A stretch of 64,000 bases of DNA from a virus (taxonomy: Duplodnaviria; Heunggongvirae; Uroviricota; Caudoviricetes): IMG/VR virus record IMGVR_UViG_3300012667_000768. The stretch is one strand, 5' to 3'. Positions 1 through 64,000 of the stretch are shown in pieces. Positions within the stretch are counted from its first letter, which is position 1. The number at the start of each line of letters is the position of its first letter. The notes below the pieces were generated by a model. The model made no database searches, had not been told where the DNA came from, and saw nothing but the letters and a program-made list of their open reading frames with translations. The position numbers and the translations under genes are program-made.

Positions 1-69
1 TATTGGTACCGACTCCAGAGGAACGCCAAGTTCTTTCTAAGCCGAAAGTAGGCTTCCCCTGTTTAGCCA
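1..69 (-). CDS. 5' end of a minus-strand gene running off the window (partial)
   Basis: ATG at 67-69 (reverse complement) opens an ORF that continues past position 1; lies immediately downstream of the fibre gene stop. Confidence 0.2.
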
Positions 70-3000
70 TTATTTAGCGTCCTTGACAGCTAGTGATACA
101 ACGTATGTGCTGCCTCCATCATATGTGAATAACGACCATACATCAACAGCATTAGCTGTTGTTGTCTGTGGCGGAGCGATACCCCCATTGAACTTAAATG
201 ATGCAGGCCATGTTACCGTACGAGTTCCAGAACCGTCTTGTTTTACTATTAAAGTTAAGGCAGCCGGGAGTTGAGTAGGATTACCACTTATTGCTAGTGT
301 TGTATTACCATTGATCATCATGTAGAGTGTGTCATAAGTAGACACGTCCCATGTCTGTGTTCCAGACACATTAACTAATGAATTTAGATTAGACTTATTA
401 GCTTTTGCATCCACTGTTGTTGTTAGTGAAGATAGTCCAGAAGCAGTTGCATAATAAGAGCCGTGCTGTCCATCAAGAAGATCGGCATCAAGTCCTGATG
501 AAGCTCCATCATTGCCTGCGTGCCATATGGTGTTACCACCGTAAGTAAGAGCTCCAGTACCTGTGCGACCTAGCTGAGTTTGGTCAGCAGTACCAAATAC
601 TATATAAGCAGCCTCTGTATTCTGAACGCCTTTAATGCATACTGTATTACTTACATTAGTATCGCCAATCCAGGCATCATCACCTATTTTAATATTTTCT
701 TGAAGACCATTATTAGTCGTAAAGATCTTAACAAATGTCGGAGAATCGCTAGTTGCTACTGCTTGTCCAATAGACACAGTAGGTGACGCGCCTTCGCTGC
801 CTGATCCCGATACTGTGACACCTGTGCCAGCAGTTATACCTTCAACATAGTTGCCTGTAGTATCTGTGCCAAGCGCTACTGAATTAGCAGCAATTGTAGC
901 TGTTAGAGTTACATCAGCCGATCCATTTAAAGATACAGAACCCGAAAGGTCGCCTCCTAGTGAGATTGTTCTGGCTGTCTGCCATGCAGAAGCTGTACTA
1001 GCATTACCTGTTAGGCTGCCCTCAATATTCGCTACAAGAGTATCTATGGCAAATGTTGCATCAGTAGTAGTAATAGTAGTACTTGGTTCAGTAGTCATAC
1101 CGCTGAATAAATACCATTTATCAGCTGACGCCTTTCTTACTATGCCGGAGTGTTGGTATAGCCCATCGTTAAAGTGTCCGACAATACCTAGATCTGCAGC
1201 ATTACCAGTATTTCCAGTACCAATATAAATTAGAGGATCGGTAATAGATAAATCAGTTGTACTTACTGTAGTAGTTGTACCACTAACAGTTAAGTTTCCG
1301 TTTACTGTGATACTATTGAAAGTAACATCATCTGTAGTACCCACAGGTTGTCCAATCGCTACAGTAGGAGACCAGCCCTCGCCAGCAGTGCCAGATACTG
1401 TAACTCCTGTTCCAGCAGTTAGACCGGCAACGTAGTTGCCTGTTGTGTCAGTACCTAAAGCTACTGAGTTAGCCGCAATAGTTGTTGTAATCGCTGCGTT
1501 TGCACTTCCATTAAAAGATACTGAGCCAGTAACATCTCCTGTTAGAGAAATAGTTCTAGCAGTCTGTAAAGTAGTTGCTGTAGTAGCATTACCACTTAAT
1601 GCAGCAGTGATAATTCCAGCACTAAAATCGCCATCGCCATCTCTAGCTACTACAGTATTACCTGTATTATTTTTGGTAGCATTGACACCAAGAGTTAGTG
1701 CCGCACCTTCTGATCCTACTCCTGATCCGCCAGTAATATAAGAGCCATTAGCAATAGTTGCTACATAGTTTCCAGTTGTATCTGTCCCAAGCGCTACTGA
1801 ATTAGCAGCTACAGTAGCCGTTAATGTAGCATTAGCTGAACCATCAATAGATACAGATCCAGTAAGATCTCCACCTAATGTGATTGTTCTAGGAGTGGTC
1901 CACTTAGCCGCTGATCCTGTTATGTTATCAGAAGCTATAATAAATCCAGCTCCATTAGCTAACTGAGAAGTATTGGTCGGTATAGTTATAGCACCGGTAG
2001 TGGAGTTATAATCGCCACTTCCAGCTGTAAAAGTTAAAGCCGATCTAGCACGAGCATCAGTGAAATAAAGATTTGTTGTACCTTCTGTAATCTCGTCGGT
2101 ATTATCTTTACCCGCTACAGCAGTGTCTACATAACTCTTAGTGGCTATTGTAGAAGTATCTACCGATACCTGTCCTGTTGCAATAGTAATACCGCTTCCT
2201 GCAGTAAAGTGTGCCCTAACTTCCGAAGCACTTGGACCTGTATATGAAAATACACCAGTTCCGCTATCATAAGCTAAGCTACCATCTCCGCCATTGTCAG
2301 TTACACTAACTGCGCCTCTTGCTCTAGTATTAGTATAGTAAAGATTAGTTGTACCTTCTGTAATTTCGTCAGTATTATCTTTCCCAGATACTGCTGTATC
2401 TACATAAGAACGTGTTGCCATTACAGCAGTATCAGCAGCTACTTGTCCATCCGTGATTGTAACGCCAGCTCCAGCAGTAAAGTGTGATCTAACTTCACTC
2501 GCACTAGGGCCTGTGTATACAAGAGCCCCTGTAAGTGTATTATAAGTTAGACTACCGTCACCACTAGCATCTGTTAGTGATATAGCATTTCTGGCTCTCG
2601 AATCTGTATAGTAAAGATTAGTTGAACCTTCTGTAATTTCATCGGTGTTATCTTTTGTAGCAAGAGCAGTAGCTATATTATCTGTTACATAAGTTTTTGT
2701 AGCTACGGTTGAATCTATACTAACAGCACCGTCTGTAATAGAAATACCAGTACTTGCTGTAAAGTGTGCTCTAACATCGGAAGCACTCGGACCTACATAA
2801 GTAATAACGCCATTTGAGTATGATAGAGATCCATCACCACCAGAGTCTGTGACGCTAATCGCATCTCTTGCTCTAGCTGTTGTAAAGTAAAGATTATTTA
2901 CACCTTCTGTGATTTCGTCAGTATTATCTTTTCCAGCAACTGCATTTGTCACAGTAGTAGTAACAAAGCTCTTTGTAGCTAGTACATCTGTATCTGCTCC

Positions 3001-3225
3001 AATCACTCCAGAGTTATAAGTAATACCTGTTGTTGCTGAAAGATCATCTAAGCTAATAAAGCTGGTGATATCAGAAGCTCTAGCTAATGGATATCCTCCA
3101 TTTAAAGATCCGTCGTGTACTACTAAAGTATCCTTTGTAGTATCTACTGTTACTTCGCCTACGGCTCCAGCAAAAGTAGTATGTTCCGCGGTTGTTCCGC
3201 GTCTAAGTTGAATTTGTTTTGACAT
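70..3225 (-). CDS. large tail fibre protein with internal tandem repeat domains
   Basis: 1051 aa; N-terminal QLRRGTTAEH...GEV motif shared with the next 3 genes; 4 copies of a ~95-aa repeat (KDNTDEITEG..NLY(F/Y)T..RAR) and 3 copies of TISLxGD..GTDTTGNYV; DNA-level repeats visible. Confidence 0.75.
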   Translation of the reverse strand: MSKQIQLRRGTTAEHTTFAGAVGEVTVDTTKDTLVVHDGSLNGGYPLARASDITSFISLDDLSATTGITYNSGVIGADTDVLATKSFVTTTVTNAVAGKDNTDEITEGVNNLYFTTARARDAISVTDSGGDGSLSYSNGVITYVGPSASDVRAHFTASTGISITDGAVSIDSTVATKTYVTDNIATALATKDNTDEITEGSTNLYYTDSRARNAISLTDASGDGSLTYNTLTGALVYTGPSASEVRSHFTAGAGVTITDGQVAADTAVMATRSYVDTAVSGKDNTDEITEGTTNLYYTNTRARGAVSVTDNGGDGSLAYDSGTGVFSYTGPSASEVRAHFTAGSGITIATGQVSVDTSTIATKSYVDTAVAGKDNTDEITEGTTNLYFTDARARSALTFTAGSGDYNSTTGAITIPTNTSQLANGAGFIIASDNITGSAAKWTTPRTITLGGDLTGSVSIDGSANATLTATVAANSVALGTDTTGNYVATIANGSYITGGSGVGSEGAALTLGVNATKNNTGNTVVARDGDGDFSAGIITAALSGNATTATTLQTARTISLTGDVTGSVSFNGSANAAITTTIAANSVALGTDTTGNYVAGLTAGTGVTVSGTAGEGWSPTVAIGQPVGTTDDVTFNSITVNGNLTVSGTTTTVSTTDLSITDPLIYIGTGNTGNAADLGIVGHFNDGLYQHSGIVRKASADKWYLFSGMTTEPSTTITTTDATFAIDTLVANIEGSLTGNASTASAWQTARTISLGGDLSGSVSLNGSADVTLTATIAANSVALGTDTTGNYVEGITAGTGVTVSGSGSEGASPTVSIGQAVATSDSPTFVKIFTTNNGLQENIKIGDDAWIGDTNVSNTVCIKGVQNTEAAYIVFGTADQTQLGRTGTGALTYGGNTIWHAGNDGASSGLDADLLDGQHGSYYATASGLSSLTTTVDAKANKSNLNSLVNVSGTQTWDVSTYDTLYMMINGNTTLAISGNPTQLPAALTLIVKQDGSGTRTVTWPASFKFNGGIAPPQTTTANAVDVWSLFTYDGGSTYVVSLAVKDAK

Positions 3226-3241
3226 TTATAAATTCCAATCG

Positions 3242-4834
3242 TCAGGCGACGCTATCTGTAATCAGACCATAGTCCGCAGAAGAAGTAACTGGTCCAGTGA
3301 TAAATCCATAGTCCATAAGATCCATGATTCTTTGTTCGAATACTAACCAAGTTGTACCAGTGTAAATAAAGCTAGCATGTGTACGTATCTGGTCTAACAG
3401 AATATCATCTGCCTCATTAAGAATAGTACTACCATTTCTACCTACTGTTACGTGATTAGTATCGAAATAAGCATAAGCATCCATAATAACTACTTCATCA
3501 CCGACGCTAGGATTAGCAGGTAATGCTACAGATACAGGATTAGATCTAGTATCTACGAATACTCCTTCGTTATTACCAGTCGCGGTATAGTTAACACTAG
3601 TGCTCGTCCATACTTTTCCGCCTAGGCTAGTAGGTAAGTTATCTAAATCATTGTAGTCATTGGAAGTAGCTACTGCAGCGAGTCCTGTTACACCTATCTC
3701 TATAGAGGCATCGCCAAGAGTAATACCTATATTGTCTCCTGCGGTTATTTCAGCATTTTCGTATACGTTTAGAGTTTCGTTGCGAATAAGTATAGATCCA
3801 GCAGTATTTGTTCCACTAATCTTTACATCATGTAACTCATTAGTTTCATACCCATTCTGAATTTTTACGTAAATAACACCTACAGTAGCATGACTACGAA
3901 TACATACACCTACATACACAGCGTGATCAGGTGCCTGAGGTATAGTAGTAGTGTAGGCTCCAGGAGTAGTTGGAGATAGCCACAGCGCAGATCCTACTGG
4001 ATATGCTGATGTGTTCAACCCTGTTAAGTACCCAGTAGTGATACAGAATGAACTAGCACCACCAGTTACAGTCTTTGCTATCACACCGAAAGTTTTGGAG
4101 GACTTACTCTCTAAATTAGCTTGAGCAGGACGTACAGTTTGGTTGGCTCCTGTCGAGCCTACTGTGTATACTACTTCACCCTTAGTTAGTCCAGCATTAT
4201 CAGCGTCCCTAACTAGAATAGCGTTAGTCTGTCCTAGTTCAATAGCTAAACCACTATCATCTAATCCTAGGGATAATCCTTGTCGGTCTGCGTTCCAGTA
4301 TAACTTTCCAGTCTCAGGAACTTCAGCTGCTGTAGTATCGAATTGAATAAAGTCAAAGTGTTCGTCTTCAGTCTGATAGTAGCTTCTCCAAGTAGAGCCG
4401 GTGTATACGTATGTAACAGCTATGCCCTTTACATGGAGTACTTCATCTTCTGATACTCCTTCTACAGTTGAACTATTTCTGCTAACTGTTAGAGGATTGT
4501 CGCTAAAGTCATTGCCATCAATAATTACAACTTGAGTACCCTCAGTAGGAGTAGGTGGTAGCGTTATAGTAAAACTACCTCCAGAAGTATCTGCAATGAT
4601 TCCGTCTTTGTCAGAAGCAGTATAACTTCCCGTTTTTACAGTAAAGTCTATACCTCCTGGTTGTTGCATACCTATCTCAACAATACTTTCAGTACCGTCA
4701 TCTTTCTTAAGGTATAACTTGCCGTCATAAGTATTGATAGCAAGTTCGCCAAGTTCTAGTTGGCTAGTCTGCGGAACCTTTGTCGGTTCCGCAGATCTTC
4801 TTAATTTCAGTAAATTAGCCATATGGCTCCCCAT
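3242..4834 (-). CDS. tail fibre / receptor-binding protein
   Basis: 530 aa; N-terminal GELAINTYDGKLYLKKDDG motif typical of phage fibre proteins; position within the fibre cluster. Confidence 0.65.
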   Translation of the reverse strand: MGSHMANLLKLRRSAEPTKVPQTSQLELGELAINTYDGKLYLKKDDGTESIVEIGMQQPGGIDFTVKTGSYTASDKDGIIADTSGGSFTITLPPTPTEGTQVVIIDGNDFSDNPLTVSRNSSTVEGVSEDEVLHVKGIAVTYVYTGSTWRSYYQTEDEHFDFIQFDTTAAEVPETGKLYWNADRQGLSLGLDDSGLAIELGQTNAILVRDADNAGLTKGEVVYTVGSTGANQTVRPAQANLESKSSKTFGVIAKTVTGGASSFCITTGYLTGLNTSAYPVGSALWLSPTTPGAYTTTIPQAPDHAVYVGVCIRSHATVGVIYVKIQNGYETNELHDVKISGTNTAGSILIRNETLNVYENAEITAGDNIGITLGDASIEIGVTGLAAVATSNDYNDLDNLPTSLGGKVWTSTSVNYTATGNNEGVFVDTRSNPVSVALPANPSVGDEVVIMDAYAYFDTNHVTVGRNGSTILNEADDILLDQIRTHASFIYTGTTWLVFEQRIMDLMDYGFITGPVTSSADYGLITDSVA

Positions 4835-4863
4835 TCACGCTTATATAAGCGGGGCTTTATATA

Positions 4864-6156
4864 TTAAAATGTTCCGCCGTCAATATCACCCCATGCAGGC
4901 ACACCGCCTACTAGTTGGAGTATTTGACCCTCTGCTTGCACAGCTAAAGCAGCTAGTGTATTAGTACCTGAAGCATAGATAATGTCGCCGGCTACATAAG
5001 ATGTTAGACCTGTACCACCTTTAGTAGTAGCAATAGTTGTAGCATTCCATGTACCAGTAGCAACTGTACCTAAGGTAACAATACTAGTCTGACCTACATA
5101 GGCAGAGTCAATATCTACGCTGTCGCCATATACTACGATTCTATTTGTAGTACCTACTACATCTAGCTGATTACCAGACTTAGTAAGACCAGCGCCAGCA
5201 ATAACTTGACCAGCACCACTGAACTGAGATACAGTAACATCAGAAACACCTAGTGTTCCACCTACGTTAACTGTGATTAAATAACCATTATCTCCATTAA
5301 GAGTACCTTGCTCTACGAAGGCGAATGCACTGATAAGTTCATTCCAAGTATTAGCATCAGCGGCTCTATCCCAAGCACTAGCAGAAACTACATATATACC
5401 ATTCTGGTGAGCAGTATCTTGATTCTTTACTAGTACTCTATCTCCAGCGATAACAGCAATGCCGTCAATTGTCTGAGTGCCTGATAGTGTAATATTTGCA
5501 GTTGTAGCTACTCTTACGCTATCCTTAGGTGAGATACCTTGAACAGCGGAGTCTACATAATTCTTTGTTGCAGCATCCTGAGCATTTACAGGGTCGGCAA
5601 GACCTGTAATATTCTGTGAGTTAAAACTTACAGATGCGTTTGGCGCAGTCATCTGATCGAGGCGATTTGTACGTACCTGCGTATCGAAATCGCTGATCTT
5701 TGAAGCCGCTAAAGTAGGAATGTCACTAGCTGATAGTGTTGTTCCTGCGGTAGCACGACCCTTAGAGTCGATAGTTACTTTTGTATAAGTACCCGCAGTA
5801 ATACCAGTGTTTGCTAGTGTAATAGCAATTGAGGTCGCGCCAGTACCTGTCGCGTCACCTGTTAGAGTAATGGTTTCATTACCTGTTAGGTATGTATTAG
5901 TATCTAGTGTCCAGGTATCTGCGCCTGTTCTTTTTAGGAATCCAGTACCTGTAAGGCTAGAAATAGCGGTAAGATCAGCATCTAGTGCTTGTACTTCATC
6001 TAGTCTAGCCATTTTGACGAAGGTATTGTTGGATGTACCAATAGCAATACGACCTTCATCTGTGATTAAGTATGGCTCAGCTTGGTTTAAGGTCTGCGCT
6101 GTTATGGCAGATGCTAACTGGCTTGCAGTACCTCTTTTAATTTTTAAAAGTGTCAT
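4864..6156 (-). CDS. tail fibre protein
   Basis: 430 aa; N-terminal IKRGT...EPYLITDEGRIAIGTS motif (conserved fibre N-terminal box); Gly/Thr-rich. Confidence 0.65.
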   Translation of the reverse strand: MTLLKIKRGTASQLASAITAQTLNQAEPYLITDEGRIAIGTSNNTFVKMARLDEVQALDADLTAISSLTGTGFLKRTGADTWTLDTNTYLTGNETITLTGDATGTGATSIAITLANTGITAGTYTKVTIDSKGRATAGTTLSASDIPTLAASKISDFDTQVRTNRLDQMTAPNASVSFNSQNITGLADPVNAQDAATKNYVDSAVQGISPKDSVRVATTANITLSGTQTIDGIAVIAGDRVLVKNQDTAHQNGIYVVSASAWDRAADANTWNELISAFAFVEQGTLNGDNGYLITVNVGGTLGVSDVTVSQFSGAGQVIAGAGLTKSGNQLDVVGTTNRIVVYGDSVDIDSAYVGQTSIVTLGTVATGTWNATTIATTKGGTGLTSYVAGDIIYASGTNTLAALAVQAEGQILQLVGGVPAWGDIDGGTF

Positions 6157-6165
6157 GTATTATTC

Positions 6166-6501
6166 TCAGAATGTGCCGAAGTCAACATTCCCTACAGCTA
6201 GTTGGATGAAGCTGTTATTTATATCTTTTTGTATATTTAGGCTTTGATCGGTACGAATTATCCCGTCATTACCGCTTTCACCCCATATATATCCAGGAGT
6301 TCCATTAGGAGTAACGGCTACTTTTTCGTCCTCCAATTCTTCTAGTTTTGCAAACGACGAATAGGCGTTGGAACTGGTCCCAACGCCTAATCTATGTTCG
6401 TCAGTTATTAAGTAAGGTTCGCCGTCTCTTAGCTGATCGCTTGCAGCAGCCGCTTCAATCTGAGCTCGCGTACCTCGTTTTATCTGTATAGTATGAGTCA
6501 T
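6166..6501 (-). CDS. small tail-fibre-like protein (N-terminal box paralog)
   Basis: 111 aa; IKRGT..GEPYLITDEHRLGVGTS, the same N-terminal motif as the 4864-6156 product. Confidence 0.55.
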   Translation of the reverse strand: MTHTIQIKRGTRAQIEAAAASDQLRDGEPYLITDEHRLGVGTSSNAYSSFAKLEELEDEKVAVTPNGTPGYIWGESGNDGIIRTDQSLNIQKDINNSFIQLAVGNVDFGTF

Positions 6502-6553
6502 CTAGTATACTATAACGTACCGAAGAGTACGTGCTTGCTGCTAACCGCAGCGA

Positions 6554-6748
6554 TTAGCTACTGGATGTTGTACTAGCTACAACCATATGTAACCAGAGTA
6601 CTGCTAGCCAATTCCAAAACGTGAGTTGAATGGAAGTACCGAACAGTTGGTTTACAGCTAAAATACTTAGCCATGGTCCTAATACGAGGATTCCTACTAC
6701 AAAAAGTAGGACACCCCCTACACCAAGAGCTGGGAATATGTTTCTCAT
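6554..6748 (-). CDS. small membrane protein (2 TM)
   Basis: ATG start MRNIFPALG..; track ORF starts at an upstream TTG; two hydrophobic helices; -10 box 6 nt upstream of the ATG. Confidence 0.5.
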   Translation of the reverse strand: MRNIFPALGVGGVLLFVVGILVLGPWLSILAVNQLFGTSIQLTFWNWLAVLWLHMVVASTTSSS

Positions 6749-6754
6749 GTTTAT

Positions 6755-6783
6755 TTTATACTCCAAAACGGCATAAAAGTCAA
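6755..6783 (-). promoter_or_regulatory. host-type promoter TTGACT-N17-TATAAA
   Basis: minus strand reads cTTGACTtttatgccgttttggagTATAAAataaacATG; -10 is 6 nt before the ATG. Confidence 0.5.
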
Positions 6784-6792
6784 GTTATTTTT

Positions 6793-7158
6793 CTACGAGG
6801 CTAGGATAAAATCGCCTGTACGGTCTAGAAATTTGTAGTCTACTAGAGTAGGTTTAAACTCTTCGATAGCCGCTAAAATCGTATCAATATTGAACTCAGC
6901 ACACGAATATACATCGAGTCTCAATAGACCAGGCTCATCCTCGTCCCAAACGTGTAGAGCTATATGACTAGTCTCAATAATAGTTACGGCGGTGAGACCT
7001 CTATTACCAGGCATATCATGGTATCTAGCGTAAGGCCCATCGAGAATTTTCATCCCAATGTCTTCTACTAACTTCTTTTTCCATTGTACGATATACTCTG
7101 GATTCTTGGGTGGATCTTTTACTCTGGCATTAATAACCAGTAGGTGATGTACTAGCAT
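6793..7158 (-). CDS. speH: S-adenosylmethionine decarboxylase proenzyme (small SpeH type, pyruvoyl-dependent)
   Basis: 121 aa; IIETSHIALHVWDE matches the ESH autocleavage/pyruvoyl motif (cf. ISESHLTIHTWPE); DVYSCA resembles the DLFTCG block. Confidence 0.7.
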   Translation of the reverse strand: MLVHHLLVINARVKDPPKNPEYIVQWKKKLVEDIGMKILDGPYARYHDMPGNRGLTAVTIIETSHIALHVWDEDEPGLLRLDVYSCAEFNIDTILAAIEEFKPTLVDYKFLDRTGDFILAS

Positions 7159-7161
7159 TTC

Positions 7162-7872
7162 TTATTTTCCTTCGAGCCACTTTTTAAAGTGGGGCCGGTA
7201 TGGACGATATACGTCAACTCCATATTCTTTTAAATGATCCAGATTTCCTAGATCATACGCGTAAGCACCATCGTAATACCCGCCATATTCCTGAATATTT
7301 GGGAAATATGGTGAAGGCTCTTCGATTGGCTCAATAACATAAACCTGATAGTAGTTATACTCCTTATCAGTTACGTTACGTTTGTGTTCTAGCACGATGG
7401 CCATACAATGCCTACGAGCATGCCATACAATCTGGCCTGGCTCGAATTCTTCTCGCGCACAAGGTTCTGGAATAATTCCAGGATTGTGGTAGTCTGCTCC
7501 CACGACTTTTTGTGGAACGCCTACCCTCTCGATTACTTCTTTAACAAAAGAAGTAGAACGAAAGAGACGCTTTGAAATATCTATAATGGAATCTCCATCA
7601 AGATACCCTTCAATTACTGCTTGGATTTCAAAGGAGTTAGCTGGCTTACCCCGATTGGCAGCGCGACGACGCTGTAGCTCAGATACTTCTTCCTTATAGG
7701 TTTCAATGATCTTTGCTAGTCGCGTAGTATTATACGAAATATTAAGTATTTCGCACGCGTCCTTTTTAGAGATAGGCTTTTCAGCTTCAAGAAGCTCAAT
7801 AACCTTCTTGATATTAGCTTCGGTTAGATTCTCATGTTCCTTAGCTTTAACCTTGCCACGACCAGTAGCCAT
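7162..7872 (-). CDS. HTH DNA-binding protein, hypothetical
   Basis: 236 aa; N-terminal KKDACEILNISYNTTRLAKIIE helix-turn-helix-like segment; Shine-Dalgarno GGAGAG; own promoter. Confidence 0.5.
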   Translation of the reverse strand: MATGRGKVKAKEHENLTEANIKKVIELLEAEKPISKKDACEILNISYNTTRLAKIIETYKEEVSELQRRRAANRGKPANSFEIQAVIEGYLDGDSIIDISKRLFRSTSFVKEVIERVGVPQKVVGADYHNPGIIPEPCAREEFEPGQIVWHARRHCMAIVLEHKRNVTDKEYNYYQVYVIEPIEEPSPYFPNIQEYGGYYDGAYAYDLGNLDHLKEYGVDVYRPYRPHFKKWLEGK

Positions 7873-7898
7873 TGCTCTCTCCTTTGTAATAAAATCCG

Positions 7899-7927
7899 AT
7901 TATACTAGCCAAAGCTAGCAAAGTCAA
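7899..7927 (-). promoter_or_regulatory. promoter TTGACT-N17-TATAAT
   Basis: perfect -35 and -10 hexamers, 17-bp spacer, upstream of 7162-7872. Confidence 0.6.
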
Positions 7928-7928
7928 G

Positions 7929-8069
7929 TTAAATTTTGAAAATCCTTAGGATCTCATCGTCCAGATCGTAGTCTAGCATGTCTCCCTCTTCCCAATCAAG
8001 GTTACGAACCATGCTTTCGGGTATAATAATTCTGTATTCATCTAGATCTGAATCGTATTCAAGTTCCAT
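7929..8069 (-). CDS. small acidic hypothetical protein
   Basis: start re-assigned to MELEYDSD.. directly after the thyX stop; the track ORF 7929-8150 overlaps thyX. Confidence 0.4.
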   Translation of the reverse strand: MELEYDSDLDEYRIIIPESMVRNLDWEEGDMLDYDLDDEILRIFKI

Positions 8070-8070
8070 A

Positions 8071-8745
8071 TTATTCTCCAGGGCTTTGTGCAGCCTCTGC
8101 AACATTGGGAAAGTGTTGCTTAATGATTGTCCAACATTGTTCAGCAACAATGCGGTGTTCTTTTTGTGTTGCTTTATCCATACGTAGTTGACAGTAGTGA
8201 ATCCAACTACGTAGTGAGCCTGACATAATCATTACTGATTCTGTGCAGCCTTCAGGTAGAACTGCGCGAGCTTGTTCTTTGGCAATACCATTATCAATAG
8301 CCCACTTGTAGGCATACTCAACTTCGTTCAGTACTCGTGCTTGTCTAATATTCCAATTTTCTTCAAGTAGTTTATTATCGCCAACTTCGATTGAGTTCTG
8401 TCTGTTCTTGGCATCTTGAAGTCTGGCTTCTCGCTTAACAAATCCAAGATCTTTCGTTGGATCGGCGTAACGCTGAGAGTACTCTTGGAATGAGAAAGAA
8501 CGATGTCGCAAAATTTGGCGAGCGATATCTCGTGTGGTTTTGATTTCCATTGAGACATGGATCATCTCCAAAGGTGACCAGTGTTGATTACGAATAAGAT
8601 AACTAACTAACTTATTAGCTGTCGCTGTATTATTTTGATTTGAGGGATTAGAGACTCGTGCAGCCCATGCTACTAGTTCTTCAGCCGTAGTGCAATCAGT
8701 ATATGCGCTAGGCTTAGTAACACCAATTAGGTTTACTTCACTCAT
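8071..8745 (-). CDS. thyX: flavin-dependent thymidylate synthase ThyX
   Basis: 224 aa; ThyX signature RHRSFSFQEYSQRY (RHR-x7-S). Confidence 0.8.
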   Translation of the reverse strand: MSEVNLIGVTKPSAYTDCTTAEELVAWAARVSNPSNQNNTATANKLVSYLIRNQHWSPLEMIHVSMEIKTTRDIARQILRHRSFSFQEYSQRYADPTKDLGFVKREARLQDAKNRQNSIEVGDNKLLEENWNIRQARVLNEVEYAYKWAIDNGIAKEQARAVLPEGCTESVMIMSGSLRSWIHYCQLRMDKATQKEHRIVAEQCWTIIKQHFPNVAEAAQSPGE

Positions 8746-8939
8746 TATAGTGATTCCAATGCCTCTAGCTTGTCTTGATATTCTGCGATATGAGCAAGTT
8801 CTTCCTCAATAGCAGACATAAAGTCTGTATGGTCATGAATAGCCATAGGGTTATCTAGCATGATTTCTACGTTCATTTTGTGCTTGTTAATGTGCGCTAA
8901 GAAATGTTCACTTAGCGCGTTAATAATTTTACTTTGCAT
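8745..8939 (-). CDS. hypothetical protein
   Basis: 64-aa ORF, stop overlaps the thyX start. Confidence 0.45.
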   Translation of the reverse strand: MQSKIINALSEHFLAHINKHKMNVEIMLDNPMAIHDHTDFMSAIEEELAHIAEYQDKLEALESL

Positions 8940-9034
8940 ATTTAATTCCTAAAATTACTAGTACTACTAGCCATACTCCGAGCGGAACTTGTGCTAATAA
9001 AGCGACCAATAATATAAAATACATTATAGTAAGA

Positions 9035-9625
9035 CTAACGTCCACTAATTCTTCCCTTCTGTGCGGCTACGGCTTCGTCATCCCACCAGTCTGGCTTACC
9101 TCTACGCTTCCACGTAGCAAAAGGGCCTTTATCCAACATATAGAACTTACGATAGGATGCAACTGCATCATCTGACTTTAGTTGGTCAGGCATTGCAAGA
9201 GTTGGTGTAGACCACCCGACATTCGGAAGTCTAGTAGGTTCTGGCATACGATTGGCCTCTGCGCAGGACGCATGAGATTTATTACCACGCCACATCGTCT
9301 CCTCGTTCAAGGCATTGATGTAGTTGATAATCCAGTAGTGATGCTCTAGGCTACTACGTGCCCAAATAGCGCTTGGATGATTAATGTGAGTTGGCAGATA
9401 TCTAGTGAATAGACGTTGGTCAATAGCCGGTTCATTACGCTTATGTTCATTAATAACTCCTAATTCTTCACTTGTTAGTTTACGTGGGATAAAGCCTAGA
9501 TACTTATCTACCCATAGTGTGGTAGTCATAAGCTGTGCTGCCTCTAGTTGCATCTTACCTACGTGTTTGTCGATATGATACTCGGCACATTTATCTAGGT
9601 CATGATCTAGATAGAATAAATTCAT
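9035..9625 (-). CDS. hypothetical protein
   Basis: start re-assigned to MNLFYLDHD (ATG with GAAAGGA Shine-Dalgarno); the track start at 9673 would overlap the promoter -35. Confidence 0.5.
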   Translation of the reverse strand: MNLFYLDHDLDKCAEYHIDKHVGKMQLEAAQLMTTTLWVDKYLGFIPRKLTSEELGVINEHKRNEPAIDQRLFTRYLPTHINHPSAIWARSSLEHHYWIINYINALNEETMWRGNKSHASCAEANRMPEPTRLPNVGWSTPTLAMPDQLKSDDAVASYRKFYMLDKGPFATWKRRGKPDWWDDEAVAAQKGRISGR

Positions 9626-9644
9626 ACTAATCCTTTCTATATTT

Positions 9645-9673
9645 AATATAGCAAAACTAACAAGCGAAGTCAA
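9645..9673 (-). promoter_or_regulatory. promoter TTGACT-N17-TATATT
   Basis: upstream of 9035-9625. Confidence 0.5.
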
Positions 9674-9680
9674 GACTTAT

Positions 9681-10013
9681 TTAAACAGTTCCACCAATAA
9701 TGCTATGCTCTACAGCAATGTGTGAAAGATCTAGTTGAGTACCGCCACTCTGCGTTCTCTTTACCCAATCTTCCATTAGCTTAGCATATCCACCAATATC
9801 GTGGTAGTTATCATCATAATACTCGTCTCCGTTAAGAGTACGAGCCATCTTATCCGCTAGAGTAGTGAACCCTTGCTTGATAACAGGAGGCAGACGTTCC
9901 CACTTCTCTGGGTAAATCCGGAAAGCATCCTGAATAGCCTGTGCGATAGTAGCGTGTTCTTCGAATGAACCATATCTAGCGCCTCTTTCTTTTAGTGTGT
10001 TTTCTATTGACAT
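9681..10013 (-). CDS. hypothetical protein
   Basis: 110-aa ORF in the operon with the spanins. Confidence 0.5.
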   Translation of the reverse strand: MSIENTLKERGARYGSFEEHATIAQAIQDAFRIYPEKWERLPPVIKQGFTTLADKMARTLNGDEYYDDNYHDIGGYAKLMEDWVKRTQSGGTQLDLSHIAVEHSIIGGTV

Positions 10014-10291
10014 TTGAATTCCTTTTTATTATTGACGGAATCTCTTACACAATTATATAAGTCAATTAACTTATTTAATTGGAAAGATACTGAATTATAC
10101 TGCTTACTAGACTGTACATTAGCTTGTACTAATCCTCCCATAGTGGGATCGGTTACAGGAGGTAAAGGCTCCGCTTTCTGTGCTAGATTCTCCGGAATAG
10201 GAGGGATTTGCACTGCTGGAGCTAGTCCTGTATCTGGCTTACTGGCACAAGCGGAAACTAGTAGAGCAGTTACTATGATTAGCTTTTTCAT
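10004..10291 (-). CDS. o-spanin (outer-membrane lipoprotein, Rz1-like)
   Basis: 95 aa; signal peptide plus lipobox LVSAC; Pro-rich; overlaps the end of the preceding i-spanin gene. Confidence 0.65.
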   Translation of the reverse strand: MKKLIIVTALLVSACASKPDTGLAPAVQIPPIPENLAQKAEPLPPVTDPTMGGLVQANVQSSKQYNSVSFQLNKLIDLYNCVRDSVNNKKEFKCQ

Positions 10292-10689
10292 TGTCCCGCA
10301 CTCCTTATAGCATTTAGCTGACCTAAAACATCCATATCAGCTTTACACTCTTTATATACCGGTTTTTCCTGTATAATAGTGTTAATTTTATTCTCGTAGA
10401 TAGTTTCTTTTTCTACTCTGACTTTATCTTTTTCAGCAGCTAGTTTACCATAATCTAGTGTGCCTTGTGCTATCTGATCTGTTAGCTTTTTATTCTTTTC
10501 AGCTTCGATCTTAATTCGTTGTTCCCATTTAGCTTTTTCATTGGAAACACCTTTATTGTAATAGACATTAGATACTACAAAAAACTCTACTATAATAATT
10601 ACTACTGGAAGAACTATCTTCCAGTGCTTAATACATAGATCTAATATTTTCTTACCAAATCCTAACATTCTTAATGCAAAGAATAGCAT
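10288..10689 (-). CDS. i-spanin (Rz-like, N-terminal TM plus coiled coil)
   Basis: 133 aa; N-terminal TM helix then charged coiled coil; 4-nt overlap with the o-spanin gene. Confidence 0.65.
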   Translation of the reverse strand: MLFFALRMLGFGKKILDLCIKHWKIVLPVVIIIVEFFVVSNVYYNKGVSNEKAKWEQRIKIEAEKNKKLTDQIAQGTLDYGKLAAEKDKVRVEKETIYENKINTIIQEKPVYKECKADMDVLGQLNAIRSAGQ

Positions 10690-10756
10690 TTACTTACTCT
10701 AGGTTTTCACCTCTTGGACAAAAGCAATTAGGGTCAGGACTGTTAAGTCCCAACCC

Positions 10757-11045
10757 TTAATAGCAATTATCACATTTAGGAGACCCAAAGATAACCCTAG
10801 TAGATGGTAAAGCGCATTCCGTGCATATTCCTGCTGACATTTCTCTAGCAAACATAGCAAAAGCATCTGTGATTTTATCACCGCCATTGTATGTAATTCC
10901 TAGTAGTCCTCGCTTTACTCTGAACTCTGTATTATCAATTGGTACGCCTTTGTTAAACTCTACGTCATATTCGACCATAGTTACGAAGGCTGAAATGATA
11001 TGATCCCAAGAAGTTGGGACTTCATCAGACACGTAATAATTCATG
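10757..11045 (-). CDS. Cys-rich hypothetical protein
   Basis: start re-assigned to MNYYVSDE..; C-terminal CTECALPSTRVIFGSPKCDNCY, possible zinc ribbon. Confidence 0.45.
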
Positions 11046-11573
11046 CAGATACTTATCCTTATCTGGCGAAGTGAAGTAGGCTGTTTCTTCCTCACGAGTC
11101 AATTTTCTATGTTGGGGAATACTCTTTTTATCCTTCCAACATACATAAGTGGTCCCGTCGAAAGGTATAGTCCAGGGTTCGATACTCATCTTATCTCCTT
11201 ATTGAAATGGCCCGTTCTGTTTCTAGGTGGAACCATACCCAATGTCTTAGTGCTTACGCAGCAAGAGCAAATGCAACGTCGTTATCGTTTGCAGTTATGT
11301 TTTGTGGCACTTTGCCAGTCAATAGTCTCGGCGTTCCTATTACTCGAAAATCGATCCTAGTTCGCCCCCATCATAGATACACTGGTGTGCTACTACGCTA
11401 AAGGATTGACCGTTACCCGATGGGAACTCGAACATTGTCCAACGGCAGTAATCCACTCCTTAGACGATGGCTGCTTCTAGGCCCACGTCCCAATGTATCT
11501 ATGGTGGAGGCGGCGGGTGCTGCCCCCGCGTCTTTCCGCTTTTATTGTCGGCTGTCAGCGACTATAGTCATCA

Positions 11574-11602
11574 GATATAACAAAAGTTACTCTGAAAGTC
11601 AA
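11574..11602 (-). promoter_or_regulatory. promoter TTGACT-N17-TATATC
   Basis: fires into the 480-bp non-coding stretch 11100-11570. Confidence 0.4.
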
Positions 11603-11605
11603 GAA

Positions 11606-12280
11606 TTATTTCTTTATTGCTATGAAATTTGCTTGGTAGTGTCTAGGCGTCATAATATTTAGTCTATTTCTAGCTTCGATTAAGTTTTCACTGAGCAGTA
11701 GATCGTAGTCCTCTGCTAGTAGAAATGACGCGTTCTTGCCCATACTATACGCTTCTATAAGAAGTTTTATATAGCTATACTTTATTCCCTTATGTAAAAG
11801 AGCTATTATTGATATTAATAACCACCCAGGAGCTTTTGTCTGAGTATAAGAGAACATGGCTAAGCACATTTCGCCAATATAAGAGGTATCGTATCCAGTA
11901 AGAGTATGCCATACGTCATGAACATCAGAATATCTTCTAGCAAGCCAGCTATAAGGATGCCTGGCTTCTATCCATTCTTTTTTGCCTTTGCGATTTAATA
12001 CTGGTAAGTAATCTTCTATATTTGGATACTGAAGGTAAGTTTCCTTTCCTACAGAACCCTCTGGCCTAGAAGATAGGTTTCTGAAATAGGTAGATACTTC
12101 TTCCGAATTGTATACTACCTCTCCGCCCTTTTTACTAGATATTAGCTTATTAAGCATACTCTTCAAAGAGTAACGATTAGTGACATATATAAGATATACA
12201 CTAAACTTAGGGTTCTCTGGATTTTTATAAAGCTTTTTACTTATTTTATACGCCGATTTAAGATCTAGTTTTGGCAGCAT
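11606..12280 (-). CDS. hypothetical protein with COQ4-like HDxxH-x11-E metal-binding motif
   Basis: 224 aa; VHDVWHTLTGYDTSYIGE matches the HDxxH-(x)11-E pattern of the COQ4 family. Confidence 0.45.
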   Translation of the reverse strand: MLPKLDLKSAYKISKKLYKNPENPKFSVYLIYVTNRYSLKSMLNKLISSKKGGEVVYNSEEVSTYFRNLSSRPEGSVGKETYLQYPNIEDYLPVLNRKGKKEWIEARHPYSWLARRYSDVHDVWHTLTGYDTSYIGEMCLAMFSYTQTKAPGWLLISIIALLHKGIKYSYIKLLIEAYSMGKNASFLLAEDYDLLLSENLIEARNRLNIMTPRHYQANFIAIKK

Positions 12281-12848
12281 ATATAGTCTCCACTATCTCT
12301 ACAGCATCATTAGACTTTAGTAATGAGTGTATAGTTCTTTTTATTATGCGACTGTGTTTATGTTCATCTAAGAAATTAGTTCTTGTGCCAGATATATTAA
12401 AGTAATCTTCGTACCATATTATGGGTTTATCATTTACTTCTAGATAAGTAAGCAATCCATAGATACTTTGATATGCTAAATGCAAATACTGTATTATACC
12501 CTCGGCAGTCAAATAAGGCATAGCTTTTATGAAGAAATTGGCTACGCTAAATAAGTTATCTTCTAGACTTTTCCGTAATACGACTACATCACTAGAGTGT
12601 ACTAGTAAATGAGGGGCCTGATTACATAAAACAATATACTTATCTCTATCTGTAAGATAGGATACGAATTGAGCCTTCGTCATGTCAGGCTGGAATAACG
12701 TTTCGTGATGAGCAGCTTTTCTATTTTCTGCACCATAATCACCTATATACATCGGAGTTAGTTCTCCGACAAAAGTTAGTCCAGTACTCTGTTCTAGATC
12801 TAAACAATACTTTGTTGCCCCACATCTAGGTGGAGCACATACTAGCAT
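12258..12848 (-). CDS. hypothetical protein (degenerate P-loop-like N-terminus)
   Basis: 196 aa; CAPPRCGATKY near the N-terminus; translationally coupled to its neighbours. Confidence 0.5.
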   Translation of the reverse strand: MLVCAPPRCGATKYCLDLEQSTGLTFVGELTPMYIGDYGAENRKAAHHETLFQPDMTKAQFVSYLTDRDKYIVLCNQAPHLLVHSSDVVVLRKSLEDNLFSVANFFIKAMPYLTAEGIIQYLHLAYQSIYGLLTYLEVNDKPIIWYEDYFNISGTRTNFLDEHKHSRIIKRTIHSLLKSNDAVEIVETIYAAKTRS

Positions 12849-13012
12849 GCCTGTCTATCTGCCTTAGCACGAAGATGCTCAGCTGGCGACATTCCGTAAT
12901 CCTGATGATTGACGGAAATATTGGCTAGTATTAGTGGCCGAGGAGTGGACTTATACCACATTTCTCTACGCTTAGCCTTTCGTGCCATTTTCTGTTCGTG
13001 TGTCTCTTTCAT
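12842..13012 (-). CDS. small basic hypothetical protein (56 aa)
   Basis: not in the track (under 60 aa); strong Shine-Dalgarno AAAGGAGAAG; stop overlaps the next ATG (ATGCTAG); downstream of promoter 13059-13087. Confidence 0.4.
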   Translation of the reverse strand: MKETHEQKMARKAKRREMWYKSTPRPLILANISVNHQDYGMSPAEHLRAKADRQAC

Positions 13013-13058
13013 ATTCTTCTCCTTTTAATAGGTGGGACGTAGTTAATTTATACTGCCT

Positions 13059-13087
13059 AATATACATAAAGACACCTCAAAAGTCAA
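13059..13087 (-). promoter_or_regulatory. promoter TTGACT-N17-TATATT
   Basis: divergent partner of the plus promoter 13143-13171. Confidence 0.55.
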
Positions 13088-13142
13088 GAAATAAATTAAG
13101 CAACCCAAATAACGTATTTCTAGGCTGTGGTCAAAAAAGATC

Positions 13143-13171
13143 TTGACTTTTGGTCTGGACTACACTATATT
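13143..13171 (+). promoter_or_regulatory. promoter TTGACT-N17-TATATT (plus-strand dut/S21/hydrolase operon)
   Basis: the only plus-strand consensus promoter in the 1-29 kb region. Confidence 0.55.
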
Positions 13172-13305
13172 ACATTCATACAGCGCAAGGAATGCCTAAC
13201 GTTTCGCGAACACTAAATTAAATTGTAGAGTGCTCAAATCCGTGAAATTTAAGAGAGGCCTCTTTCTTTCGCTGTATTTTTCGTTTTAATCTAAAGGAAT
13301 TTAAC

Positions 13306-13518
13306 TTGGGTAAGAAAGTAAAGCGTAAGAAGTATAGTTCCAAGGGCGAACGTCCAAACGTATCTAATGCGAATTCGTTCAATCTATGGTCATTACTTGA
13401 TCGCGCACTATTTAAAGCCAAAGCTCGTGCGGCTGGTAAGCGGGTTTGTGAAACTATTCCAAATCCCGACAAGTCCAAGACCAATGCACGATTTATTAGG
13501 GTATGCAAGAATGGATAA
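13306..13518 (+). CDS. small highly basic protein (TTG start)
   Basis: 70 aa, Lys/Arg-rich; AAAGGA Shine-Dalgarno; first gene after plus promoter 13143-13171; preferred over the antisense ORF 13218-13538. Confidence 0.45.
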   Translation: MGKKVKRKKYSSKGERPNVSNANSFNLWSLLDRALFKAKARAAGKRVCETIPNPDKSKTNARFIRVCKNG

Positions 13519-13699
13519 TATAATTGAGTTTCCCGCAAATCGAACAGAAAGTAAGGGTGATCCAGTTATTGAATTCGTTCTTAATCAATTAATCCCTTGG
13601 GCAATGGAACAGGGATTAGATGTGCAGTCACCCCAATTTCGGCTCAATGGAGCAACTATAATGACTTGCCTACAAGGAATGTTATTGAATGACATTTGA
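13511..13699 (+). CDS. hypothetical protein
   Basis: start MDNIIEF overlaps the upstream stop (ATGGATAA); stop overlaps the dut start. Confidence 0.45.
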   Translation: MDNIIEFPANRTESKGDPVIEFVLNQLIPWAMEQGLDVQSPQFRLNGATIMTCLQGMLLNDI

Positions 13700-14099
13700 A
13701 AAACTACATGAGGATGCTATTATTCCTCATTACCAAACAATCGGATCAGTCGGTCTAGATTTACACAGTATTGAAGCAACCAGCATTGAAGCAGGTAAGC
13801 GCGGTATCGTAGGCACTGGCCTACGTATTCACTTACCACAAGGCATCGAGGGTCAAATTCGTCCTCGGTCTGGCTTGGCAGCAAAGTATGGTATTACCGT
13901 TCTCAATTCCCCTGGCACTATTGATACTGATTATGAAGGAGAACTTAGAGTTATTCTTTATAATACAGGAGATAGTACTTTTAGTATTGAGAAGGGCGAT
14001 AGAATCGCTCAGTTAGTATTGGCTCCCGTGGCTATTGATAGGGATCTTCAGCTAACAAATGTACGTGCAGATCAGGGTTTTGGATCAACAGGTCTATGA
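13689..14099 (+). CDS. dut: dUTP diphosphatase
   Basis: 136 aa; dUTPase motifs RPRSGLAAKYG, GTIDTDYEGEL, GDRIAQLV, QGFGSTG. Confidence 0.85.
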   Translation: MTFEKLHEDAIIPHYQTIGSVGLDLHSIEATSIEAGKRGIVGTGLRIHLPQGIEGQIRPRSGLAAKYGITVLNSPGTIDTDYEGELRVILYNTGDSTFSIEKGDRIAQLVLAPVAIDRDLQLTNVRADQGFGSTGL

Positions 14100-14278
14100 A
14101 AGTCGAAGTAAGAAATAATAATGTTGACCGTGCGATGCAGATTCTAAAGAGAAAGCTCATCGACGAAGGCGTCTTCAGAGAGTTACAAGAACGTCGTTTT
14201 TATGAAAAACCTAGCGATAAAAAGCGTAGGTTGAAGAGAGCGGCAATAGCCAGGGAGAGACGTAGGGAGCGCGGATAA
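14096..14278 (+). CDS. rpsU: ribosomal protein bS21 homolog
   Basis: 60 aa; RRFYEKPSDKKRR matches the conserved bS21 core (E. coli REFYEKPTTERKR); basic C-terminus. Confidence 0.7.
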   Translation: MKVEVRNNNVDRAMQILKRKLIDEGVFRELQERRFYEKPSDKKRRLKRAAIARERRRERG

Positions 14279-14294
14279 ACCGTGAAACTTACGA

Positions 14295-14630
14295 ATGGAT
14301 TGTGTAGCTGATACAGTATATTATGAAGCCAGAGGCGAAGGCACAGAAGGAATGAGGGCAGTAGCCCACGTTATTCTAAACAGAGCCGAAGAAGAGGGCG
14401 TAAGCCCGTGCATTATTGTTAGAAGAAAAGCCCAGTTTGCTACTGGCCCTTCAAGGCCAAAAGACAAGTTGTGGCAAATTGCCAAAAAGATTTCTATAAA
14501 TCCTGGCAAGGACCTAACAAGAGGCGCTACTTATTTTCATAATCGTAGTGTCAGACCATACTGGATAAAACGCCTAGTGGTATCTTTTACCTATGGCGGC
14601 CATATCTTTTATAGAAAGATTATCAAGTAA
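14295..14630 (+). CDS. cell-wall hydrolase, SleB/CwlJ family (Hydrolase_2 domain)
   Basis: 111 aa; VYYEARGEG..AVAHVILNR...QFA pattern of the SleB-type hydrolase domain. Confidence 0.65.
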   Translation: MDCVADTVYYEARGEGTEGMRAVAHVILNRAEEEGVSPCIIVRRKAQFATGPSRPKDKLWQIAKKISINPGKDLTRGATYFHNRSVRPYWIKRLVVSFTYGGHIFYRKIIK

Positions 14631-14637
14631 AAAGAGA

Positions 14638-14670
14638 CCCGTCAGGCGAAAGCTTGGCGGGTTTTTTTAT
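14638..14670 (+). terminator. intrinsic terminator
   Basis: 10-bp stem ACCCGTCAGG/CTTGGCGGGT followed by T7. Confidence 0.65.
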
Positions 14671-14727
14671 GCACGCACGTAACTTTTGAACTCAAAAAAG
14701 TTGTGTACGGCGCATACCTAAAAATAA

Positions 14728-14760
14728 AGCCCGCTTCCATTGCTGGAGGCGGGCTTTTTG
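14728..14760 (-). terminator. bidirectional intrinsic terminator
   Basis: GCCCGCTTCCA-ttgc-TGGAGGCGGGC, A-run before and T-run after. Confidence 0.6.
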
Positions 14761-15561
14761 TTAGACTTCTAAAATTTGATTCATCTTAAAGAACTTGTTC
14801 TCATTACGATATCCACGAGGATTGCAAACAACTCTAGTATCGTTAATCTTATAGTCGAAGCAGTCGTGCATATGTCCATGTGTCCATAGCTTGATTTGTG
14901 GTCGATCAATAATAAAACCATCTAGCATAGAATAGTAGCCATAGTTCATTTGAGTATCATTGTGATACTTATGATGAACACTCATAAATGATGGAGCATG
15001 ATGGCTCATGATAACGACGTTATCTAAGCCTGCGCTAGCTTCATCAAAGTATTTCAGCGTTCTACGATGAAATGCTGCTGCGTCCGAAGGGCGGAACCTT
15101 CCACCATAGCTATCATGCTTCCACTTAACAATTCGGAAGTCATTCATACCACTCATTAGGTACTGTTCAGTAATTGGATTGTTATGATTCATATCAGTCC
15201 AAAGAGTAGCACCTATAAAGGTGACGCCATTCTTTTCCCATGACTGGTTATTCATGAAATGGATGTTTGGAAACACTGAAAGAGTTTCACGAATAATATC
15301 ATCAGTAGTATCAATATACCCACGGTAGTATTCGTGATTTCCAGGAATGTAAAGCACGTCTTCATACTCATTAGAGCAGAACTGGAAAAACTTAAGAAAG
15401 TCCTGTGCCTTTATATGGTAAGGACTTTCTGGACCCTTGTTAAAAAGAGCCCCCATACAAATATCACCATTGAGCATTAGAATATCTGCTTTTTCCTCGT
15501 TCTTAGGGAAAAAGTCAGCATCGAACTCAAGGTGAAGGTCACTCATCTGTTTAATACGCAT
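14761..15561 (-). CDS. calcineurin-like metallophosphoesterase
   Basis: 266 aa; motifs SDLHLE (DxH), GDI, GNHE, GHMH. Confidence 0.75.
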   Translation of the reverse strand: MRIKQMSDLHLEFDADFFPKNEEKADILMLNGDICMGALFNKGPESPYHIKAQDFLKFFQFCSNEYEDVLYIPGNHEYYRGYIDTTDDIIRETLSVFPNIHFMNNQSWEKNGVTFIGATLWTDMNHNNPITEQYLMSGMNDFRIVKWKHDSYGGRFRPSDAAAFHRRTLKYFDEASAGLDNVVIMSHHAPSFMSVHHKYHNDTQMNYGYYSMLDGFIIDRPQIKLWTHGHMHDCFDYKINDTRVVCNPRGYRNENKFFKMNQILEV

Positions 15562-15584
15562 AAAAAATCTCCCTTGAAGCAGCC

Positions 15585-15614
15585 ATTATAGCGCCTCAAG
15601 GGAGACAAGTCAAG
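15585..15614 (-). promoter_or_regulatory. promoter TTGACT-N18-TATAAT
   Basis: upstream of the phosphoesterase gene. Confidence 0.55.
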
Positions 15615-15616
15615 TA

Positions 15617-15892
15617 TTAAATTTTATAATCTAGAACATTGACTGCGTTGAATTTTCGAGAATCCTCCCAACCCTTCAAGTAGTCGTTGTCCAGATTGAA
15701 TAGCCTTAGGTATTCTACATCATCAATTTCACGCGAAGACGTGATAATCTCGTCTAGATGAAGTTGCGAGAACTCACGAAGATTTCCATCGTTATTAAGG
15801 ACAACTTCATCACAAGCGTGAGTTTCCTCATTTGCTTCAATTACATAGCGCATACGAAACATTGAGATAGTTTCTACTAGATACTTCGGCAT
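15617..15892 (-). CDS. hypothetical protein
   Basis: 91-aa ORF. Confidence 0.5.
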   Translation of the reverse strand: MPKYLVETISMFRMRYVIEANEETHACDEVVLNNDGNLREFSQLHLDEIITSSREIDDVEYLRLFNLDNDYLKGWEDSRKFNAVNVLDYKI

Positions 15893-15901
15893 TTCAATTC
15901 C

Positions 15902-16699
15902 TTACTTGACGTTTACGATACCCTTAAAGTCGTAAGGGATAACAATGGTATTTACCTTGCCATCACGAACGGCTTCTGCAATGGTAACGATCGCGGTAGC
16001 TTCCATATAACGGGTAGCTCCAGCATTAGCGTTAAGAGCAGCAATACGCTGAGCTTCTAGCTTAGCAGTACCAACTTCTACTTCCTTACGCTTGTTCTCG
16101 TTCTGTGCCTGAACTAGCAGGTTGGCTGACTGAACGATATTAGCAGCAGGCTTTACCTGACGTACTAAAACCTGCGAAACGTCGATCTGCCCGTCTAGCT
16201 TTTCAGCAACTAGGCTTGCAACGATTTCCTGACGGATAAGCTGTTCCATTTCAGCACGATTATCTGCCATCTTTAGTGACTCGTAACGACGAGCAACCTT
16301 GTAAGCAGCATTGCGACCTAGCTGACGAATGTAGTTATACATAAGTAGAGTATCGCCTTCTTCGGTATCCGCATGGAAACCACGGTTCTTCTCAATATAG
16401 AGTTCTGCAACAGAACCTGGATTAATTGAGTAGATTACTGCCATATCAAAATCAGCTACTGTTGAGTTATCAGAAGCTAGAGGAGTCATGTCAGCAATAT
16501 CGACCTGAACGTCCTTAGTAGGGAAAGTTAGAACATCACCAAAGATAGTCTGATTAACAGTACCTGGAAGAAGTTCACTAGTTTCAATGGTCTTGTCGAA
16601 TGAACGACGAACACCTACTTCACCTGTTTCGATACGAGTACAAGCTGATGCAGTAGCCATAAGAGCAACGAGTACACCAACCTTAGCAATACGATTCAT
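15902..16699 (-). CDS. SPFH/band-7 (prohibitin-like) lipoprotein
   Basis: 265 aa; lipobox LMATASAC; SPFH-like core with a long coiled-coil, Ala-rich C-terminus. Confidence 0.6.
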   Translation of the reverse strand: MNRIAKVGVLVALMATASACTRIETGEVGVRRSFDKTIETSELLPGTVNQTIFGDVLTFPTKDVQVDIADMTPLASDNSTVADFDMAVIYSINPGSVAELYIEKNRGFHADTEEGDTLLMYNYIRQLGRNAAYKVARRYESLKMADNRAEMEQLIRQEIVASLVAEKLDGQIDVSQVLVRQVKPAANIVQSANLLVQAQNENKRKEVEVGTAKLEAQRIAALNANAGATRYMEATAIVTIAEAVRDGKVNTIVIPYDFKGIVNVK

Positions 16700-16709
16700 T
16701 TTTTAATCC

Positions 16710-16898
16710 TTAAAAGAGAAACACAATCAGAGCAATTGACATAACCGCTGCTGATGCACACATAATACTATAAAGAAGTGTCTTTGTCAACACCCATTTT
16801 TCTTTTCCTGTTAGCTGTCTGAAAACATCAATGCCAATATAGAAGAAGAAAAATACAGCTACAAATCCTAAAATAATCTTTACCATTCCGGTCCCCAT
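16710..16898 (-). CDS. small membrane protein
   Basis: 62 aa, two hydrophobic helices. Confidence 0.45.
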   Translation of the reverse strand: MGTGMVKIILGFVAVFFFFYIGIDVFRQLTGKEKWVLTKTLLYSIMCASAAVMSIALIVFLF

Positions 16899-17110
16899 GT
16901 TTTATCTGTTCGTTCATACACTTGAAACCAATCTACACCATATGCAGGGCAGACATGAATCTGCGCTGGTAGATTGTTTCGATCTTTGTCTCCGCCTTCT
17001 CCGCAGATAAAGAAGACATTACCTAGCTTGTCAGCTAGTTGATGTTGTACTATCTTCTTTAGTTTGCGAAGTTCAAAGAGTTCGCCTTCATATCCTTCGG
17101 TTTCTAGATT
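16880..17110 (-). CDS. hypothetical protein
   Basis: start re-assigned to MNLETEGYEG to avoid overlap with the upstream ORF. Confidence 0.35.
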   Translation of the reverse strand, partial: NLETEGYEGELFELRKLKKIVQHQLADKLGNVFFICGEGGDKDRNNLPAQIHVCPAYGVDWFQVYERTDKTWGPEW

Positions 17111-17225
17111 CATTAAGTGCCTCCTCTGCCATACGAGCACAGCTATAGCCTCGTCCATGTCCTTCGCCATATCCAAACTTCTGAATCTTCTCTAGAGCTT
17201 CTTCTAGAGTCTTAATTTTTGCACT
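17088..17225 (-). CDS. small hypothetical protein
   Basis: MSAKIKTLEE.. internal ATG of track ORF 17088-17330. Confidence 0.25.
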   Translation of the reverse strand, partial: SAKIKTLEEALEKIQKFGYGEGHGRGYSCARMAEEALNESRNRRI

Positions 17226-17334
17226 CATAATTTCTTCTGGATACACAATCATGACCAACGCTCCAACGCAATACAACCAACTATAACTGTTACTAATATT
17301 ACAATAAATGTCCAGCCAAAAACATACCATTCAA

Positions 17335-17514
17335 TCATTTCATACTCCTCAAAAACATGGCATCTAGATATCCATCTATCCAATCGGAATCAGCTCCAGA
17401 GCCTCTATCGTAAGGACTAGTGTTCATAGCGAGACCATCCATACAAGCCTTAGCGCCTTGATAGTAAGCGTGAGACTGCTGCTTTTTCTCTATTTCTTTT
17501 TTAAAACTAACCAT
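17335..17514 (-). CDS. small protein with ribosome-modulation-factor (RMF)-like pattern
   Basis: 59 aa, not in the track; HAYYQGAKA...SPYDRGSGADSDWIDGYLDAM parallels RMF RGYQAGIAG...CPY...SQWLGGWREAM; weak, pattern-level only. Confidence 0.3.
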   Translation of the reverse strand: MVSFKKEIEKKQQSHAYYQGAKACMDGLAMNTSPYDRGSGADSDWIDGYLDAMFLRSMK

Positions 17515-17860
17515 CAGTCCACTCCACTTGACTTATACCAGCTTCTTTAATTGCTGACTGACAAACAGGACAAGGCTTGGCATTGCCATACTCACCTTTT
17601 CTAGTAACACGGGTTACTAGGATGCGATAAGCACGACTCAAATCACGACAACGAATAATAGCATCCATTTCAGCATGGAGAAAGATCTTCTCTGGCAAGC
17701 CCACCTTATGAGCGTGTCTAGCCTGCTTTGGATGCGTTTTTACGTATGAGTTCTTGCCAAGACTAAGAACTCGTCCTTTCTTGTCATAAATAACAGCCGT
17801 GATATGCTGAGTCTGTCGCCTACTCATATTAGTCCCATAAACTACGATAATACTTTCCAA
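17507..17860 (-). CDS. cytidine/deoxycytidylate deaminase family protein
   Basis: 117 aa; zinc-binding HAEMDAI and PCPVCQ motifs. Confidence 0.7.
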   Translation of the reverse strand: MESIIVVYGTNMSRRQTQHITAVIYDKKGRVLSLGKNSYVKTHPKQARHAHKVGLPEKIFLHAEMDAIIRCRDLSRAYRILVTRVTRKGEYGNAKPCPVCQSAIKEAGISQVEWTDG

Positions 17861-18470
17861 AGAGATTTAATCCTCTCTGAATACGTTCATCATACTTCTT
17901 TCGGCCTTCAGAGTCAATATGAAAAGTATGATTTGGTCCATTATCCATTCTAGAGAACTTTCCTTCTGGGTCTTCTTCACCATGAATATTTACTGTTGTC
18001 CATACAATATCGGGAATACCGCTATGGAAAGCGTCTTCACCTGGATACTCATTTGCAATCTCGTCGAAAGTCCAGATCATTTCGTCCATAACCCATTCCC
18101 AGCGTTCCTCGCCGGAGGCATCCTTTAGGCAGGCAGTAGGTAGGTCTTCATTGTCTACACCAGCATAGCCATGATTAGTAGCTTTAAGCTGCTTTAGTCC
18201 AGGAAGAATAATAAGTGCTAGAGTGTGATCGAGACTCCAAGTATCATAGTTATCGTACTTTACTTTGACTTTACGCTTACTAAGAAACTTATTGAGGGGC
18301 TTTAGGCAGTAGTCAATACTGTCTAGAAATCCAGCTACAACTCGGTCAATCCAAGTGTACTGGCTTTCCTTAATGTCGTACCATTTATCGCCATACATAA
18401 GTTCAAGATAGTCGCACTTAATACGATGAGTAGTAAGAAGCGTTTTATATGGTCCAATATTAACTTTCAT
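17829..18470 (-). CDS. hypothetical protein
   Basis: 213-aa ORF. Confidence 0.5.
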   Translation of the reverse strand: MKVNIGPYKTLLTTHRIKCDYLELMYGDKWYDIKESQYTWIDRVVAGFLDSIDYCLKPLNKFLSKRKVKVKYDNYDTWSLDHTLALIILPGLKQLKATNHGYAGVDNEDLPTACLKDASGEERWEWVMDEMIWTFDEIANEYPGEDAFHSGIPDIVWTTVNIHGEEDPEGKFSRMDNGPNHTFHIDSEGRKKYDERIQRGLNLFGKYYRSLWD

Positions 18471-18793
18471 CGTCTCATCCTCGCAATTTCTTCCGCATCT
18501 TCCTGTTTGAAGATAGGGACTAGGTTTGATTTATGCATAATGCCAATACCAATAAGTTTATCACCAGTATATTGCATCTCTTTCTTAGCACCTATAAAAC
18601 TATCATAAGTATCACCACTAGGATACTTAGGAGTTTCACGACGATAGGTGGTTGCCTCCATCGCAGGTTTAGGGTGGCCTTTGCCGCGTGAGCGGCGTAG
18701 CTTACCTGAGCGGTAGGCTTCATACTGTGCTAGGGTCTTGGTCTTAGAACCTAGACGCTTCATGAGAGCATTATATTCATTAAACTCACGCAT
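18467..18793 (-). CDS. hypothetical protein
   Basis: ATG start MREFNEY..; the track start at 18829 is a TTG. Confidence 0.45.
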   Translation of the reverse strand: MREFNEYNALMKRLGSKTKTLAQYEAYRSGKLRRSRGKGHPKPAMEATTYRRETPKYPSGDTYDSFIGAKKEMQYTGDKLIGIGIMHKSNLVPIFKQEDAEEIARMRR

Positions 18794-18839
18794 AAACTTA
18801 TCTGTTGGCACGTTCGACTTTCCTTTCAATCATGAAGCC

Positions 18840-18868
18840 ATTATAGATAGAATTGGCACGGAAGTCAA
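18840..18868 (-). promoter_or_regulatory. promoter TTGACT-N17-TATAAT
   Basis: directly downstream of terminator 18876-18900. Confidence 0.55.
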
Positions 18869-18875
18869 CAACAAA

Positions 18876-18900
18876 AAAAGGGAAAGCTCAGCTTTCCCTT
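18876..18900 (-). terminator. intrinsic terminator
   Basis: GGGAAAGC-tca-GCTTTCCC followed by T8 on the minus strand. Confidence 0.65.
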
Positions 18901-19103
18901 CTCTTAAATATGAATCCAATTTTTGATGCTTCTGTCTGGCCAAAGATAGCCATAAGTTCCCAGCCATCTTCCATCATAGCATCTAGTGCTCTTGGTAAGT
19001 GGATTGGACTAATTGTGAGACCTCTGGCATAGGCATAGTGCTCACCTTTAATTAGATCTCCAAATCTATGATCCTGTAGTTTTGGTGGTTCCGCTAGGTC
19101 CAT
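18888..19103 (-). CDS. hypothetical protein
   Basis: start re-assigned to MDLAEPPK. Confidence 0.4.
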   Translation of the reverse strand: MDLAEPPKLQDHRFGDLIKGEHYAYARGLTISPIHLPRALDAMMEDGWELMAIFGQTEASKIGFIFKRRES

Positions 19104-19332
19104 CCTGTTCGCTCCTTTTGAATTGTCCACACCAATCCTCTTCTTCGACTTGAGGCCACTGTCCTGCTATAGGAGGCCAAAATCTACAGATATACATCGA
19201 ATCACTATGCACTCTAGTTATTACTGCACCTACTGGGTTAATGAAAGTATATTCATCACCAGCGCTTACAGCTTCTTCACAGAAGTCGCACTTTTTGCAA
19301 CTAATGGACCGTGTGGGTTTTGATTGCTCCAT
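19066..19332 (-). CDS. Cys-rich hypothetical protein
   Basis: 88 aa; CKKCDFCEE and further Cys residues. Confidence 0.45.
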   Translation of the reverse strand: MEQSKPTRSISCKKCDFCEEAVSAGDEYTFINPVGAVITRVHSDSMYICRFWPPIAGQWPQVEEEDWCGQFKRSEQDGPSGTTKTTGS

Positions 19333-19457
19333 CGAACTCTAACTCCTTAATAGCCTCTACAACATCTTCCTCTTCTATGTCTAAAAGAGTAGCGATTTCA
19401 TCCATACTGCTACAACCATTCATGAGAAGGTATAGAATACGATGCTTAGTGGGAAGA

Positions 19458-19709
19458 TTATCCATTGCCATTTCCTAGTAGGTCTAGAAGTACTGGATCA
19501 AAGTAAATGCGGCCATTGTGCCTTGAGCTTTCCATTTTAGATACTACTGTAATCTTCTTAAGGAACTCTTCTCCACGAAGCTGTGCAATGAGCTTCATAG
19601 TTCCTTTAACCATGTCATTGTTATATACAATCCAAACAATACGCTTTCCTTCTAAAGACTCCGGAAGGCTAAGAATAGCTCGTTTTTGTCGTTCATATAT
19701 ATTAAGCAT
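19458..19709 (-). CDS. hypothetical protein
   Basis: 83-aa ORF. Confidence 0.45.
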   Translation of the reverse strand: MLNIYERQKRAILSLPESLEGKRIVWIVYNNDMVKGTMKLIAQLRGEEFLKKITVVSKMESSRHNGRIYFDPVLLDLLGNGNG

Positions 19710-19998
19710 GTGATATCCTATTTATAGAGAACGTTCCGTCCTCGTTATCGATCCACTCTACAACATCATCTACATTGAATCCTAGCGCTTCTAGAACGCC
19801 TTCGTCAAATACTAGATAGTGCTCTTGAGTTTCCTCATCAAATACTACTACTGCTGCTTGCTGCTGGGTCATTATGAATCATCCACTATATAGAAGTCAG
19901 ACTCAAAAAACCAATCATCGTCTAGATGTTTATTTCGTGCTGCTTCGGCTTGAGGTTTAGAAGCGAACTCGCCTAGAAAGACTGGCTGCTTCTCTTCG

Positions 19999-20136
19999 TC
20001 ATAGATTGGGTGTCTGTACAGATAGAACATTTTCTAACTCCTCTACTCGGCTCTTTAGGTCTTCGATAAGAATAGTGTGACTCTTACAAATTTCTGCTAA
20101 AGAGGACACTAAGCTGATTAATTGTTCGTCGTACAT
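19999..20136 (-). CDS. small hypothetical protein (45 aa)
   Basis: verified by hand translation: MYDEQLISLVSSLAEICKSHTILIEDLKSRVEELENVLSVQTPNL; strong Shine-Dalgarno AAAGGAGA; downstream of promoter 20157-20185. Confidence 0.35.
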   Translation of the reverse strand: MYDEQLISLVSSLAEICKSHTILIEDLKSRVEELENVLSVQTPNL

Positions 20137-20156
20137 GACTTCTCCTTTATGTGAGT

Positions 20157-20185
20157 ATATTATCAAAAAATAGGAAGTATGTCAA
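20157..20185 (-). promoter_or_regulatory. promoter TTGACA-N17-TAATAT
   Basis: directly downstream of the tRNA-locus terminator. Confidence 0.45.
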
Positions 20186-20208
20186 GAACTATTTTTGACA
20201 AAAGAAAA

Positions 20209-20252
20209 GGGGCCGACCATCACGAAGATGATCGACCCCTACAGATGCGTGC
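20209..20252 (-). terminator. intrinsic terminator ending the tRNA locus
   Basis: GC-rich imperfect hairpin GGGGCCGACCATCA..TGATCGACCCC followed by TTTTCTTTTG on the minus strand. Confidence 0.5.
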
Positions 20253-20629
20253 CACGTTAACACGACTGCTCGTACTTTGCGAGCTGTCAACTGGTTTTTG
20301 ATTTAACTACACTTAAAACACAGTAAACAAACGCCTCGTGGTATCGTCAGAGGTTAACGCTAGTTAAAGGTGGCCTAGAACCCGACCAGTAGTCAGCTGG
20401 AACGTTTCATCGGGGCAGGCGACTACTCCTGCTGCCGTGGAAGTTTAACGCTGCTTCATCGCGACGCTTAGCGGCCCCCTTACGGTGAACCTTTCGCATA
20501 TCCCCACAGGCAAAGCCTAATTGGGGGCTAAGTTATCGACCTGTGAGATTCTCACTCACGTACCAGCCAATTAAGGGCCGGATGTTAGTCACGCTAGTAA
20601 TCTACTAGTCCACATCAAGGTCAAATCTC

Positions 20630-20703
20630 TGGAGCGGAATGCGGGAATCGAACCCGCCTCGTCAGCTTGGAAGGCTGTCATAATACCACTATACCAATCC
20701 CGC
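20630..20703 (-). tRNA. tRNA (anticodon probably UCC, Gly), CCA encoded
   Basis: reverse complement GCGGGATTGGTATAGTGGTATTATGACAGCCTTCCAAGCTGACGAGGCGGGTTCGATTCCCGCATTCCGCTCCA; 7-bp acceptor stem (one GU); T-arm GGTTCGATTCC. Confidence 0.65.
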
Positions 20704-20704
20704 G

Positions 20705-20776
20705 TACCAATGGCTAGACTCGAACTAGCGACATAAGGAATATGAGTCCTCTGTTCTACCACTGAACTACACTGGT
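20705..20776 (-). tRNA. tRNA-Met (CAU)
   Basis: reverse complement ACCAGTGTAGTTCAGTGGTAGAACAGAGGACTCATATTCCTTATGTCGCTAGTTCGAGTCTAGCCATTGGTA; anticodon loop CTCATAT; 72 nt. Confidence 0.7.
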
Positions 20777-20855
20777 GTATAAAAAGGGCCGTCCACAGGA
20801 GGTTGCAAGACACCTGCCAAACCTGTGCGTTACTGTGTTTCCAACGGAAGTTAAT

Positions 20856-20932
20856 TGGTTGCGGGGATCGGATTCGAACCGATGACCTTTAGGTTATGAG
20901 CCTAACGAGCTACCTGACTGCTCCACTCCGCG
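20856..20932 (-). tRNA. initiator-like tRNA-fMet (CAU)
   Basis: reverse complement CGCGGAGTGGAGCAGTCAGGTAGCTCGTTAGGCTCATAACCTAAAGGTCATCGGTTCGAATCCGATCCCCGCAACCA; close to E. coli tRNA-fMet, including the C1-A72 mismatch and the three G-C pairs in the anticodon stem. Confidence 0.75.
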
Positions 20933-21399
20933 TCAAATGCTATTAAAAGACACTAGTAAAGTGATAAAGGTCCAAAAAACCACGATCGCTTCTATAAATT
21001 CGGCCTTGAATGTATACTAATGTCATTTAATAGCACTCCTAAGAATGCTACGAGAAGGATGAGATTACTCCTTCTATCGGAAGTCTTTGGTCATTACCCA
21101 ATCCCTTGCGAGGATGGTTCTACCTTTATCCACCAGAACGTCTCACGACTGTTCTAGTAACTTCCAGTGCTGCTTTATTATAGTGATAGCTTTTTCACTG
21201 TCATACCATGCTACTCACTCATTATTAACCCGTCTACCTTGCGAGCAGTTCAGTTCCGCTAAGAACTTACGTTTTCACTTCGAGCGAACAAATCCAGCTT
21301 GCGACCTTCATTGCACCATCTTCTATTACTAGGATGGTATTAAGCACCTTTCACATGGCACCGAAGCGGACTTTGCGTTTTCTATATATCGTTCCATGA

Positions 21400-21472
21400 T
21401 ATACGTTATAGGATTTGAACCTATGACTCTCTAATTAATGGTTAGATGCTCTACCAACTGAGCTAAACGTAA
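21400..21472 (-). tRNA. tRNA-like gene with non-canonical anticodon loop (CCAUUAA)
   Basis: reverse complement TTACGTTTAGCTCAGTTGGTAGAGCATCTAACCATTAATTAGAGAGTCATAGGTTCAAATCCTATAACGTATA; good D- and T-arms; 1-72 mismatch; position 33 is C. Confidence 0.5.
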
Positions 21473-21933
21473 AGTTGCTAACCTACCTCGAAGTGCCACT
21501 TCCGCTGCTTCATATCCTTTTGAGATACAAAATACAACACTCCGACTGTCTTTCTCCTTGCGAGATACTAAACCATGCTTCTGGACTTTCACCCATTGCA
21601 TTGCCACTTAGCCCTTCCACGCGAATGGTCGAACACAGTGACTACCAGTTAATTGTACGCACCTCATGTTTTGGCTTGTTATGGAACAGGACGCCAATCC
21701 CTTTATCCCTCACCGACCGGCTCTGGGCATATATCCTTTCGGACCATAACAACAATCCATGCGATGATTGCCTAGCTAAATAGACAATGACACGCTTTCG
21801 GCTATAAACCGAGTCGTATCCAACGCTGGCTTGCATAGTAGGACTCTTGCGAGCGGAGGTATGTAGGAATTCCTCCGTTGGCCACATTGCTGTGGTTATC
21901 CTTTATAGAGCGCTATGCCGCTCTTGAATATCT

Positions 21934-21962
21934 TTTATAGATGATTTGACCATGAAAGTCAA
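21934..21962 (-). promoter_or_regulatory. promoter TTGACT-N17-TATAAA driving the tRNA/non-coding locus
   Basis: no ORF between it and the tRNAs. Confidence 0.55.
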
Positions 21963-22009
21963 GATCTATTTTTTGAATCCTTGGATAACTACTGAATTTC
22001 AGTATTTAT

Positions 22010-22250
22010 CAAAGGGATGGTTGTTAACGCACAACCATCCAAAGCGGGGCCGATAGGCCGATAACTGGTTTACTACTTACTCGCCTCGGTTGTCTGGCCA
22101 GACCATAGCCGATCTTATCTAGTAAGCAATGTATCCATATTCAAGAATTGTGCACGATGGAAACGAGCCAATTATCTACTAGCACGTCTTATTAGGTTCG
22201 CCTAGCTATTATCAAGAACTTTGAAGGGCATCCCGACAGGCGCTCTTGAT
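22010..22250 (-). ncRNA. candidate small RNA (promoter to hairpin, no ORF)
   Basis: minus promoter 22257-22285, then about 240 nt without an ORF, then a perfect 10-bp hairpin GGATGGTTGT/ACAACCATCC (22024-22049) followed by CTTTGAT on the minus strand. Confidence 0.3.
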
Positions 22251-22256
22251 GTAACC

Positions 22257-22285
22257 ATTATACTCATTTAAGCATTGAAAGTCAA
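22257..22285 (-). promoter_or_regulatory. promoter TTGACT-N17-TATAAT
   Basis: drives the ORF-less 22010-22250 segment. Confidence 0.55.
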
Positions 22286-22300
22286 CACTTATTTTAAGCA

Positions 22301-22462
22301 TTACTTAGCTGCTGGGTCTGTAACTTCGACTTCAGTAGTTACAGCAGCTTCTGGCTCCTGAACTGTTACGTTAGCTTCAGTTGCTTCTGGAGCGGCTTCT
22401 GTTTCTGCCTTTTGGCAAGCAGCTACTAGGACTAGTGCTACAAGTGGTAGGATCTTTTTCAT
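22301..22462 (-). CDS. small acidic lipoprotein
   Basis: MKKILPLVALVLVAAC lipobox; acidic Ala/Glu/Thr-rich tail. Confidence 0.5.
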   Translation of the reverse strand: MKKILPLVALVLVAACQKAETEAAPEATEANVTVQEPEAAVTTEVEVTDPAAK

Positions 22463-22561
22463 TATTGTGTTCCCTCTTTTTGCTTTTGGAATTCGGCTTC
22501 CAACCATGATGAATCCTCAATCCTAGTATATGAATCTAGGATAGGATTATATCTATACCAG

Positions 22562-22600
22562 AAACTGGACTCGAACCTAATAAAAGTCGAGTCCAGCTTA
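22562..22600 (-). terminator. intrinsic terminator
   Basis: 10-bp stem CTGGACTCGA/TCGAGTCCAG followed by TTTCTGGTAT on the minus strand. Confidence 0.5.
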
Positions 22601-22631
22601 ATTTCTAGTATGTCAATTACTTGAGAGTCAA

Positions 22632-22997
22632 TCACTCTGATTCTTCTTCTAGATCAATTAGATGTGCTCGTACAAAGTCTGGATTAGACAATGCCTTGTA
22701 GAGCCTCTGTAGATCTAGCTTTCCAGCCTTAGCTAGACTTGGTACTTCGATACCGAACCAGTCACCAATCTCTTTTACAAGATCTTCCTTGCGAGTAATA
22801 GGTTCACCACTCTTAGAGAGACGTGGTGGAGCCTGGTAGACGCCAGCACTAGATAGCTTTGCAATAATAGAGCGAGTACTCTTATTGTGCTCCTCTGCTA
22901 GACGATCTACAGTCGCACGTGTAGGATCGGCTTCGTACTCATCAATAATAAGTTGAGTAAGTTCTTCTGTATAACTCATTCTTCCACACTCCGGCAA
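22632..22997 (-). CDS. paralogous small-protein family member (SxRS(I/V)IAK motif)
   Basis: LAEEHNKSTRSIIAKLSSAGVY motif shared with 23864-24175, 31695-32099 and 34581-34895. Confidence 0.55.
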   Translation of the reverse strand: MPECGRMSYTEELTQLIIDEYEADPTRATVDRLAEEHNKSTRSIIAKLSSAGVYQAPPRLSKSGEPITRKEDLVKEIGDWFGIEVPSLAKAGKLDLQRLYKALSNPDFVRAHLIDLEEESE

Positions 22998-23389
22998 TAC
23001 ATACGATAAAGACCGACTTGCATACCATACGCTTCTACTTCCCAGGGACTGAAGAAATATTCTTCACTACTGGCTTCATACGCTTCGTATTTTGTACCCT
23101 TCCAGCTACAGTGCTTACCATGATCCGTTAGATCACCAGAAATATACTGTCGTGCATGAACCATCTCATGAGCAAGAATAGATAAAGGATGTTCTTCATC
23201 TTCATCTGGTTCCATCTCTAGTCCGATCATGCAATAAGGGATAATCTCCTCTTCGTGATACTCACAGTATCCAGACACAGGAAGATCAGGGTAAAGACCG
23301 ATAGCAATAATTGCTTCGTCTGGGAGACCCAGCTTCTTGGCATAGAATTCGGCAGCCTCCTTATATTCTTCGTTAATACAGATAATCAT
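22976..23389 (-). CDS. SprT-like zinc metallopeptidase
   Basis: 137 aa; LAHEMVHARQY...DHGKHCSWKG (HExxH plus downstream His). Confidence 0.6.
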   Translation of the reverse strand: MIICINEEYKEAAEFYAKKLGLPDEAIIAIGLYPDLPVSGYCEYHEEEIIPYCMIGLEMEPDEDEEHPLSILAHEMVHARQYISGDLTDHGKHCSWKGTKYEAYEASSEEYFFSPWEVEAYGMQVGLYRMYCRSVEE

Positions 23390-23475
23390 TCAGGAAGCCT
23401 TTCATTTTCAAGATGGTCATAATAGCAGGATAGAGGTCGGGTGTCAACAATTGTTTTTACCCGACCCCTATTTTA

Positions 23476-23859
23476 TTACTTAATGCCAAGCTTTTCAAGG
23501 ATTGAAGCAGCTTCTGTATTCGAAGCCGCTAGAACACGATACTTGTTATTCTCGTATTCCTGTGCGAGGATCTGCTCAAGTCGAGCGAAGAGAGCCTTCT
23601 GTTCCTTGACTACTTCATTAGTAGCATTGTACTCGTCCATAGCCTTCTGATTAAGGATGGCTACTAGAGTCTTGTGAGCCTTGGCACTAGCACCGGCATT
23701 GACTTCGATAACGCGAACGATAGCAAAGTCACTACCATTATGAGCGACCGCATGATCGCCCACAGTTACTTCTACATCGTCATTGACAAGGTAGTCGTAG
23801 GACTTTTCGGAATACGTATTAGCATACCGATTAGTGAACTTAACAGTTACAGTCTTCAT
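23476..23859 (-). CDS. hypothetical protein
   Basis: 127-aa ORF. Confidence 0.5.
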   Translation of the reverse strand: MKTVTVKFTNRYANTYSEKSYDYLVNDDVEVTVGDHAVAHNGSDFAIVRVIEVNAGASAKAHKTLVAILNQKAMDEYNATNEVVKEQKALFARLEQILAQEYENNKYRVLAASNTEAASILEKLGIK

Positions 23860-23863
23860 TTAA

Positions 23864-24175
23864 TTATGCCTTTACGATATTACGGAGCTTAACAAGATCT
23901 TCAAGAACGAGCTTGTCTAGACCCTTGAAAGTTACATTGAGAGTAGACTGAATGTCTGCAACAATGTCAGCCTTGGACTCGCCCTTAGCCTTTACAGGCT
24001 TAGGAGCATCAGCAGGCTTAGGCTGATACGCGAGTTCCATAGCACGAATCTTGGCGATTACGCTACGGATAGAGATACCATGCTTCTCTGCGAACTCATG
24101 TGCATCATCATATTTAATTACTTCAAACGAGCGAAGCTCGTCGAGCATCTTTTCAGTGTAGTTAGGCTTAGTCAT
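23864..24175 (-). CDS. paralogous small-protein family member
   Basis: EFAEKHGISIRSVIAKIRAMELAY motif; Lys-rich linker. Confidence 0.55.
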   Translation of the reverse strand: MTKPNYTEKMLDELRSFEVIKYDDAHEFAEKHGISIRSVIAKIRAMELAYQPKPADAPKPVKAKGESKADIVADIQSTLNVTFKGLDKLVLEDLVKLRNIVKA

Positions 24176-24199
24176 TCCATTTCCCCTTTCGATGTAATC

Positions 24200-24228
24200 A
24201 ATATAATCGAAATAGCATCAAAGGTCAA
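24200..24228 (-). promoter_or_regulatory. promoter TTGACC-N17-TATATT
   Basis: shares a roughly 50-bp promoter and leader module with 25250-25278. Confidence 0.5.
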
Positions 24229-24339
24229 CATCTATTTTGAGTCTTTCCAAAAAGCGATGTATGCCAGAAGTGCTACAATAATCCATTCAGCCATGTTGCC
24301 TCCAAAAAGAAATGCCGCTGAATTAACAGCGGCACTCCA

Positions 24340-24549
24340 TTACGCGCTAGGGTCGCGATACCAGTCAAGAATTAGATCTAGAGCATCAATGTGCTTTTGA
24401 ATCTGCATCTTGTCATAGATTTCATTGTGTGAGAATACCGCAGGGCGGTCACATTCCATGTCTTCTAGAAACTGTTCGCGAGTTTCCTGTAGTTCAGCAA
24501 AAACCATACGGCTGATTTGTGCACAGTCTAGTTGGATTGCTACTTGCAT
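24340..24549 (-). CDS. hypothetical protein
   Basis: start re-assigned to MQVAIQLD, just after the upstream stop. Confidence 0.4.
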   Translation of the reverse strand: MQVAIQLDCAQISRMVFAELQETREQFLEDMECDRPAVFSHNEIYDKMQIQKHIDALDLILDWYRDPSA

Positions 24550-24550
24550 C

Positions 24551-24838
24551 TTAGTTTCCTTCAAATTTGGCTTTAAGCCATTCATATTGTGCGCGGTCTG
24601 CTTCTTCCTGATAGATAGCATACTGGGCCTGTTGAGCCTTCTGTGCTTCAAGTTCAGTTTCGGTCATTGGACGTTGAAAATTCACTTCAACATAGCTGTC
24701 CTCGCCATCATAATTTACAACAAGGTAGTCCTCTACTGCGTCAGGATTCTCGTCCTTCCATGCCTGTAGAGCAATAATGGCATCAGAGACTGTCATACCA
24801 CTAATATCTAGCGTTTCATAGTTATACTTCATACTCAT
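24551..24838 (-). CDS. acidic hypothetical protein
   Basis: 95-aa ORF. Confidence 0.5.
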   Translation of the reverse strand: MSMKYNYETLDISGMTVSDAIIALQAWKDENPDAVEDYLVVNYDGEDSYVEVNFQRPMTETELEAQKAQQAQYAIYQEEADRAQYEWLKAKFEGN

Positions 24839-24843
24839 ATCAA

Positions 24844-25074
24844 TTACTCCTCAATACCATGTTCAATAAGTGCTTCTTCCCAGCCCTGTTGGAACCAAGA
24901 GTCTTTCATAGTTTCTTCAAGTTCAGTTCTAGCTGCGTGATAGCCTTCATCCCAGCCATATTCATAGCCACTGTCGTAAGAACCATCTGTCACATCAGAG
25001 ATTAGTTCAGCAATAGCTTCACGTTGTTCGGCATTGATAAAGCCGTCCTCAACCCAAGTATCTAAAATTCCCAC
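24844..25074 (-). CDS. acidic hypothetical protein
   Basis: 76-aa ORF. Confidence 0.5.
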   Translation of the reverse strand: MGILDTWVEDGFINAEQREAIAELISDVTDGSYDSGYEYGWDEGYHAARTELEETMKDSWFQQGWEEALIEHGIEE

Positions 25075-25249
25075 TTTGATTTTCCCTTCCTACAATAAAG
25101 TTTTTACGAATAACAGTCACTAAAGCTGTCCTTTTTCCGATCTTCTTCAATTTTACGCTTCCAGCGGAGTGCTCTCTGAAGCATAAGATACTTACGATAC
25201 TCATTCATGTCTTTAAATTGCTTCATGGCTTTTCCCCTTTCGATTTAAT

Positions 25250-25278
25250 AAATATAATCGAAAAGGCCACAAAGGTCA
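25250..25278 (-). promoter_or_regulatory. promoter TTGACC-N17/18-TATATT
   Basis: near-duplicate of 24200-24228, including the leader CGAAAGGGGAAA. Confidence 0.5.
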
Positions 25279-25287
25279 ATATATAAA

Positions 25288-25566
25288 TTAACGTTCTCTC
25301 TTTATAGCCTTCAAAGATAGATCGTTCTCAGTTCCTACGAGTTTAATATACTCTATAACTGTTTTCTTCCAGTTATCCAAGTCCATTGCAGTAGTCATAA
25401 CATTCTTAGCAGATACGAGTAGAATAGAGCCTAACGATAGTAGGTCTTCTTCGTCGTCACACCACATTACCATTTCACTGACGAATTCGTCTACTGATTC
25501 CATGATAATTTGTTTATCTACTAGAGAGTCTTCTTTTGACCTTTTATATGGGGGATCATGCTTCAT
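25288..25566 (-). CDS. hypothetical protein
   Basis: 92-aa ORF. Confidence 0.5.
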   Translation of the reverse strand: MKHDPPYKRSKEDSLVDKQIIMESVDEFVSEMVMWCDDEEDLLSLGSILLVSAKNVMTTAMDLDNWKKTVIEYIKLVGTENDLSLKAIKRER

Positions 25567-25765
25567 TAATACGATTTAACCTATGAAGCAGAGACATAAT
25601 CTTTGCTTCATCTTCGCGACTAAGTTCGCTATGCTGTGCATAATGCACTAGTGCTAGTCTGATAAGACTAATATCGGTTGGAGCGAAGACTCCGCCCTTA
25701 GCACGCTTTGGTTCTTTATCCATTATTGGACTCCTCATCATCATAGAAATCGAACTCACAACCAC
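25556..25765 (-). CDS. hypothetical protein
   Basis: 69-aa ORF. Confidence 0.45.
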   Translation of the reverse strand: MVVSSISMMMRSPIMDKEPKRAKGGVFAPTDISLIRLALVHYAQHSELSREDEAKIMSLLHRLNRINEA

Positions 25766-26090
25766 AGGCAGTACCCATGAGCCACTCGACCTTTTCTAGC
25801 AGTGACCATGAATCATAGGTCTCTGGCTTGAACTCAGTAGAAGTGAAGGGATTAATATCTTCTTGTAGATTTTCATCTACAATATACTTACCTTCATGAT
25901 TAATATACTCTAGCTTAGTCATCTTGCAGCTAGAACAGACGCACTGATCTAGTATCCAGAAGATCTGTTCGATATGGTTGGATTTAAACTCCCAACCGGG
26001 CATAGACATTTTATCAAGTACTAGCATTTTTATGTTCCTCACAAAGTACACGAATCCAGCCGCCACTTGTGCTGGTTCCAGGTGCTCCAC
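25716..26090 (-). CDS. Cys-rich hypothetical protein
   Basis: 124 aa with CxxC pairs. Confidence 0.5.
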   Translation of the reverse strand: MEHLEPAQVAAGFVYFVRNIKMLVLDKMSMPGWEFKSNHIEQIFWILDQCVCSSCKMTKLEYINHEGKYIVDENLQEDINPFTSTEFKPETYDSWSLLEKVEWLMGTACGCEFDFYDDEESNNG

Positions 26091-26511
26091 ATTGTTCGCA
26101 AGTGCGACCGCTCATGCTTTCAGCCATTGAAACAATACCATCAATATAAGCGTCGCCGCCTCCGAAATAGAATCGAAGTGTGCCAAACTTTTCTTTGACT
26201 TGAATAGCTACTACTTGTTCGACAGGTTCTGGAATATCTCGTGGTTCACGAGACTTCCAGCTATCCCAGTTCTCAAATCCATTCGCTAGTGCTTCTTCTA
26301 GTTCAGCATTGAACTTATGAGCACTCTTGATTTGCTCAAGACGCCAGTCGATATGACCCTGAATGTTTGAGCACATAGCTTCTAGAATATTGTACCAGCC
26401 GTCACCGACGCACATACCCCAGACCATACAAGTCTTGGACATATCTCCGTTACGATCCCGAAAGATCAGCGGATAGTCTGCACACAACTTTTCATCAAGT
26501 TCTTTACGCAT
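26014..26511 (-). CDS. Cys-rich hypothetical protein
   Basis: 165 aa; CEQCGAP..C..H cluster at the C-terminus. Confidence 0.5.
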   Translation of the reverse strand: MRKELDEKLCADYPLIFRDRNGDMSKTCMVWGMCVGDGWYNILEAMCSNIQGHIDWRLEQIKSAHKFNAELEEALANGFENWDSWKSREPRDIPEPVEQVVAIQVKEKFGTLRFYFGGGDAYIDGIVSMAESMSGRTCEQCGAPGTSTSGGWIRVLCEEHKNAST

Positions 26512-26770
26512 CTAATTTAGTCCACATATGAGAGTTGCGAGGAATGTTAGGAATAATAGTATAGTTATCCCCATCTTTAAATACTAGCCTATCATGTACG
26601 CCAGGCTTGAATGCACTAGCTGGAGCCTGCTCGCCATAATACCTAAAGATAAGATCTGATGGCTGTGGAGAGTTAGCCAGTAGAGTTTCTACTAGTTCTG
26701 CGTTGAAAGAGCGACGAGGCTTATGCTCTCCGCTCTTATTTGTCCACTCAGGAATAGTGATTCTGTACAC
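26504..26770 (-). CDS. hypothetical protein
   Basis: 88-aa ORF. Confidence 0.5.
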   Translation of the reverse strand: MYRITIPEWTNKSGEHKPRRSFNAELVETLLANSPQPSDLIFRYYGEQAPASAFKPGVHDRLVFKDGDNYTIIPNIPRNSHMWTKLDA

Positions 26771-27215
26771 GTTCTTTAATCTCCAAATAAAACTGATGAT
26801 ACTTGGCGATACGCTGAATATCCTTATCAGTTACGCCCTTTAGACGACGAATATCAGAGTTGTGACGAAGATCACACAGCTTGACTCGCATTGCATCTTC
26901 ATTCGCAAACACTTGACGCTTATATTCGTCATAGGTCTGACCACGCTGCTTCGTAAGCGAGTATATACCTGTAATTACTCTTTCACTAAAGCCAAGTTCT
27001 TTTAGCTGGTGATAAGTTACGTCTGTGTCTTCTACTAGGTCGTGACCTAGCGCAATGCACATCAGTTCTTCGTCGTCGCTTTTTAGATAGTGCATGACTT
27101 TAAGGCAGTGCATGATATAAGGCTTTCCAGCCTTATCCGTCTGCCCATCATGAGCATTGGTTGCTAGATGCAACATTTTGCTTAACATCATCAATTTCCT
27201 TTCTAATAGCTTCAT
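26748..27215 (-). CDS. HD-domain (p)ppGpp hydrolase-like protein (small alarmone hydrolase)
   Basis: AHDGQTDKAGKPYIMHCLKV...GHDLVEDT matches the RelA/SpoT-type HD hydrolase motifs; true start may be an internal Met. Confidence 0.6.
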   Translation of the reverse strand: MKLLERKLMMLSKMLHLATNAHDGQTDKAGKPYIMHCLKVMHYLKSDDEELMCIALGHDLVEDTDVTYHQLKELGFSERVITGIYSLTKQRGQTYDEYKRQVFANEDAMRVKLCDLRHNSDIRRLKGVTDKDIQRIAKYHQFYLEIKERVQNHYS

Positions 27216-27661
27216 GGAGCATCTGAAATACGTGCTTGTTAAAGCACTGGTTTAGGTGAAGCATAGCCTCTCCGAAAGTCAGTTCGGTTTTATCCCGCAT
27301 ATCCATTATACCATCTCCTCAACGATTCCTAGAATTTCTGCGAACACAAGTAGAAGACCAGCGGCAACGAAGTTGCCAGCGATAAGTGACCCACCAGCTA
27401 CAATGCGAAGAACGCTCTTAATTAGAGACACATAGAAGTGGCCCTTGCTAGTATCTTTAGGTTGAATGTCCATTAGTTAAACTCCTTGCTAAGATGCTGC
27501 ATTACACCTAACCAGAACTTCTTAAAGTCCGGATTCTTGGCACGACGATAGGCTTGGTAGGCATTATACCAACGATACTCTGGTGATTGAATAAACATTG
27601 TCTTTTCTCCTTATGGCCCATGATACAAAAAATGGGGCCTGTTGTCAAGCCCCATTTTCGA

Positions 27662-27934
27662 TTATGCTAAAGCTTCGATGCGTTCCAGCAGTGAAGTAAT
27701 ATCTTCTGGCGTTAGGAAACCTATTACGTCATCAGTGATTTCTGTAGTATAGCAGAGATCCCAGCTATAATCCTCATTCATCTTTATGACTCCAAGTTCA
27801 TAGAGATCCTCACTACCGCCGTAGCTTCCCTGGCCTTTAATTATAGAAGCACCATAGCCATTGCTAAAGAAGGCAAGTGCTTGAATACCTGGAAGAAACT
27901 TACGTGCCTCAAATTTTAGATCATCAAAAGTCAA
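27662..27934 (-). CDS. hypothetical protein
   Basis: 90-aa ORF. Confidence 0.5.
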   Translation of the reverse strand: MTFDDLKFEARKFLPGIQALAFFSNGYGASIIKGQGSYGGSEDLYELGVIKMNEDYSWDLCYTTEITDDVIGFLTPEDITSLLERIEALA

Positions 27935-28075
27935 TTATAATTCCTTTCACGTGTCACAAAAGGATCAAGCTTGTCGTAAAGCAAGTTCTTAAGCTGATCC
28001 CAGTCATCATTTTCATCTAGTGTGCAGCCTAGGTCTACTAGTAGATCAAACACTGCTAGTGCGAGGCGGTCAATA

Positions 28076-28333
28076 TCATCGGGACTCATAGAAATGCTCC
28101 GCTAAGTCTGAAAGAAAGGTATAACGCTGATGACCCTCTAGTCGAACACTAGAGTTATGTCCATTGAGATTGCACTCTGCATTAGACAGATAGCTTTTAT
28201 CCGCAAATGCGTCAAAGAGTTTCTTGGCTTCCTGTGGCGAAAGACTATCAAAATAAATATTAAGCATTGTTAATTCCCTAAAATAAAAAGTAGTGAAAAG
28301 ATGACTGTAACCATAGTGGCAATCGCAGCCCAA
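28076..28333 (-). CDS. hypothetical protein
   Basis: 85-aa ORF; true start possibly MLNIYFD. Confidence 0.4.
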   Translation of the reverse strand: MGCDCHYGYSHLFTTFYFRELTMLNIYFDSLSPQEAKKLFDAFADKSYLSNAECNLNGHNSSVRLEGHQRYTFLSDLAEHFYESR

Positions 28334-28342
28334 ACTTCTTCT

Positions 28343-28546
28343 TCAGCCACGATATTCAACCCCTATTTCTTGCGCCCACTGACGAGCTTCTGCTTCTGCT
28401 GATTCGCGAGTCTTATAGATACCCCAGCTGTCTTTATGAAACTCGCAAAATGGTCCATCGACACCTTCTTCATCTTCTTCACGCCAAATATGCACTGCGA
28501 AGAAGCCCTTTGTGCCTTCGAGTATAGTAATGAAATCCTTAGTCAT
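28343..28546 (-). CDS. hypothetical protein
   Basis: 67-aa ORF. Confidence 0.5.
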   Translation of the reverse strand: MTKDFITILEGTKGFFAVHIWREEDEEGVDGPFCEFHKDSWGIYKTRESAEAEARQWAQEIGVEYRG

Positions 28547-28737
28547 TTCCTGCCTCTCACAATAAATAGTTCTTTAGCTGGTACGAATGAGGTCTTACCT
28601 TCATACTCTACTTGAGCATACTGAACACCATTCTTTGACCCAGCTATTTTAATAAAGGTGACTGGAATATCGTAGTCTTTATTACGCCATACATACTTAC
28701 GAGGCCCATAAAGAAGATCAAATAAAATGTTAATCAT
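28543..28737 (-). CDS. hypothetical protein
   Basis: start re-assigned to MINILFD; overlaps the upstream stop. Confidence 0.45.
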   Translation of the reverse strand: MINILFDLLYGPRKYVWRNKDYDIPVTFIKIAGSKNGVQYAQVEYEGKTSFVPAKELFIVRGRK

Positions 28738-28885
28738 ATCCATTCTCCTCCAGGACTTGACACAACTTACAGAAGAAGTAACGCTTACACGCCTGGTCAA
28801 AGAAGGTCTTAGCCTCGTCATAATACTCAAACTGCATTTGAGCAATTGGACCACAACTATCTTCTCGCATTAGTACAATATACAT
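28730..28885 (-). CDS. small Cys-rich protein (51 aa)
   Basis: not in the track; Shine-Dalgarno GGTAAGGAGA; CGP...CKRYFFCKLC; follows promoter 28906-28934. Confidence 0.35.
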   Translation of the reverse strand: MYIVLMREDSCGPIAQMQFEYYDEAKTFFDQACKRYFFCKLCQVLEENGYD

Positions 28886-28905
28886 CTCTATCTCCTTACC
28901 CAATC

Positions 28906-28934
28906 ATAATACTTGAATGGACAGTGAAAGTCAA
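28906..28934 (-). promoter_or_regulatory. promoter TTGACT-N17-TATTAT
   Basis: upstream of 28730-28885. Confidence 0.5.
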
Positions 28935-28942
28935 GGCTTTAT

Positions 28943-29497
28943 TTAAACTGACTTTAAGAATGGTACTAGCCAATGCTTGTGTTTACCCCAAAAGCGTCTA
29001 GCCTTCAAGCCCTCTAGCTGAGCCATGTCTCTGCCTTCTGCTGATAGAAACCACTCTTTAGTATTGTAGGAACATCCAAACTGAACGTGACCATCATCAT
29101 AGACGGTGATTGGGTAATCTAGACCATCTAGTTGCACTGGTGGACGATTTATAATTCCTTTAGCCCACTCTACTTGCTGAATGTTTGCATCTTTAAGGTC
29201 AACATTAGAAAGCATACTGTCCTTAAAAGATGTGTGAATAAGCTGCGACTTAGCAAAGCTAGAGCAGAATACATATGCGTTTCTAATAGACGTTTGAATG
29301 AACGAACACTCAATAAACTGAGCACCACATAGGTAGCCCTGATCCATTAAAGCAGCATCAAAGTTGCATCTAGTAAAGATTGCACCTAGATACTCGGCTT
29401 TCTCTAGTGATGCCGACGTGAAGTCACAATCTGTGTACTCTGCGTGAGTGAAGTCAAAGCGATGAAGATCGCGACCATAGAATGATTCATTTTTCAT
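28943..29497 (-). CDS. pentapeptide-repeat protein
   Basis: tandem A(D/N)LxX-type pentapeptide repeats; start MKNESFYG lies 6 nt after a TATAAT box. Confidence 0.6.
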   Translation of the reverse strand: MKNESFYGRDLHRFDFTHAEYTDCDFTSASLEKAEYLGAIFTRCNFDAALMDQGYLCGAQFIECSFIQTSIRNAYVFCSSFAKSQLIHTSFKDSMLSNVDLKDANIQQVEWAKGIINRPPVQLDGLDYPITVYDDGHVQFGCSYNTKEWFLSAEGRDMAQLEGLKARRFWGKHKHWLVPFLKSV

Positions 29498-29503
29498 AAG
29501 CCC

Positions 29504-29532
29504 ATTATATATAAAAACTAACCTATTGTCAA
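29504..29532 (-). promoter_or_regulatory. promoter TTGACA-N17-TATAAT, leaderless (ATG 6 nt after -10)
   Basis: minus strand reads cTTGACAataggttagtttttataTATAATgggcttATG. Confidence 0.55.
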
Positions 29533-29564
29533 GCTTTAAAACAGGACTCCCTCGCAAATAAAAC

Positions 29565-29593
29565 TTGACAATGAGTTATTTTTATAGTATATA
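29565..29593 (+). promoter_or_regulatory. promoter TTGACA-N17-TATATA, leaderless (ATG 7 nt after -10)
   Basis: divergent from 29504-29532. Confidence 0.55.
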
Positions 29594-29600
29594 TTTACTC

Positions 29601-30065
29601 ATGGCAAACAATCTTATAAACAGCACCAAGTGGACTAAAGATGAGGAAGAGCGCCTCATGAATATCTATAGTCAGTATGACTCCCTCAAGGACGTCCCTT
29701 TTCACCTACTGAACTTTCCAGGACGCACAGAAAAAGCACTCAAAGCTAAACTCAATCGACTTATTACTAGTCACAATCTTACTTATTCTTGGACTAAGGA
29801 AGAGTCTAGAGAAGTCTTTCGCCAGTATCTACAAGGTGTCGCACTCAAAGACATTGAGACTGAAGCTTCCCTCAATGAACTCGAATCTGAACTCAAACGT
29901 CAGCGCGATAAAGCAGAGCAGATTGTTAGAGCTTACGCCGAAGAGCGTGGACTACAAGTCAACAAATATCTCTCACTAGAGACACTCAATCTCTTTCGCA
30001 ATAATTACAATACTACTAGTGACTTCACTAGAAAAGCACTACATAACAGGATTCAAAATGGCTAA
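29601..30065 (+). CDS. Myb/SANT-like DNA-binding protein
   Basis: WTKDEEERL and WTKEESREVF repeats; ATG 7 nt after the -10 box (leaderless); the track start is a TTG inside the -35. Confidence 0.5.
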   Translation: MANNLINSTKWTKDEEERLMNIYSQYDSLKDVPFHLLNFPGRTEKALKAKLNRLITSHNLTYSWTKEESREVFRQYLQGVALKDIETEASLNELESELKRQRDKAEQIVRAYAEERGLQVNKYLSLETLNLFRNNYNTTSDFTRKALHNRIQNG

Positions 30066-30381
30066 ACGCTGGACCAAAGAAGAAGATGCACTACTGCTCA
30101 AACTAAGACAAGAGGGTCTAAGCTCTAAAGAACTAGCATTCCATATCAAACGCTCCGCAGGAGCTATTCGTATGAGACTCTCAGCACTAGGAGCCGATCT
30201 AGTGTCTAAGCCTTGGTCCTCACAAGATAAGGCACTAGCTTGGCAACTTAAAGAAGCTGGACACTCTACTAAATACATTGCTAGAAAACTGCAACGCACA
30301 ACCGCTGCCATTACTTCCTTTCTTTCAAGAGATGAAGCTAATCATTACAGTAATAGCATACCTCTAGAAAATAGTTCTTGA
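30058..30381 (+). CDS. Myb/SANT-like DNA-binding protein
   Basis: WTKEEDALLLKLRQEG and WSSQDKALAWQLKEAG; start overlaps the upstream stop (ATGGCTAA). Confidence 0.5.
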   Translation: MAKRWTKEEDALLLKLRQEGLSSKELAFHIKRSAGAIRMRLSALGADLVSKPWSSQDKALAWQLKEAGHSTKYIARKLQRTTAAITSFLSRDEANHYSNSIPLENSS

Positions 30382-30406
30382 TTTTTTACAAAGCTTATGA
30401 TATAAT
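30378..30406 (+). promoter_or_regulatory. promoter TTGATT-N17-TATAAT into the 700-bp non-coding region
   Basis: follows the stop of 30058-30381. Confidence 0.4.
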
Positions 30407-30544
30407 CTACTATAAGCTAAAGCGAAGTAGGAAGATCGTTAGATATTCCGCAGCGCTGGGGCGTCGGTTCCCAAGACCGATACGACCCATGCGCTGCAAG
30501 AATTTATCTTAAACTAAAGCAAGCTTTAATCCAAATTACAACGT

Positions 30545-30843
30545 AGTTGTCAGATTAAGTAACCCAATGAAACGAAGTTTCAAGTCAGAGGACGAAGTCC
30601 TCTTGTTTGTTACATACTAAGATAACTGCGTGTTGTTGCCGAGAGTCGAATTGTATCTACCTCAAAAGTAAGAAAAATTGTTGGATTGGAACACAATTCA
30701 TCATGGTTTGTTGAGTTCCTGGTCAAACTTTACATAAATCGTACTAGTCGCGCCCCGCTCCTTCTAGCTCGTACCAGAGTTATGCGACGTAGTAATACTA
30801 GGAACGAAGTTCCTTAGCTCTAGTTAGACAACGTAGTTGTCTT
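30545..30843 (+). repeat. four short triloop hairpins, including the direct repeat ACAACGTAGTTGT
   Basis: ACAAC-GTA-GTTGT (30545), AGAGGAC-GAA-GTCCTCT (30590), AGGAAC-GAA-GTTCCT (30803), GACAAC-GTA-GTTGTC (30829). Confidence 0.45.
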
Positions 30844-31035
30844 TATTGCCTGCTGCTTAATTGCAGTGGGCTATTTTTGTGTCTAAATTTCACTTAATTA
30901 TATTAGATTGTTGTGGTGGCGATTGAATTTGCACTAGATGCGGCGAAGACCGCAAAGTTGTGCTCCGGTACCGCCACAAGCCAAAAAAATCGGCGCAATT
31001 TGCCTTTCGGTGCAGCAAAAACAACAAAAAACCCG

Positions 31036-31075
31036 CTCAGAGTTGCCTCCAAGCGGGTTTTTCTCTATTTATCTA
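31036..31075. terminator. bidirectional intrinsic terminator
   Basis: ACCCGCT..AGCGGGT with T-runs on both strands. Confidence 0.6.
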
Positions 31076-31087
31076 AGATTAACTCGA

Positions 31088-31339
31088 TTAATCCACGTTT
31101 TCGTCAGAAAAGATCTCAAATGCGACAAAAAGGTCACTTCCGAGCGTCGCTTCACCGATTACTAGCTCACTCTCGTCAGACTCGACGAAAACAATATCCC
31201 AAGAGCCAAGCAGACCATCTTCGTGGTAAGGCACCAGTTCGATAGACTCAACGTCATAGTCTAGAAAGACTTCGGGAATGGCTTTCACCATTTCTAGAAT
31301 TACTACTTCAATATCTTCACGAATAGAAATATTACGCAT
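31088..31339 (-). CDS. acidic hypothetical protein
   Basis: start re-assigned to MRNISIRE with Shine-Dalgarno AGAGGAGG; the track start lies upstream. Confidence 0.45.
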   Translation of the reverse strand: MRNISIREDIEVVILEMVKAIPEVFLDYDVESIELVPYHEDGLLGSWDIVFVESDESELVIGEATLGSDLFVAFEIFSDENVD

Positions 31340-31370
31340 AGAACCTCCTCTTTTTGCTTGTTGAATTGTT

Positions 31371-31399
31371 ACTATACTGCGAATGAGCTCCGAAGTCAA
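31371..31399 (-). promoter_or_regulatory. promoter TTGACT-N17-TATAGT
   Basis: upstream of 31088-31339. Confidence 0.5.
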
Positions 31400-31455
31400 C
31401 ACAAAATTTGGGGAGACTTTGGCACGAAGATGCCCAGGTTTGGTAAAATTTGTAC

Positions 31456-31491
31456 TTGACATTGAGTTGAAACTGTACTAAAATCGGCGCC
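31456..31491 (+). promoter_or_regulatory. class A module: TTGACA-N17-TAAAAT followed directly by CGGCGCC
   Basis: transcript would end at terminator 31505-31548 after about 60 nt. Confidence 0.55.
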
Positions 31492-31504
31492 TTTGGCTTG
31501 GGCG

Positions 31505-31548
31505 CAAAAAAGCCCGCTGCAGATGGGCTGCAGCAGGCTATTTTCGTA
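31505..31548. terminator. bidirectional intrinsic terminator
   Basis: GCCCGCTGCAG-atgg-GCTGCAGCAGGC with flanking A6 and T4. Confidence 0.6.
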
Positions 31549-31694
31549 CTAAGCCGATCCGTGTGGAGACTCTGTTACAAGGGACTAAGCGTCCGCGGGT
31601 GAATAACAGGTACTCGGCGGGAGCCGGTCGTGTACTGATTGCTTCCGGAAGGGGGTGTGGAAGTTATCTACTGCCTCGCCCCTTCCTTTATTGC

Positions 31695-32099
31695 TTATGC
31701 ACTCAACTTAGAGCGGATTGCAATAAGCGACTGCTTCGAAGCCTTTTCGAGGCCTTCGAGGTTCTTGCCAACGATCTGGGCAATGTCAGCAACAATTGCT
31801 TCCTTGCTTTCGATCTTGCCACCAGTCTTGGAAACCTTTTCCTTCGACTTGTAGATGCCCATACGGACAGCCTTAGCGCGGATAGAACGCACGTCCTTAC
31901 CGAACTTAGCGGCGAACTCGATAGCAGCGTCATTGTCGATAACGCCTGCAGCAAGCATTTCGGCTTCCTGTGCTTCCGAGTAGTTCTTTGTTACTTCCTT
32001 AGTCATATCAACGTTCCCTTCCGTGTCTTGATGATTAGTTATACCAATGTCAGAGGAAGAAGTCAAGAACAATTTTCTCAATGCTGAAATAATTTTCAT
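31695..32099 (-). CDS. paralogous small-protein family member
   Basis: EFAAKFGKDVRSIRAKAVRMGIY; start MKIISAL with Shine-Dalgarno GGAAGGGAGAAGGAA. Confidence 0.55.
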   Translation of the reverse strand: MKIISALRKLFLTSSSDIGITNHQDTEGNVDMTKEVTKNYSEAQEAEMLAAGVIDNDAAIEFAAKFGKDVRSIRAKAVRMGIYKSKEKVSKTGGKIESKEAIVADIAQIVGKNLEGLEKASKQSLIAIRSKLSA

Positions 32100-32123
32100 T
32101 TCCTTCTCCCTTCCGACCCATTC

Positions 32124-32152
32124 TTTATAGCGGAATGGGCAGGAGAGATCAA
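32124..32152 (-). promoter_or_regulatory. promoter TTGATC-N17-TATAAA
   Basis: proximal promoter for 31695-32099. Confidence 0.4.
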
Positions 32153-32195
32153 GTGCAATTTTTGCATGTGGCCGGAGCAGTTGCAAAAAAAGCAC

Positions 32196-32224
32196 TTGAC
32201 ACGGCGTTGATTTCTCACTATACT
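32196..32224 (+). promoter_or_regulatory. promoter TTGACA-N17-TATACT, followed by TTGGCGCA
   Basis: first of two tandem plus-strand promoters. Confidence 0.5.
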
Positions 32225-32287
32225 TTTGGCGCAACGCGCTTTAACCAAATGGGTTAAAAATTTTTTCAAATTTAACCAAAAAATCGC

Positions 32288-32316
32288 TTGACACGAGGTC
32301 GTTTTCGCACTATAAT
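32288..32316 (+). promoter_or_regulatory. promoter TTGACA-N17-TATAAT, followed by TGGCGCA
   Basis: upstream of the palindromes at 32373-32436. Confidence 0.55.
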
Positions 32317-32372
32317 TGGCGCACGTAAGTTTTGTACTTGTAACTTTTGCACTCTGGCGCGGTAGCGCTGAT

Positions 32373-32436
32373 ATGATATATCATAACGATATGATATATC
32401 ATATCATTGGCTTATGTGATGATATAACATATCATC
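32373..32436. repeat. three perfect palindromes: ATGATATATCAT twice, and GATGATAT-aac-ATATCATC
   Basis: 32373-32384 and 32391-32402 are identical 12-bp self-complementary sites; 32418-32436 is an 8-bp inverted repeat with a 3-nt spacer sharing the ATGATAT half-site. Confidence 0.7.
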
Positions 32437-32526
32437 CAAATCTGCCTCGGCCAGCCCTCCCTCCCACCCTTATAGGGTAGCAATAAAATTTTACCCTGTC
32501 AAGCGCAAATAAAAATAAATTTTCTC

Positions 32527-32562
32527 TTGACAAACGTGTAGAAACCTGCTAAAATCGGCGCC
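32527..32562 (+). promoter_or_regulatory. class A module: TTGACA-N17-TAAAAT-CGGCGCC
   Basis: GGCGCC-N11-GGCGCC lies between this -10 and the -10 of the facing promoter. Confidence 0.55.
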
Positions 32563-32588
32563 TCCCCGATTTCGGCGCCAGCAGCCCT

Positions 32589-32617
32589 ATTATAGCAGGG
32601 TTCGGCTGGCGTGTCAA
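32589..32617 (-). promoter_or_regulatory. facing promoter TTGACA-N17-TATAAT
   Basis: convergent with 32527-32562; the two -10 boxes are about 33 bp apart. Confidence 0.5.
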
Positions 32618-32640
32618 GCGAAAAAATCGCAAAAACAAAA

Positions 32641-32686
32641 AAAAAATCCGCCCAGTTTTACTTGGGCGGACTCTCGTTTTACTTTG
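32641..32686. terminator. bidirectional intrinsic terminator
   Basis: TCCGCCCA-gttttact-TGGGCGGA; T10 on the minus side. Confidence 0.65.
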
Positions 32687-32689
32687 CCT

Positions 32690-33415
32690 TTACTTAACCT
32701 TGAAATGGTCTCGGACAGCAAAAGCGCGGTAATTGTATGGTGGCGGCGACATATATTCTTTTGGTGAAGTATTCTTAACAAGAGCAGTAAGAATAGGAAC
32801 CTCATAAAATTTGGCATCTTCTAAAGCAGTGTGCGGCTCGTCTGCTAGTCCAATGCCTAGCAAGTATTTCGCCATAACGTCCGCATTAGTTTTAATTCCC
32901 ATGTGGCCCGTTTTATTTGTGCGATTTCCGAAAAAGTGATTCTCTAGTGCAAATTGCTTGAAAGCCTTAGTATTTCCCCATTTGGCAACACTAGCGTGCC
33001 ATAGGCAAAAAGAATCGGGAAACAATTCATTTGCGATAATGCCCGAATTGTCCATGACATTTGCGTCAAAAGCCAAGTTATAGGCGGTCAATGTCGGGTT
33101 ATACTTTGCCTTTACTTTAGACAAAAAACGATTGACAGCGCCAACGCTTGCCAGAACGCGCCTGCCATCCTGCAACATTTGTTCATAGGCAGCGTAACGC
33201 TTAGGCAATGAAGCGGCAGAAAAAATGTCGTTTTTATCGCCGTAAACGTGAAACAGCGGATGCGTTTCGCGGTCGCTGAAAAAATCGCCAATAAGGATTC
33301 CAGCCTCGTGGTGGATATTGCCCTTGCGGTCGGACACAACGATTCCAATGTCGGCAACCTTGCCATCTTGTGTTGTTTCAGTGTCAATCGTGACAAAGTA
33401 TTTCTTAGCAGCCAT
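32690..33415 (-). CDS. DEDDh 3'-5' exonuclease (DnaQ-like)
   Basis: Exo I FVTIDTETT, Exo II YNLAFDANV, Exo III HTALEDA; start MAAKKYF with Shine-Dalgarno AAGGAAAAA. Confidence 0.7.
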   Translation of the reverse strand: MAAKKYFVTIDTETTQDGKVADIGIVVSDRKGNIHHEAGILIGDFFSDRETHPLFHVYGDKNDIFSAASLPKRYAAYEQMLQDGRRVLASVGAVNRFLSKVKAKYNPTLTAYNLAFDANVMDNSGIIANELFPDSFCLWHASVAKWGNTKAFKQFALENHFFGNRTNKTGHMGIKTNADVMAKYLLGIGLADEPHTALEDAKFYEVPILTALVKNTSPKEYMSPPPYNYRAFAVRDHFKVK

Positions 33416-33532
33416 TTTCGGTTTTTCCTTTTTCCGTTTCCGATGATTCGTTCTACCAGATTGCACGATTGATGCAAGAAAAATCGACATAAAAAATGCG
33501 AAACCTGTGGATAACTTTTTTCATTTTTCTTC

Positions 33533-33591
33533 ATTTTCCCTATTGACAGCACCCGCCCGCGCATGGTATAATTAGAGTAGCGTTTAAAAAT
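33533..33591 (+). promoter_or_regulatory. class B module: TTGACA-N18-TATAAT, then GTAGCG..AAATTTTCGGCGCC
   Basis: antisense to the minus-strand genes at 33646-34322. Confidence 0.5.
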
Positions 33592-33645
33592 TTTCGGCGC
33601 CTTTGGCGTGTTACCTGAGTAACACACCTCCGGCCTATTCATCCG

Positions 33646-33805
33646 CTAAGGTGATTTCCAGCGGCTCGCCGCTATATAGTTTATTCAATAGCCGCATGAA
33701 TCCAAACAATTCATCGAATTGTGTTTCCGATAAATCGCAATGGCAGACTATTTCGTCTATTTCGCCATAAAGCAAATTTATTGTTTCTTTTGACATTTGC
33801 ATTGC
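33646..33805 (-). CDS. small hypothetical protein (about 53 aa)
   Basis: not in the track; Shine-Dalgarno AAGGGGAAT; follows 33814-34005. Confidence 0.3.
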
Positions 33806-33813
33806 GATTCCCC

Positions 33814-34005
33814 TTAAATGACAGTCATTTCTTGTATAGAAACAAGGTGTTGTTCCTGTAGTGACTCAAAATTTAATTCCTCTTTATCATCTTCGCTTGC
33901 GTCGACGATAAAGTCCAAAGTATTAAACCAGTCTATTGCATTTTGTCGTGAAGTAAAGATAATGTTATCTTGCCCATAATCCCATTCTAGCCAAAGTCTA
34001 AACAT
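33814..34005 (-). CDS. hypothetical protein
   Basis: 63-aa ORF. Confidence 0.45.
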   Translation of the reverse strand: MFRLWLEWDYGQDNIIFTSRQNAIDWFNTLDFIVDASEDDKEELNFESLQEQHLVSIQEMTVI

Positions 34006-34016
34006 AGTAATTCCCC

Positions 34017-34322
34017 TTAGTATTGTGGATAAACAATTAGAGCCAAAAGAATAGTATTTACGAAAAAACCGAATCCGTTGGATACCATATACAAAACATC
34101 TTTATTCTTGTAAGCGCGGACAAAGTAAAGCGCCAAGCCAGCCCAAACTAGCAGAACCATTGAAAGCGGCGGCAGCTTGTCGCTATAACCTAGCAGAACC
34201 GAAATTGTGGTTGGCAATGTTGCGGATTGCACAAGAATCATTCCAGCCCAGCCGGACAATTCAGCCAATGGCATTGCTTTAATTTTCTTAATCATTTTCT
34301 TGTTTCCTTGCTTCGTTTCCAT
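34017..34322 (-). CDS. membrane protein
   Basis: several hydrophobic helices; Shine-Dalgarno AAGGGGAC. Confidence 0.5.
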   Translation of the reverse strand: METKQGNKKMIKKIKAMPLAELSGWAGMILVQSATLPTTISVLLGYSDKLPPLSMVLLVWAGLALYFVRAYKNKDVLYMVSNGFGFFVNTILLALIVYPQY

Positions 34323-34413
34323 GTCCCCTTATCGGCTATTTTTTGCCCTATTGCAAGAAGTTTATTTATGGAAAAAACCGATTAATAAAATTTGTTTAAT
34401 CGAATTTTTTCGC

Positions 34414-34449
34414 TTGACAGGCTAAAATAAATCTGCTAAAATCGGCGCC
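34414..34449 (+). promoter_or_regulatory. class A module: TTGACA-N17-TAAAAT-CGGCGCC
   Basis: GGCGCC-N16-GGCGCC lies between the facing -10 boxes. Confidence 0.55.
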
Positions 34450-34480
34450 TCTGGCCTCAATTTTCGGCGCCCATCGCCCC

Positions 34481-34510
34481 ATTATAACATGGCGGCGTGG
34501 GCCTTGTCAA
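34481..34510 (-). promoter_or_regulatory. facing promoter TTGACA-N18-TATAAT
   Basis: likely promoter of the 34017-34322 operon. Confidence 0.5.
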
Positions 34511-34529
34511 TAGGAAAAATGCACAAAAA

Positions 34530-34572
34530 ACAAAAAAAAAGCGGGGAACAAGTCCCCGCTTCGTTTCTATCT
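34530..34572. terminator. bidirectional intrinsic terminator
   Basis: GCGGGGA-acaag-TCCCCGC; T9 on the minus side. Confidence 0.65.
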
Positions 34573-34580
34573 TAAAGCCT

Positions 34581-34895
34581 TTAGGCTGCGAGCTTTTCCC
34601 GCAGAACCTGCAAAACCAGCTTGGGAGCCTTTTCGAGACCGTCAAGATTCTTGCCAACAATCGAAGCAATATCTTCTACAATCTTTTCCTTAGATTCGAT
34701 TTTACCGCCAGTCTTGCTGACCTTTTCAGCGGCTTTGTAAATGCCAAGGCGAACCGCCTTAGCGCGAATCGAGCGGACATCTTTACCGAATTTCGCAGCA
34801 AAGTCGAGAGCCTTAGCATTGTCAATAATGCCAGCGGCAAGCAATTCAGCTTCTTGCGATTCAGTGTAGTTTTTAGGTGTTTCAGTCTTAGCCAT
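34581..34895 (-). CDS. paralogous small-protein family member
   Basis: about 75% identical to the 31695-32099 product (DFAAKFGKDVRSIRAKAVRLGIY). Confidence 0.55.
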   Translation of the reverse strand: MAKTETPKNYTESQEAELLAAGIIDNAKALDFAAKFGKDVRSIRAKAVRLGIYKAAEKVSKTGGKIESKEKIVEDIASIVGKNLDGLEKAPKLVLQVLREKLAA

Positions 34896-35038
34896 GATAG
34901 TATTTCCTTTGTTATCGCGAGAGGCCCATCCCCTCTTGATGTCCCCTTATACCGCCGCTTTAGTAATCGTGCAAGAAAAAAATTCACGAAAAGCGAAAAA
35001 TGCGACGAACCGTTCATCGCATTTTTTCATTTAAGGGA

Positions 35039-35096
35039 TTGACAGGCCCCAGCCGCACGTGCTATAATGGTAGTAGCGACCCAAATTTTCGGCGCC
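35039..35096 (+). promoter_or_regulatory. class B module: TTGACA-N18-TATAAT, then GTAGCG..AAATTTTCGGCGCC
   Basis: transcript would end at terminator 35145-35175. Confidence 0.5.
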
Positions 35097-35114
35097 TTTT
35101 GGGCGCATCAGTCC

Positions 35115-35143
35115 ATTTTAACATATCCTGAATTTTGTGTCAA
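35115..35143 (-). promoter_or_regulatory. facing promoter TTGACA-N17-TAAAAT
   Basis: convergent with 35039-35096; leads toward 34581-34895. Confidence 0.5.
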
Positions 35144-35144
35144 A

Positions 35145-35175
35145 TAAAAAAAGAGGCTTTCGCCTCTTTTCTTTA
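35145..35175. terminator. bidirectional intrinsic terminator
   Basis: AGAGGC-tttc-GCCTCT with A7 before and T-run after. Confidence 0.6.
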
Positions 35176-35646
35176 GGCCGCAAGCCTTTCGTTTATCTTG
35201 GTTGCGTCATAGCATTTTATGCCGATTGAAACCATTGCATCAATAACCTTTAGGTTATCGTCAAACATGATTGCCTTAGCATCGGCAGCGCAATTGAAAC
35301 CTTCACCAATGAAATAGGTTTCAAGCAAACGAATCTTAAGGCTTGCATCGGATTCCATATTGCCCATTTCACGATGCAGCAAAGCGTCATAGGGAAGGCG
35401 ATTAACAGCAAGAAAAATCTTATCGGCTGGCTGGACTGCCCGCGCTGTGCAAACAATAACCTTATGCCCGATTGAAACCATAGCGCGCATTGACTCGGCT
35501 AAAGGCAAAAGCGAATCGGACATAATCTTTTCTGCGGTATTGTTAGCGAACCAATGGTCAAGGTCAAGCGAGCCATCGGCTTTAGTCGCTTGGCGATGCG
35601 TCGAATCAATCACAGTGCCATCTAGGTCAAAAATAATGTAAGCCAT
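35173..35646 (-). CDS. HAD-superfamily hydrolase/phosphatase
   Basis: motif I FDLDGTVIDS, motif II VCTAR, motif IV MFDDN. Confidence 0.7.
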   Translation of the reverse strand: MAYIIFDLDGTVIDSTHRQATKADGSLDLDHWFANNTAEKIMSDSLLPLAESMRAMVSIGHKVIVCTARAVQPADKIFLAVNRLPYDALLHREMGNMESDASLKIRLLETYFIGEGFNCAADAKAIMFDDNLKVIDAMVSIGIKCYDATKINERLAA

Positions 35647-35738
35647 TTGTTATTCCCTTTCGTCTTGATAAACAATCCTTAGCCGATATTGCGCCCTAGT
35701 GTCAACGAAAAAAATCGCAAAAATAAAAAATAAATGCT

Positions 35739-35796
35739 ATTGACAGGCCCTAGTCATACGTGATATATTTAAGGTAGCGTGCAAAATTTTTGGCGC
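35739..35796 (+). promoter_or_regulatory. class B module: TTGACA-N18-TATATT, then GTAGCG..AAATTTTTGGCGCC
   Basis: antisense to 35809-36009. Confidence 0.5.
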
Positions 35797-35808
35797 CAAT
35801 TGGCGGCC

Positions 35809-36009
35809 TTAATAGACCGCCAATCCAAAGGCTTCTAAGCCTTCCTCCCCATATTCGTTTTCGATTGCGGTAATGACCGCTTCCGTTGGCGAGTCGCCCG
35901 ATTCAAACATATTCCAATAGTCTTGGTCGGGCCACGTATCGCGGTCTAGGCCAGTGATACGTTGAAAGGCTTTGTCGACAGCGATAAGCCAAGATTCGAA
36001 ATTAATCAT
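35809..36009 (-). CDS. hypothetical protein
   Basis: 66-aa ORF. Confidence 0.45.
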   Translation of the reverse strand: MINFESWLIAVDKAFQRITGLDRDTWPDQDYWNMFESGDSPTEAVITAIENEYGEEGLEAFGLAVY

Positions 36010-36021
36010 ATTCGTTTCCCC

Positions 36022-36204
36022 TTATGGTAGATTCTGAAACATAGTAGCGCCAAGCCACATTGTAACCATGAAAGCAATTGAGGCAACAGTAAAAAACCAA
36101 ACCATCTTACGTTCTTCGCGCATTGCAACCATGCCCCACAGACACGTGAACACGCCAGCGATAGAGGCAAAGTAAATGATAAGAGCAACAACATATTCAA
36201 CCAT
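36022..36204 (-). CDS. small membrane protein
   Basis: two hydrophobic helices; minus promoter 36234-36262 upstream. Confidence 0.45.
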   Translation of the reverse strand: MVEYVVALIIYFASIAGVFTCLWGMVAMREERKMVWFFTVASIAFMVTMWLGATMFQNLP

Positions 36205-36233
36205 AGTCTTATTCCTTTTCGTCTTGATGCACC

Positions 36234-36262
36234 CTTATACCAATGGGCAATCACCTTGTCAA
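36234..36262 (-). promoter_or_regulatory. promoter TTGACA-N17-TATAAG
   Basis: upstream of 36022-36204. Confidence 0.45.
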
Positions 36263-36296
36263 CAATAAAAAATAAAATAAAAATAAAAATTTGCTA

Positions 36297-36325
36297 TTGA
36301 CATTGCGTTGGAGCTATGCTATAGG
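36297..36325 (+). promoter_or_regulatory. TTGACA-N17-TATAGG with an upstream A-tract
   Basis: weak -10; A-tract AATAAAA x4 upstream. Confidence 0.3.
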
Positions 36326-36410
36326 GAGGGCGGTTATTAGACTAGTTGGTTCCACGCACGCTGGGACTACTCCGCACGTACTACTTTGGGTAAAAACGCC
36401 CAACAAGGTG

Positions 36411-36839
36411 CTATTTAGAGTCGGCAGTAGCCTTGTTCACCAAGTCTTTATACCCGCGCCATGAAGGGTGAATATGGTCCGGTTGCAAATAAGTCGTCGA
36501 AATTATTCGGTCGCCATAGCTCACCGCCACGCTTCGAACCATCGCGTTCACGCCCAACTTACAAAATCTCACATTGCAAGGAGGCATAATCCAAACTACT
36601 CTAGACCCCCGAGGAATGCGCTTTCTAATCTTTAGCAACTCCACATCGGTCTTCACACCCACGTGATCATTCGTCCCCAAACTTATGATAATCGTTTTAG
36701 CCGAGACAGGATTCATTCCCCAGCGCTGATTCCACTGCCAAGAGTTTATTCCGCCCTTAGCATATGCCACACACTCCTGAGGTGCAAACATCTTTGTACC
36801 AACAGCGATCGAGTCGCCCATAATCAAACATTCTAGCAT
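36411..36839 (-). CDS. SGNH/GDSL hydrolase
   Basis: block I IMGDSIAVG, block III GTND, block V DHIHP. Confidence 0.65.
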   Translation of the reverse strand: MLECLIMGDSIAVGTKMFAPQECVAYAKGGINSWQWNQRWGMNPVSAKTIIISLGTNDHVGVKTDVELLKIRKRIPRGSRVVWIMPPCNVRFCKLGVNAMVRSVAVSYGDRIISTTYLQPDHIHPSWRGYKDLVNKATADSK

Positions 36840-37111
36840 TCGTCTACCTCATCCCCAAATTCAAAAGCTACCTTAGACACCTTCACATTTAACCAAGGCT
36901 TCGCCGTTTTTAGCCATACTACCTTTTTCGCGTCAATCTTCCTGCGAAGTTGCCGAAGCTCGCTCTCCGAAGTCAAATTGTCTAAGTTTATCAAAACCGT
37001 TCCGCCTTTAATACCTCGTCCACCAGATCCCCGACTTACTTCACAGTGTACTAGTGACACCATTTGTGTTCCCGAGGAGATCAAGCCATCCATCATTAAA
37101 CATTCTATCAT
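36833..37111 (-). CDS. degenerate N-terminal paralog of the SGNH hydrolase
   Basis: MIECLMMDGLISSGT aligns with MLECLIMGDSIAVGT, but the catalytic Ser is replaced. Confidence 0.4.
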   Translation of the reverse strand: MIECLMMDGLISSGTQMVSLVHCEVSRGSGGRGIKGGTVLINLDNLTSESELRQLRRKIDAKKVVWLKTAKPWLNVKVSKVAFEFGDEVDEC

Positions 37112-37420
37112 AAAATCTCCATTTAAAAAATCGCGTTGCGAAACCGAATTAGTCCCTCAAAAGCCAGCTTGCAATCACTCGAACGCATTCGTTGCCACGA
37201 TAGAAGAAGCTGTATCCATTTCTATCCTCCCTACGAAGACCTTCTAGGCTCCAGCCCTCACGATTACCCGCTAGTACGTATTTCACCGATTAACTCCTGA
37301 TAAGCTGCCTCTAGTTCGTACTCGTCATAGACTTCTTCTAGTGAGCATCCCATACGCTGCATCCAGTTTCCTGACTCAAAGCGATAATACTCCTCACCTT
37401 TCCACTCGATAATCTCGAAC

Positions 37421-37687
37421 TTAGCTTCGTGAAGTTTTTGCATATTGTTGTCCTAGCTTGAAGAGACCGATTGCTGGAAGGCTAATTGGCCAGAGAAGTG
37501 CAAAGGGTATTGAAAGTACTATGAACTTAAAAATCTTGTCACCGTCTAGCTCCAGATCTTCCTTTTTCTTCTTACGATATGTAATATCGTATTCGCTTGG
37601 TGGGCTATAAAATAGTTCCCGTTGCTTTGCGCCAGCGTAGGTTACTCTCGCCGCTAGTATTACTAGAAGTCCAGTTGTATAAATCAT
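37421..37687 (-). CDS. membrane protein
   Basis: 88 aa, two TM helices. Confidence 0.45.
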   Translation of the reverse strand: MIYTTGLLVILAARVTYAGAKQRELFYSPPSEYDITYRKKKKEDLELDGDKIFKFIVLSIPFALLWPISLPAIGLFKLGQQYAKTSRS

Positions 37688-37890
37688 TTAATAAAACCTT
37701 TCAATAGTGTACGAAATTCACGTTCGTGTCTGTAAAAGAGGTCGTCGACCTCACGCTTCTGTTCTGGCGTGAGAACTTGCTCAATCTGTACTGTTTGTGA
37801 GATACAGTCTACGATTCCATTATCAATTTGCCCATGCATAATATACTTTTCGTGATTAATGCAGGCAATGTCTAGCCATTCATTTTCCAA
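37684..37890 (-). CDS. hypothetical protein (TTG start)
   Basis: 68-aa ORF. Confidence 0.4.
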   Translation of the reverse strand: MENEWLDIACINHEKYIMHGQIDNGIVDCISQTVQIEQVLTPEQKREVDDLFYRHEREFRTLLKGFIK

Positions 37891-38036
37891 TTATATACTC
37901 CTCTATATGTTTCCAGAATTGCTTAGCATCTTCTGATATGTTTTCTGATAGTCCTGTTACTTCGCCCGTCTCACAGTGAACTTTTACATTACCGAAGGTT
38001 ATGTAAATGGGCTTATTAATAGCTGGTACGATACTA

Positions 38037-38381
38037 TTATTCATAAAACATTCTCTTTTCTATTTCTTCTAGTGCTAGTTTAGCTTCTTCGAAGTTACGA
38101 TCGTAGAGATTGTACTGCGCCTTGGTTAGAAGATGACGAAACTCTCCGAAGATTAACTCGGTGACTGATCGCTTAATGATTCGCATAGCCTGTTCGCGTT
38201 GGTCTGGTACAGAGTCATCGACCTTTACCGTGTGTCCTAGCTTAACGCCGACGAAGTACTCTGTAAGAAATGCTTGGTCGACTGGCTGATGCATTTCCAC
38301 TGTCGTGAATAATAGTGGGGATGTTTGGGCGTACCTGGTGCCAGTCATGCTGGCTTCGATCTTTTTAATAATCTCGCTCAT
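38037..38381 (-). CDS. hypothetical protein
   Basis: 114-aa ORF. Confidence 0.5.
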   Translation of the reverse strand: MSEIIKKIEASMTGTRYAQTSPLLFTTVEMHQPVDQAFLTEYFVGVKLGHTVKVDDSVPDQREQAMRIIKRSVTELIFGEFRHLLTKAQYNLYDRNFEEAKLALEEIEKRMFYE

Positions 38382-38577
38382 ACTTTTCCTTTATTGGAAT
38401 TTGCTTCCATAGTTTTCTTGGGTTGCCACAGATCAGACAACGTGGGTTGCCACAATCGAGTGCGTGTTTCTTTTTAAATTTACCTGCTACTACATTAAGA
38501 ATACCTCGGAGTTTAGCAAGCCTAAGCTGCTTAGCTACGAATTTCTTAGTATTAGCGCGTCTCTCTGCTCTTTTCAT
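38365..38577 (-). CDS. small basic protein, possible zinc finger
   Basis: CGNPRCLICGNPR. Confidence 0.45.
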   Translation of the reverse strand: MKRAERRANTKKFVAKQLRLAKLRGILNVVAGKFKKKHALDCGNPRCLICGNPRKLWKQIPIKEKYERDY

Positions 38578-38660
38578 TTCATCACATTACTATAAATGGG
38601 TAGAGAAGTCAAGAAAAATTTATTGAATGGTGAGGAAGCGGTACCTCCTGTAAAAATAGC

Positions 38661-38689
38661 TTGACCCACGATCCCCTTGCTGGTATAAT
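38661..38689 (+). promoter_or_regulatory. promoter TTGACC-N17-TATAAT opening the plus-strand late region, leaderless (ATG 7 nt after -10)
   Basis: marks the strand-switch point. Confidence 0.55.
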
Positions 38690-38696
38690 TCGACTT

Positions 38697-39119
38697 ATGA
38701 CTCAAATTGCACTAAGACCAGAAGACATAGATATCGCAAATGCTTATTTGACCTATGGTTCTGCCAAGGATACGGCGGACCAATTAGGTGTGCCCGAATA
38801 CCAAGTCGTGCAGATTCTAGAGCGTTCGGATGTAAAAGACTATATAACAGGCGTCTATTTAGACAGAGGCTATAGGAATAGAAATAAACTAGGCCAAGTT
38901 CTCGATAAAATGATAGATGCCAAGCTAGAGGAAGCAGAAGAAAGCGGAATCTATACTTCGAAAGATTTGCTAGAGCTTTTACAGTTCGCTCACAAGATGA
39001 GAATGGACGAGCTAAAGAACGAGCAAGCAAATACAGGTCCGACAGTTAACATTGCCAATTTTGGGCAAGGCAACTACGGACAGTTAATGGAACGCCTGCT
39101 TAATAATGAAGGCAAGTAA
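38697..39119 (+). CDS. terminase small subunit-like HTH protein
   Basis: ANAYLTYGSAKDTADQLGVPEYQVVQILERSDVKDYI resembles the N-terminal HTH of P27-type small terminases; ATG 7 nt after the -10 box. Confidence 0.45.
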   Translation: MTQIALRPEDIDIANAYLTYGSAKDTADQLGVPEYQVVQILERSDVKDYITGVYLDRGYRNRNKLGQVLDKMIDAKLEEAEESGIYTSKDLLELLQFAHKMRMDELKNEQANTGPTVNIANFGQGNYGQLMERLLNNEGK

Positions 39120-39144
39120 GTAATATACTTATCGGAAAAAGATA

Positions 39145-39354
39145 ATGGAAGTATTTAGAAAAAGAGGTTCAGTGAGCTGGACTGATGAAAACGGTGTTTA
39201 TTACCGTGTAAGCGAAGCCGAATATGACGCTATGATGGCGGGTAATAGAGTTACTGTTGTTACTGAGGCGGAGGAAGTAGTTCCTACCGTTGAAGAGCCA
39301 GTAATTCCAGAAGAACCTACTACAGAGGAAGGTATCTCAAGTCTATTCTCATGA
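39145..39354 (+). CDS. hypothetical protein
   Basis: 69-aa acidic ORF. Confidence 0.45.
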   Translation: MEVFRKRGSVSWTDENGVYYRVSEAEYDAMMAGNRVTVVTEAEEVVPTVEEPVIPEEPTTEEGISSLFS

Positions 39355-39668
39355 ATTGGTTGGGCTTAGAGACTAATGAAAGAAAGAATCTAGCCCTTTG
39401 GATGCTGTTTGGCGGAGCAATTATTTTTACTGCTTACGCTACTGCTGGTTTATGGCTCACAGCAAGCGAACCGACTTATGTATTCTGGCTAGCAATAGCC
39501 GCTCATATCCAGATCTTTACAATTATGACTGGATATGTTGCACAATTAGTAAAAAGGAGACTACACGTAGGCCGAGACGGTATCGACATAACTGATGCCG
39601 TGGACACTCAATATGAAGAGTACACTGATAGCAGTGACAGCAATGATGATGTTAGCAGGATGCACTGA
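39351..39668 (+). CDS. membrane protein (3 TM)
   Basis: hydrophobic helices. Confidence 0.5.
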   Translation: MNWLGLETNERKNLALWMLFGGAIIFTAYATAGLWLTASEPTYVFWLAIAAHIQIFTIMTGYVAQLVKRRLHVGRDGIDITDAVDTQYEEYTDSSDSNDDVSRMH

Positions 39669-39882
39669 AGCATACCGCTATCCATGTCAAGATCCAAAGA
39701 ATGTAGCTAACAAAGAATGTATCCCACCACAGTGTGAGATAGAAGGTGGCTGCAGTTGGCAACTATTAGGAAAAGAAGACCCTAAAGTTGTAGAAGAAGA
39801 AACCGCTCCTGTAGCAGAAGAAGAAGCTGTAGAGAGCAATGTAGAAGTTGATACCCAGGAGGATCAAGATGGAAATGAATGA
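39613..39882 (+). CDS. lipoprotein
   Basis: MKSTLIAVTAMMMLAGC lipobox; Cys-rich, acidic tail. Confidence 0.45.
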   Translation: MKSTLIAVTAMMMLAGCTEAYRYPCQDPKNVANKECIPPQCEIEGGCSWQLLGKEDPKVVEEETAPVAEEEAVESNVEVDTQEDQDGNE

Positions 39883-40189
39883 CGAAAAGCTACGATTTAT
39901 CGTAGGAATCACCTTAGCTGTAACACTAGTTTTAATCGTAATGACAGTATTGTACAGCTTAGTATTTGTAGTGCAGCCGATCGGCGTGCAGGCACCTAAT
40001 GATGCCGAGTTCTTTAAGCTAATTAATCCTATTGCAACCTTTATCGTAGGTGCATTAGCCGGTCTTATGGCTAATGGCAATAAGAAGCCAGAAGATACTA
40101 CTACCCCTGAACCAACAGTAACTGCTCCAACAGAGCCAGATCTTCTACCAGCTCCTGCTGAAGATGAAGAAGAGCACGGACCATTCTAA
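39869..40189 (+). CDS. holin-like membrane protein (2 TM)
   Basis: Shine-Dalgarno GGAGGA; two TM helices and a charged C-terminus; upstream of the endolysin. Confidence 0.45.
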   Translation: MEMNDEKLRFIVGITLAVTLVLIVMTVLYSLVFVVQPIGVQAPNDAEFFKLINPIATFIVGALAGLMANGNKKPEDTTTPEPTVTAPTEPDLLPAPAEDEEEHGPF

Positions 40190-40434
40190 TGTTGAGCTTA
40201 TGTATCGCACTAGGACTAATACTCGCATCAGGTATCCTGATAGGAGTGGTAGTAGCCTGTAAAAAATTTGGTGATCTAAATAAAGATGGTAAAGTAGATA
40301 TTGATGATGCTAAGATTGTAGCAGATATTAATAAGGATGGTAAGGTAGATCAGGCAGACTTAGATATTGCTAAGAATGCTATGAAAGAAGCAGCTAAGCA
40401 AGTAACAGCTGTACTAGGTGAGAAAAAGAAATGA
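40189..40434 (+). CDS. holin-like membrane protein (1 TM)
   Basis: 81 aa; one TM helix and a KDGKVD repeat tail; overlaps the endolysin start. Confidence 0.45.
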   Translation: MLSLCIALGLILASGILIGVVVACKKFGDLNKDGKVDIDDAKIVADINKDGKVDQADLDIAKNAMKEAAKQVTAVLGEKKK

Positions 40435-41618
40435 AATTAACAGAGCACTTCACATTAGAAGAGTTAACTGTATCTCCTACTGCGAAGAAGCTTGGTATTC
40501 CTAATACGCCTACTCCAGAACATATTGAAAATATGAGATATGTCTGTGAGAAGATTCTAGAACCTGTTCGTGCACACTTTGGAAAGGCTGTAACGATTAA
40601 TTCGTCTTACAGATCTCCAGCAGTAAACGCAAAAGTTGGTGGATCAAAGACTTCGCAACACTGTAATGGTGAAGCAGTAGACTTTGAGATCCAGGGCATA
40701 TCCAATAAGGCATTAGCCGATTGGGTAGGTGATAACTTAGAGTTCGACCAAGTAATTCTAGAGTTCTGGTCTTCGAAAGAAGGAGCCAATTCAGGTTGGG
40801 TACACGCTTCTATTAAGCGCAACGGAAAGAACAGAAAGCAGAGATTAATCGCTACAAAGAAAGGTGGTAAGACTACTTATACTCCGGTAGCAGATTTCGA
40901 TCCTTCTACTGTTCCGGGCGAAGTAAAGCATATTGCAGCTATTGCTAAGCAAGCTGCCGCTGTACCAACCAAAGAGATTGCAGCTACTACAGTAAAGAGT
41001 ACTAATCCTATAGCAGCACTTCAGGAAAAAGCTGGAGTAGCCGCGGACGGAATCTTTGGTCCAGGCACAATGAAAGCCTCAGCTGATTATTACAAGATGT
41101 CAAAGGCTAGAGCAGCTCACTTCTTTGCACAAACTGCTCATGAGACTGGAAACTACAAAGCTTTTAGCGAAAATCTAAACTACTCAGCAGACGGACTAAA
41201 TAAAATCTTCCCTAAGTATTTCATCAAAGCTGGCAGAAATGCAGCTAACTATGCTAGAAATCCTGAGAAGATCGCAAATGTTGTGTACGCTGGTAGAATG
41301 GGCAATGGCCCAGAAGCTTCTGGAGACGGATGGAAGTATCGCGGACGCGGTGCTCTACAGTTAACAGGCAAGGACAACTACGCAGCTTTCTCAAAGTTCT
41401 GTAATAGACCAGATGTTATGGACAATCCGGATATAGTAGCGGGTGAACTCGCTTTTGAATCAGCATTGTTCTTCTTCGAAAGAAATAAATTATGGTCAGT
41501 ATGTGACTTAGGCGTTAATGACGCAGTAATTCTAGCACTAACCAAAAAGATTAATGGCGGAACACACGGTCTAGAAGATCGTAAAGCCAAAACTAAAAAA
41601 TTCTTCTCTCAATTATAA
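40431..41618 (+). CDS. multidomain endolysin: M15 peptidase, peptidoglycan-binding domain, GH19 lysozyme-like domain
   Basis: FTLEEL..SSYRSP..SQHCNGEAVDF (M15-type peptidase); IAALQEKAGVAADGIFGPGT (peptidoglycan-binding); AHETGNYKAFSE...GDGWKYRGRGALQLTG (GH19). Confidence 0.75.
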   Translation: MKLTEHFTLEELTVSPTAKKLGIPNTPTPEHIENMRYVCEKILEPVRAHFGKAVTINSSYRSPAVNAKVGGSKTSQHCNGEAVDFEIQGISNKALADWVGDNLEFDQVILEFWSSKEGANSGWVHASIKRNGKNRKQRLIATKKGGKTTYTPVADFDPSTVPGEVKHIAAIAKQAAAVPTKEIAATTVKSTNPIAALQEKAGVAADGIFGPGTMKASADYYKMSKARAAHFFAQTAHETGNYKAFSENLNYSADGLNKIFPKYFIKAGRNAANYARNPEKIANVVYAGRMGNGPEASGDGWKYRGRGALQLTGKDNYAAFSKFCNRPDVMDNPDIVAGELAFESALFFFERNKLWSVCDLGVNDAVILALTKKINGGTHGLEDRKAKTKKFFSQL

Positions 41619-41705
41619 AGAGGTTTAAATGATTAACGCAAGTTAAGTCTAGTATGCTCTTGGGTATATTAGGCACAGAGGGTAAATATACCCAAGAGAC
41701 TATGC

Positions 41706-43103
41706 ATGAAAAAAATTGCGATTAGTCTTATGGTAACGGCGGCTCTCCTGCCCACAATGCAGGTAGCCGCCCAAACCTATGACTCTACTACTTTAGTAGA
41801 TAGTAACAATACTTCTACTAGTACTGTTACATCAACAAATACAAATAACAATACTAATGAAAATACCAATGTCAATACTTCCACAAATACAAACTACAAT
41901 GTAAATAGTGGTACTACAACAAGTAATACTAATAACGTAAATACTTCGACAAATTCCAATACAAATACTAGTACAAACACTAATTACAATTATGGTGAGA
42001 CTACTAATAACTCAGTAATGTCTGGAAGTGTGACGTATAATAACAATAATACGACTACTGGTACAAATACTAATTATAACTACGGAGAGACAACTAGTAA
42101 CTCGGTAATGTCAGGAAGTGTTACGTATAACAATAATAACGCTTCAACTTCTTCAAATACAAACAATAACACCAACTATAACTACGGAGAGACAACTAGT
42201 AACTCGGTAATGTCAGGAAGTGTTACGTATAACAATAATAACGCCTCTACCAGTACAAACACAAATAACAATACAAACTATAGTTATGGAGAAGTTACTA
42301 ATAATAACGTATTATCTGGAAGTGTAAATTATAATAACAACAATACTACAAACGCTACAAATTATAATTATGGCGAAACTACTGTAAACAGTAATTTAAG
42401 TGGTACAGTTAATTATAATAATAATAATGTAAACACAAATACAAATAATACTACAAGTAATAATACTAATTATAACTACGGGGAAACGACCACTAATAAC
42501 AAGTTAAGTGGTAATGTAACGTATAATAACAATAATAATGTGAATTCAACCAGTAATAACACAAATACTAATATTAGTACAGGAAGTATGGTAACTAATA
42601 ATACCAATAACTCAACTAGTAATAATACAAACACAAATGTTAATACTGGTGACATGACTAATAGAAATATTAATACTTCTAATAGTACATCAAATGTAGC
42701 CACAGATAATAAAAATACTAATATAAATAAGAACGAGTCAACTATGAAAGTAGTGCAACCACCTCCAACAGCTATCGCACCATCTATGATGAGTGGTGGT
42801 AACGGTGATCTATGTACTACTGGCGTATCAGGAGCAGCTCAAACACAAGTTCTTGGTATTTCAATGGGGGCTACACGTACAGATACTAATTGTGAAAGAC
42901 TAAAGCTTTCTAAGACTTTATTTGATATGGGCATGAAAGTAGCAGCTGTCGCTACGCTATGTCAAGATCGTAGAGTATTTGATGCTATGATGGCCGCAGG
43001 CACACCATGTCCTTACGAAGGTAAGATTGGTGAAGCTGCTAAGACTCTATGGGAAGAAAACCCTGAGAACAAGCCAGGCGAAAAGAAGAAGAAAAAGAAG
43101 TGA
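41706..43103 (+). CDS. secreted Asn/Thr-rich repeat protein
   Basis: signal peptide; about 7 copies of NYNYGETTSNSVMSGSVTYNNNN; Cys-containing C-terminal domain; poly-Lys tail. Confidence 0.55.
   Translation: MKKIAISLMVTAALLPTMQVAAQTYDSTTLVDSNNTSTSTVTSTNTNNNTNENTNVNTSTNTNYNVNSGTTTSNTNNVNTSTNSNTNTSTNTNYNYGETTNNSVMSGSVTYNNNNTTTGTNTNYNYGETTSNSVMSGSVTYNNNNASTSSNTNNNTNYNYGETTSNSVMSGSVTYNNNNASTSTNTNNNTNYSYGEVTNNNVLSGSVNYNNNNTTNATNYNYGETTVNSNLSGTVNYNNNNVNTNTNNTTSNNTNYNYGETTTNNKLSGNVTYNNNNNVNSTSNNTNTNISTGSMVTNNTNNSTSNNTNTNVNTGDMTNRNINTSNSTSNVATDNKNTNINKNESTMKVVQPPPTAIAPSMMSGGNGDLCTTGVSGAAQTQVLGISMGATRTDTNCERLKLSKTLFDMGMKVAAVATLCQDRRVFDAMMAAGTPCPYEGKIGEAAKTLWEENPENKPGEKKKKKK
42076..42244 (+). repeat. 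perfect direct repeat of about 68 bp (period about 101 bp) inside the Asn-rich protein gene
   Basis: ATAACTACGGAGAGACAACTAGTAACTCGGTAATGTCAGGAAGTGTTACGTATAACAATAATAACGC occurs at 42076 and 42177. Confidence 0.7.
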
Positions 43104-45100
43104 AAAGGCTTTTAGCCTTAATTCTAGTTTTACAGTCTAGCACTTCTTTGGCTCAGACAGCTACGGAGCCAGAGGCTACGACTGTTAGGATGGGCGACGA
43201 TGGATATGTCGAAGTCCCTCTAGAGTTTGAGTTCCCTTTATTTCAGGAACTATTCTCCACTTCTTGGATGTATGACAACGGTATAATAAGTTTTATACAA
43301 CCAGGACAACCTGGTAGTATATCTCCTTACCAATGGAGTGCATTGCCGATAGATCAGGTTGGTGCTAATTATTTTATCGCTTCTTTATGGGCAGATATAG
43401 CGCCAAATTCTTCTACTAAGTATACGTATAGCGGGGACGCTACACAAATGAAATATACCTGGACTAATATAGCAGAGTTCTATAGTGCAGGGAGTTCCTC
43501 ACCTAGGTATAGTACTTTTAGTACAACTATAAAGCCAGATGGTTCAATAGGTACTAGTTTCGCTTCTGTCAATCTACAGACTTCTAATGTATCTTCTGGT
43601 GTAGTAGGAAATAAGTCGTCCGGAGAGTTTCAGTCATTTTATTATAGCTCTTATGGCAGCCCTGTTAATATAAGCGACTGGACGTACGTAGGTACTTATG
43701 TGCCTCCTCCGCCTCCACCACCACCACCGCCAGAGCCGCCTCCATTACCACCAGATCCTATACCGGTACAAGAGTTTGTTGAAGAACCAACCGTGTATGA
43801 GCCTGTAGCTCCGCAGGAATCTGCTCCACCAGCACCTGTAGCTGAGCCGCCTCCTACTCAGACAGTAGCAGCAGCAGCAGCAGAAACACCTACTCAGCAA
43901 GTAGTGCAGCAATTAATGGCACCTACGCCAGAAACTAGCATTTCTCAAACTACTCAAGCACTACCCTCAGTTTCCGCACAAGCATCCTCTGATAAGAAAA
44001 TTGTATCAGTAGATGCTCAATCAATCGCTAAAAATAATCAAAGAAACTTAGCGGCATTAACGGATTCTGTAGTGTCGACTTCTATTCAGGGTTCCATGGA
44101 ATCTGGAACAAAGTCAGCCGAGTCTAGTATGTCTTCTAGTTCTACTTCAGTATCAGGTACTAGTATCAAGGTAGGCGAACAAACTATAGCAAACGCTGTA
44201 GATAGTGTAAATCAAACTCAAAATCAGACACAAAGCATCTCTTCAGCTACGTCAGATTCTAGTAAGTCTACTTCAGCTAGCGCGACTACTTCTTCTACTC
44301 AACAAAGTAGAAATCAAACTTCGAAAGTATCTGAGGGAGGCTCAGAGCAGTCGTCTAGTTCTATGACACAGAATAGTGAGAATCAAACTCAGTCAACTTC
44401 AAAAGTATATTCGGAAGTAGCACTTGTTTCTACAAACACTACGGCTACTCAAGATCTTTCGAGTCAAATGCAGTCCACAGGACAACAGGAGACTTATCAA
44501 GCTACAGCTGTAGATCAGTATGCTTCCTTGATACAGCCACCTGTGTTCACACAGGAGCAGCAAGAGGATACTCAAGTAGTTGAACCTACTATTCAAAGTC
44601 TAGAAGATACTTTAGCTATGTTTAAACCTTATGCAGGCGCGTCCGATGTTTCATCGGAGACAGCACAAGATTTTATCAATAGTCAAATAGACGAACAGAC
44701 TTCAATTGCTAATGTAAGCACTGAAGTGGCTAATATATCGGTTACAGATGATATAAATCCTACCAGTATAAGAAGCTTATCAAATGCAGTACTAGCAATG
44801 AGAGCTATCGAGGAAGAGGAACAAAAGAAAGAAGTCGCTGATAAAGTTCCAGATAATGACCCTGCATTAGCAGAATTAGCAGAATCAGGAGCTAAACTAG
44901 AGGCCTTACAAGTAGTTCCAGTTGGATACTTTAACTATCTGAATTTAGCGTATAAAGATGTGGCTTTCTATAAAGATAGAAAAATTTACAGAAAACAAAA
45001 GGTTGTAGACAACCTAAGAATTCTTAGAGCAATCAATGCAAGAGACAATAAGACGTTCTCTAGTATGATAAATTCTCAATATAATTTAGAGGATTTCTAA
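43100..45100 (+). CDS. secreted protein with poly-Pro linker and Ser/Thr-rich region
   Basis: signal peptide; PPPPPPPPPPEPPPLPP; long Ser/Thr/Gln-rich stretch. Confidence 0.55.
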   Translation: MKRLLALILVLQSSTSLAQTATEPEATTVRMGDDGYVEVPLEFEFPLFQELFSTSWMYDNGIISFIQPGQPGSISPYQWSALPIDQVGANYFIASLWADIAPNSSTKYTYSGDATQMKYTWTNIAEFYSAGSSSPRYSTFSTTIKPDGSIGTSFASVNLQTSNVSSGVVGNKSSGEFQSFYYSSYGSPVNISDWTYVGTYVPPPPPPPPPPEPPPLPPDPIPVQEFVEEPTVYEPVAPQESAPPAPVAEPPPTQTVAAAAAETPTQQVVQQLMAPTPETSISQTTQALPSVSAQASSDKKIVSVDAQSIAKNNQRNLAALTDSVVSTSIQGSMESGTKSAESSMSSSSTSVSGTSIKVGEQTIANAVDSVNQTQNQTQSISSATSDSSKSTSASATTSSTQQSRNQTSKVSEGGSEQSSSSMTQNSENQTQSTSKVYSEVALVSTNTTATQDLSSQMQSTGQQETYQATAVDQYASLIQPPVFTQEQQEDTQVVEPTIQSLEDTLAMFKPYAGASDVSSETAQDFINSQIDEQTSIANVSTEVANISVTDDINPTSIRSLSNAVLAMRAIEEEEQKKEVADKVPDNDPALAELAESGAKLEALQVVPVGYFNYLNLAYKDVAFYKDRKIYRKQKVVDNLRILRAINARDNKTFSSMINSQYNLEDF

Positions 45101-45118
45101 GGGTTTGGAGTACTCAGT

Positions 45119-45625
45119 ATGAGTGATGAAGAAGAAAAAGAAGGTACCTCTCTAGAAATTGGTGGTATAAAGTTTACTGGGGGGAAGATGTTTGCAATCC
45201 TTACAGCTTTATCCGCCGCAGTCGGTACTTTGTATGGCGGTTTCGAAGTATATAAAGATTACATGGACATGAAGCAACAGATTCAAGAATATGTTGCTCC
45301 TGATCTAAGTAAGTACGATACTGAGCTTGGTGTCATGAACCAGAGAATGGAAAACACCGAGCGACTAACTAGAAGTAATAGTGAAATGCTAGGTATGATG
45401 AGCGACAGCATGCAAAGAGGCGTATCTAGTGCTATGAGAAGCGTTGACGTTATGGATACTAGAACTCGTGAAAACGATAGAGCCATGTCTGTAGCCAATA
45501 GAGAGCTAATGAACGAGCTGAAATCTTTCGACAGAGAGAATCAAGCTCGCATGAAGCAACTAGAAGCATCAACAGAAGAAAGAATACAAAAAACATTAGC
45601 TAACCCATTAGCTGATGATGAATAA
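45119..45625 (+). CDS. membrane-anchored coiled-coil protein
   Basis: one TM helix followed by coiled coil; directly upstream of the large terminase gene. Confidence 0.5.
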   Translation: MSDEEEKEGTSLEIGGIKFTGGKMFAILTALSAAVGTLYGGFEVYKDYMDMKQQIQEYVAPDLSKYDTELGVMNQRMENTERLTRSNSEMLGMMSDSMQRGVSSAMRSVDVMDTRTRENDRAMSVANRELMNELKSFDRENQARMKQLEASTEERIQKTLANPLADDE

Positions 45626-45641
45626 GGAAGTTTATACCTAA

Positions 45642-46928
45642 ATGTTAGTAAGTAGAGCAGATATTCCCACAGACGTAATCGTCCAGTACCCTCAGGCATT
45701 TATGAAGGTACCTATCGGTAATTATCTAAAAGAATTAGACGTAGACCCATTGCCATCACAGATAGCACTAGTAAATGGTATAAATAATCCAAAGTACCGC
45801 TTTGGATGTGCTGCTCTATCTCGACGTCAAGGTAAAACTTATATAGCAAATATTGTGGGCCAGGTAGTAGCTTTAGTACCTGGCTCACATGTGCTTATCA
45901 TGGCTCCAAACTATTCTCTATCTCAGATTTCTTTTGATCTACAAAGAAACCTAATAAAGAAGTTCGGACTAGAGGTAACTAAAGATAATGCTAAAGACAA
46001 AGTTATTGAGCTATCTAACGGCTCCACTGTCAGAATCGGTTCAGTCAATCAAGTTGACAGTTGCGTTGGTCGTTCATACGATCTTATCATTTTTGACGAA
46101 GCCGCGCTAACAGATGGGATGGAAGCTTTCAATGTAGCACTTCGTCCTACACTTGATAAGCCTAATTCAAAGGCGCTATTTATTTCGACTCCTCGTGGTA
46201 AAAACAATTGGTTCTCAACTCTCTTCGATAGAGGATTTAGAGACGATTTCCCCGAGTGGTTCTCTGTAAAAGCGACTTGGAAAGATAATCCAAGAATGAC
46301 AGAGAGCGACGTTGCCGAAGCTCGTCGCTCCATGAGCGAAGCTGAATTCCGTCAGGAATATGAAGCCGACTTCTCAATCTTCGAAGGTAAGATTTGGCAA
46401 GTACAATCAGAGTGTATACGTCCATTTGAACTTAATTTTAAGAAATGCGATGTGTTCGCAGGGCTCGACCTTGGATTTAGAGATCCTACTGCGATGTGTG
46501 TAGTAGCCTTCTCATGGGAAGATGAAAACTTCTACCTATTAGATGAGTATCTAAATAATGAAGAAGTTACTTCCGGACATGCGCGAGAGATAAAGAAGCT
46601 AATAGATAAGTGGAACATCGACTATATCTATATCGACTCTGCCAACCAGCAGCAGAGATATGACTTCGCACAAGAATACGATATACCTACTACTAATGCT
46701 AAGAAATCAGTATTAGACGGAATAGGCTATATTGCCTCATTGGCAGATAATAACAAAATTATTATCGACCCAGAATTACATCACGTGCTTCACGCATTCG
46801 ACCAATATCAGTGGGATCCGAATGGAGCACTACAAAGGGAAAAGCCCTTACATAATGATGCCTCGCACATGGCCGACGCTCTTAGGTACGCGCTTTATAG
46901 TTATAAAACTAACGTAGGAGGTTTTTAA
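45642..46928 (+). CDS. terL: terminase large subunit
   Basis: Walker A SRRQGKTY, Walker B YDLIIFDEA; C-terminal nuclease-like acidic residues. Confidence 0.75.
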   Translation: MLVSRADIPTDVIVQYPQAFMKVPIGNYLKELDVDPLPSQIALVNGINNPKYRFGCAALSRRQGKTYIANIVGQVVALVPGSHVLIMAPNYSLSQISFDLQRNLIKKFGLEVTKDNAKDKVIELSNGSTVRIGSVNQVDSCVGRSYDLIIFDEAALTDGMEAFNVALRPTLDKPNSKALFISTPRGKNNWFSTLFDRGFRDDFPEWFSVKATWKDNPRMTESDVAEARRSMSEAEFRQEYEADFSIFEGKIWQVQSECIRPFELNFKKCDVFAGLDLGFRDPTAMCVVAFSWEDENFYLLDEYLNNEEVTSGHAREIKKLIDKWNIDYIYIDSANQQQRYDFAQEYDIPTTNAKKSVLDGIGYIASLADNNKIIIDPELHHVLHAFDQYQWDPNGALQREKPLHNDASHMADALRYALYSYKTNVGGF

Positions 46929-47245
46929 TGATCGTTTTGATGCAAGGAGAGAGTCTTCTCCTACCTGCTACTGTTACTGGATCTAAATCGCAAATAGAAA
47001 ATCTAACAGTAGAACTAAAGAGATCTACACGTGGAGAAGTTCCACCAGAATCAGCGGCTACAGTAGCTACACTAGCTATCCAAAATTATACCGCCGATGA
47101 AATAACAAATGGCTACTTATTCAGCCTAGATAACACTACTACTCTAGCATTAGGGATCTACTATGTTAACTATTCATATGAAGTAGGTAATAGGATTTAT
47201 AAAGGTACGCCATTAAGAGTAGTAGTTAAAGAGAGCGTTATATGA
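46928..47245 (+). CDS. hypothetical protein
   Basis: 105-aa ORF. Confidence 0.5.
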   Translation: MIVLMQGESLLLPATVTGSKSQIENLTVELKRSTRGEVPPESAATVATLAIQNYTADEITNGYLFSLDNTTTLALGIYYVNYSYEVGNRIYKGTPLRVVVKESVI

Positions 47246-47401
47246 TTGTACTACAGCCTCAGATAGACGCTAGAGCAGTAAAAGTAGATTGGTACTTTGC
47301 TGACGAGAGACCTAAGGTGGATGACGGATCCCCTAGAGAAGTTCATCCAAGCTTTATTTTAAACGAGAGATACGAAGTTTGGTCTTCTACGGAGTGGTAA
47401 T

Positions 47402-47593
47402 ATGGCATATGTAAGATTTTTTAAAGTAACTAGTTTGCCCGTTACTCCAGAGCCAGATGCATTTTATTATGTGGAAAACGATGAGTACGCAGAAGCTTAT
47501 CTCACCGATACTTCAGGTGTAGCAAAAAAGATTGGTAATACAGATATGATTGAAGAATTAACGCAAGACATTAATGCGGGATTCTTCAGTTAA
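47402..47593 (+). CDS. hypothetical protein
   Basis: 63-aa ORF. Confidence 0.45.
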   Translation: MAYVRFFKVTSLPVTPEPDAFYYVENDEYAEAYLTDTSGVAKKIGNTDMIEELTQDINAGFFS

Positions 47594-47626
47594 CAAAATA
47601 TTACCGTACCATCGGCAATTTGCACC

Positions 47627-47655
47627 TTGACTTTCGATCCTCAAACTAATATAAT
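47627..47655 (+). promoter_or_regulatory. promoter TTGACT-N17-TATAAT upstream of the HNH gene
   Basis: perfect hexamers. Confidence 0.55.
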
Positions 47656-47678
47656 TGCAAATAACAAAAGGAGAAAAA

Positions 47679-48071
47679 ATGTCTGGAACAGCATTATTGC
47701 GCGACCCTATCAAATATGTTAGGGACCGAGCAAAGGCCAGATACAAAAAAGGATCTCATTGTGAAATTTGTGAGACCACAGATAACCTTGACTTTCACCA
47801 CTATTATACGATGACTCCATTGTTTAATAAGTGGTGCAAGATTAAGGGATATACAGTAAAAATTGTTGACGATATCTTAAACATTAGAGATGAATTTATC
47901 AAAGAAGAAGAGGATAAAGTCTACAACAAAACAGTAACTCTGTGCCACGAACATCATATGAAGCTCCACAGTGTATATGGAAAAGACCCAGCTCTGACTA
48001 CCGCTGAAAAGCAGATGAATTGGGTACGGATTCAAAGGGAGAAGTATGAAGCTAGGAAGTTGGCTAGTTGA
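47679..48071 (+). CDS. HNH endonuclease
   Basis: CEICETTDNLDFHHYY...TLCHEHHMKLH; Shine-Dalgarno AAAGGAGAAAAA; own promoter; between the terminase and portal genes. Confidence 0.7.
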   Translation: MSGTALLRDPIKYVRDRAKARYKKGSHCEICETTDNLDFHHYYTMTPLFNKWCKIKGYTVKIVDDILNIRDEFIKEEEDKVYNKTVTLCHEHHMKLHSVYGKDPALTTAEKQMNWVRIQREKYEARKLAS

Positions 48072-49227
48072 AAAGTTAAATCCGGCTCAACGATGGATAG
48101 CTCAAGAAAACCCTGAGAGTTCCACAACAGAGCCAGAACGCACATATATTTTCTACTATGAAGCCTTAGAAATCGTTAACCGAGCAGTTAATATGGTTGT
48201 AGATGATGCAGCAGAAATTAACTACGCAATCGGCACAGAAAAAATCGGGTTTCCAGTAGTAAGCGGGGTTAAGAGAAAAACAGTTGAGACACTGTTAAAT
48301 GTTCAACCTAACCCCTATCAAGATATTCATTCGTTTAGACGAAATCTTATAATGGATTTCCTACTAGACGGAAACATGTTTATGTATTTTGATGGAGTAT
48401 ATCTCTATCACTTACCAGCAAATAAAGTCACAATTCATGCCGATCCAGAAACATACGTGGAAAGATATGAATTTGACGGAAGATTAGACTATTTCCCTAA
48501 TGAAATAATTCATATTAAGGATAATAGTTCACAATCAATATACAGAGGATCATCTAGACTAAGACCAGCTGTCAGAACTATGAAGCTGATGAAGTCTATG
48601 AGAGATTTTCAGGATAACTTCTTTAAGAACGGGGCAGTACCTGGACTTGTAATCAAGCACCCAGATACTCTTAGCCAACGTATTAAAGATCGTATGAAAG
48701 AAGATTGGAAACAAGCCTATAGACCTCAGTCTGGCGGCAGAAACCCAATGATTCTAGACGGCGGCATGGAGGTAGATTCTATCTCGAATGTTAATTTCAA
48801 GGATCTAGACTTCGGTGCATCAATTGATGCCAACGAAAAGATTATTCTAAAGGCTCTTGGAGTTCCTCCTGTTCTCATTGATAGTGGAAATAACGCTAAT
48901 CTAAGACCAAATCACAGATTATATTATCTCGAAACAATTATTCCAGTAATAAAGAAGTTAAACTCTGCATACCAGATGTTCTTTGGATTCGAGATTTTTG
49001 AAGACGTAGCCGGTATTCCAGCTCTTCAACCAGAATTAAGAGATGAAGCAGCTTATTACTCCACACTAGTTAATGGCGGAATTATTACTCCGAATGAGGC
49101 TAGAAAGGGAATGGGCATGGACCCTCTCGCTACAGATGGTGATGAGATCCGCATACCGCAAAATATTGCGGGTAGTGCGGCGAATCCAAGTACAGGCGGA
49201 AGACCCGCAGGGGATAATAATGAGTAG
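48046..49227 (+). CDS. portal protein
   Basis: 393 aa, position between the large terminase and the protease-capsid gene. Confidence 0.6.
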   Translation: MKLGSWLVEKLNPAQRWIAQENPESSTTEPERTYIFYYEALEIVNRAVNMVVDDAAEINYAIGTEKIGFPVVSGVKRKTVETLLNVQPNPYQDIHSFRRNLIMDFLLDGNMFMYFDGVYLYHLPANKVTIHADPETYVERYEFDGRLDYFPNEIIHIKDNSSQSIYRGSSRLRPAVRTMKLMKSMRDFQDNFFKNGAVPGLVIKHPDTLSQRIKDRMKEDWKQAYRPQSGGRNPMILDGGMEVDSISNVNFKDLDFGASIDANEKIILKALGVPPVLIDSGNNANLRPNHRLYYLETIIPVIKKLNSAYQMFFGFEIFEDVAGIPALQPELRDEAAYYSTLVNGGIITPNEARKGMGMDPLATDGDEIRIPQNIAGSAANPSTGGRPAGDNNE

Positions 49228-49501
49228 ACAAATTTTAATCGAAACATTAAAAGATTACTTTACCGCAAAAGGTAAGTTTCTTACAATGGACGAGTACAAA
49301 GAACAAGCAGACGCTCCTTACCGCTTTCAGATTGTTAAAAGAACAGTAGGAAGTTGGAGCCGTCTAAAAGGTTTAATAGGTGATATTTCAGCTCCAGTAG
49401 CTGCAGTAGCTCCAAAGCAACCAGCACCTAAACCAGTAGCTGCTAAACCAGCTCCTGCTGCTCCAGAAGCAGAAGCAGGAGCGACAGAAGCTAATGGCTA
49501 A
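49220..49501 (+). CDS. hypothetical protein (Ala/Pro-rich C-terminus)
   Basis: start MSRQILIE overlaps the portal stop. Confidence 0.4.
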   Translation: MSRQILIETLKDYFTAKGKFLTMDEYKEQADAPYRFQIVKRTVGSWSRLKGLIGDISAPVAAVAPKQPAPKPVAAKPAPAAPEAEAGATEANG

Positions 49502-52280
49502 AGTAGGTGGAGAGGAAATAAGCCTCACCCCTACAGACAGCATGGCTAGTGAAGCACAAAGAGGGCTTGACTGGAGAGAAGATGGATTTGACGGAGGTAC
49601 GCCAATTGGTTTAGCTAGAGCTAGACAATTAGTGAATAGACAAGAGCTATCACCAAGTACCGTACGAAGAATGCACAGCTTCTTCAGCAGACATGAGGTG
49701 GATAAACAAGGCGAAGGATTTAGTCCTGGTGAGCCTGGTTATCCTTCAAATGGCAGAGTAGCCTGGGCTTTATGGGGTGGTGACGCCGGTCAGACATGGG
49801 CAAGAGCAAAATCAGCAACTCTAGATAGACTAGAAGGTAAATCTATAGACTATACTAAAGAGTTTTCAGAAGATTTTGGCTCTTCATGTCCAGCAGTTAC
49901 ACATGACGAATTACTCAACGTACAGAATCATTTAGTAACAATACAAGAAGCAAATTTAGGACCAGCAGATCCTACAGCTCCAGAGAACGAGTTCTGGGCC
50001 AATATGGCCGAGACATGGTCTATGTCAGAGCAGGAAGCAAGAGCTCGTCAGTGTCAAAACTGCGAATACTATAAGAATAGTCCTAAAATAATTGACTGCT
50101 TAAATTCTTCTGAATTTAAAGCATCAATGCTTCCAGTAGAGCCTAAGTGGGCAGATACAGATCCAGTAAGTGGATACTGTACTAAGTTTGACATAACTTG
50201 CTCTGCTAGACGTACTTGCTCAGAATGGGATAAACAAAAGTTTATGCCAGAAGATGAAGATGAGGAAGGTCAAGACGAGTCTTCAATGATGGAGCTAAGT
50301 GCTAGAGGAAAAGCTATGAACAAGATTTTTAAGTTAGATTCTTCTATTAAATCTATTAAAGAAGATGAAGACGAACTAAAAATTACAGGTTACGCAAGTA
50401 CAAATGCTATGGATAGATCATGCGATCGCATACTTCCAACAGCTTGGACTAAAGGCGGACTAAAGAATTTCAAAACAAATCCTATACTATTATTTAATCA
50501 TAACTATGACAAGCCAATAGGCAAAGTAATAGCAATGGGTACGGACAGTAAAGGGCTACAGATTAAAGGAGTCATCAGTAAAAGCGCTGGCGACGTCTAT
50601 AATCTTGTGAAGGAAGGTGTTTTATCAACTTTCTCAGTCGGATTTTTAATCAAAGACGCAGAATACGATAAACAGGTCGATGGGCTAGTTGTTAAAGACG
50701 CCGAACTCTTAGAGGTATCAGTAGTATCTGTACCTTGCAACCAAGATGCTACATTCTCGGTAGCTAAGTCATTCGATAATCAGGATGATTATCTAAAATT
50801 TAAACAACAATTTTTTGACAATGCTCTAGGTGGTCAGCCTCTCGCTGAAGAAACCAGAGGCTCATCAGAGGACGCTGCAAAAGAAAAGGCGTCAAGGAAA
50901 TTAACAATGGACGAACAAAACGATATGATTCAGAAGGCCGTAGCTGCTGCTCTAGAAGCCTCAGATAAGGCTCGCGCCGAAAAGGCTGCTGCTGAGCAAG
51001 CAGAAAAGAAGGCTGCTGAAGAAATGGAAGCTAAGGTTGCTACTGCTACTGCAAAGGTACTAGCTTCTTCAGAAGAAAAACTTTATGCTGAACTAGAAAA
51101 GCGCTTCCAGGATAAGGAAGTAAACCTAGAAAAGGCTCTAGAAGGTCTACGTGGCGAACTAGCTGAAAAGTCAGTTGAACTACAGGCTATCAGCCAGTCA
51201 AAGAGAGTATTCTCAGACCGTAACGATAACGGAAGCTGGAAGAAGACTTTCGCTCCTGATATGGAAAATGCATACCTACTAGGACGCATCACAAAGAAGG
51301 GATATGACACAAACTTTGGTCGCTCACTTCTAGAAAAGGTAAACGCTCACTCATCAGTTCAGGTCTCATCAGCAGACTTCGAACAGGAAGTTTCATCAAA
51401 CATCGAACGCGACATTCAGAACGAACTAATCCTCGCTCCAATGTTCCGTGAAATCGCGATGAACACAGCTTCAATGATCCTACCAATCATGCCAGATAGC
51501 GGCTACGCCGAAATCACAGGTAATGCTGGATCAACAGACGCAACAAATCCAAATGGTACACTAGAATCACGCGGCGGAACAAACCGTGGCGGTATCGCTC
51601 TAAGCGAAGTCGAACTACGTACTGTAAAGATGGTTGCAAAGAGCTATCTAGGCAACGAAACAGAAGAAGATGCAATTCTTCCTATTCTTCCACTACTACG
51701 TGAAGCAATGATCCGCTCACACGCACGTGGCGTAGAAAATATGATCCTACTTGGTGGACACGCAGACGGCGCTTACTCAAGCATCACAGCTGCTTCAGGT
51801 CTTCTAAAGTATGCATCAAGCAGCTCACGTGATGTAGCTGCTGCCGGTACTGCAACAGCTCTAACAGCTGCTGCGCTACTTGGTCTACGTAAGCAGATGG
51901 GCAAGTATGGCCTACGTGCTAATGATGTTGCTTACATCGTTTCACAACAGTGCTACTTTGAACTACTAGAAGATGCTGAGTTCCAGGACTTCAACCTAGT
52001 TAACACCCAAGCAACAAAGCTAACTGGTGAAGTTGGTCAGGTATTCGGTTCAGCAGTAATGGTATGTGACGAGTTCCCAACAGCAGCCGCCGGTAAGTAT
52101 CACGCTCTAGCTGTCAACAAGCGCAACTTCGTAATCCCACGTCAACGTGGTGTTACTGTAGAAAGCGACTACCTAGTTGAAGATCAGCACAGAGTGCTTG
52201 TAACTTCACAGCGTCTTGGCTTCAAGGAAATCATCCCAGGTGCTAAGTCTGTAATCGGTCTAAAGTACGCTGCTTCATAA
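49494..52280 (+). CDS. prohead protease, scaffold-like coiled coil and HK97-fold major capsid fusion protein, with an extra Cys-rich N-terminal domain
   Basis: 928 aa; protease-like block KITGYASTNAMDRSCDRILP...LLFNHNYDKPIG; coiled-coil, Ala/Glu/Lys-rich middle; capsid-like C-terminus; strong terminator follows. Confidence 0.6.
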   Translation: MAKVGGEEISLTPTDSMASEAQRGLDWREDGFDGGTPIGLARARQLVNRQELSPSTVRRMHSFFSRHEVDKQGEGFSPGEPGYPSNGRVAWALWGGDAGQTWARAKSATLDRLEGKSIDYTKEFSEDFGSSCPAVTHDELLNVQNHLVTIQEANLGPADPTAPENEFWANMAETWSMSEQEARARQCQNCEYYKNSPKIIDCLNSSEFKASMLPVEPKWADTDPVSGYCTKFDITCSARRTCSEWDKQKFMPEDEDEEGQDESSMMELSARGKAMNKIFKLDSSIKSIKEDEDELKITGYASTNAMDRSCDRILPTAWTKGGLKNFKTNPILLFNHNYDKPIGKVIAMGTDSKGLQIKGVISKSAGDVYNLVKEGVLSTFSVGFLIKDAEYDKQVDGLVVKDAELLEVSVVSVPCNQDATFSVAKSFDNQDDYLKFKQQFFDNALGGQPLAEETRGSSEDAAKEKASRKLTMDEQNDMIQKAVAAALEASDKARAEKAAAEQAEKKAAEEMEAKVATATAKVLASSEEKLYAELEKRFQDKEVNLEKALEGLRGELAEKSVELQAISQSKRVFSDRNDNGSWKKTFAPDMENAYLLGRITKKGYDTNFGRSLLEKVNAHSSVQVSSADFEQEVSSNIERDIQNELILAPMFREIAMNTASMILPIMPDSGYAEITGNAGSTDATNPNGTLESRGGTNRGGIALSEVELRTVKMVAKSYLGNETEEDAILPILPLLREAMIRSHARGVENMILLGGHADGAYSSITAASGLLKYASSSSRDVAAAGTATALTAAALLGLRKQMGKYGLRANDVAYIVSQQCYFELLEDAEFQDFNLVNTQATKLTGEVGQVFGSAVMVCDEFPTAAAGKYHALAVNKRNFVIPRQRGVTVESDYLVEDQHRVLVTSQRLGFKEIIPGAKSVIGLKYAAS

Positions 52281-52295
52281 TTGAAATAGCTGGGA

Positions 52296-52330
52296 AGGGG
52301 GTTGCTGCTACCAGCAGCCCCCTTTCTTAT
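52296..52330 (+). terminator. intrinsic terminator after the capsid gene
   Basis: GC-rich hairpin GGGGGTTGCTGC..GCAGCCCCC followed by TTTCTTATT. Confidence 0.6.
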
Positions 52331-52343
52331 TGGAGTAAAATAA

Positions 52344-52907
52344 ATGACAGCATTAATTAGTTTAGCAGATTATAAATCCTATAAGAAGATCGTCAAAACG
52401 GATAGTGATGAGGAACTAACAAGTCTTATAGAATCTATAAATGCTCTAGTTAAAACATATTGCGGTCATTCATTTATTGATTACTACTCTACTCCAAAAG
52501 TAGAGACATTCAATATAAAAGAGTCCCAGCACGCTATTTTATTAAATGAGTGGCCCGTAAGACAAGTACAATCAGTACAAGTTAGAACAGCCTATAACGA
52601 ACCTTATGAGACAGTCAATGCCAGTGAGTATTTTGTAGATTCTACTATAGATACTATATTTATGCATAGTGGCTATTGGCAATCAGGATTCGGAGCTGTA
52701 AAAGTTACGTATACAGCAGGGTATGATGATACTCCAGCGGACGTAAGAGTAGCTGCACTAGACCTAGTACACCACTACTTTAAAGAAGAATATAAAGAAA
52801 GAAAGTCAATTGGCACCGCTTCTATTGATACTGGACTTAGTAAAATGGGAACGTCTAAGTGGCCTCCTCATGTAATGAGGGTCCTGGATCTCTATAGAAA
52901 TGGCTAA
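52344..52907 (+). CDS. head-tail connector/adaptor
   Basis: position directly after the capsid gene; size typical of a gp6-like connector. Confidence 0.45.
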   Translation: MTALISLADYKSYKKIVKTDSDEELTSLIESINALVKTYCGHSFIDYYSTPKVETFNIKESQHAILLNEWPVRQVQSVQVRTAYNEPYETVNASEYFVDSTIDTIFMHSGYWQSGFGAVKVTYTAGYDDTPADVRVAALDLVHHYFKEEYKERKSIGTASIDTGLSKMGTSKWPPHVMRVLDLYRNG

Positions 52908-54303
52908 GAAAAATCTAGAAGAACTACTAGGACTTATAACTAAAAAGGTAGAGAAAAAAGATGCAAATCGAGAGTCTCTAAACTTAAAGAGCCATAAGTA
53001 TGTTGTTTCTTTCTCTCAAGTTCTGAATGAAGTGTACGACCAAGTAATTGGAAGCGAAACTTCAAAAAAGATTGATATACCTAGAAGTATATTGATTGAT
53101 CCTGTAAAAACATATTGTGAAGGATTATATAGTACTTTTCAAACTTTTCAGTCAAAAGAAACTAAATTTAATGTAAACGTAGTTGGCGTATCAGATAAGT
53201 TATTCACAGTATTTATTAGTACCAGAGTCGAAGGTTCTGGTGACGTGTTTAAAACTGCTATTAAGAATAGAAGATTACCTCACCTTAAAAAGCTCAGAGA
53301 AGATGTTTACGAGGCTGTTAAACAGCACCTTATATCTACTAATCAATATAAAACTAAACAAAGAAATCTTTATCGAAGAGTGAAGGGCTTCAAAGATACT
53401 AGAGGAGTAGTCCAAGGAGGGCTACTAGATCTAGGTCATATGGAAGGCACTAGCGTAATTGAGAAAGAACTTTTACCTAGCCAAGATAAGTTTATAAACG
53501 TAATAAATTCTCTACCTCCTACAAGATTAAAAGTAGCAAAAGAAGTATTAGCAAAACTAGACTTTAAAATGTCTACTAATAAAGGACCTACTATGAGAGA
53601 TGGTATACTATATGTTACTGTCTTTGACCAAAGTAGAGACAGAAATAGTAGGCAAGCGAAAGAAGAAAGGCAATTAAGATCGAAATTCACTACGGCCATA
53701 ACGGAAGTTTTGAATAGCGTAGACTTTATAGACTTCGAGTCTTCCCCTAGTGTTAGAACTATAACCAAAGGAATACTACACAGATCTTTCGAAAATACTA
53801 AAGTAGGTAAAGTAAAAGGCGTGGACAAACAAGCAGTGCGTGCCTCTAAAAAGAGTTATACTTCATCTGCTACGAAAGAGATTAGTAGTAAAATTACTAC
53901 TTCTCAGCAAAATGAAACACTATCGGATAGTGTAAAAGTAAATAAGTGGAGCGGGCAGACACAAGAAGAAACCCCTCAACGTCAAAACTGGTCAAGTCTT
54001 TTACCAATACTTAACGCTAAACTTCCTCCAAGAGTAATTGCTAATATGAAGTATCCATCTCTAGTAAATAGAACTGGTACTTTCGGTAATTCCGCAAAAA
54101 TAGTTAATGTAGAACAAACAAGGGAAGGATTTCCTACTTTTGTTTTTGACTACGAAAGAGATCCATACGATGTATTCGATCGAACTTTAGGTCGCTCCCC
54201 TTGGAACACTCCTCAAAGAGACCCAAGAGCTTTAGTAGATAAATCAGTCAGAGAGCTTGTCAGGGAGATGGCAATTGGCAGATTCTATACAAGGAGAGCC
54301 TAA
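52900..54303 (+). CDS. structural protein, hypothetical
   Basis: 467 aa, between the connector and the tail genes. Confidence 0.5.
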   Translation: MAKKNLEELLGLITKKVEKKDANRESLNLKSHKYVVSFSQVLNEVYDQVIGSETSKKIDIPRSILIDPVKTYCEGLYSTFQTFQSKETKFNVNVVGVSDKLFTVFISTRVEGSGDVFKTAIKNRRLPHLKKLREDVYEAVKQHLISTNQYKTKQRNLYRRVKGFKDTRGVVQGGLLDLGHMEGTSVIEKELLPSQDKFINVINSLPPTRLKVAKEVLAKLDFKMSTNKGPTMRDGILYVTVFDQSRDRNSRQAKEERQLRSKFTTAITEVLNSVDFIDFESSPSVRTITKGILHRSFENTKVGKVKGVDKQAVRASKKSYTSSATKEISSKITTSQQNETLSDSVKVNKWSGQTQEETPQRQNWSSLLPILNAKLPPRVIANMKYPSLVNRTGTFGNSAKIVNVEQTREGFPTFVFDYERDPYDVFDRTLGRSPWNTPQRDPRALVDKSVRELVREMAIGRFYTRRA

Positions 54304-54743
54304 TGAATAAAACAAGACGAAGCTCTATTATAGAAGCTTTAACAACGAAGCTAAAAGGCATAAGCCTTGTTAATGGCTTCTCAACAGATCTAGGTGAACA
54401 AGCCTTTTCAAGAATGAGATTCTGGGATGAAATATCCGAATTTCCTTGTCTATGTATTGTAGCCGGACCAGAGTCTATCGTTCATCAAGCCGCAGGGCTT
54501 AAGGATAGATATCTAGATGTAACTCTTCGAGCATACGTGAACGAAGAAGACTCTATATTAGCTCTAGAACGACTTCTCGAAGATGTCGAAATAATCTTAG
54601 ATAACAATGGCAGGTTGGCATACGAAGACTCTTCAGGCAATCTGAGCTATACAAGAGACATAATCATAACTTTAATTGATACAGATCAGGGAGCTCTAGC
54701 ACCATTAGGTGTAGGAGAAATGACCCTACAAGTTAAGTACTAA
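54303..54743 (+). CDS. tail/neck assembly protein, hypothetical
   Basis: 146 aa; start overlaps the upstream stop. Confidence 0.45.
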   Translation: MNKTRRSSIIEALTTKLKGISLVNGFSTDLGEQAFSRMRFWDEISEFPCLCIVAGPESIVHQAAGLKDRYLDVTLRAYVNEEDSILALERLLEDVEIILDNNGRLAYEDSSGNLSYTRDIIITLIDTDQGALAPLGVGEMTLQVKY

Positions 54744-54767
54744 AAGTAGTACTTAGGAGAAATAAAA

Positions 54768-55895
54768 ATGGCAGTAGGTGACTCAAACCTTTATTTCAGT
54801 AGAGATACTAAGGTATTCCTATCAAAGAATGGCACTATCTGGGAGATCCCTGTTCTAAACGGATATTCGTTCTCTCAAACTACAAATTCAAGCACAATCA
54901 CACTATCAGAAATGTCTGATGCTACAGGTGCTAGCCGTCGTGGTCAGCGCGTGTTCAACGACTCAGTTTCACCATCAGAGTGGAGCTTCGATGTATACGT
55001 ACGTCCAACACTAAATACAACTGTTAAGGCTGTGGAAGAAGCACTATGGGCTAACTTTGTTGCAGCTAACACATACGCTACAGGCGAATGGACAAAGGCA
55101 GTAACTCGCGATGCAGATGCTCTAGACTTTGACTTTGCTGATTCAAACGTATCTGAACTAGGTACCTTCGATCTATACTTCGTACTTGGTGGAAACCAAG
55201 CAGGTGCAGGTCCACAGAATTACACTGCAAGTGATGTTACAACAATCTACAAGATTCCAGGTTGCGTAGCAAACGAAGCTACAGTTAACTTCGAAGTAGA
55301 CGGTATCTCAATGATCTCATGGTCAGGTATGGGTGGTAGTATTGCGGAACAAGCTTCATTCGACGCTTCAGCAGCTATTACAACTGGTATTACTTCAACA
55401 AGTAACTACATCCGTAACCGTCTAACTGCTCTTAAGGCAGTAAGCTCGGTTTCAGGTAGCTCAAAGACTTACAATATCGTTCTAACAGGCGGTAGCTTAA
55501 CTCTAAGCAACAACATCAGCTTCCTGACACCAGAAAGCATCGGCGTTGTTAACCAGCCAATTGGTCACATTACAGGTACTCGTTCAGTATCAGGTTCATT
55601 CACTTGCTACCTAGACGAAGCTACTAACGGATCAATCGACTTACTATCTGATCTACAAGGCGCTCTAACAACAGTTACAAACTCCTTCGCATTGGACTTC
55701 TATGTCGGTGGTAAGGATGGAGTAAATGATGCTCCTGTAGGTCCTGGCGTACAGTTTAAGATGGGACAGTGCCACCTTGAAATTCCAACCATTAACAATG
55801 ACGATGTTATTGCTCTAGAGGTTAATTTCACGGCGCTACCATCCAATATCAGTGGTACGAACGAAATCCAGAAGATTTCTTACGTAGCTGCCTGA
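54768..55895 (+). CDS. major tail (tube) protein
   Basis: strong Shine-Dalgarno AGGAGAAATAAAA; highly expressed-type codon usage; followed by an 11-bp-stem terminator. Confidence 0.55.
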   Translation: MAVGDSNLYFSRDTKVFLSKNGTIWEIPVLNGYSFSQTTNSSTITLSEMSDATGASRRGQRVFNDSVSPSEWSFDVYVRPTLNTTVKAVEEALWANFVAANTYATGEWTKAVTRDADALDFDFADSNVSELGTFDLYFVLGGNQAGAGPQNYTASDVTTIYKIPGCVANEATVNFEVDGISMISWSGMGGSIAEQASFDASAAITTGITSTSNYIRNRLTALKAVSSVSGSSKTYNIVLTGGSLTLSNNISFLTPESIGVVNQPIGHITGTRSVSGSFTCYLDEATNGSIDLLSDLQGALTTVTNSFALDFYVGGKDGVNDAPVGPGVQFKMGQCHLEIPTINNDDVIALEVNFTALPSNISGTNEIQKISYVAA

Positions 55896-55918
55896 TAAAG
55901 GTCATAGAAAAATAGTTC

Positions 55919-55947
55919 TTGACTTTTAGAACCATACAATTTATAAT
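55919..55947 (+). promoter_or_regulatory. promoter TTGACT-N17-TATAAT immediately upstream of the terminator hairpin
   Basis: perfect hexamers; predicted transcription start is about 5 nt before the hairpin. Confidence 0.45.
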
Positions 55948-55958
55948 TGGATAAATTC

Positions 55959-55992
55959 GGGGAGCAAAAGTTCATTTTGCTCCCCCTTTTTG
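55959..55992 (+). terminator. intrinsic terminator after the major tail gene
   Basis: 11-bp stem GGGGAGCAAAA/TTTTGCTCCCC followed by T5. Confidence 0.65.
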
Positions 55993-55998
55993 TAGGAT

Positions 55999-56859
55999 AT
56001 GTACAACTTTAAACGTAATTCAAAACTGTATTTAGTTTATGAGGGACTAAAATATAGGTTGGAGGTATATCCTGATCTTTCTGTATCACAAACCTTTAGT
56101 GAACAAGGAGTACCTAGAAAGACTTTACATACTCAAACTGACCTGCATGAACATGCAGTTATTACTAGAGCTAATGTAGCAAGTTTTTCTTTTACAGTAC
56201 CTTTTTTCGACCAAAGTACTATACAAAAAGAATTGGAGTTATCAACCTCATATACTAATGGAGTTACTCCATACTTTGACTTATACATTGAGTCAGACAA
56301 CATTATTTATAAATTAGAGAAGGCAGTCTTCGAGACTACTACTTTTAATTTAAGTAGAGACGCACCGATAACAGTAAGCTTATCTGGTAGTGGATCTAGG
56401 ATTTCCAAAGTAACGACAATACCCGGTACTTTACAAACAACACCTACTAGAGAATACACTAGAGTATCTACCTTAGGCACTATAATAGATAGTACTACTT
56501 TAACTTCAGTAATTAATATAAATATAGAAGTAGTCAATAAAATATCGTGGACAAAGAATGATACGATAAATCAAACTTTAAACGGCAATATAATATATCC
56601 GACAAGTTTTGTATTATCAGGCAGAGAAGTAAGAGGTTCTGTTGCGCACTTCGTGACAGACGATAATAAAGAAGAGTTATCCGATCTAAGTACAGAAGGA
56701 GAACTCGAATTACTTATTAACTCTACTCTACTATCTTTCGTATTACCCTCAGTAGTGTTTACTAGAAGAGACGATCTTAACGATCTAATATCAAGAACAT
56801 ATGACTTCCGATTAAATACAAATTCTCAGGAAGTCAAACCTATATATAAAGGAGTTTAA
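55999..56859 (+). CDS. tail protein, hypothetical
   Basis: 286-aa ORF. Confidence 0.5.
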   Translation: MYNFKRNSKLYLVYEGLKYRLEVYPDLSVSQTFSEQGVPRKTLHTQTDLHEHAVITRANVASFSFTVPFFDQSTIQKELELSTSYTNGVTPYFDLYIESDNIIYKLEKAVFETTTFNLSRDAPITVSLSGSGSRISKVTTIPGTLQTTPTREYTRVSTLGTIIDSTTLTSVININIEVVNKISWTKNDTINQTLNGNIIYPTSFVLSGREVRGSVAHFVTDDNKEELSDLSTEGELELLINSTLLSFVLPSVVFTRRDDLNDLISRTYDFRLNTNSQEVKPIYKGV

Positions 56860-56866
56860 TTAAATT

Positions 56867-57313
56867 ATGCAACTAAGCGATCTAATGGTTGATACTAAGT
56901 CAGCATGGGTAGAATACCCAGCATTTAGCGGATTCGAAGTAGAATTAGTAAACCTAGCACGCCCAGAACTCACAGCACTACGTAAGCGCTGTGTAACTAC
57001 AAAGTTCGATAAGAACACACGTAAGCCAGTCGAAGAATTAAATGAAGATAAGTTCATTGAAGAGTTCACTAAGGCTACAATTAAGAACTGGAAGGGCTTC
57101 AAGCTAAAGTTCCTAGAGTCATTCATGCTAGTAGATCTATCGAAGGTTGATCCAGAAGCTGAACTACCCTACTCACAGGAAAATGCAAAGCACTTAATCA
57201 CAAACTCAGCCGAGTTTGATACTTGGGTAAACGAAACGGTGTTCGATCTAGACAATTTTCGTACAGGAACAAAAAGAGCTCCTGTGGAAAAGACTGGAAA
57301 AGTGGCAGAATAA
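56867..57313 (+). CDS. tail assembly chaperone-like protein
   Basis: one of a small-gene pair immediately upstream of the tape measure. Confidence 0.4.
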   Translation: MQLSDLMVDTKSAWVEYPAFSGFEVELVNLARPELTALRKRCVTTKFDKNTRKPVEELNEDKFIEEFTKATIKNWKGFKLKFLESFMLVDLSKVDPEAELPYSQENAKHLITNSAEFDTWVNETVFDLDNFRTGTKRAPVEKTGKVAE

Positions 57314-57326
57314 TTTTGATGTTGGC

Positions 57327-57659
57327 ATGACGAAAGATAAGTATCTTTCGTTGTGCGAACAACTTAAGCAGGAGCCAAAAGAAGAGAAATGCCCTCCTGG
57401 CTATGAAGACTTCCCGGAGCCAGTACAACAAGCTATAGAAGTTTTTAATAAGCTGGGTGATAGAGTTTACCCAGAAATAGGATATATGGGTAAAGACTAT
57501 ACCTCTATAAACCTTCATATGGAGGTCGTAGGTGTCACCCAAAAAGACATATTTTTAGATACTCTGGTAAGGCTAGACGCCTTCATGATTAAAAAATCAG
57601 CAGAGCAGCTAAAGAAAGCACGGGATTCCGTCAAAAAGAAGGGACATGGCAACAAATAA
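57327..57659 (+). CDS. tail assembly chaperone-like protein
   Basis: 110 aa, overlaps the tape measure start. Confidence 0.4.
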   Translation: MTKDKYLSLCEQLKQEPKEEKCPPGYEDFPEPVQQAIEVFNKLGDRVYPEIGYMGKDYTSINLHMEVVGVTQKDIFLDTLVRLDAFMIKKSAEQLKKARDSVKKKGHGNK

Positions 57660-60600
57660 ATTAGTTTTTGAGGTAGTAGTATCAGATGGCGGAACAGCCA
57701 AGATAACTCAAAAAGGACTTGAGAATGTTGGTAACGCCGCCGAGAATGTAACTAGAAAGACTAAACAAGCTGGCAAGGCACAAGACGAACTCAATTATAA
57801 ATTAAACCAAGGTACTACTGGAGTCTCCAGTGCTGCTAAAAGTTTTTCAAAGCTAAATCAGGCTATTGGGAGTGGTCCCAATGGCCTTGTTGGCGCGTAT
57901 GCAACACTCGCAGCTAATGCGTTCGCAGTAAGTGCTGCTTTTAATGTATTAAAAAATGCTTCGCAAGTAGAGCAGCTTTTCGCAGGGCTAGAAGCACAGG
58001 GAGCAAGAACAGGTAGATCACTAACTGGAGTGGCTAAAGATCTGAAAGAAATTACTGGTGCGGCTATATCCTCAGCAGACGCTATGCGAGCAGTAGCTCA
58101 AGCTAGTACTTCTGGCATTAAATCAGATGATATTCGTAGATTAACAGAAGTAGCTACAGCATCTGCAAAAGCTCTCGGTAGAGATGTTCCGGATTCTCTA
58201 AATAGATTAATACTAGGTGTAACTAAAGCGGAACCAGAATTAGTAGACGAACTAGGTCTTACTATTAAACTTACTGAATCCATGGATATGTACGCTAGAC
58301 AAACAGGTAAAACAGCCTCTAGTCTAAGCAGATTAGAAAAGCAACAAGCGCTAGTTAATGCTTGGGCTACTCAAGGTGAAGCAAAGTTTGGTGCTTTATC
58401 AGAATCTGTAGATGCAAATCCATACGCTCAATTAGCTTCTGCTTTCACTGACCTTACTAATACTATTCTCAATTTTGCAAATAATGCAGGACTAGCCTCT
58501 CTGGTTTCTTTCTTAGCTAATGATAAATTTGCTCTTACAGCAGCAATACTATTTTTCGTTAGTACAATTAAAAATCAATTACTACCTGTTTTTACAGAGG
58601 CGTCAAAAGCTGCAAAAGATTTTGCTAAAGCAAGAGTATCAGGTCTTCAAGATGAAAAAAATGCACTAGATAAATCTCAAGCAAGTCTTCTAGCGCATAA
58701 AAAAGCTAATGAGGATCTGTTAAAAGGTCTTGGCGATGTAAAAACCTTACCTAAGTACTATGGTCAATGGGTACAGGCAGAAAGAGAAGGTACAGAAGCT
58801 ACTGTAGAGCATGAGAAAGCCCTTAGAAGCTTAACAGCTTCACAATCACGATTTAAGAGCCTGTCCGAAAAAGCTATTGAAGCTGGTGACACGGAAGCAG
58901 CTGATAAATATAAAGTTCTACAAGAAGAACGTGGTAGGGATATAACTAATTTACAGGGATACGCTACCAAAAAATTAGCTATAGAAACAGGAATAAAAGA
59001 ACAAGAACTAGCAAATGTTGGGCTATTAACACAGATTAAGAGAGAAGAATCACTAATAACTGCTCAGACAGCTAGAGCAGATGCGATAGAAGCTCTAGCT
59101 AAAGGCGAATTAAAAGCTTCAATTAATTCCCTGATGATTAGTACTAAAGCCTATAACCAGCAATTAATACAAGAAATAGTACTGAAAGCAGAAGTAGCTG
59201 GAGTAACAGACCTAGCAGCTGTTGCAAATAATGCACAAGCATCTTCGCTATTAAAATTAAGAGTAGCTGGATTCGCAGCAAGTACTGGTATCAAAGCAGT
59301 AGGGTCAGCTATATTGACTGCACTCCCTTGGATAGGTTTAATAACTCTAGGGTTAGATCTATTATGGGAAGCTCTCCAATTCGTTATTCCAGACTCATGG
59401 AAAAAACAGTGGGAAGCATTCGAAAAACTACAAGAGAATGTTGAGAATACCAGTAAAAAAATCGAAGCGTATAACAAGATAATAAATACTAGTGGTGATA
59501 TAACTCAAAAATCTATAGCTGCATTAACAAATAGAACTAATACTTTATCTGAAGCAATAGAAGCATATGAGGAGTACAACAAAGCCATAGTAGAGTCAGA
59601 AGCAGCTCAATTATCTGGAGAACAGCAACAACAAAGAGCTAATAAGTATCTAATAGCCAGCGTAATACCTGGATTAGATCTAGCTATGAGAGGTTGGGAT
59701 GCATGGGCTGACTCTACGAATCAAGAATTAGGGATTCCATTAAGTTCTCTTACCTATCAATTAATGCAAATTACTCCCGCATCTTCTGATGCATCAAAAA
59801 GTGCAGCTTCTATGCTAGCTGTGTTTGAAAAAACATTACCAGGAACTGTTAAGGAATTTGCGAAATTAAATAATAATTTCGAAGAGATGGATGAAAATAC
59901 TAGAAACTCTGCTATACAAGAGTTTGCTGAGAGAATTTCTCCAGTAATAGAAAGAGCAAGAGATAGTGTCGACGAATTATCTGGATCTTTAACAGAGTTA
60001 AGCAATAATTGGGCTGACTTTATAAGATCTATAACTCCCACAACTCCGTATGATAAATTAACTGGTTCTATTGATACTACTTTGAGAGCTATACAGAATT
60101 TCAAATCTAATGTAGCTAATGGAGTCATTAATCAAGAGGATGTTAATACACTACTACAGCAAGTTAATGAAGCCTCATCAGCTTTACCAGGAGCTATTCT
60201 GGGAGAGCAAGGTATAGCAATTAGAGATACAATACAAGAAACAGATAATGCTATAGTTAAATTAAGACAACAGCAAGGTGGCTTATCTTCTGATTCCGAA
60301 GCATACTTAACCATACAAAGACAAATTAGTAATCTAGAAACAGATAGACTAAGTCTAGGTAACAAATTAGGTGCCATTACTTCAGAGAATTTAACTACAT
60401 TACAGGCTCAGGTTAGTACCTCTCAGTTAGATAATATAACACTTCAAAGTAGTATAGCTCTGGCTCAAGCTAGGTTAGGGGTAATACAAAGACAAGGTAA
60501 AATATCTGTACAAGATGTTAGAAACGAAATAGCAGCAAAAAATCGAGTTGTGGACTTACAAGTACAGCAGATCCGCGCAAATAGAGTATACCTAGAAATA

Positions 60601-63600
60601 GAACACAACAAGAAAGTTCTAGAACTAGAGTCAGCTACTAGAAGAGCTGAAGAATTACGTGATTTAGCCGATAGAAACCAAAAAGAGCTAGAAGGTTACG
60701 AAATACTACTTAAAGGCGTTAAAATTCGACTTCAGATGGAAAAGCAATCAAGTGCTATAGTGTCACGAATTGCTGAAATAGATAGACAGCTTACGACTAT
60801 TGGCGATTCTGGTGCTCAAAAAGAAAATCTACAAGCAGCAGCAGATGAAGCGGATAGAAGAGTTGAAGCAGCAGAAAGAGCCGAGCAGTTAGCAGCAGCA
60901 GCTCTAAAAGCTAACGATGCAGCAGCAACAGCAGCTGGCATGGGAAGAGTTACTACTGCTGAAGAAACTTACCAAGTTAATCAACAGTTACTACAAATAG
61001 AGCAGGAAAGCTGGAACCTACAAAAACGAATAAACGATGCAAGTCTAGAAAGATATGTATTAAGTAGGAATCTACTAGATATTCAACAAGAAGGTCTCGG
61101 TGCAGAAACTAGACAGTTTGAGATTATAAAAGAACAAGCTAGAGTTAAGCGACTAGACGAAGAAAAAAGATTCAACTTTGAAAGAAGATCTCTACAAATA
61201 GAGAGAGATAAAGCTTCCGCAGAAGGCAGATCCGACGCAGTAGCAATACTGCAGCGTAGAATAGCACTATTAGATCAAGCAAGAGTAATAGAAATAAGTA
61301 ATTCAAAAACTCAAGAAGAAGTATCAATCTTATCTAAGATGGATCTAGATACTCAACAGAAAAAAATTGAATTAGTACAAAAATCATTAGAAGTACTACT
61401 AAAAGAAGCCGATCTAAGACAAACTCTATTAGAAAAAGAGCAAGAGTTAGTAACTCTGAGACAGAGAAATGCTGTAGGTGGAAGAGAGCTTAGTGAAACC
61501 GCCCAAAGAGCAGTAGCATATAGAGTCGCTCAAGAACAACTAAAGCTAGCTAAGGAGCAGGCAGATCTTAGAAGACAAAGTATAATAGCTGAGTATACTT
61601 TATTAGAAGCTCAAAGAGCTTTATTACAAGATCAATTAGGTGCTCGTAAAACCGAAGCCGATTTACTAGCTACTACTGCCCAAGATCCTGCAACAAGAGC
61701 TGCAGCTCAAGGAATATCTAATGTTCTTGCAGAATCTATTAATAATTTAAATGCCGTATCTTATAGTACGCTTAAACAAAATGCACTAAGAATAGCAGAC
61801 CTTGATATTAATATATTAGAGGAAAGAGCTAGGTTAGCCTATAATGAAATTATAGGAGGATTCTTAGAAGAAGTACTAGGAAGAAATAATCCAGCATGGA
61901 AAATGAACAAAGCTATAGAAGATACTGCGATTATAATTAATCAACTAAAAGCAGGAAAAAGCATAGAACAAGCCTCTACTAATCTAGACCCAAGTACTAG
62001 GGCTACTATTGATTCTATAGATGCTACTACAGCCGCGTCTAATAGTACGACAGCTGCAGTAAATAGACTACATGATACTGTGCGAAATCAATCACAGGCT
62101 CCTCAGACACAACAGGCTGGCAATGCCGTAGAAGAAGCTGCTGCTTTATCATCAGCGTTAATTAGGCTGCCAGCATTTAGAAGTGCATTCGAGATGAGCT
62201 CAGGGTTTGGTACCAGATCGAGACCTACCAGAGGAGCTTCAAGAAATCATCAAGGAGTAGACTATAAGTATCCAGAAGGAACTTCACTAACAGCTCAACT
62301 GCCTGGAGTAGTAAAATTCTCTGGTGCCATGGGCGGCTTCGGAAATGTAGTTGATGTATATGTAGGCGAATTAGAAGATGGAACAAAGATCTTTCGTAGA
62401 TTTGCTCACATGCTTGATACAGCAGTTAAAGCTGGAGACAGAGTAAATGCGAATACTGTTATAGGTAGAACCGGAAACACTGGAACTAGTACCGGGGCAC
62501 ACTTACACCAAGGTACCTATATGGAAGATCAAAGAGGCAGAACAACCGCAATGTCTCCAAACTGGCAGCCTATGGTACGTCAGTATGGTGCAGAAGCATC
62601 TGAAGAAGCCTCTGATCAGATAATAGTCACCGCACGAGCGTCGAAGGCAGCTATGGATGCTATAGCAGCAGGATGGTCTGATAGTATAAAGATGGCTAGG
62701 ACGGAAGTAGCAGCTGGCGGGGAAGAAATAAAACTTAGTTTTATTGAAAGTCTAGCTGCGGTGTCTCCTATCATAAACCAGATGACTGAACAGCTACGTA
62801 CACTAGGACCTCAGGGTGAGCTGGTAGCAAGTATTAATGAAGGTATGATGACTATTTCTACTTCAATTGCTACTATAGTGCAATCCTTAAGTACTGGATT
62901 CAGCGAAGGATACACTAAATATATAGAAGAGGCCCAGAAAAAGCTTCAAGAAACCGGAGATCTAAATGTAGAGTCAATGGCTAAACTACAGACTCAGGGA
63001 GAATATACAGCGGGTAAGTTAGCTGTCGCATTTAGTGCTGCTTCTGCAGCAATAGGGGCTATAGCCCAAATGTTAAATGCCTCTTCAGAAAGTAGGATGG
63101 CTAATATTGATAAGGAAATAGCCGCCGAACAAAAGCGTGATGGTAAGTCTAAAGAAAGTGTTGCCAAGATAGATGCTATGGAGAAAAAGAAAGACTCCAT
63201 AGCTAGAAAATCTTTTAATACTAACAAAAAACTTATGATGGCACAAGCTGTTATGTCTACGGCAGCGGGTATAGCTGGTGTATTAGCACATAGTGCTGAA
63301 TATGGTCCAATTCTAACTCCTATTTTAGCTGGCATGATTGGTGCTATGGGTCTTGCTCAAATCGCAATTATCTCTGGTACACAGTATGAGAGTAGTTACG
63401 CACCAAAATCTGTAGAAACTCCATCAGCGATATCTGTAGGTAAAAGATCGGATACAATAAACTTAGCTATGGGTCCAAATGCTAACGCAGGCGGAGAAGT
63501 AGGCTACTTAAGAGGTGCAGCTGGTACAGGAAGCTCAGCTTCCAACTATAACTCTATCGGTTCTGCCTATGGTGGTGATCTTTCAAGAGGTTATGGAAAT

Positions 63601-63876
63601 AGAGGATTCATCGTCGGAGAGAAAGGCCCAGAGCTAATCACTCCAGAGACTCCAATTAACGTAACTCCTGCGAATGAGAATGCAGCATCTAACCCTGTAA
63701 ATGCTACAATCAACATCCAAGCAATCGACTCACAAGGTGTCCAAGACGTACTAGTCGCGCAGAAGGGTAACATCATTCAGATGCTACGTCAAGCCGCTAA
63801 TGCTAATGGACAACGTTTCCTAGAAGATGTAAACGTTAATGTTTACACAAGACCAAGTGTAGGTAAATTACTATGA
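57646..63876 (+). CDS. tape measure protein with embedded M23 (LytM) peptidase domain
   Basis: 2076 aa; extended coiled coils; HQGVDY...GAHLHQG M23 motifs near 62.2-62.5 kb; hydrophobic segments near the C-terminus. Confidence 0.8.
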   Translation: MATNKLVFEVVVSDGGTAKITQKGLENVGNAAENVTRKTKQAGKAQDELNYKLNQGTTGVSSAAKSFSKLNQAIGSGPNGLVGAYATLAANAFAVSAAFNVLKNASQVEQLFAGLEAQGARTGRSLTGVAKDLKEITGAAISSADAMRAVAQASTSGIKSDDIRRLTEVATASAKALGRDVPDSLNRLILGVTKAEPELVDELGLTIKLTESMDMYARQTGKTASSLSRLEKQQALVNAWATQGEAKFGALSESVDANPYAQLASAFTDLTNTILNFANNAGLASLVSFLANDKFALTAAILFFVSTIKNQLLPVFTEASKAAKDFAKARVSGLQDEKNALDKSQASLLAHKKANEDLLKGLGDVKTLPKYYGQWVQAEREGTEATVEHEKALRSLTASQSRFKSLSEKAIEAGDTEAADKYKVLQEERGRDITNLQGYATKKLAIETGIKEQELANVGLLTQIKREESLITAQTARADAIEALAKGELKASINSLMISTKAYNQQLIQEIVLKAEVAGVTDLAAVANNAQASSLLKLRVAGFAASTGIKAVGSAILTALPWIGLITLGLDLLWEALQFVIPDSWKKQWEAFEKLQENVENTSKKIEAYNKIINTSGDITQKSIAALTNRTNTLSEAIEAYEEYNKAIVESEAAQLSGEQQQQRANKYLIASVIPGLDLAMRGWDAWADSTNQELGIPLSSLTYQLMQITPASSDASKSAASMLAVFEKTLPGTVKEFAKLNNNFEEMDENTRNSAIQEFAERISPVIERARDSVDELSGSLTELSNNWADFIRSITPTTPYDKLTGSIDTTLRAIQNFKSNVANGVINQEDVNTLLQQVNEASSALPGAILGEQGIAIRDTIQETDNAIVKLRQQQGGLSSDSEAYLTIQRQISNLETDRLSLGNKLGAITSENLTTLQAQVSTSQLDNITLQSSIALAQARLGVIQRQGKISVQDVRNEIAAKNRVVDLQVQQIRANRVYLEIEHNKKVLELESATRRAEELRDLADRNQKELEGYEILLKGVKIRLQMEKQSSAIVSRIAEIDRQLTTIGDSGAQKENLQAAADEADRRVEAAERAEQLAAAALKANDAAATAAGMGRVTTAEETYQVNQQLLQIEQESWNLQKRINDASLERYVLSRNLLDIQQEGLGAETRQFEIIKEQARVKRLDEEKRFNFERRSLQIERDKASAEGRSDAVAILQRRIALLDQARVIEISNSKTQEEVSILSKMDLDTQQKKIELVQKSLEVLLKEADLRQTLLEKEQELVTLRQRNAVGGRELSETAQRAVAYRVAQEQLKLAKEQADLRRQSIIAEYTLLEAQRALLQDQLGARKTEADLLATTAQDPATRAAAQGISNVLAESINNLNAVSYSTLKQNALRIADLDINILEERARLAYNEIIGGFLEEVLGRNNPAWKMNKAIEDTAIIINQLKAGKSIEQASTNLDPSTRATIDSIDATTAASNSTTAAVNRLHDTVRNQSQAPQTQQAGNAVEEAAALSSALIRLPAFRSAFEMSSGFGTRSRPTRGASRNHQGVDYKYPEGTSLTAQLPGVVKFSGAMGGFGNVVDVYVGELEDGTKIFRRFAHMLDTAVKAGDRVNANTVIGRTGNTGTSTGAHLHQGTYMEDQRGRTTAMSPNWQPMVRQYGAEASEEASDQIIVTARASKAAMDAIAAGWSDSIKMARTEVAAGGEEIKLSFIESLAAVSPIINQMTEQLRTLGPQGELVASINEGMMTISTSIATIVQSLSTGFSEGYTKYIEEAQKKLQETGDLNVESMAKLQTQGEYTAGKLAVAFSAASAAIGAIAQMLNASSESRMANIDKEIAAEQKRDGKSKESVAKIDAMEKKKDSIARKSFNTNKKLMMAQAVMSTAAGIAGVLAHSAEYGPILTPILAGMIGAMGLAQIAIISGTQYESSYAPKSVETPSAISVGKRSDTINLAMGPNANAGGEVGYLRGAAGTGSSASNYNSIGSAYGGDLSRGYGNRGFIVGEKGPELITPETPINVTPANENAASNPVNATINIQAIDSQGVQDVLVAQKGNIIQMLRQAANANGQRFLEDVNVNVYTRPSVGKLL

Positions 63877-64000
63877 CAACATTTAGTACATTCTCGGATC
63901 TTTTACCAGATCCAAACAATAAAATAAATGCTGCTGGGGCTACCGACGCTAGTGGCTCTGCCGGTCCAGGATTCGCCAAAGTGAAGTTTAGTTCTCAGAA
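63873..64000 (+). CDS. distal tail protein, partial (runs off the window)
   Basis: ATG overlaps the tape measure stop (ATGACAACA). Confidence 0.4.
   Translation, partial: MTTFSTFSDLLPDPNNKINAAGATDASGSAGPGFAKVKFSSQ

Follow-up and report, generated by a model that had tools for sequence, protein, structure and literature searches.

In the genome of an uncultured T5-like phage, we found a class of apparently non-coding promoters of the bacterial type, predicted to be very strong, that are directed against the early genes among which they lie and carry the motif YGGCGC past the -10 element. The observations as a whole are best accounted for, with a probability that we put at roughly 45%, by a class of non-coding antisense sigma-70 promoters that is marked in the discriminator and is likely to act through promoter competition and head-on interference. 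In this phage and approximately 50 metagenomic relatives, these promoters look like a built-in transcription-interference device that has not been described before. In the window, namely, the whole stretch of 64,000 nucleotides analysed here, all eight GGCGCC sites are located 1 to 23 nt 3' of the -10 element of a plus-strand consensus promoter (at offsets of 1, 18 or 22-23 nt) and are confined to 4306 bp of minus-strand genes. Their number by itself is unremarkable (8 against 4.4 expected, with 9 of 100 shuffles getting to 8); their placement, as an earlier note on this DNA implied, is non-random (p ~5e-8 for random placement), and the 45-nt zones downstream of plus-strand -10 sites make up only 0.6% of the window. 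Sequences of the form TTGACA-N16-19-TANNNT occur 21 times against 3.8 expected, a number reached in none of 100 shuffles.

Examination of the individual promoters (see the table) largely bore out the earlier description, with several amendments. Plus-strand TTGACA-N17/18-TAnnnT promoters are present at 31456, 32527, 34414, 35039, 35740 and 33543, the last of these having previously been placed at 33533. The count of six was incomplete, given that promoters with TGGCGCA after the -10 element are found also at 32196 and 32288, and another plus-strand promoter, at 36298, lacks GGCGC. In the class B copies, 4 nt rather than 8 separate the -10 element from GTAGCG, and the copy at 35740 has TATATT and TGGCGCC, departing from the TATAAT reported for this class. 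Three of the plus-strand GGCGC promoters oppose a minus-strand promoter that is predicted to be equally strong (32617->32589, 34510->34481 and 35143->35115, each matching 11-12 of the 12 consensus positions), and the reported GGCGCC pairs were recovered at 32557/32574 (N11), at 34444/34466 (N16) and at 35091, followed by TTTT-GGGCGC; the gaps between the -10 elements, however, are 33, 38 and 46 bp, not 20-40 bp. The tandem promoters at 32196 and 32288 form a direct repeat of 40 nt, its copies 80% identical and set at an interval of 92 nt, and the second of these runs into three palindromic GATATGATATATCATA repeats (32369-32435). A homologue of the T5 pre-early gene dmp is encoded at 35173-35646, which places the region in an early or pre-early block.

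Predicted promoters, terminators and associated elements at 31-36 kb of the window
Feature	Position	Strand	Remark
GGCGC-class promoter TTGACA-N17-TAAAAT-CGGCGCC	31456..31491	+	
Sense promoter	31399->31371	-	back-to-back with the 31456 promoter
Bidirectional intrinsic terminator	31511..31539	both	predicted; closes ~55-nt plus transcript and gene 31695-32006(-)
GGCGC-class promoter TTGACA-N17-TATACT-TTTGGCGCA	32196..32233	+	first of tandem pair
GGCGC-class promoter TTGACA-N17-TATAAT-TGGCGCA	32288..32323	+	
GGCGC-class promoter TTGACA-N17-TGCTAAAAT-CGGCGCC	32527..32562	+	plus arm, face-to-face pair 1
Second CGGCGCC, direct repeat	32573..32579	+	pair 1; separated from the first copy by 11 nt; read on the minus strand, it falls at ~+4 to +9 of the RNA predicted for the facing promoter
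Facing promoter (predicted strong) TTGACA-N17-TGCTATAAT then AGGGCTGCT-GGCGCC	32589..32617	-	-10/-10 gap 33 bp
Bidirectional terminator	32642..32675	both	predicted; closes gene 32690-33415(-) and ~110-nt plus transcript
Class B promoter TTGACA-N18-TATAAT-TAGA-GTAGCG-...-AAATTTTC-GGCGCC	33543..33601	+	motif 23 nt after -10; the exonuclease-like gene's sense promoter stands back-to-back with it
Hairpin GGCGTGTTAC-CTGA-GTAACACACC	33607..33630		immediately past stop codon of 33635-33802(-)
GGCGC-class promoter TTGACA-N17-TGCTAAAAT-CGGCGCC	34414..34449	+	plus arm, face-to-face pair 2
Second CGGCGCC	34465..34471	+	pair 2; 16 nt after the first
Facing promoter (predicted strong) TTGACA-N18-TGTTATAAT then GGGGCGATG-GGCGCC	34481..34510	-	-10/-10 gap 38 bp
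Bidirectional terminator	34538..34562	both	predicted; closes 104-aa gene 34581-34895(-) and ~115-nt plus transcript
Terminator, 14 pairs and T-run	34996..35026	-	upstream of the 104-aa gene's sense promoter; predicted to be reached by the transcript of the 35143 minus promoter after ~110 nt, so that this transcript is also short
Class B promoter TTGACA-N18-TGCTATAAT-GGTA-GTAGCG-...-AAATTTTC-GGCGCC-TTTT-GGGCGC	35039..35106	+	plus arm, pair 3
Facing promoter TTGACA-N17-TGTTAAAAT	35115..35143	-	-10/-10 gap 46 bp
Bidirectional terminator AAAGAGGC-TTTC-GCCTCTTT	35150..35169	both	predicted; closes the dmp-like gene 35173-35646(-) and the plus transcript from 35039
Class B promoter TTGACA-N18-TGATATATT-TAAG-GTAGCG-...-AAATTTTT-GGCGCC	35740..35797	+	
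Hairpin TTGGCGG...CCGCCAA	35800..35823		right after the motif, just downstream of the 35809-36009(-) stop codon
Sense, gene-proximal promoter TTGACA-N17-TATAAG-N5-ATCAAGAC	36234..36262	-	example of its class; ATCAAGAS element recurs at 35669, 34940, 32032, 22250
Antisense promoter TTGACA-N17-TATAGG, without GGCGC	36298..36326	+	~90 nt 3' of it conserved in L001 and L045

The motif is conserved in related phages. A search for TTGACA-N17-TAWAAT-YGGCGCC yielded 87 viral-contig loci compared to none when the composition-matched GCCGGC takes the place of the motif after the promoter, and only 22 loci in 596 Gb of bacterial genomes, for which our own chance estimate is ~17 and three of which are phage relatives. 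Homologues of the early genes and the terminase of the window accompany about 50 of the 87 loci; the module marks a clade and is phage-specific. In 161 of 195 GGCGC-class promoters, GGCGC begins exactly 1 nt past the -10 element, and the variants found in the relatives (CGGCGCC, 75; CGGCGCG, 26; CGGCGCT, 5; CGGCGCA, 4) leave only the oriented Y-GGCGC invariant, the sixth base being C, G, T or A. In an alignment of 12 sequences, the -35, TGCTA.A.T, CGGCGCC, ATTATA and GTCAA columns are invariant and the spacers variable; similarly, at the orthologous site upstream of the exonuclease-like gene, 10 lineages retain the hairpin, GGCGC, the -10 and the -35 elements while the spacers and the hairpin sequence vary, and the hairpin at 33607..33630 is matched in position in relatives but differs in sequence. 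Across the clade, there are 26 face-to-face pairs, with -10 to -10 gaps of ~27-46 bp. The proposal of a repeated, selected regulatory node of convergent promoters thus holds up, in that the same layout is found again at the orthologous sites of relatives whose proteins are 48-91% identical.

The orientation of these promoters is equally distinctive. In the relatives, the first gene downstream of a GGCGC-class promoter has the opposite polarity in 124 of 148 instances whereas, with other promoters, the polarities agree in 267 of 312, the median distance being 40 nt; moreover, the class shares the TerL/portal strand in more than 95% of the comparisons. Judging from the sequence, the plus-strand transcripts are non-coding and antisense, in agreement with the earlier proposal. 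The sense promoter classes bear post -10 motifs of their own, ATCAAGAS or GGRNYGAYR. A divergent partner promoter within 150 bp accompanies 45% of the GGCGC class compared to 33% of the others, a modest excess, and in distant relatives, GGCGC promoters form tandem arrays, and a few of the promoters may drive small genes.

Each module consists of an A/T-rich upstream element, the -35 element TTGACA, a spacer of 17-18 bp, often with TGn, the -10 element TAWAAT and, past it, one pyrimidine and the invariant GGCGC at the discriminator/start-site position. The modules occupy every early transcription-unit boundary, on the strand that encodes the late genes (terminase, portal), standing back-to-back with the promoter of the neighbouring gene on one flank and, on the other, presumably firing head-on into the 3' end or the terminator of a gene to produce transcripts of ~40-130 nt. 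About one third of the modules also oppose a second consensus promoter, with predicted start sites ~13-32 bp apart; because there is no room for two open complexes, the members of such a pair are probably mutually exclusive. Under the interference scenario, the antisense promoter would compete with and occlude the facing sense promoter, antisense transcription would collide with, or insulate from, read-through of the upstream unit, and the short cis-antisense RNA could pair with the initial 15-30 nt of the sense leader as well as with the terminator hairpin of the upstream mRNA. The GGCGC discriminator might then serve as a handle for regulating this class, by a putative regulator, apart from the ATCAAGAS and GGRNYGAYR sense classes. 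Interference accounts neither for GGCGC as the particular motif nor for the second copy 18-23 nt past the -10 element.

Bidirectional terminators had been postulated to end all the plus transcripts. Hairpins with T-runs on both strands indeed follow the promoters at 31456, 32527, 34414 and 35039, but the hairpins after 33543 and 35740 lack a plus-strand T-run, and across the clade, a strict criterion places a terminator within 250 nt of just 22% of GGCGC-class promoters, so that short transcripts are not universal. These RNAs could themselves be functional, either as a short structured family, trans-acting or titrating a protein (for example, as terminator-hairpin decoys), or as cis-antisense RNAs that trigger decay of early mRNAs, a possibility that we consider unlikely. 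The predicted plus transcripts fold well (z-scores of -2.7 to -3.5 in five of six), the first 40 nt after GGCGC are far more structured (-10.9 kcal/mol) than shuffled sequences (-6.8) or the corresponding segments of other promoters (-3.5), several relatives have a strong hairpin and U-run within ~10 nt of the promoter, and the facing transcripts would overlap at their 5' ends. However, much of this structure belongs to the terminator of the convergent gene, a search of Rfam revealed no family match, and the sequence past the motif is not conserved even among relatives with ~80% nucleotide identity, making a sequence-specific RNA product unlikely; of the short antisense RNAs proposed earlier, the cis-acting version is plausible, a sequence-specific trans-acting family less so. 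Nor is it a specific feature that both transcripts would start with a GGCGCC hairpin, as had been suggested: GCGC is in a 5' stem in 61% of 197 copies compared to 57% when the downstream sequence is shuffled.

The variability of the sixth base bears on the original idea that a dimeric DNA-binding protein, of the phage or of the host, occupies GGCGCC as a shared operator between the promoters and blocks both. The motif does lie at or near the predicted start sites of both promoters in each pair, two small Myb-like HTH proteins, putatively DNA-binding, are encoded nearby (29601-30378), and the duplicated 104-aa protein begins with a domain of three helices at its N-terminus and weakly matches phrog_1725 ('DNA binding protein'), although its fold matches are non-significant (E above 1). 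A palindromic operator is nevertheless quite unlikely, considering that the palindrome is not conserved beyond the oriented YGGCGC and that all copies are direct, not inverted, repeats on one strand whose spacing varies from ~8 to 22 nt, an arrangement ill-suited to a symmetric dimer or to fixed helical phasing; a site of 5-6 bp is also short for a dimeric HTH operator. Recognition of YGGCGC by a monomeric or tandem binder is compatible with these observations.

Transcription-linked origins are familiar from T7 phi1.1A/B, T4 oriF/oriG and lambda ori activation, and the modules could, in principle, be replication starts or primer promoters at which the polymerase opens the DNA or makes a short primer. 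Promoters that are predicted to be strong and yet yield no protein product, the identical orientation of every copy, the A/T-rich array of three palindromic 16-mers after the tandem promoters and a perfect DnaA box near 33543 would all fit, as would the DnaA boxes (perfect TTATCCACA or with one mismatch) located exactly 27-28 nt upstream of the -35 element of eight GGCGC-class promoters in L065, L080 and L092. We regard this possibility as very unlikely: the window has no excess of DnaA boxes (15 against 15.6 expected), which, clade-wide, are no more common at GGCGC-class than at other promoters, at least eight origins in 5 kb would be unusual, the terminators immediately after many copies do not point to R-loop priming, and the GC skew follows the direction of transcription only.

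It is extremely improbable that YG/GCGC is a strand-specific nick site akin to the single-chain interruptions of T5 (Pu/GCGC). The T5 consensus, 5'-R/GCGCRGG-3', is confined to one strand (PMC3517423), two annotated T5 sites, one of them placed by consensus match, read A/GCGCAGGG, and in our T5-like phage the motif is likewise strand-oriented, with a purine (G) before the plus-strand GCGC in every copy; however, the resemblance amounts to four bases without the following RGG, the major T5 nicks are dispersed, one being intragenic and devoid of a promoter, whereas the sites described here are clustered within 5 kb and locked to the -10 box, and the nicked strand of T5 is the sense strand of the early genes, opposite to the strand of our motif. 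Hardly more credible is a weak minus-strand terminator or attenuator of early transcripts (GCGCC...GGCGCC-GAUUUUA) to which the plus promoters would be secondary: although, on the minus strand, a GC stem and then GAUUUUAG can be read at each class A site (the N17 form, as at 31456), and the hairpin at 33607-33630 has a minus-strand G-U pair where the plus strand has a C-A mismatch, the stems comprise no more than 4-6 bp and their loops reach 16 nt, the U-run is short or apart from the stem, long-stem terminators with U-runs already adjoin most modules, and the consensus -35, spacer, TGn and -10 retained in ~195 copies would go unexplained.

Among known systems, the antisense promoter class described here may be compared, first, with the face-to-face promoter switches pR/pL of coliphage 186 and Pe/Pc of P2, which employ transcriptional interference and are single developmental switches with repressor operators and with genes downstream of both arms. 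Here, too, two sigma-70 promoters converge at a distance of a few tens of bp, and firing or occupancy of one would lower the activity of the other. In contrast to 186 and P2, the pairs are multiple (three in 5 kb, 26 across the relatives), one arm is non-coding, a conserved palindromic operator is absent, and the predicted start sites are closer (~13-32 bp compared to 62 bp in 186). In IS10, the overlapping convergent promoters pIN and pOUT underlie antisense control by RNA-OUT; similarly, the transcripts predicted here share a few tens of nt at their 5' ends, and the product of the non-coding arm would be a short hairpin RNA whose complement is the 5' leader of the coding RNA. However, in IS10, the sequence and structure of the antisense RNA are the conserved functional part and block the ribosome site, whereas here the transcripts overlap at a long distance upstream of that site, in a sequence of which GGCGC alone is conserved. 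The stringently controlled stable-RNA promoters of the rrnB P1 type have GC-rich discriminators and share with our class the UP element, hexamers close to the consensus and, from the -10 element to the start site, a GCGCC-like block; they differ in that the second base past the -10 element is C rather than G, which is optimal for sigma region 1.2, and the spacer is 16 rather than 17-18 bp. Unlike the case of such promoters, no tRNA or rRNA lies downstream of the modules, and the motif is rare in bacterial genomes. A further point in common is that the phage encodes a protein with an HD_4 (SpoT-like) hydrolase domain (26751-27215).

A close parallel is T5 itself, in which the temporal promoter classes differ mainly in the discriminator, early promoters have ATATT between the -10 element and the start site, and gpT5.026 weakens the contacts between RNA polymerase and the discriminator (Klimuk et al. 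2020, PMC7472727). No homologue of gpT5.026 was found in the 64-kb window, no antisense consensus promoters of the kind described here were seen in the first-step-transfer region of T5, and the motif is missing from P-H22 and P-D/E20, two pre-early promoters of T5. As in T5, a T5-like phage apparently relies on the host sigma-70 RNA polymerase and on consensus-type promoter classes that are split by the bases between the -10 element and the start site; unlike in T5, the mark of the class is YGGCGC, and the class is, by all appearances, non-coding and antisense to the early genes.

The block of small minus-strand genes at 31.1-38.6 kb, in which the promoters described here reside and which diverges from a plus-strand structural module starting at 38.7 kb, belongs to a tailed phage that is a distant relative of T5. 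The large terminase of this phage shows 47-49% identity to its counterparts in T5-like phages of Vibrio, Pectobacterium and Serratia, another protein matches the T5 small terminase family, and a HAD protein is homologous to dmp, the pre-early 5'-deoxynucleotidase of T5 (32% identity, E = 1e-17). None of the cultured phages is closely related at the DNA level, as megablast of the region against phage genomes gave no match; tblastn with a 104-aa protein encoded here by two paralogous genes also gave no match, and the tblastn matches of the exonuclease-like protein were limited to distant Enterococcus phages. The 104-aa protein has 464 unnamed metagenomic homologues, and its AlphaFold model (pLDDT 67) contains an N-terminal three-helix bundle with only weak, non-significant homeodomain-like matches; a BLASTP hint of homology to the T5 A2 protein (E = 0.014) was rejected, the probability in profile comparison being 1.2%. 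Elsewhere, the window encodes a GOLLD RNA (201.7 bits) with an embedded tRNA-Asn, a permuted tmRNA of the alpha type and a further three tRNAs (21056-21545, 11206-11606 and 20630-21473, minus strand), for a total of four tRNAs. A related 36.9-kb contig, JBEQCG010000015.1 (L092), is close to the window phage (74% identity for the exonuclease-like and 83% for the dmp-like protein), and its binning with a Thiobacillus sp. MAG hints weakly at a host among the betaproteobacteria.

An earlier note on this DNA had claimed six plus-strand consensus promoters followed by GGCGCC in this block, three of them confronted by minus-strand promoters, and all of these are confirmed, with the TTGACA of one moved from 33533 to 33543 and with four rather than eight nucleotides before the GTAGCG of the class with the 18-nt spacer (class B). 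The -10 boxes of the facing promoters, put by that note at 20-40 bp from each other, are separated by 33, 38 and 46 bp. All plus-strand and facing sites match the sigma-70 consensus at 11-12 of the 12 positions and qualify as predicted sigma-70 promoters; the promoter pattern occurs 21 times in the window, with 3.8 matches expected. Between 31.3 and 36.4 kb, no intergenic gap of more than about 150 nt lacks such a plus-strand promoter; among these promoters is a tandem pair that the earlier note had missed. For the hexamer itself, the count is unremarkable (8 in the window vs 4.4 expected) but the placement is not random: all eight copies lie between 31486 and 35797, a confinement to 4.3 kb with a probability of about 5e-8, and each is located 1, 18 or 22-23 nt past a plus-strand -10 box, so that the 0.6% of the window within 45 nt downstream of these boxes holds 8 of 8. 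Avoidance of GGCGCC as a restriction site outside the modules was considered and rejected (0 observed vs 2.1 expected, not significant).

Promoters and neighbouring features of the window
Feature	Position	Strand	Remarks
HD_4 (SpoT-like small alarmone hydrolase) domain protein	26751-27215	-	
Pentapeptide-repeat protein	28946-29497	-	
Two small Myb-like HTH proteins	29601-30378	+	Sole plus-strand coding genes close to the early block
Promoter-like TTGATT-N17-TATAAT and about 450 nt without convincing ORF	30378-30871	+	Promoter-like site precedes the ORF-free stretch
Terminator	30848-30871	+	Ends the preceding stretch
Promoter	31456	+	
Terminator	31511-31539		
Non-coding stretch (150 nt)	31545-31695		From terminator to stop codon of 104-aa gene
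104-aa proteins, 73% identical to each other	31695-32006 and 34581-34895	-	
Proximal sense promoters, ATCAAGAS past -10	36228, 35669, 34940, 32032, 22250	-	
Promoter	32196	+	TATACT-TTTGGCGCA; missed earlier
Promoter	32288	+	TATAAT-TGGCGCA; missed earlier
Palindromic 16-mer GATATGATATATCATA, three copies	32369-32435		Spacing 18 and 28 nt
Promoter	32527	+	
Facing promoter	32617	-	
Promoter	33543	+	Class B
Promoter	34414	+	
Facing promoter	34510	-	
Terminator	35026-34996	-	Strong
Promoter	35039	+	
Facing promoter	35143	-	
HAD protein, dmp homologue	35173-35646		
Promoter	35740	+	
Promoter	36298	+	Without motif
T5 small terminase family protein	38697-39119		

Several features around these promoters deserve mention in their own right. 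The GATATGATATATCATA copies directly downstream of the tandem pair look like an operator or iteron array; in two distant relatives (L053 and L007), another perfect palindrome, GTTCCACGTGGAAC, is found downstream of tandem promoter arrays, in what appears to be the corresponding position. The stretch without a convincing ORF within 30378-30871, which is 79-89% conserved in the related contigs L113 and L114 and matches no Rfam family, is a candidate for an unknown non-coding RNA. The non-coding stretch at 31545-31695, conserved at 82% in the related contig L001 and partly in L006, may represent either a structured 3' UTR or some small RNA; like another conserved non-coding stretch, at 36300-36415, it is represented in few relatives.

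A scan of IMG/VR contigs for the exact pattern TTGACA-N17-TAWAAT-YGGCGCC yielded 87 loci, with contigs of 75-110 kb common among them and several carrying 2-3 copies, and none when the composition-matched palindrome GCCGGC was placed after the same promoter. Among 596 Gb of bacterial and archaeal genomes, 22 loci matched the pattern, compared to about 17 chance matches by our own estimate, and three of these loci belong to related phages whose contigs had been binned into MAGs. Given, in addition, that some 45-56 of the 87 viral loci encode homologues of the 104-aa, exonuclease-like, dmp-like and small and large terminase proteins, the predicted combination of promoter and YGGCGC is a trait of an uncultured T5-like phage lineage rather than a general bacterial promoter type. 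A common genome terminus at the contig ends of the relatives was rejected, as these ends fall at several distinct positions of the window (28137, 30115 and more).

The motif is conserved in the relatives, and the modules are kept at orthologous positions both in the close ones (L001 and L113-L115, at about 75-89% nucleotide identity) and in more distant ones (L006, L045, L092). Samples with close relatives include IMG 3300021962 and 3300021963, ERR7850080, SRR10083305 and GCA_013573015.1. In an alignment of 12 sequences from two orthologous face-to-face modules, the invariant columns comprise the -35, TGCTA.A.T and CGGCGCC on the plus arm, most of the second GGCGC, the A-tracts and, in the minus-strand promoter, ATTATA and GTCAA; variation is found in the spacers and between the two GGCGC copies. 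Upstream of the exonuclease-like gene, the order of a hairpin, 1-7 nt, GGCGC, -10 and -35 is preserved in ten lineages with 48-91% protein identity, the hairpin being unrelated in sequence between lineages. Over all loci, GGCGC starts 0-4 nt past the -10 box in 186-195 of 575-589 non-redundant promoter-like sites, and exactly 1 nt past it in 161 of 195 copies. Promoters of this GGCGC class possess an A/T-rich UP region upstream of the -35 (consensus AAAATA..TC) and, in 45% of the copies, a TGn extended -10. The base following GGCGC is C in 100, G in 33, A in 8 and T in 5 copies, and several L001 orthologues of the window GGCGCC read GGCGCT or GGCGCA, so the conserved unit is an oriented Y-GGCGC on one strand and not a palindrome. 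In distant relatives, the GGCGC-class promoters form tandem arrays. There, a Fur-box-like palindrome, AATGAGAATSATTCTCATT, starts 9-15 nt past the -10 in 14 of 217 GGCGC-class promoters vs 1 of 410 others (L004, L005, L014, L019, L036, L044, L051, L078, L085, L090, L102 and other loci); across 896 kb of related loci, boxes of this kind number 65. The pattern suggests that these phages either employ control that responds to iron or Fur, or titrate Fur.

By a count based on a crude ORF map, 124 of 148 GGCGC-class promoters have their next downstream gene on the opposite strand, whereas 267 of 312 other promoters have it on their own strand, the median distance being 40 nt. The class shares the strand of the TerL, portal and small terminase genes, and opposes that of the exonuclease-like, dmp-like and 104-aa genes, in more than 95% of the comparisons. 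Same-strand cases are few, and most of them involve spurious ORFs; in some, the gene is the small terminase, at a distance of 570-990 nt, or, in distant relatives, a small gene. These predicted promoters are non-coding, antisense to early genes and co-oriented with late genes. Each antisense promoter adjoins, back-to-back, the proximal sense promoter that serves the next gene, and it points head-on at the end of the unit before it; obligatory coupling of divergent promoters was rejected, the excess being modest (45% vs 33%).

The putative sense promoters bear different sequences past the -10. The proximal ones, with ATCAAGAS 5 nt past a TATAAG, TATAAC or TATAAT box at four of five sites and 8 nt past it at the fifth (35669), are a second class with the start-site region as its hallmark; the distal ones, which face the antisense promoters, have GGRNYGAYR-GCGCC. 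These distinct sequences imply a minimum of three promoter classes in the phage, distinguishable by the discriminator or the initially transcribed bases.

The short plus-strand transcripts ending at bidirectional terminators that the earlier note had proposed are predicted for 31456, 32527, 34414 and 35039 (about 55-115 nt), where hairpin and T-run signals also serve as terminators of the convergent genes; the hairpins downstream of 33543 and 35740 lack a plus-strand T-run. On the other strand, a terminator follows the 35143 promoter after about 110 nt, so the third pair would yield two short RNAs with overlapping 5' ends. Clade-wide, immediate termination is not universal: a strict terminator occurs within 250 nt downstream of 22% of the GGCGC-class copies, vs 7% of other promoters. 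Five of the six predicted plus-strand RNAs fold better than their shuffles (z = -2.7 to -3.5), with the shared terminator providing much of the structure, and across the clade the 40 nt past GGCGC are strongly structured, with a folding energy of -10.9 kcal/mol, compared to -6.8 for shuffled sequences and -3.5 for other promoters. The conserved 5' GGCGCC hairpin that had been envisaged is not borne out, as GCGC falls in a 5' stem in 61% of cases vs 57% with shuffled downstream sequence. Rfam 15 covariance models detected nothing at gathering score between 29 and 39 kb (best sub-threshold scores 17-26 bits, E >= 0.15).

With -10 boxes of facing promoters about 27-46 bp apart in the relatives, the predicted start sites are separated by some 13-32 bp. 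An open complex covers approximately -55 to +20, so both promoters would not be occupied at once, and each pair would form a competitive, mutually exclusive node. Beyond the anatomy, conservation and orientation of these promoters, which are observed, we infer the following mechanism. The YGGCGC mark would allow the antisense promoters to be tuned apart from the sense promoters; an antisense promoter would occlude the sense promoter that faces it, its transcription would collide with, or insulate from, upstream read-through, and the short cis-antisense RNA would add to the effect. A sigma-70-dependent pause at the second GGCGC was rejected, the preceding -10-like A/T run not being conserved in relatives. 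It is also conceivable, but in our estimation rather unlikely, that a phage factor recognizes YGGCGC and thereby switches these strand-specific promoters as a block. Such a factor, which might modify RNA polymerase or bind GGCGC as a monomer, could invert the direction in which the whole early or pre-early region is transcribed, and this would amount to genome-scale antisense shut-off toward the late genes; or else, open complexes could expose the non-template-strand GGCGC to a nickase or replication initiator, which would tie the promoters to the enigmatic T5-type nicks or to origins.

Among the alternatives to promoter competition, binding of a monomeric protein to GGCGC is a candidate: small putative DNA-binding proteins that might do so are encoded (the 104-aa paralogues and the Myb-like proteins), but the fold evidence is weak. 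The YGGCGC sites could also be equated with the single-chain interruptions of T5, which have the one-strand consensus 5'-R/GCGCRGG-3' (two annotated T5 sites read A/GCGCAGGG) and which they resemble in the G/GCGC core and the orientation on one strand; in place of RGG there are C, G or T and variable bases here. Only GCGC and the one-strand rule are common to both, and the T5 sites are dispersed and not linked to promoters. That the modules are replication starts lacks general support. The iteron-like palindromes past the tandem pair are suggestive of such a role, and so is the precise placement of DnaA boxes in one subclade (L065, L080, L092), where a box lies exactly 27-28 nt upstream of the -35 in eight GGCGC-class promoters, five of these boxes being perfect TTATCCACA and three having one mismatch. 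But this placement is specific to that subclade, and enrichment of DnaA boxes in the window, which has one perfect box (33506-33514, near the class B promoter 33543), was rejected. The palindromic operator for a dimeric protein proposed in the earlier note is disfavoured by the lack of conservation of the sixth base, the arrangement of the copies as direct repeats and their variable spacing. A sequence-specific RNA family as the functional product is likewise disfavoured, the sequence downstream of the motif not being conserved, and a minus-strand attenuator would leave the conserved -35, spacer and -10 unexplained.

Precedents exist for convergent promoters, for antisense promoters and for discriminator-coded classes taken singly. 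For their combination, that is, a strand-locked, clade-wide class with its own discriminator mark, non-coding punctuation of an early block and repeated face-to-face pairs, we found no description in the literature searched. How T5-like phages time three gene classes with the host sigma-70 polymerase alone is a still unsolved problem, and here a large uncultured T5-like branch carries a second, sharply defined promoter class that is marked by its discriminator, confined to one strand and aimed against early genes. GGCGC, the facing pairs and the immediate terminators are mutable targets for the study of discriminator-based class control and promoter-competition circuits, and the consensus promoters, being mutually exclusive and insulated by terminators in compact cassettes, could be of use as synthetic biology parts.

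Stringently controlled stable-RNA promoters, which drive tRNA or rRNA and whose GC-rich discriminator makes a suboptimal sigma-1.2 contact, differ from those described here: the GC-rich discriminator is present, but with G at the second base past the -10, and no tRNA or rRNA is downstream. In the face-to-face switch of phages 186 and P2, as here, convergent promoters are near enough for occlusion or collision; the present modules have direct YGGCGC repeats, with neither palindrome nor spacing conserved, instead of an inverted-repeat operator, and what their plus arm runs into is a terminator and a convergent gene's 3' end instead of an alternative gene set. In T5 itself, the discriminator (ATATT in early promoters) is the main distinction between the early and the late sigma-70 promoters, and gpT5.026 binds the beta subunit and weakens the discriminator contacts (PMC7472727). 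No homologue of gpT5.026 was detected below E = 0.66 among the ORFs of at least 40 aa in the window, which is only part of the genome. It is this T5 precedent, together with the separate sequences of the sense classes, that leads us to read YGGCGC as a class mark: in both phages, a class-specific sequence lies between the -10 and the start site, and here it is YGGCGC as opposed to ATCAAGAS or GGRNYGAYR.

Follow-up and report, generated by a model that had tools for sequence, protein, structure and literature searches.

Strong promoters followed by AT-rich palindromes in gene-free phage DNA raise the question of whether such a locus serves to start replication or is read by a DNA-binding regulator. 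For the DNA analysed here, a stretch of 64,000 nucleotides called the window throughout, the original prediction kept both options, a transcription-activated origin and a multi-site operator for a dimeric repressor. It is the operator that gains support, as the palindromes appear, from their sequence, to match the operator of a host zinc regulator of the Fur family, Zur. This dimeric repressor binds DNA when it is loaded with Zn2+. The three palindromes are probably near-perfect copies of the Zur box that would together form a tandem array of host-Zur operators in an early control region, and a near-perfect array of this kind in the early non-coding DNA of a T5-like lineage appears not to have been described before.

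The gap and its genetic setting

The window is a novel, uncultivated T5-like siphovirus. Its gap, taken to be 480 bp long in the original prediction, extends over about 680 bp (32010-32689) and, judging by its resemblance to the T5 pre-early region, would be the untranslated control region of a pre-early-like gene block. This block sits between the early and late gene arms and combines a dmp homologue and weak A2-like genes with consensus promoters crowded on both strands (11 of the 19 strong promoter matches in the window fall within 31.4-35.2 kb). The dmp homologue is recognized by BLASTP against T5 dmp (1e-17) and by phrog_415 (2e-26), and PF26880 is annotated on its orthologue in L141; a search for a homologue of T5 A1 found none. 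Among the A2-like family, 18 of 19 members match phrog_1725, with a best E of 2.8e-4 against 4e-52 for T5 A2 itself. Direct comparison of the A2-like protein with T5 A2 gives E = 0.016 in BLASTP and a probability of 2% in hhalign, and a sequence search of the PDB returned nothing, so that the link to T5 A2 comes down to the weak phrog_1725 matches. The 104-aa protein, which has a paralogue at 34581-34895 and about 490 metagenomic homologues, is probably DNA-binding; its AF2 model (pLDDT 84) contains helical HTH-like domains, for which Foldseek found no match in the PDB at E <0.1.

Both genes bordering the gap lie on the minus strand, and P1 and P2 are therefore without a downstream plus-strand gene. 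A coding reading of the 54-aa plus-strand ORF at 32316-32480 was rejected, since it has no ribosome-binding site and indels break it in L001. The gap gave no match to INPHARED phages with megablast and blastn, tblastn of the exonuclease reached distant Enterococcus phages only, and tblastn of the window found no Fur-family protein encoded in it. The features of the region are collected in Table 1.

Table 1. Features of the gap and of its surroundings, in window coordinates
Feature	Position	Strand	Basis or remark
A2-like gene, 104 aa	31695..32009	-	weakly T5 A2-like
TTGACT-17-TATAAC, promoter-like, for A2-like gene	32066..32038	-	by eye
TTGATC-17-TATAAA, promoter-like, for A2-like gene	32152..32124	-	by eye
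P1, TTGACA-17-TATACT	32196..32224	+	11/12, promoter scan
P1 transcript start: GGCGC-aac-GCGCT hairpin, TTTAACC-aaatg-GGTTAAA hairpin, then AATTTTTTC	32228..32267	+	read from sequence
P2, TTGACA-17-TATAAT	32288..32316	+	12/12
P2 leader: ACGTAAG, TTTTGTACT, TTTTGCACT, then GGCGC-ggta-GCGCT hairpin	32323..32369	+	conserved block
Zur-like box 1, CTGATAT-gat-ATATCAT	32368..32384		alternative register 32373-32389
Zur-like box 2, ATGATAT-atc-ATATCAT	32391..32407		7/7 symmetric arms
Zur-like box 3, tgtgATGATAT-aac-ATATCAT	32415..32435		E. coli Zur motif match
G-quadruplex motif GGGTGGGAGGGAGGG	32462..32476	-	3' of minus-strand TTGACA-17-TACCCT (32502..32474); read from sequence
Face-to-face promoters P3 (+, 32527-32555) and P- (32617..32589)	32527..32617	both	11/12 and 12/12
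Intrinsic terminator of upstream exonuclease operon	32642..32675	-	terminator scan; stem can form on both strands
dmp homologue (T5 pre-early 5'-deoxyribonucleotidase)	35173..35646	-	context marker

The promoter scan bore out the two tandem sigma-70 plus-strand promoters that had been predicted, P1 and P2, which lie within a 40-nt direct repeat (80% identical). A promoter is found at the place of P1 in most relatives, both hexamers being kept in L001 and L007, and P2 is kept in L001, L003, L137, L143, L145 and L147. The element at the start of the P1 transcript is probably a short RNA or an attenuator. Its palindrome had been described as GGTTAAA..TTTAACC; it is present, but its halves come in the opposite order (TTTAACC-aaatg-GGTTAAA, 32240-32258), followed by a T-run, with an extra TTTAACC at 32271, and TTAACC-N5-GGTTAA recurs in eight of the 11 gaps of the relatives. 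The other predicted neighbour, GGCGCGGTAGCGC, is located at 32356-32368. Outside the promoters, the P2 leader is the best conserved block of the gap, and in the relatives its hairpin is 8-10 bp long and its stem takes at least five different forms, all fully compensated. The unrelated IMG/VR contigs L012 and L014 have this leader element too, 3' of a promoter. A scan of metagenome contigs with GCACTCTGGCGCN{2,5}GCGC gave chance matches only, in GC-rich bacteria.

On the right side of the gap, the start sites of P3 and P- are about 20 bp apart, with GGCGCC at 32557 and 32574 between them. The two promoters form an inverted repeat, I1, which is kept in all relatives and has paralogous modules at 34414/34510 and 35039/35143. 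The G-quadruplex module is shared with L142, and most relatives carry a CATTTAACATAAT / CCTAAGTGATTGATT module instead. In the minus-strand promoter region (32038..32152), CTTTATAGCGGAA is invariant in alignment A1, and L001 reads TTGACT..TATAAT at the second promoter-like site. The IHF consensus has no match in the whole window, against 4.6 expected, and the IHF-like sites of relatives are thus not part of the window's gap.

Three palindromic boxes and the Zur operator

The palindromes consist of two copies of ATGATATATCAT (32373-32384 and 32391-32402) and of GATGATAT-aac-ATATCATC (32418-32436). Their common half-site ATGATAT is real, as predicted, but the two ATGATATATCAT copies are separated by 6 nt, an 18-bp period, and not by 7. 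They are best read as three 17-bp boxes (ATGATAT-N3-ATATCAT), the distances between centres being 23 and 28 bp, with box 1 having 2-3 mismatches to this 17-mer. The pattern is confined to the array: at up to one mismatch the 12-mer has three matches in 64 kb, all of them there (0.33 expected), and at up to two mismatches the 17-mer has five in the window, again all within the array (0.03 in shuffles). Boxes 1 and 2 are built of GATAT/ATATC pentamers, and slippage could explain part of their symmetry. Consensus promoters lie 50-150 bp from the boxes, with P1 and P2 placed 50-170 bp upstream, and the boxes themselves overlap only weak 9/12 promoter-like matches, TTGGCT-17-TATCAT at 32407-32435 (+) and ATCACA-18-TATCAT at 32420..32391 (-).

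The boxes were compared with the Zur motifs of E. coli, P. aeruginosa and P. denitrificans. Box 3 with its flanks (32415-32434) agrees at 20/20 positions, on both strands, with the 20-nt E. coli motif TRWNAYRWTATAWYRTNWCA, that of the znuABC operator (PMC6103462); this is the sole match in 64 kb, with about 0.001 expected by our own estimate under uniform base composition. The 17-bp palindromic consensus of P. aeruginosa, GWWAYWNNNTWHCR (PMC10393844), has five of its ten window matches within the 65 bp of 32369-32434, among them 32369 (-) and 32375 (+) in box 1 and 32387 (-) and 32393 (+) in box 2. Box 3 is also identical at 13/15 positions to GTAACGATATAACAT, the motif of the zur promoter in P. 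denitrificans, where Zur shifts zur/znuA promoter DNA in a zinc-dependent manner (PMC5387054).

Bacterial genomes point in the same direction. GTDB genomes, many of them from high-GC Proteobacteria, contain the exact 17-mer ATGATATAWCATATCAT at more than 120 places, and 89 of 122 sites lie outside any ORF of at least 150 aa. The 128 ORFs flanking these sites include 18 TonB-dependent receptors, 11 CobW/COG0523 proteins, eight members of the FUR family, six ABC ATPases, four ZrgA and three ZnuA, plus FolE2 and DUF1826, and the NCBIfam names of the neighbours include ZigA (2e-177), ZnuD-like receptors and PyrC2-type dihydroorotase. Considered box by box, the exact 17-mer of box 3 adjoins ZnuD-like receptors, ZigA, zur and ZnuA, and that of box 2, with its ATC centre, adjoins cobW/COG0523 (three cases), FolE2 and a PyrC2-like amidohydrolase.

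The original prediction would have been refuted by a lack of the palindromes in related genomes, yet most relatives have them, in variable number. Consensus matches (1-5, making up 1-4 boxes) occupy the syntenic spot in seven of 11 gaps of related metagenomic phages, with an array spacing of 22-23 bp, and the density of matches is 1.27/kb within the gaps vs 0.17/kb outside. L142 and L143 have no boxes; where these would be, L143 has an unrelated 16-mer in four copies. No array is seen in the other IMG/VR contigs that contain the exact 17-mer, which makes the tandem array specific to this lineage. Across the relatives the half-site sequence is kept and decayed right arms are uncompensated, a pattern that agrees better with a protein-binding site than with an RNA stem. 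Some relatives carry Fur-box-like 19-mers beside the Zur-like boxes (four matches vs 0.3 expected), and a single phage protein could hardly account for sites that resemble the operators of two different host Fur-family regulators.

Several points count against the Zur reading. Copy number ranges from 0 to 4 among relatives, and a function aimed solely at the host would make no sense if this phage were, like T5, to destroy the host DNA early. In canonical Zur repression the -35 or the -10 element is occluded, whereas the boxes overlap no strong promoter.

Modes of action and competing explanations

If Zur does bind the array, it could act there as a zinc-dependent roadblock, as a decoy or as a signal for DNA entry. 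The roadblock, the mechanism proposed here, would follow from the position of the array between convergent promoters, with P1 and P2 firing from the left and the strong minus-strand promoter at 32617 from the right. In a zinc-replete host, Zur dimers would occupy the three 17-bp boxes and form a protein block between these promoters, which would mask the weak promoter-like sequences within the boxes and obstruct RNA polymerase rightwards from P2 and leftwards from P-32617 toward the A2-like gene. Under zinc scarcity, apo-Zur would dissociate and so lift the block.

The boxes could instead titrate Zur, a low-abundance protein, once replication had produced hundreds of genome copies, each with three high-affinity boxes, so that host zinc import and zinc-sparing genes would be derepressed and would serve zinc-dependent phage proteins. 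All the evidence on Zur-box identity applies here too; among the phage proteins, the Peptidase_M15 endolysin and the tape-measure protein, with its M23 domain, are probable zinc enzymes; and boxes that lie off the strong promoters in variable number are what a dosage device would show. In the Fur titration assay, Fur regulons are derepressed by Fur boxes in multicopy. Such a decoy is nevertheless unlikely: relatives with no box or a single one exist, and the array occupies a conserved slot at an exact position between promoters, which speaks for an action in cis. Host derepression would moreover be of no consequence, as a T5-like phage can be expected to shut down the host DNA or degrade it early.

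It is also rather unlikely that the boxes are an operator or iteron array for a dimeric DNA-binding protein of the phage itself, their resemblance to Zur boxes being coincidence or mimicry. Candidate binders are at hand, for example the adjacent A2-like protein, whose model has small helical HTH-like domains, or the Myb/HTH proteins encoded at 29565-30381, and a binder could lie outside the 64-kb window. The site is unique in 64 kb, and three 17-bp quasi-palindromes spaced by 23-28 bp resemble the geometry of lambda OR/OL. However, two boxes agree at 17/17 positions with bacterial Zur-regulon boxes, besides the 20/20 agreement of box 3, and the Fur-like boxes of relatives co-occur with them. 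L142 and L143 have A2-like proteins that are 83-87% identical and yet lack such boxes, and no repressor-type gene is paired with the boxes.

The T5 genome offers a further reading, by analogy with its injection stop, in which the palindromes, either bare or occupied by host proteins, would serve as a cis signal that stages genome transfer or marks the boundary of a terminal repeat, rather than controlling transcription. The block is T5 pre-early-like in its dmp homologue, A2-like genes and strong host promoters, and it stands between the early and late arms, where the T5 terminal repeat sits. The T5 LTR has conserved untranslated regions of palindromic repeats with an HNH insertion in some phages, just as three relatives of the window have a homing-endonuclease-like gene inside the gap; the Fur-box-like repeats at the T5 injection stop bracket the calculated shear point 9618, and a 17/18-nt motif is common to L142 and T5. 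Against this, no terminal repeat or physical end is visible in the window, the gap lacks the pair of DnaA boxes on which Davison's injection-stop model is built, and the T5 region is itself only a candidate signal. A cytoplasmic regulator, furthermore, binds only DNA that is already inside the cell. This reading must be considered improbable.

The origin, the first of the two functions predicted, has fared worse and is very improbable. It would have transcripts from P1 and P2 open or prime the AT-rich palindromes, as at the T7 primary origin, and the layout suits an origin of this or of the T4 oriF-oriG type, with tandem strong promoters 50-120 bp 5' of an AT-rich, repeat-bearing and gene-free stretch that belongs to the least stable 0.2% of the window at the 60-bp scale. 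Nothing positive was found beyond this layout. The AT-rich tract is only about 65 bp long, and an extended unwinding element is not seen, as the stability rank falls from 139 of 63,940 at 60 bp to 1,136 at 80 bp and 8,388 at 100 bp. The gap contains no DnaA box TTWTNCACA (the window has only two TTATCCACA, at 33506 and 34024), and no replication genes are nearby. The minimum of the cumulative GC skew lies elsewhere, at about 38 kb, where it coincides with a switch in gene orientation and is uninformative. The boxes are placed between convergent rather than divergent promoters, and convergent ones generate positive supercoiling; in most relatives P2 is separated from the boxes by the covarying hairpin, whose 3' side is T-rich in some; and the motif would be fully explained as a Zur box.

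An RNA element, with the palindromes as hairpins of a non-coding RNA or of a leader from P2 or P-32617, is extremely improbable: the predicted fold is strong (-44.4 kcal/mol, z = -5.2, including a perfect 17-bp hairpin), covariation is seen in the neighbouring hairpin of the P2 leader and the phage is rich in ncRNA (GOLLD, tmRNA), but any palindrome yields a strong z-score, the uncompensated right arms and conserved half-sites do not suit a stem, no Rfam family is found in the gap at gathering or E-value threshold apart from miRNA-like chance matches on the palindromes, and the sequence is accounted for as a DNA operator.

Separately from these readings, the DRC/palG/palI repeats in the injection-stop region of T5 were observed to look, in their sequence, like Fur boxes, and they bracket the calculated stop of first-step transfer at 9618. 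It may be asked whether arrays resembling host Fur-family operators are a general functional feature of untranslated pre-early DNA in T5-like phages, Zur-like in the window, Fur-like in some relatives and Fur in T5, with a metal-loaded regulator on the entering DNA staging genome entry or the pre-early programme. This generalization is a speculative one, with little probability at present. If it were true, infection would be linked to metal status, by which the TonB-dependent receptors used by these phages are also controlled. The look-alikes thereby bear on the old question of what stops T5 DNA after 8% entry, which is now experimentally approachable.

Returning to the Zur array, phages are known to borrow the host sensors PhoB, NtcA, LexA, CtrA and Fur by carrying their operators, and no report of Zur as a regulator borrowed in this way was found in the literature searched. 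If Zur binds, a widespread, uncultivated T5-like lineage would read or manipulate the zinc status of its host. This would be relevant to phage-host dynamics in waters and soils where metals are limiting. The presence of Zur boxes also predicts a proteobacterial host.

Comparison with known systems

The T7 primary origin (phi1.1A/1.1B) likewise has tandem promoters 5' of an AT-rich non-coding stretch. In the window, unlike in T7, the promoters are of the host sigma-70 type and are faced by an opposing promoter, the short AT-rich part is made up of operator palindromes, and there is no replication context. The lambda OR/OL operators also consist of three 17-bp quasi-palindromes, spaced by about 23-24 bp and bound by a dimeric repressor. 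A lambda-type tripartite operator was set aside here, since the boxes overlap neither the consensus promoters nor a divergent pair, and no adjacent cI/cro-like pair of repressor genes was found; their sequence, moreover, is that of a host regulator's site.

The untranslated repeat regions of the T5 left terminal repeat, RR1-RR3, which take in the candidate injection stop, are likewise non-coding, rich in repeats and palindromes and placed among dmp, A2 and strong host promoters. These regions of T5 and the gap of the window are both conserved in relatives, both are interrupted by a homing-endonuclease gene in some of them, and both carry arrays of host-factor-like sites. They have no overall sequence homology, however; Davison's pair of DnaA boxes (IRD'-spacer-IRC') is not found in the gap, and RR3 is without strong promoters, whereas the gap is packed with them.

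With proteobacterial Zur boxes the likeness is one of sequence, boxes 1-3 matching the Pseudomonas consensus and the exact 17-mers standing in front of Zur-regulon genes. Multiple adjacent boxes are natural there too, two being present in the zur/znuA region of P. denitrificans. Unlike bacterial Zur promoters, the array lies in a virulent-type phage, comprises three tandem boxes and occupies a convergently transcribed non-coding spacer.

Host sites carried by phages include Pho boxes and NtcA sites in cyanophages, CtrA sites in alphaproteobacterial phages, the Fur box at stx1 and LexA boxes in prophages. Such a site usually falls on the promoter of one given phage gene, whereas the array described here stands apart from the strong promoters, but the principle would be the same, a host sensor being borrowed by way of its operator.

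Palindromic boxes and bacterial Zur sites

The original prediction described palindromes sharing the half-site ATGATAT, and these were found in the gap, an ORF-free control stretch, as ATGATATATCAT at 32373 and 32391 and as GATGATAT-aac-ATATCATC at 32418-32436. One 17-bp form, ATGATAT-N3-ATATCAT, fits all three sites (boxes 1-3), with centre-to-centre distances of 23 and 28 bp. With at most one mismatch, the 12-mer has three matches in the 64 kb, all at the array (0.33 expected).

In bacterial genomes, this sequence marks genes regulated by Zur, the zinc-sensing repressor of the Fur family. When GTDB was searched with the exact 17-mer ATGATATAWCATATCAT, each species being represented by one genome, there were at least 120 matches; among the matches listed, many are in high-GC Proteobacteria, the taxa include Burkholderia, Halomonas, Croceicoccus, Stellaceae, Nitrosomonas, Vibrio and Marinomonas, and 89 of 122 sites lie outside any ORF of at least 150 aa. 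Flanking ORFs starting within 300 bp of a site and directed away from it (n = 128, among the matches listed) comprise TonB-dependent receptors (18), CobW/COG0523 GTPases (11), FUR-family regulators (8), ABC ATPases (6), ZrgA (4) and ZnuA (3), together with FolE2, DUF1826 and amidohydrolases, and NCBIfam identifies ZigA (2e-177), ZnuD-like receptors and a PyrC2-type dihydroorotase. This gene set is the textbook Zur regulon (PMC6103462). The ATC-centre variant of the 17-mer, which is box 2, adjoins cobW (three cases), FolE2 and a PyrC2-like gene in bacteria.

Published Zur motifs point to the same sites. The sole window match to the E. coli motif TRWNAYRWTATAWYRTNWCA (PMC6103462) is box 3 with its flanks; the P. 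aeruginosa consensus GWWAYWNNNTWHCR (PMC10393844) is matched ten times in the window, five of these within 65 bp at the array; and box 3 shares 13 of 15 positions with the motif of the P. denitrificans zur promoter (PMC5387054). Boxes 1-3 are thus likely to be functional Zur-binding sites. The window encodes no Fur-family protein, and the multi-site operator for a dimeric repressor envisaged at the outset is supported by the motif matches and the Zur-regulon neighbours, with host Zur as its specific partner. A further match to the Pseudomonas consensus, GATATTACATATCG, stands isolated inside a small minus-strand ORF and is probably due to chance.

Positions of the features discussed (window coordinates unless T5 is named)
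Feature	Position	Strand	Remarks
Permuted tmRNA	11206-11606	-	alpha-type
GOLLD RNA	21056-21545	-	201.7 bits; tRNA embedded at 21398-21473
Candidate ORF-free transcription unit	30378-30880	+	promoter TTGATT-17-TATAAT; terminator (+) 30848-30871
GC-rich non-coding stretch	31540-31694		~155 nt; between 104-aa gene stop and terminator 31539..31511
104-aa gene	31695-32009	-	left border of gap
Gap	32010-32689		680 bp without credible ORF
Two promoter-like elements	gap	-	serve 104-aa gene
P1	32196-32224	+	TTGACA-17-TATACT
P2	32288-32316	+	TTGACA-17-TATAAT; start near 32323
Leader element	32323-32369		TTTTGCACT twice, then GGCGC-loop-GCGC hairpin
Box 1	32368-32384		
Box 2	32391-32407		
Box 3	32419-32435		
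G-quadruplex motif GGGTGGGAGGGAGGG	32462-32476	-	canonical type; just 3' of minus-strand TTGACA-17-TACCCT element
P3	32527-32555	+	faces next promoter
Perfect minus-strand promoter	32617..32589	-	start near 32582
DnaQ-like exonuclease gene	stop at 32690	-	right border of gap
DnaA box TTATCCACA	33506-33514	-	intergenic, just upstream of plus-strand promoter 33543
DnaA box TTATCCACA	34024-34032	-	
104-aa paralogue	34581-34895		
dmp homologue	35173-35646		
Isolated Zur match	37575-37588	-	
T5 Fur-box look-alikes	9460-9640, 228-252, 4174-4192 (T5)		first in DRC/palG/palI

Promoters and conserved layout of the gap

The two tandem plus-strand promoters that had been proposed, P1 and P2, are both present and form part of a 40-nt direct repeat (80% identical), with no plus-strand gene downstream; that account was incomplete in that it missed how promoter-dense the gap is on both strands. 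P3 and the minus-strand promoter facing it have start sites only ~20 bp apart. Of 19 strong promoter matches in the window, 11 lie at 31.4-35.2 kb. The 64 kb contain eight GGCGCC hexamers, which all fall within 31486-35797, in each case directly behind a consensus promoter. Three promoter pairs stand face to face (32527/32617, 34414/34510 and 35039/35143; start sites 20-40 bp apart), all with a GGCGCC...GGCGCC hairpin between the start sites, and minus-strand genes are opposed by plus-strand promoters at 31456, 33543, 35039 and 35740.

The 104-aa protein has ~490 metagenomic homologues, and the syntenic gaps of 11 related contigs were compared. A common order is kept: P1, a GGCGC hairpin, a TTTAACC-N5-GGTTAAA hairpin, P2, a leader ACGTAAC..TTTTGCACT..TTTTGCACT, a hairpin, variable short-repeat modules, zero to four ATGATAT boxes, in most relatives a CATTTAACATAAT / CCTAAGTGATTGATT module, and finally the face-to-face promoter pair. 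In the window and L142, a G-quadruplex module stands where other relatives carry CATTTAACATAAT / CCTAAGTGATTGATT. The leader hairpin varies in its stem, of which there are at least five versions, all fully compensated (GCAATAGC/GCTATTGC, GCATACGC/GCGTATGC, GCGGGAAC/GTTCCCGC, CGCGGGAA/TTCCCGCG and GGCGCAGCAG/CTGCTGCGCC); it is therefore a selected structure, reduced in the window to a 5-bp core, the originally noted GGCGCGGTAGCGC. The leader element is reminiscent of nut/put sites; it is found duplicated 3' of a promoter, with a perfect DnaA box near, in two otherwise unrelated IMG/VR contigs (L012 2440-2540 and L014 7200-7300).

The ATGATAT boxes behave differently from the leader hairpin: half-sites are kept, the boxes of an array recur every 22-23 bp, and right arms that have degenerated show no compensating changes. 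This pattern is the mark of a site in DNA that a protein binds, and not of an RNA stem. The predicted RNA fold over the palindromes is very stable (z = -5.2), but any palindrome yields such stability, and neither palindromes nor gap have an Rfam match. The boxes are conserved in the phage lineage, since in relatives the density of Zur consensus matches in the gap is seven times that found elsewhere, and 7 of 11 have them at an equivalent position. Just upstream of this slot, L001, L142, L147 and L003 carry a Fur-box-like 19-mer (15/19 matches), such 19-mers (GCTAATGAGAATCATTYGC, GCTATTGCGAATCATTATC) having four matches in the relatives' gaps against 0.3 expected. The slot holds other short repeats in L143 (four copies of AAGCTAATATAAGTGA) and in L145, L148 and L007 (three to four copies of TAAGTCWTTGATTT, whose complementary strand matches the IHF core consensus); the window has zero IHF consensus matches against 4.6 expected.

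Proposed action through host Zur and competing explanations

An operator array acting in cis through host Zur appears, on balance, to be the best explanation. We infer that host Zn-Zur binds the three boxes, which lie between P2 and the opposing promoter at 32617; the simplest cis mechanism would then be a zinc-dependent protein block limiting transcription across the spacer in both directions. Since the boxes cover no consensus promoter and overlap only 9/12 look-alikes, classical promoter occlusion is not demonstrated. Two alternatives would draw on the same Zur binding, namely that the replicating phage genome titrates Zur, or that the array helps to stage DNA entry. The transcription-activated replication origin suggested by tandem promoters next to AT-rich palindromes is not supported: the gap contains no DnaA boxes, its easily melted tract spans only ~65 bp, the skew minimum falls at the 38-kb strand switch, replication genes are absent nearby and the promoters flanking the boxes are convergent.

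Setting in the genome and comparison with T5

INPHARED holds nothing similar to the window DNA. Gene direction switches at ~38 kb, from leftward to rightward; the genes of the rightward arm form a structural module of the T5 type, with terminase, portal, prohead protease, Phage_tube_2, Baseplate_Tube_p140 and a tape-measure protein that includes an M23 domain. The window's RNAs are a GOLLD RNA, a permuted tmRNA and four tRNAs, the carrier of the first two being a T5-like phage. Between the early and late arms, placed as T5's terminal repeat is, the 29-38 kb segment may correspond to the T5 pre-early (first-step-transfer) block because of a homologue of the pre-early gene dmp (BLASTP 1e-17), weak A2-family matches and the clustering of promoters and GGCGCC. 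Judged by sequence, dmp alone is solidly homologous. The 104-aa protein and its paralogue match the PHROG that contains T5 A2, as do 18 of 19 members of the 104-aa family, weakly (best 2.8e-4); direct BLASTP and hhalign against A2 and a PDB search were empty, and no A1 homologue was found. Both perfect DnaA boxes of the window lie in this block. Around its left part, the ORF-free unit (~470 nt between promoter and terminator) has the appearance of a large, structured ncRNA gene not yet annotated, with no Rfam match, and the GC-rich stretch may be a structured 3' UTR or small RNA.

Three untranslated repeat regions are conserved in the left terminal repeat of T5, where tandem pre-early promoters accompany inverted repeats and palindromes; region 3 is the candidate injection stop signal, and some phages carry an HNH insertion between regions 1 and 2. 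The gap is a positional and architectural analogue, and the HNH insertion is paralleled in three relatives by a homing-endonuclease-like gene inside the gap (N-terminal HTH repeats, T5orf172/GIY-YIG-like C-terminus; locus coordinates L003 6630-7180, L142 1966-2724, L145 2161-2757). However, the T5 injection-stop region has paired DnaA boxes, and because the gap lacks them it is not filed as a member of the T5 repeat regions.

The first 11 kb (LTR) of T5 (AY587007) hold five matches to the Fur-box 19-mer GATAATGATAATCATTATC with at most four mismatches, against 0.02 expected; two of them, at 9574 and 9615 in the DRC/palG/palI repeats, bracket the calculated transfer-stop point 9618. The T5 repeat TTAAATGAGAATCATTATCATTTGC is identical at 22 of 25 positions to published A. 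baumannii Fur boxes, and the core of GATAATGAGAATCATTATT, a listed iron box, lies within it; GATTGATTCT(T/C)ATTATCA is common to L142 and T5. The Davison preprint on this T5 region makes no mention of Fur. The T5 matches and the shared motif suggest, as an interesting but unproven extension, that arrays of Fur-family operators may be more widespread in the pre-early DNA of T5-like phages. Phages that carry binding sites for host transcription factors are already known, and the feature would be a new form of this kind.
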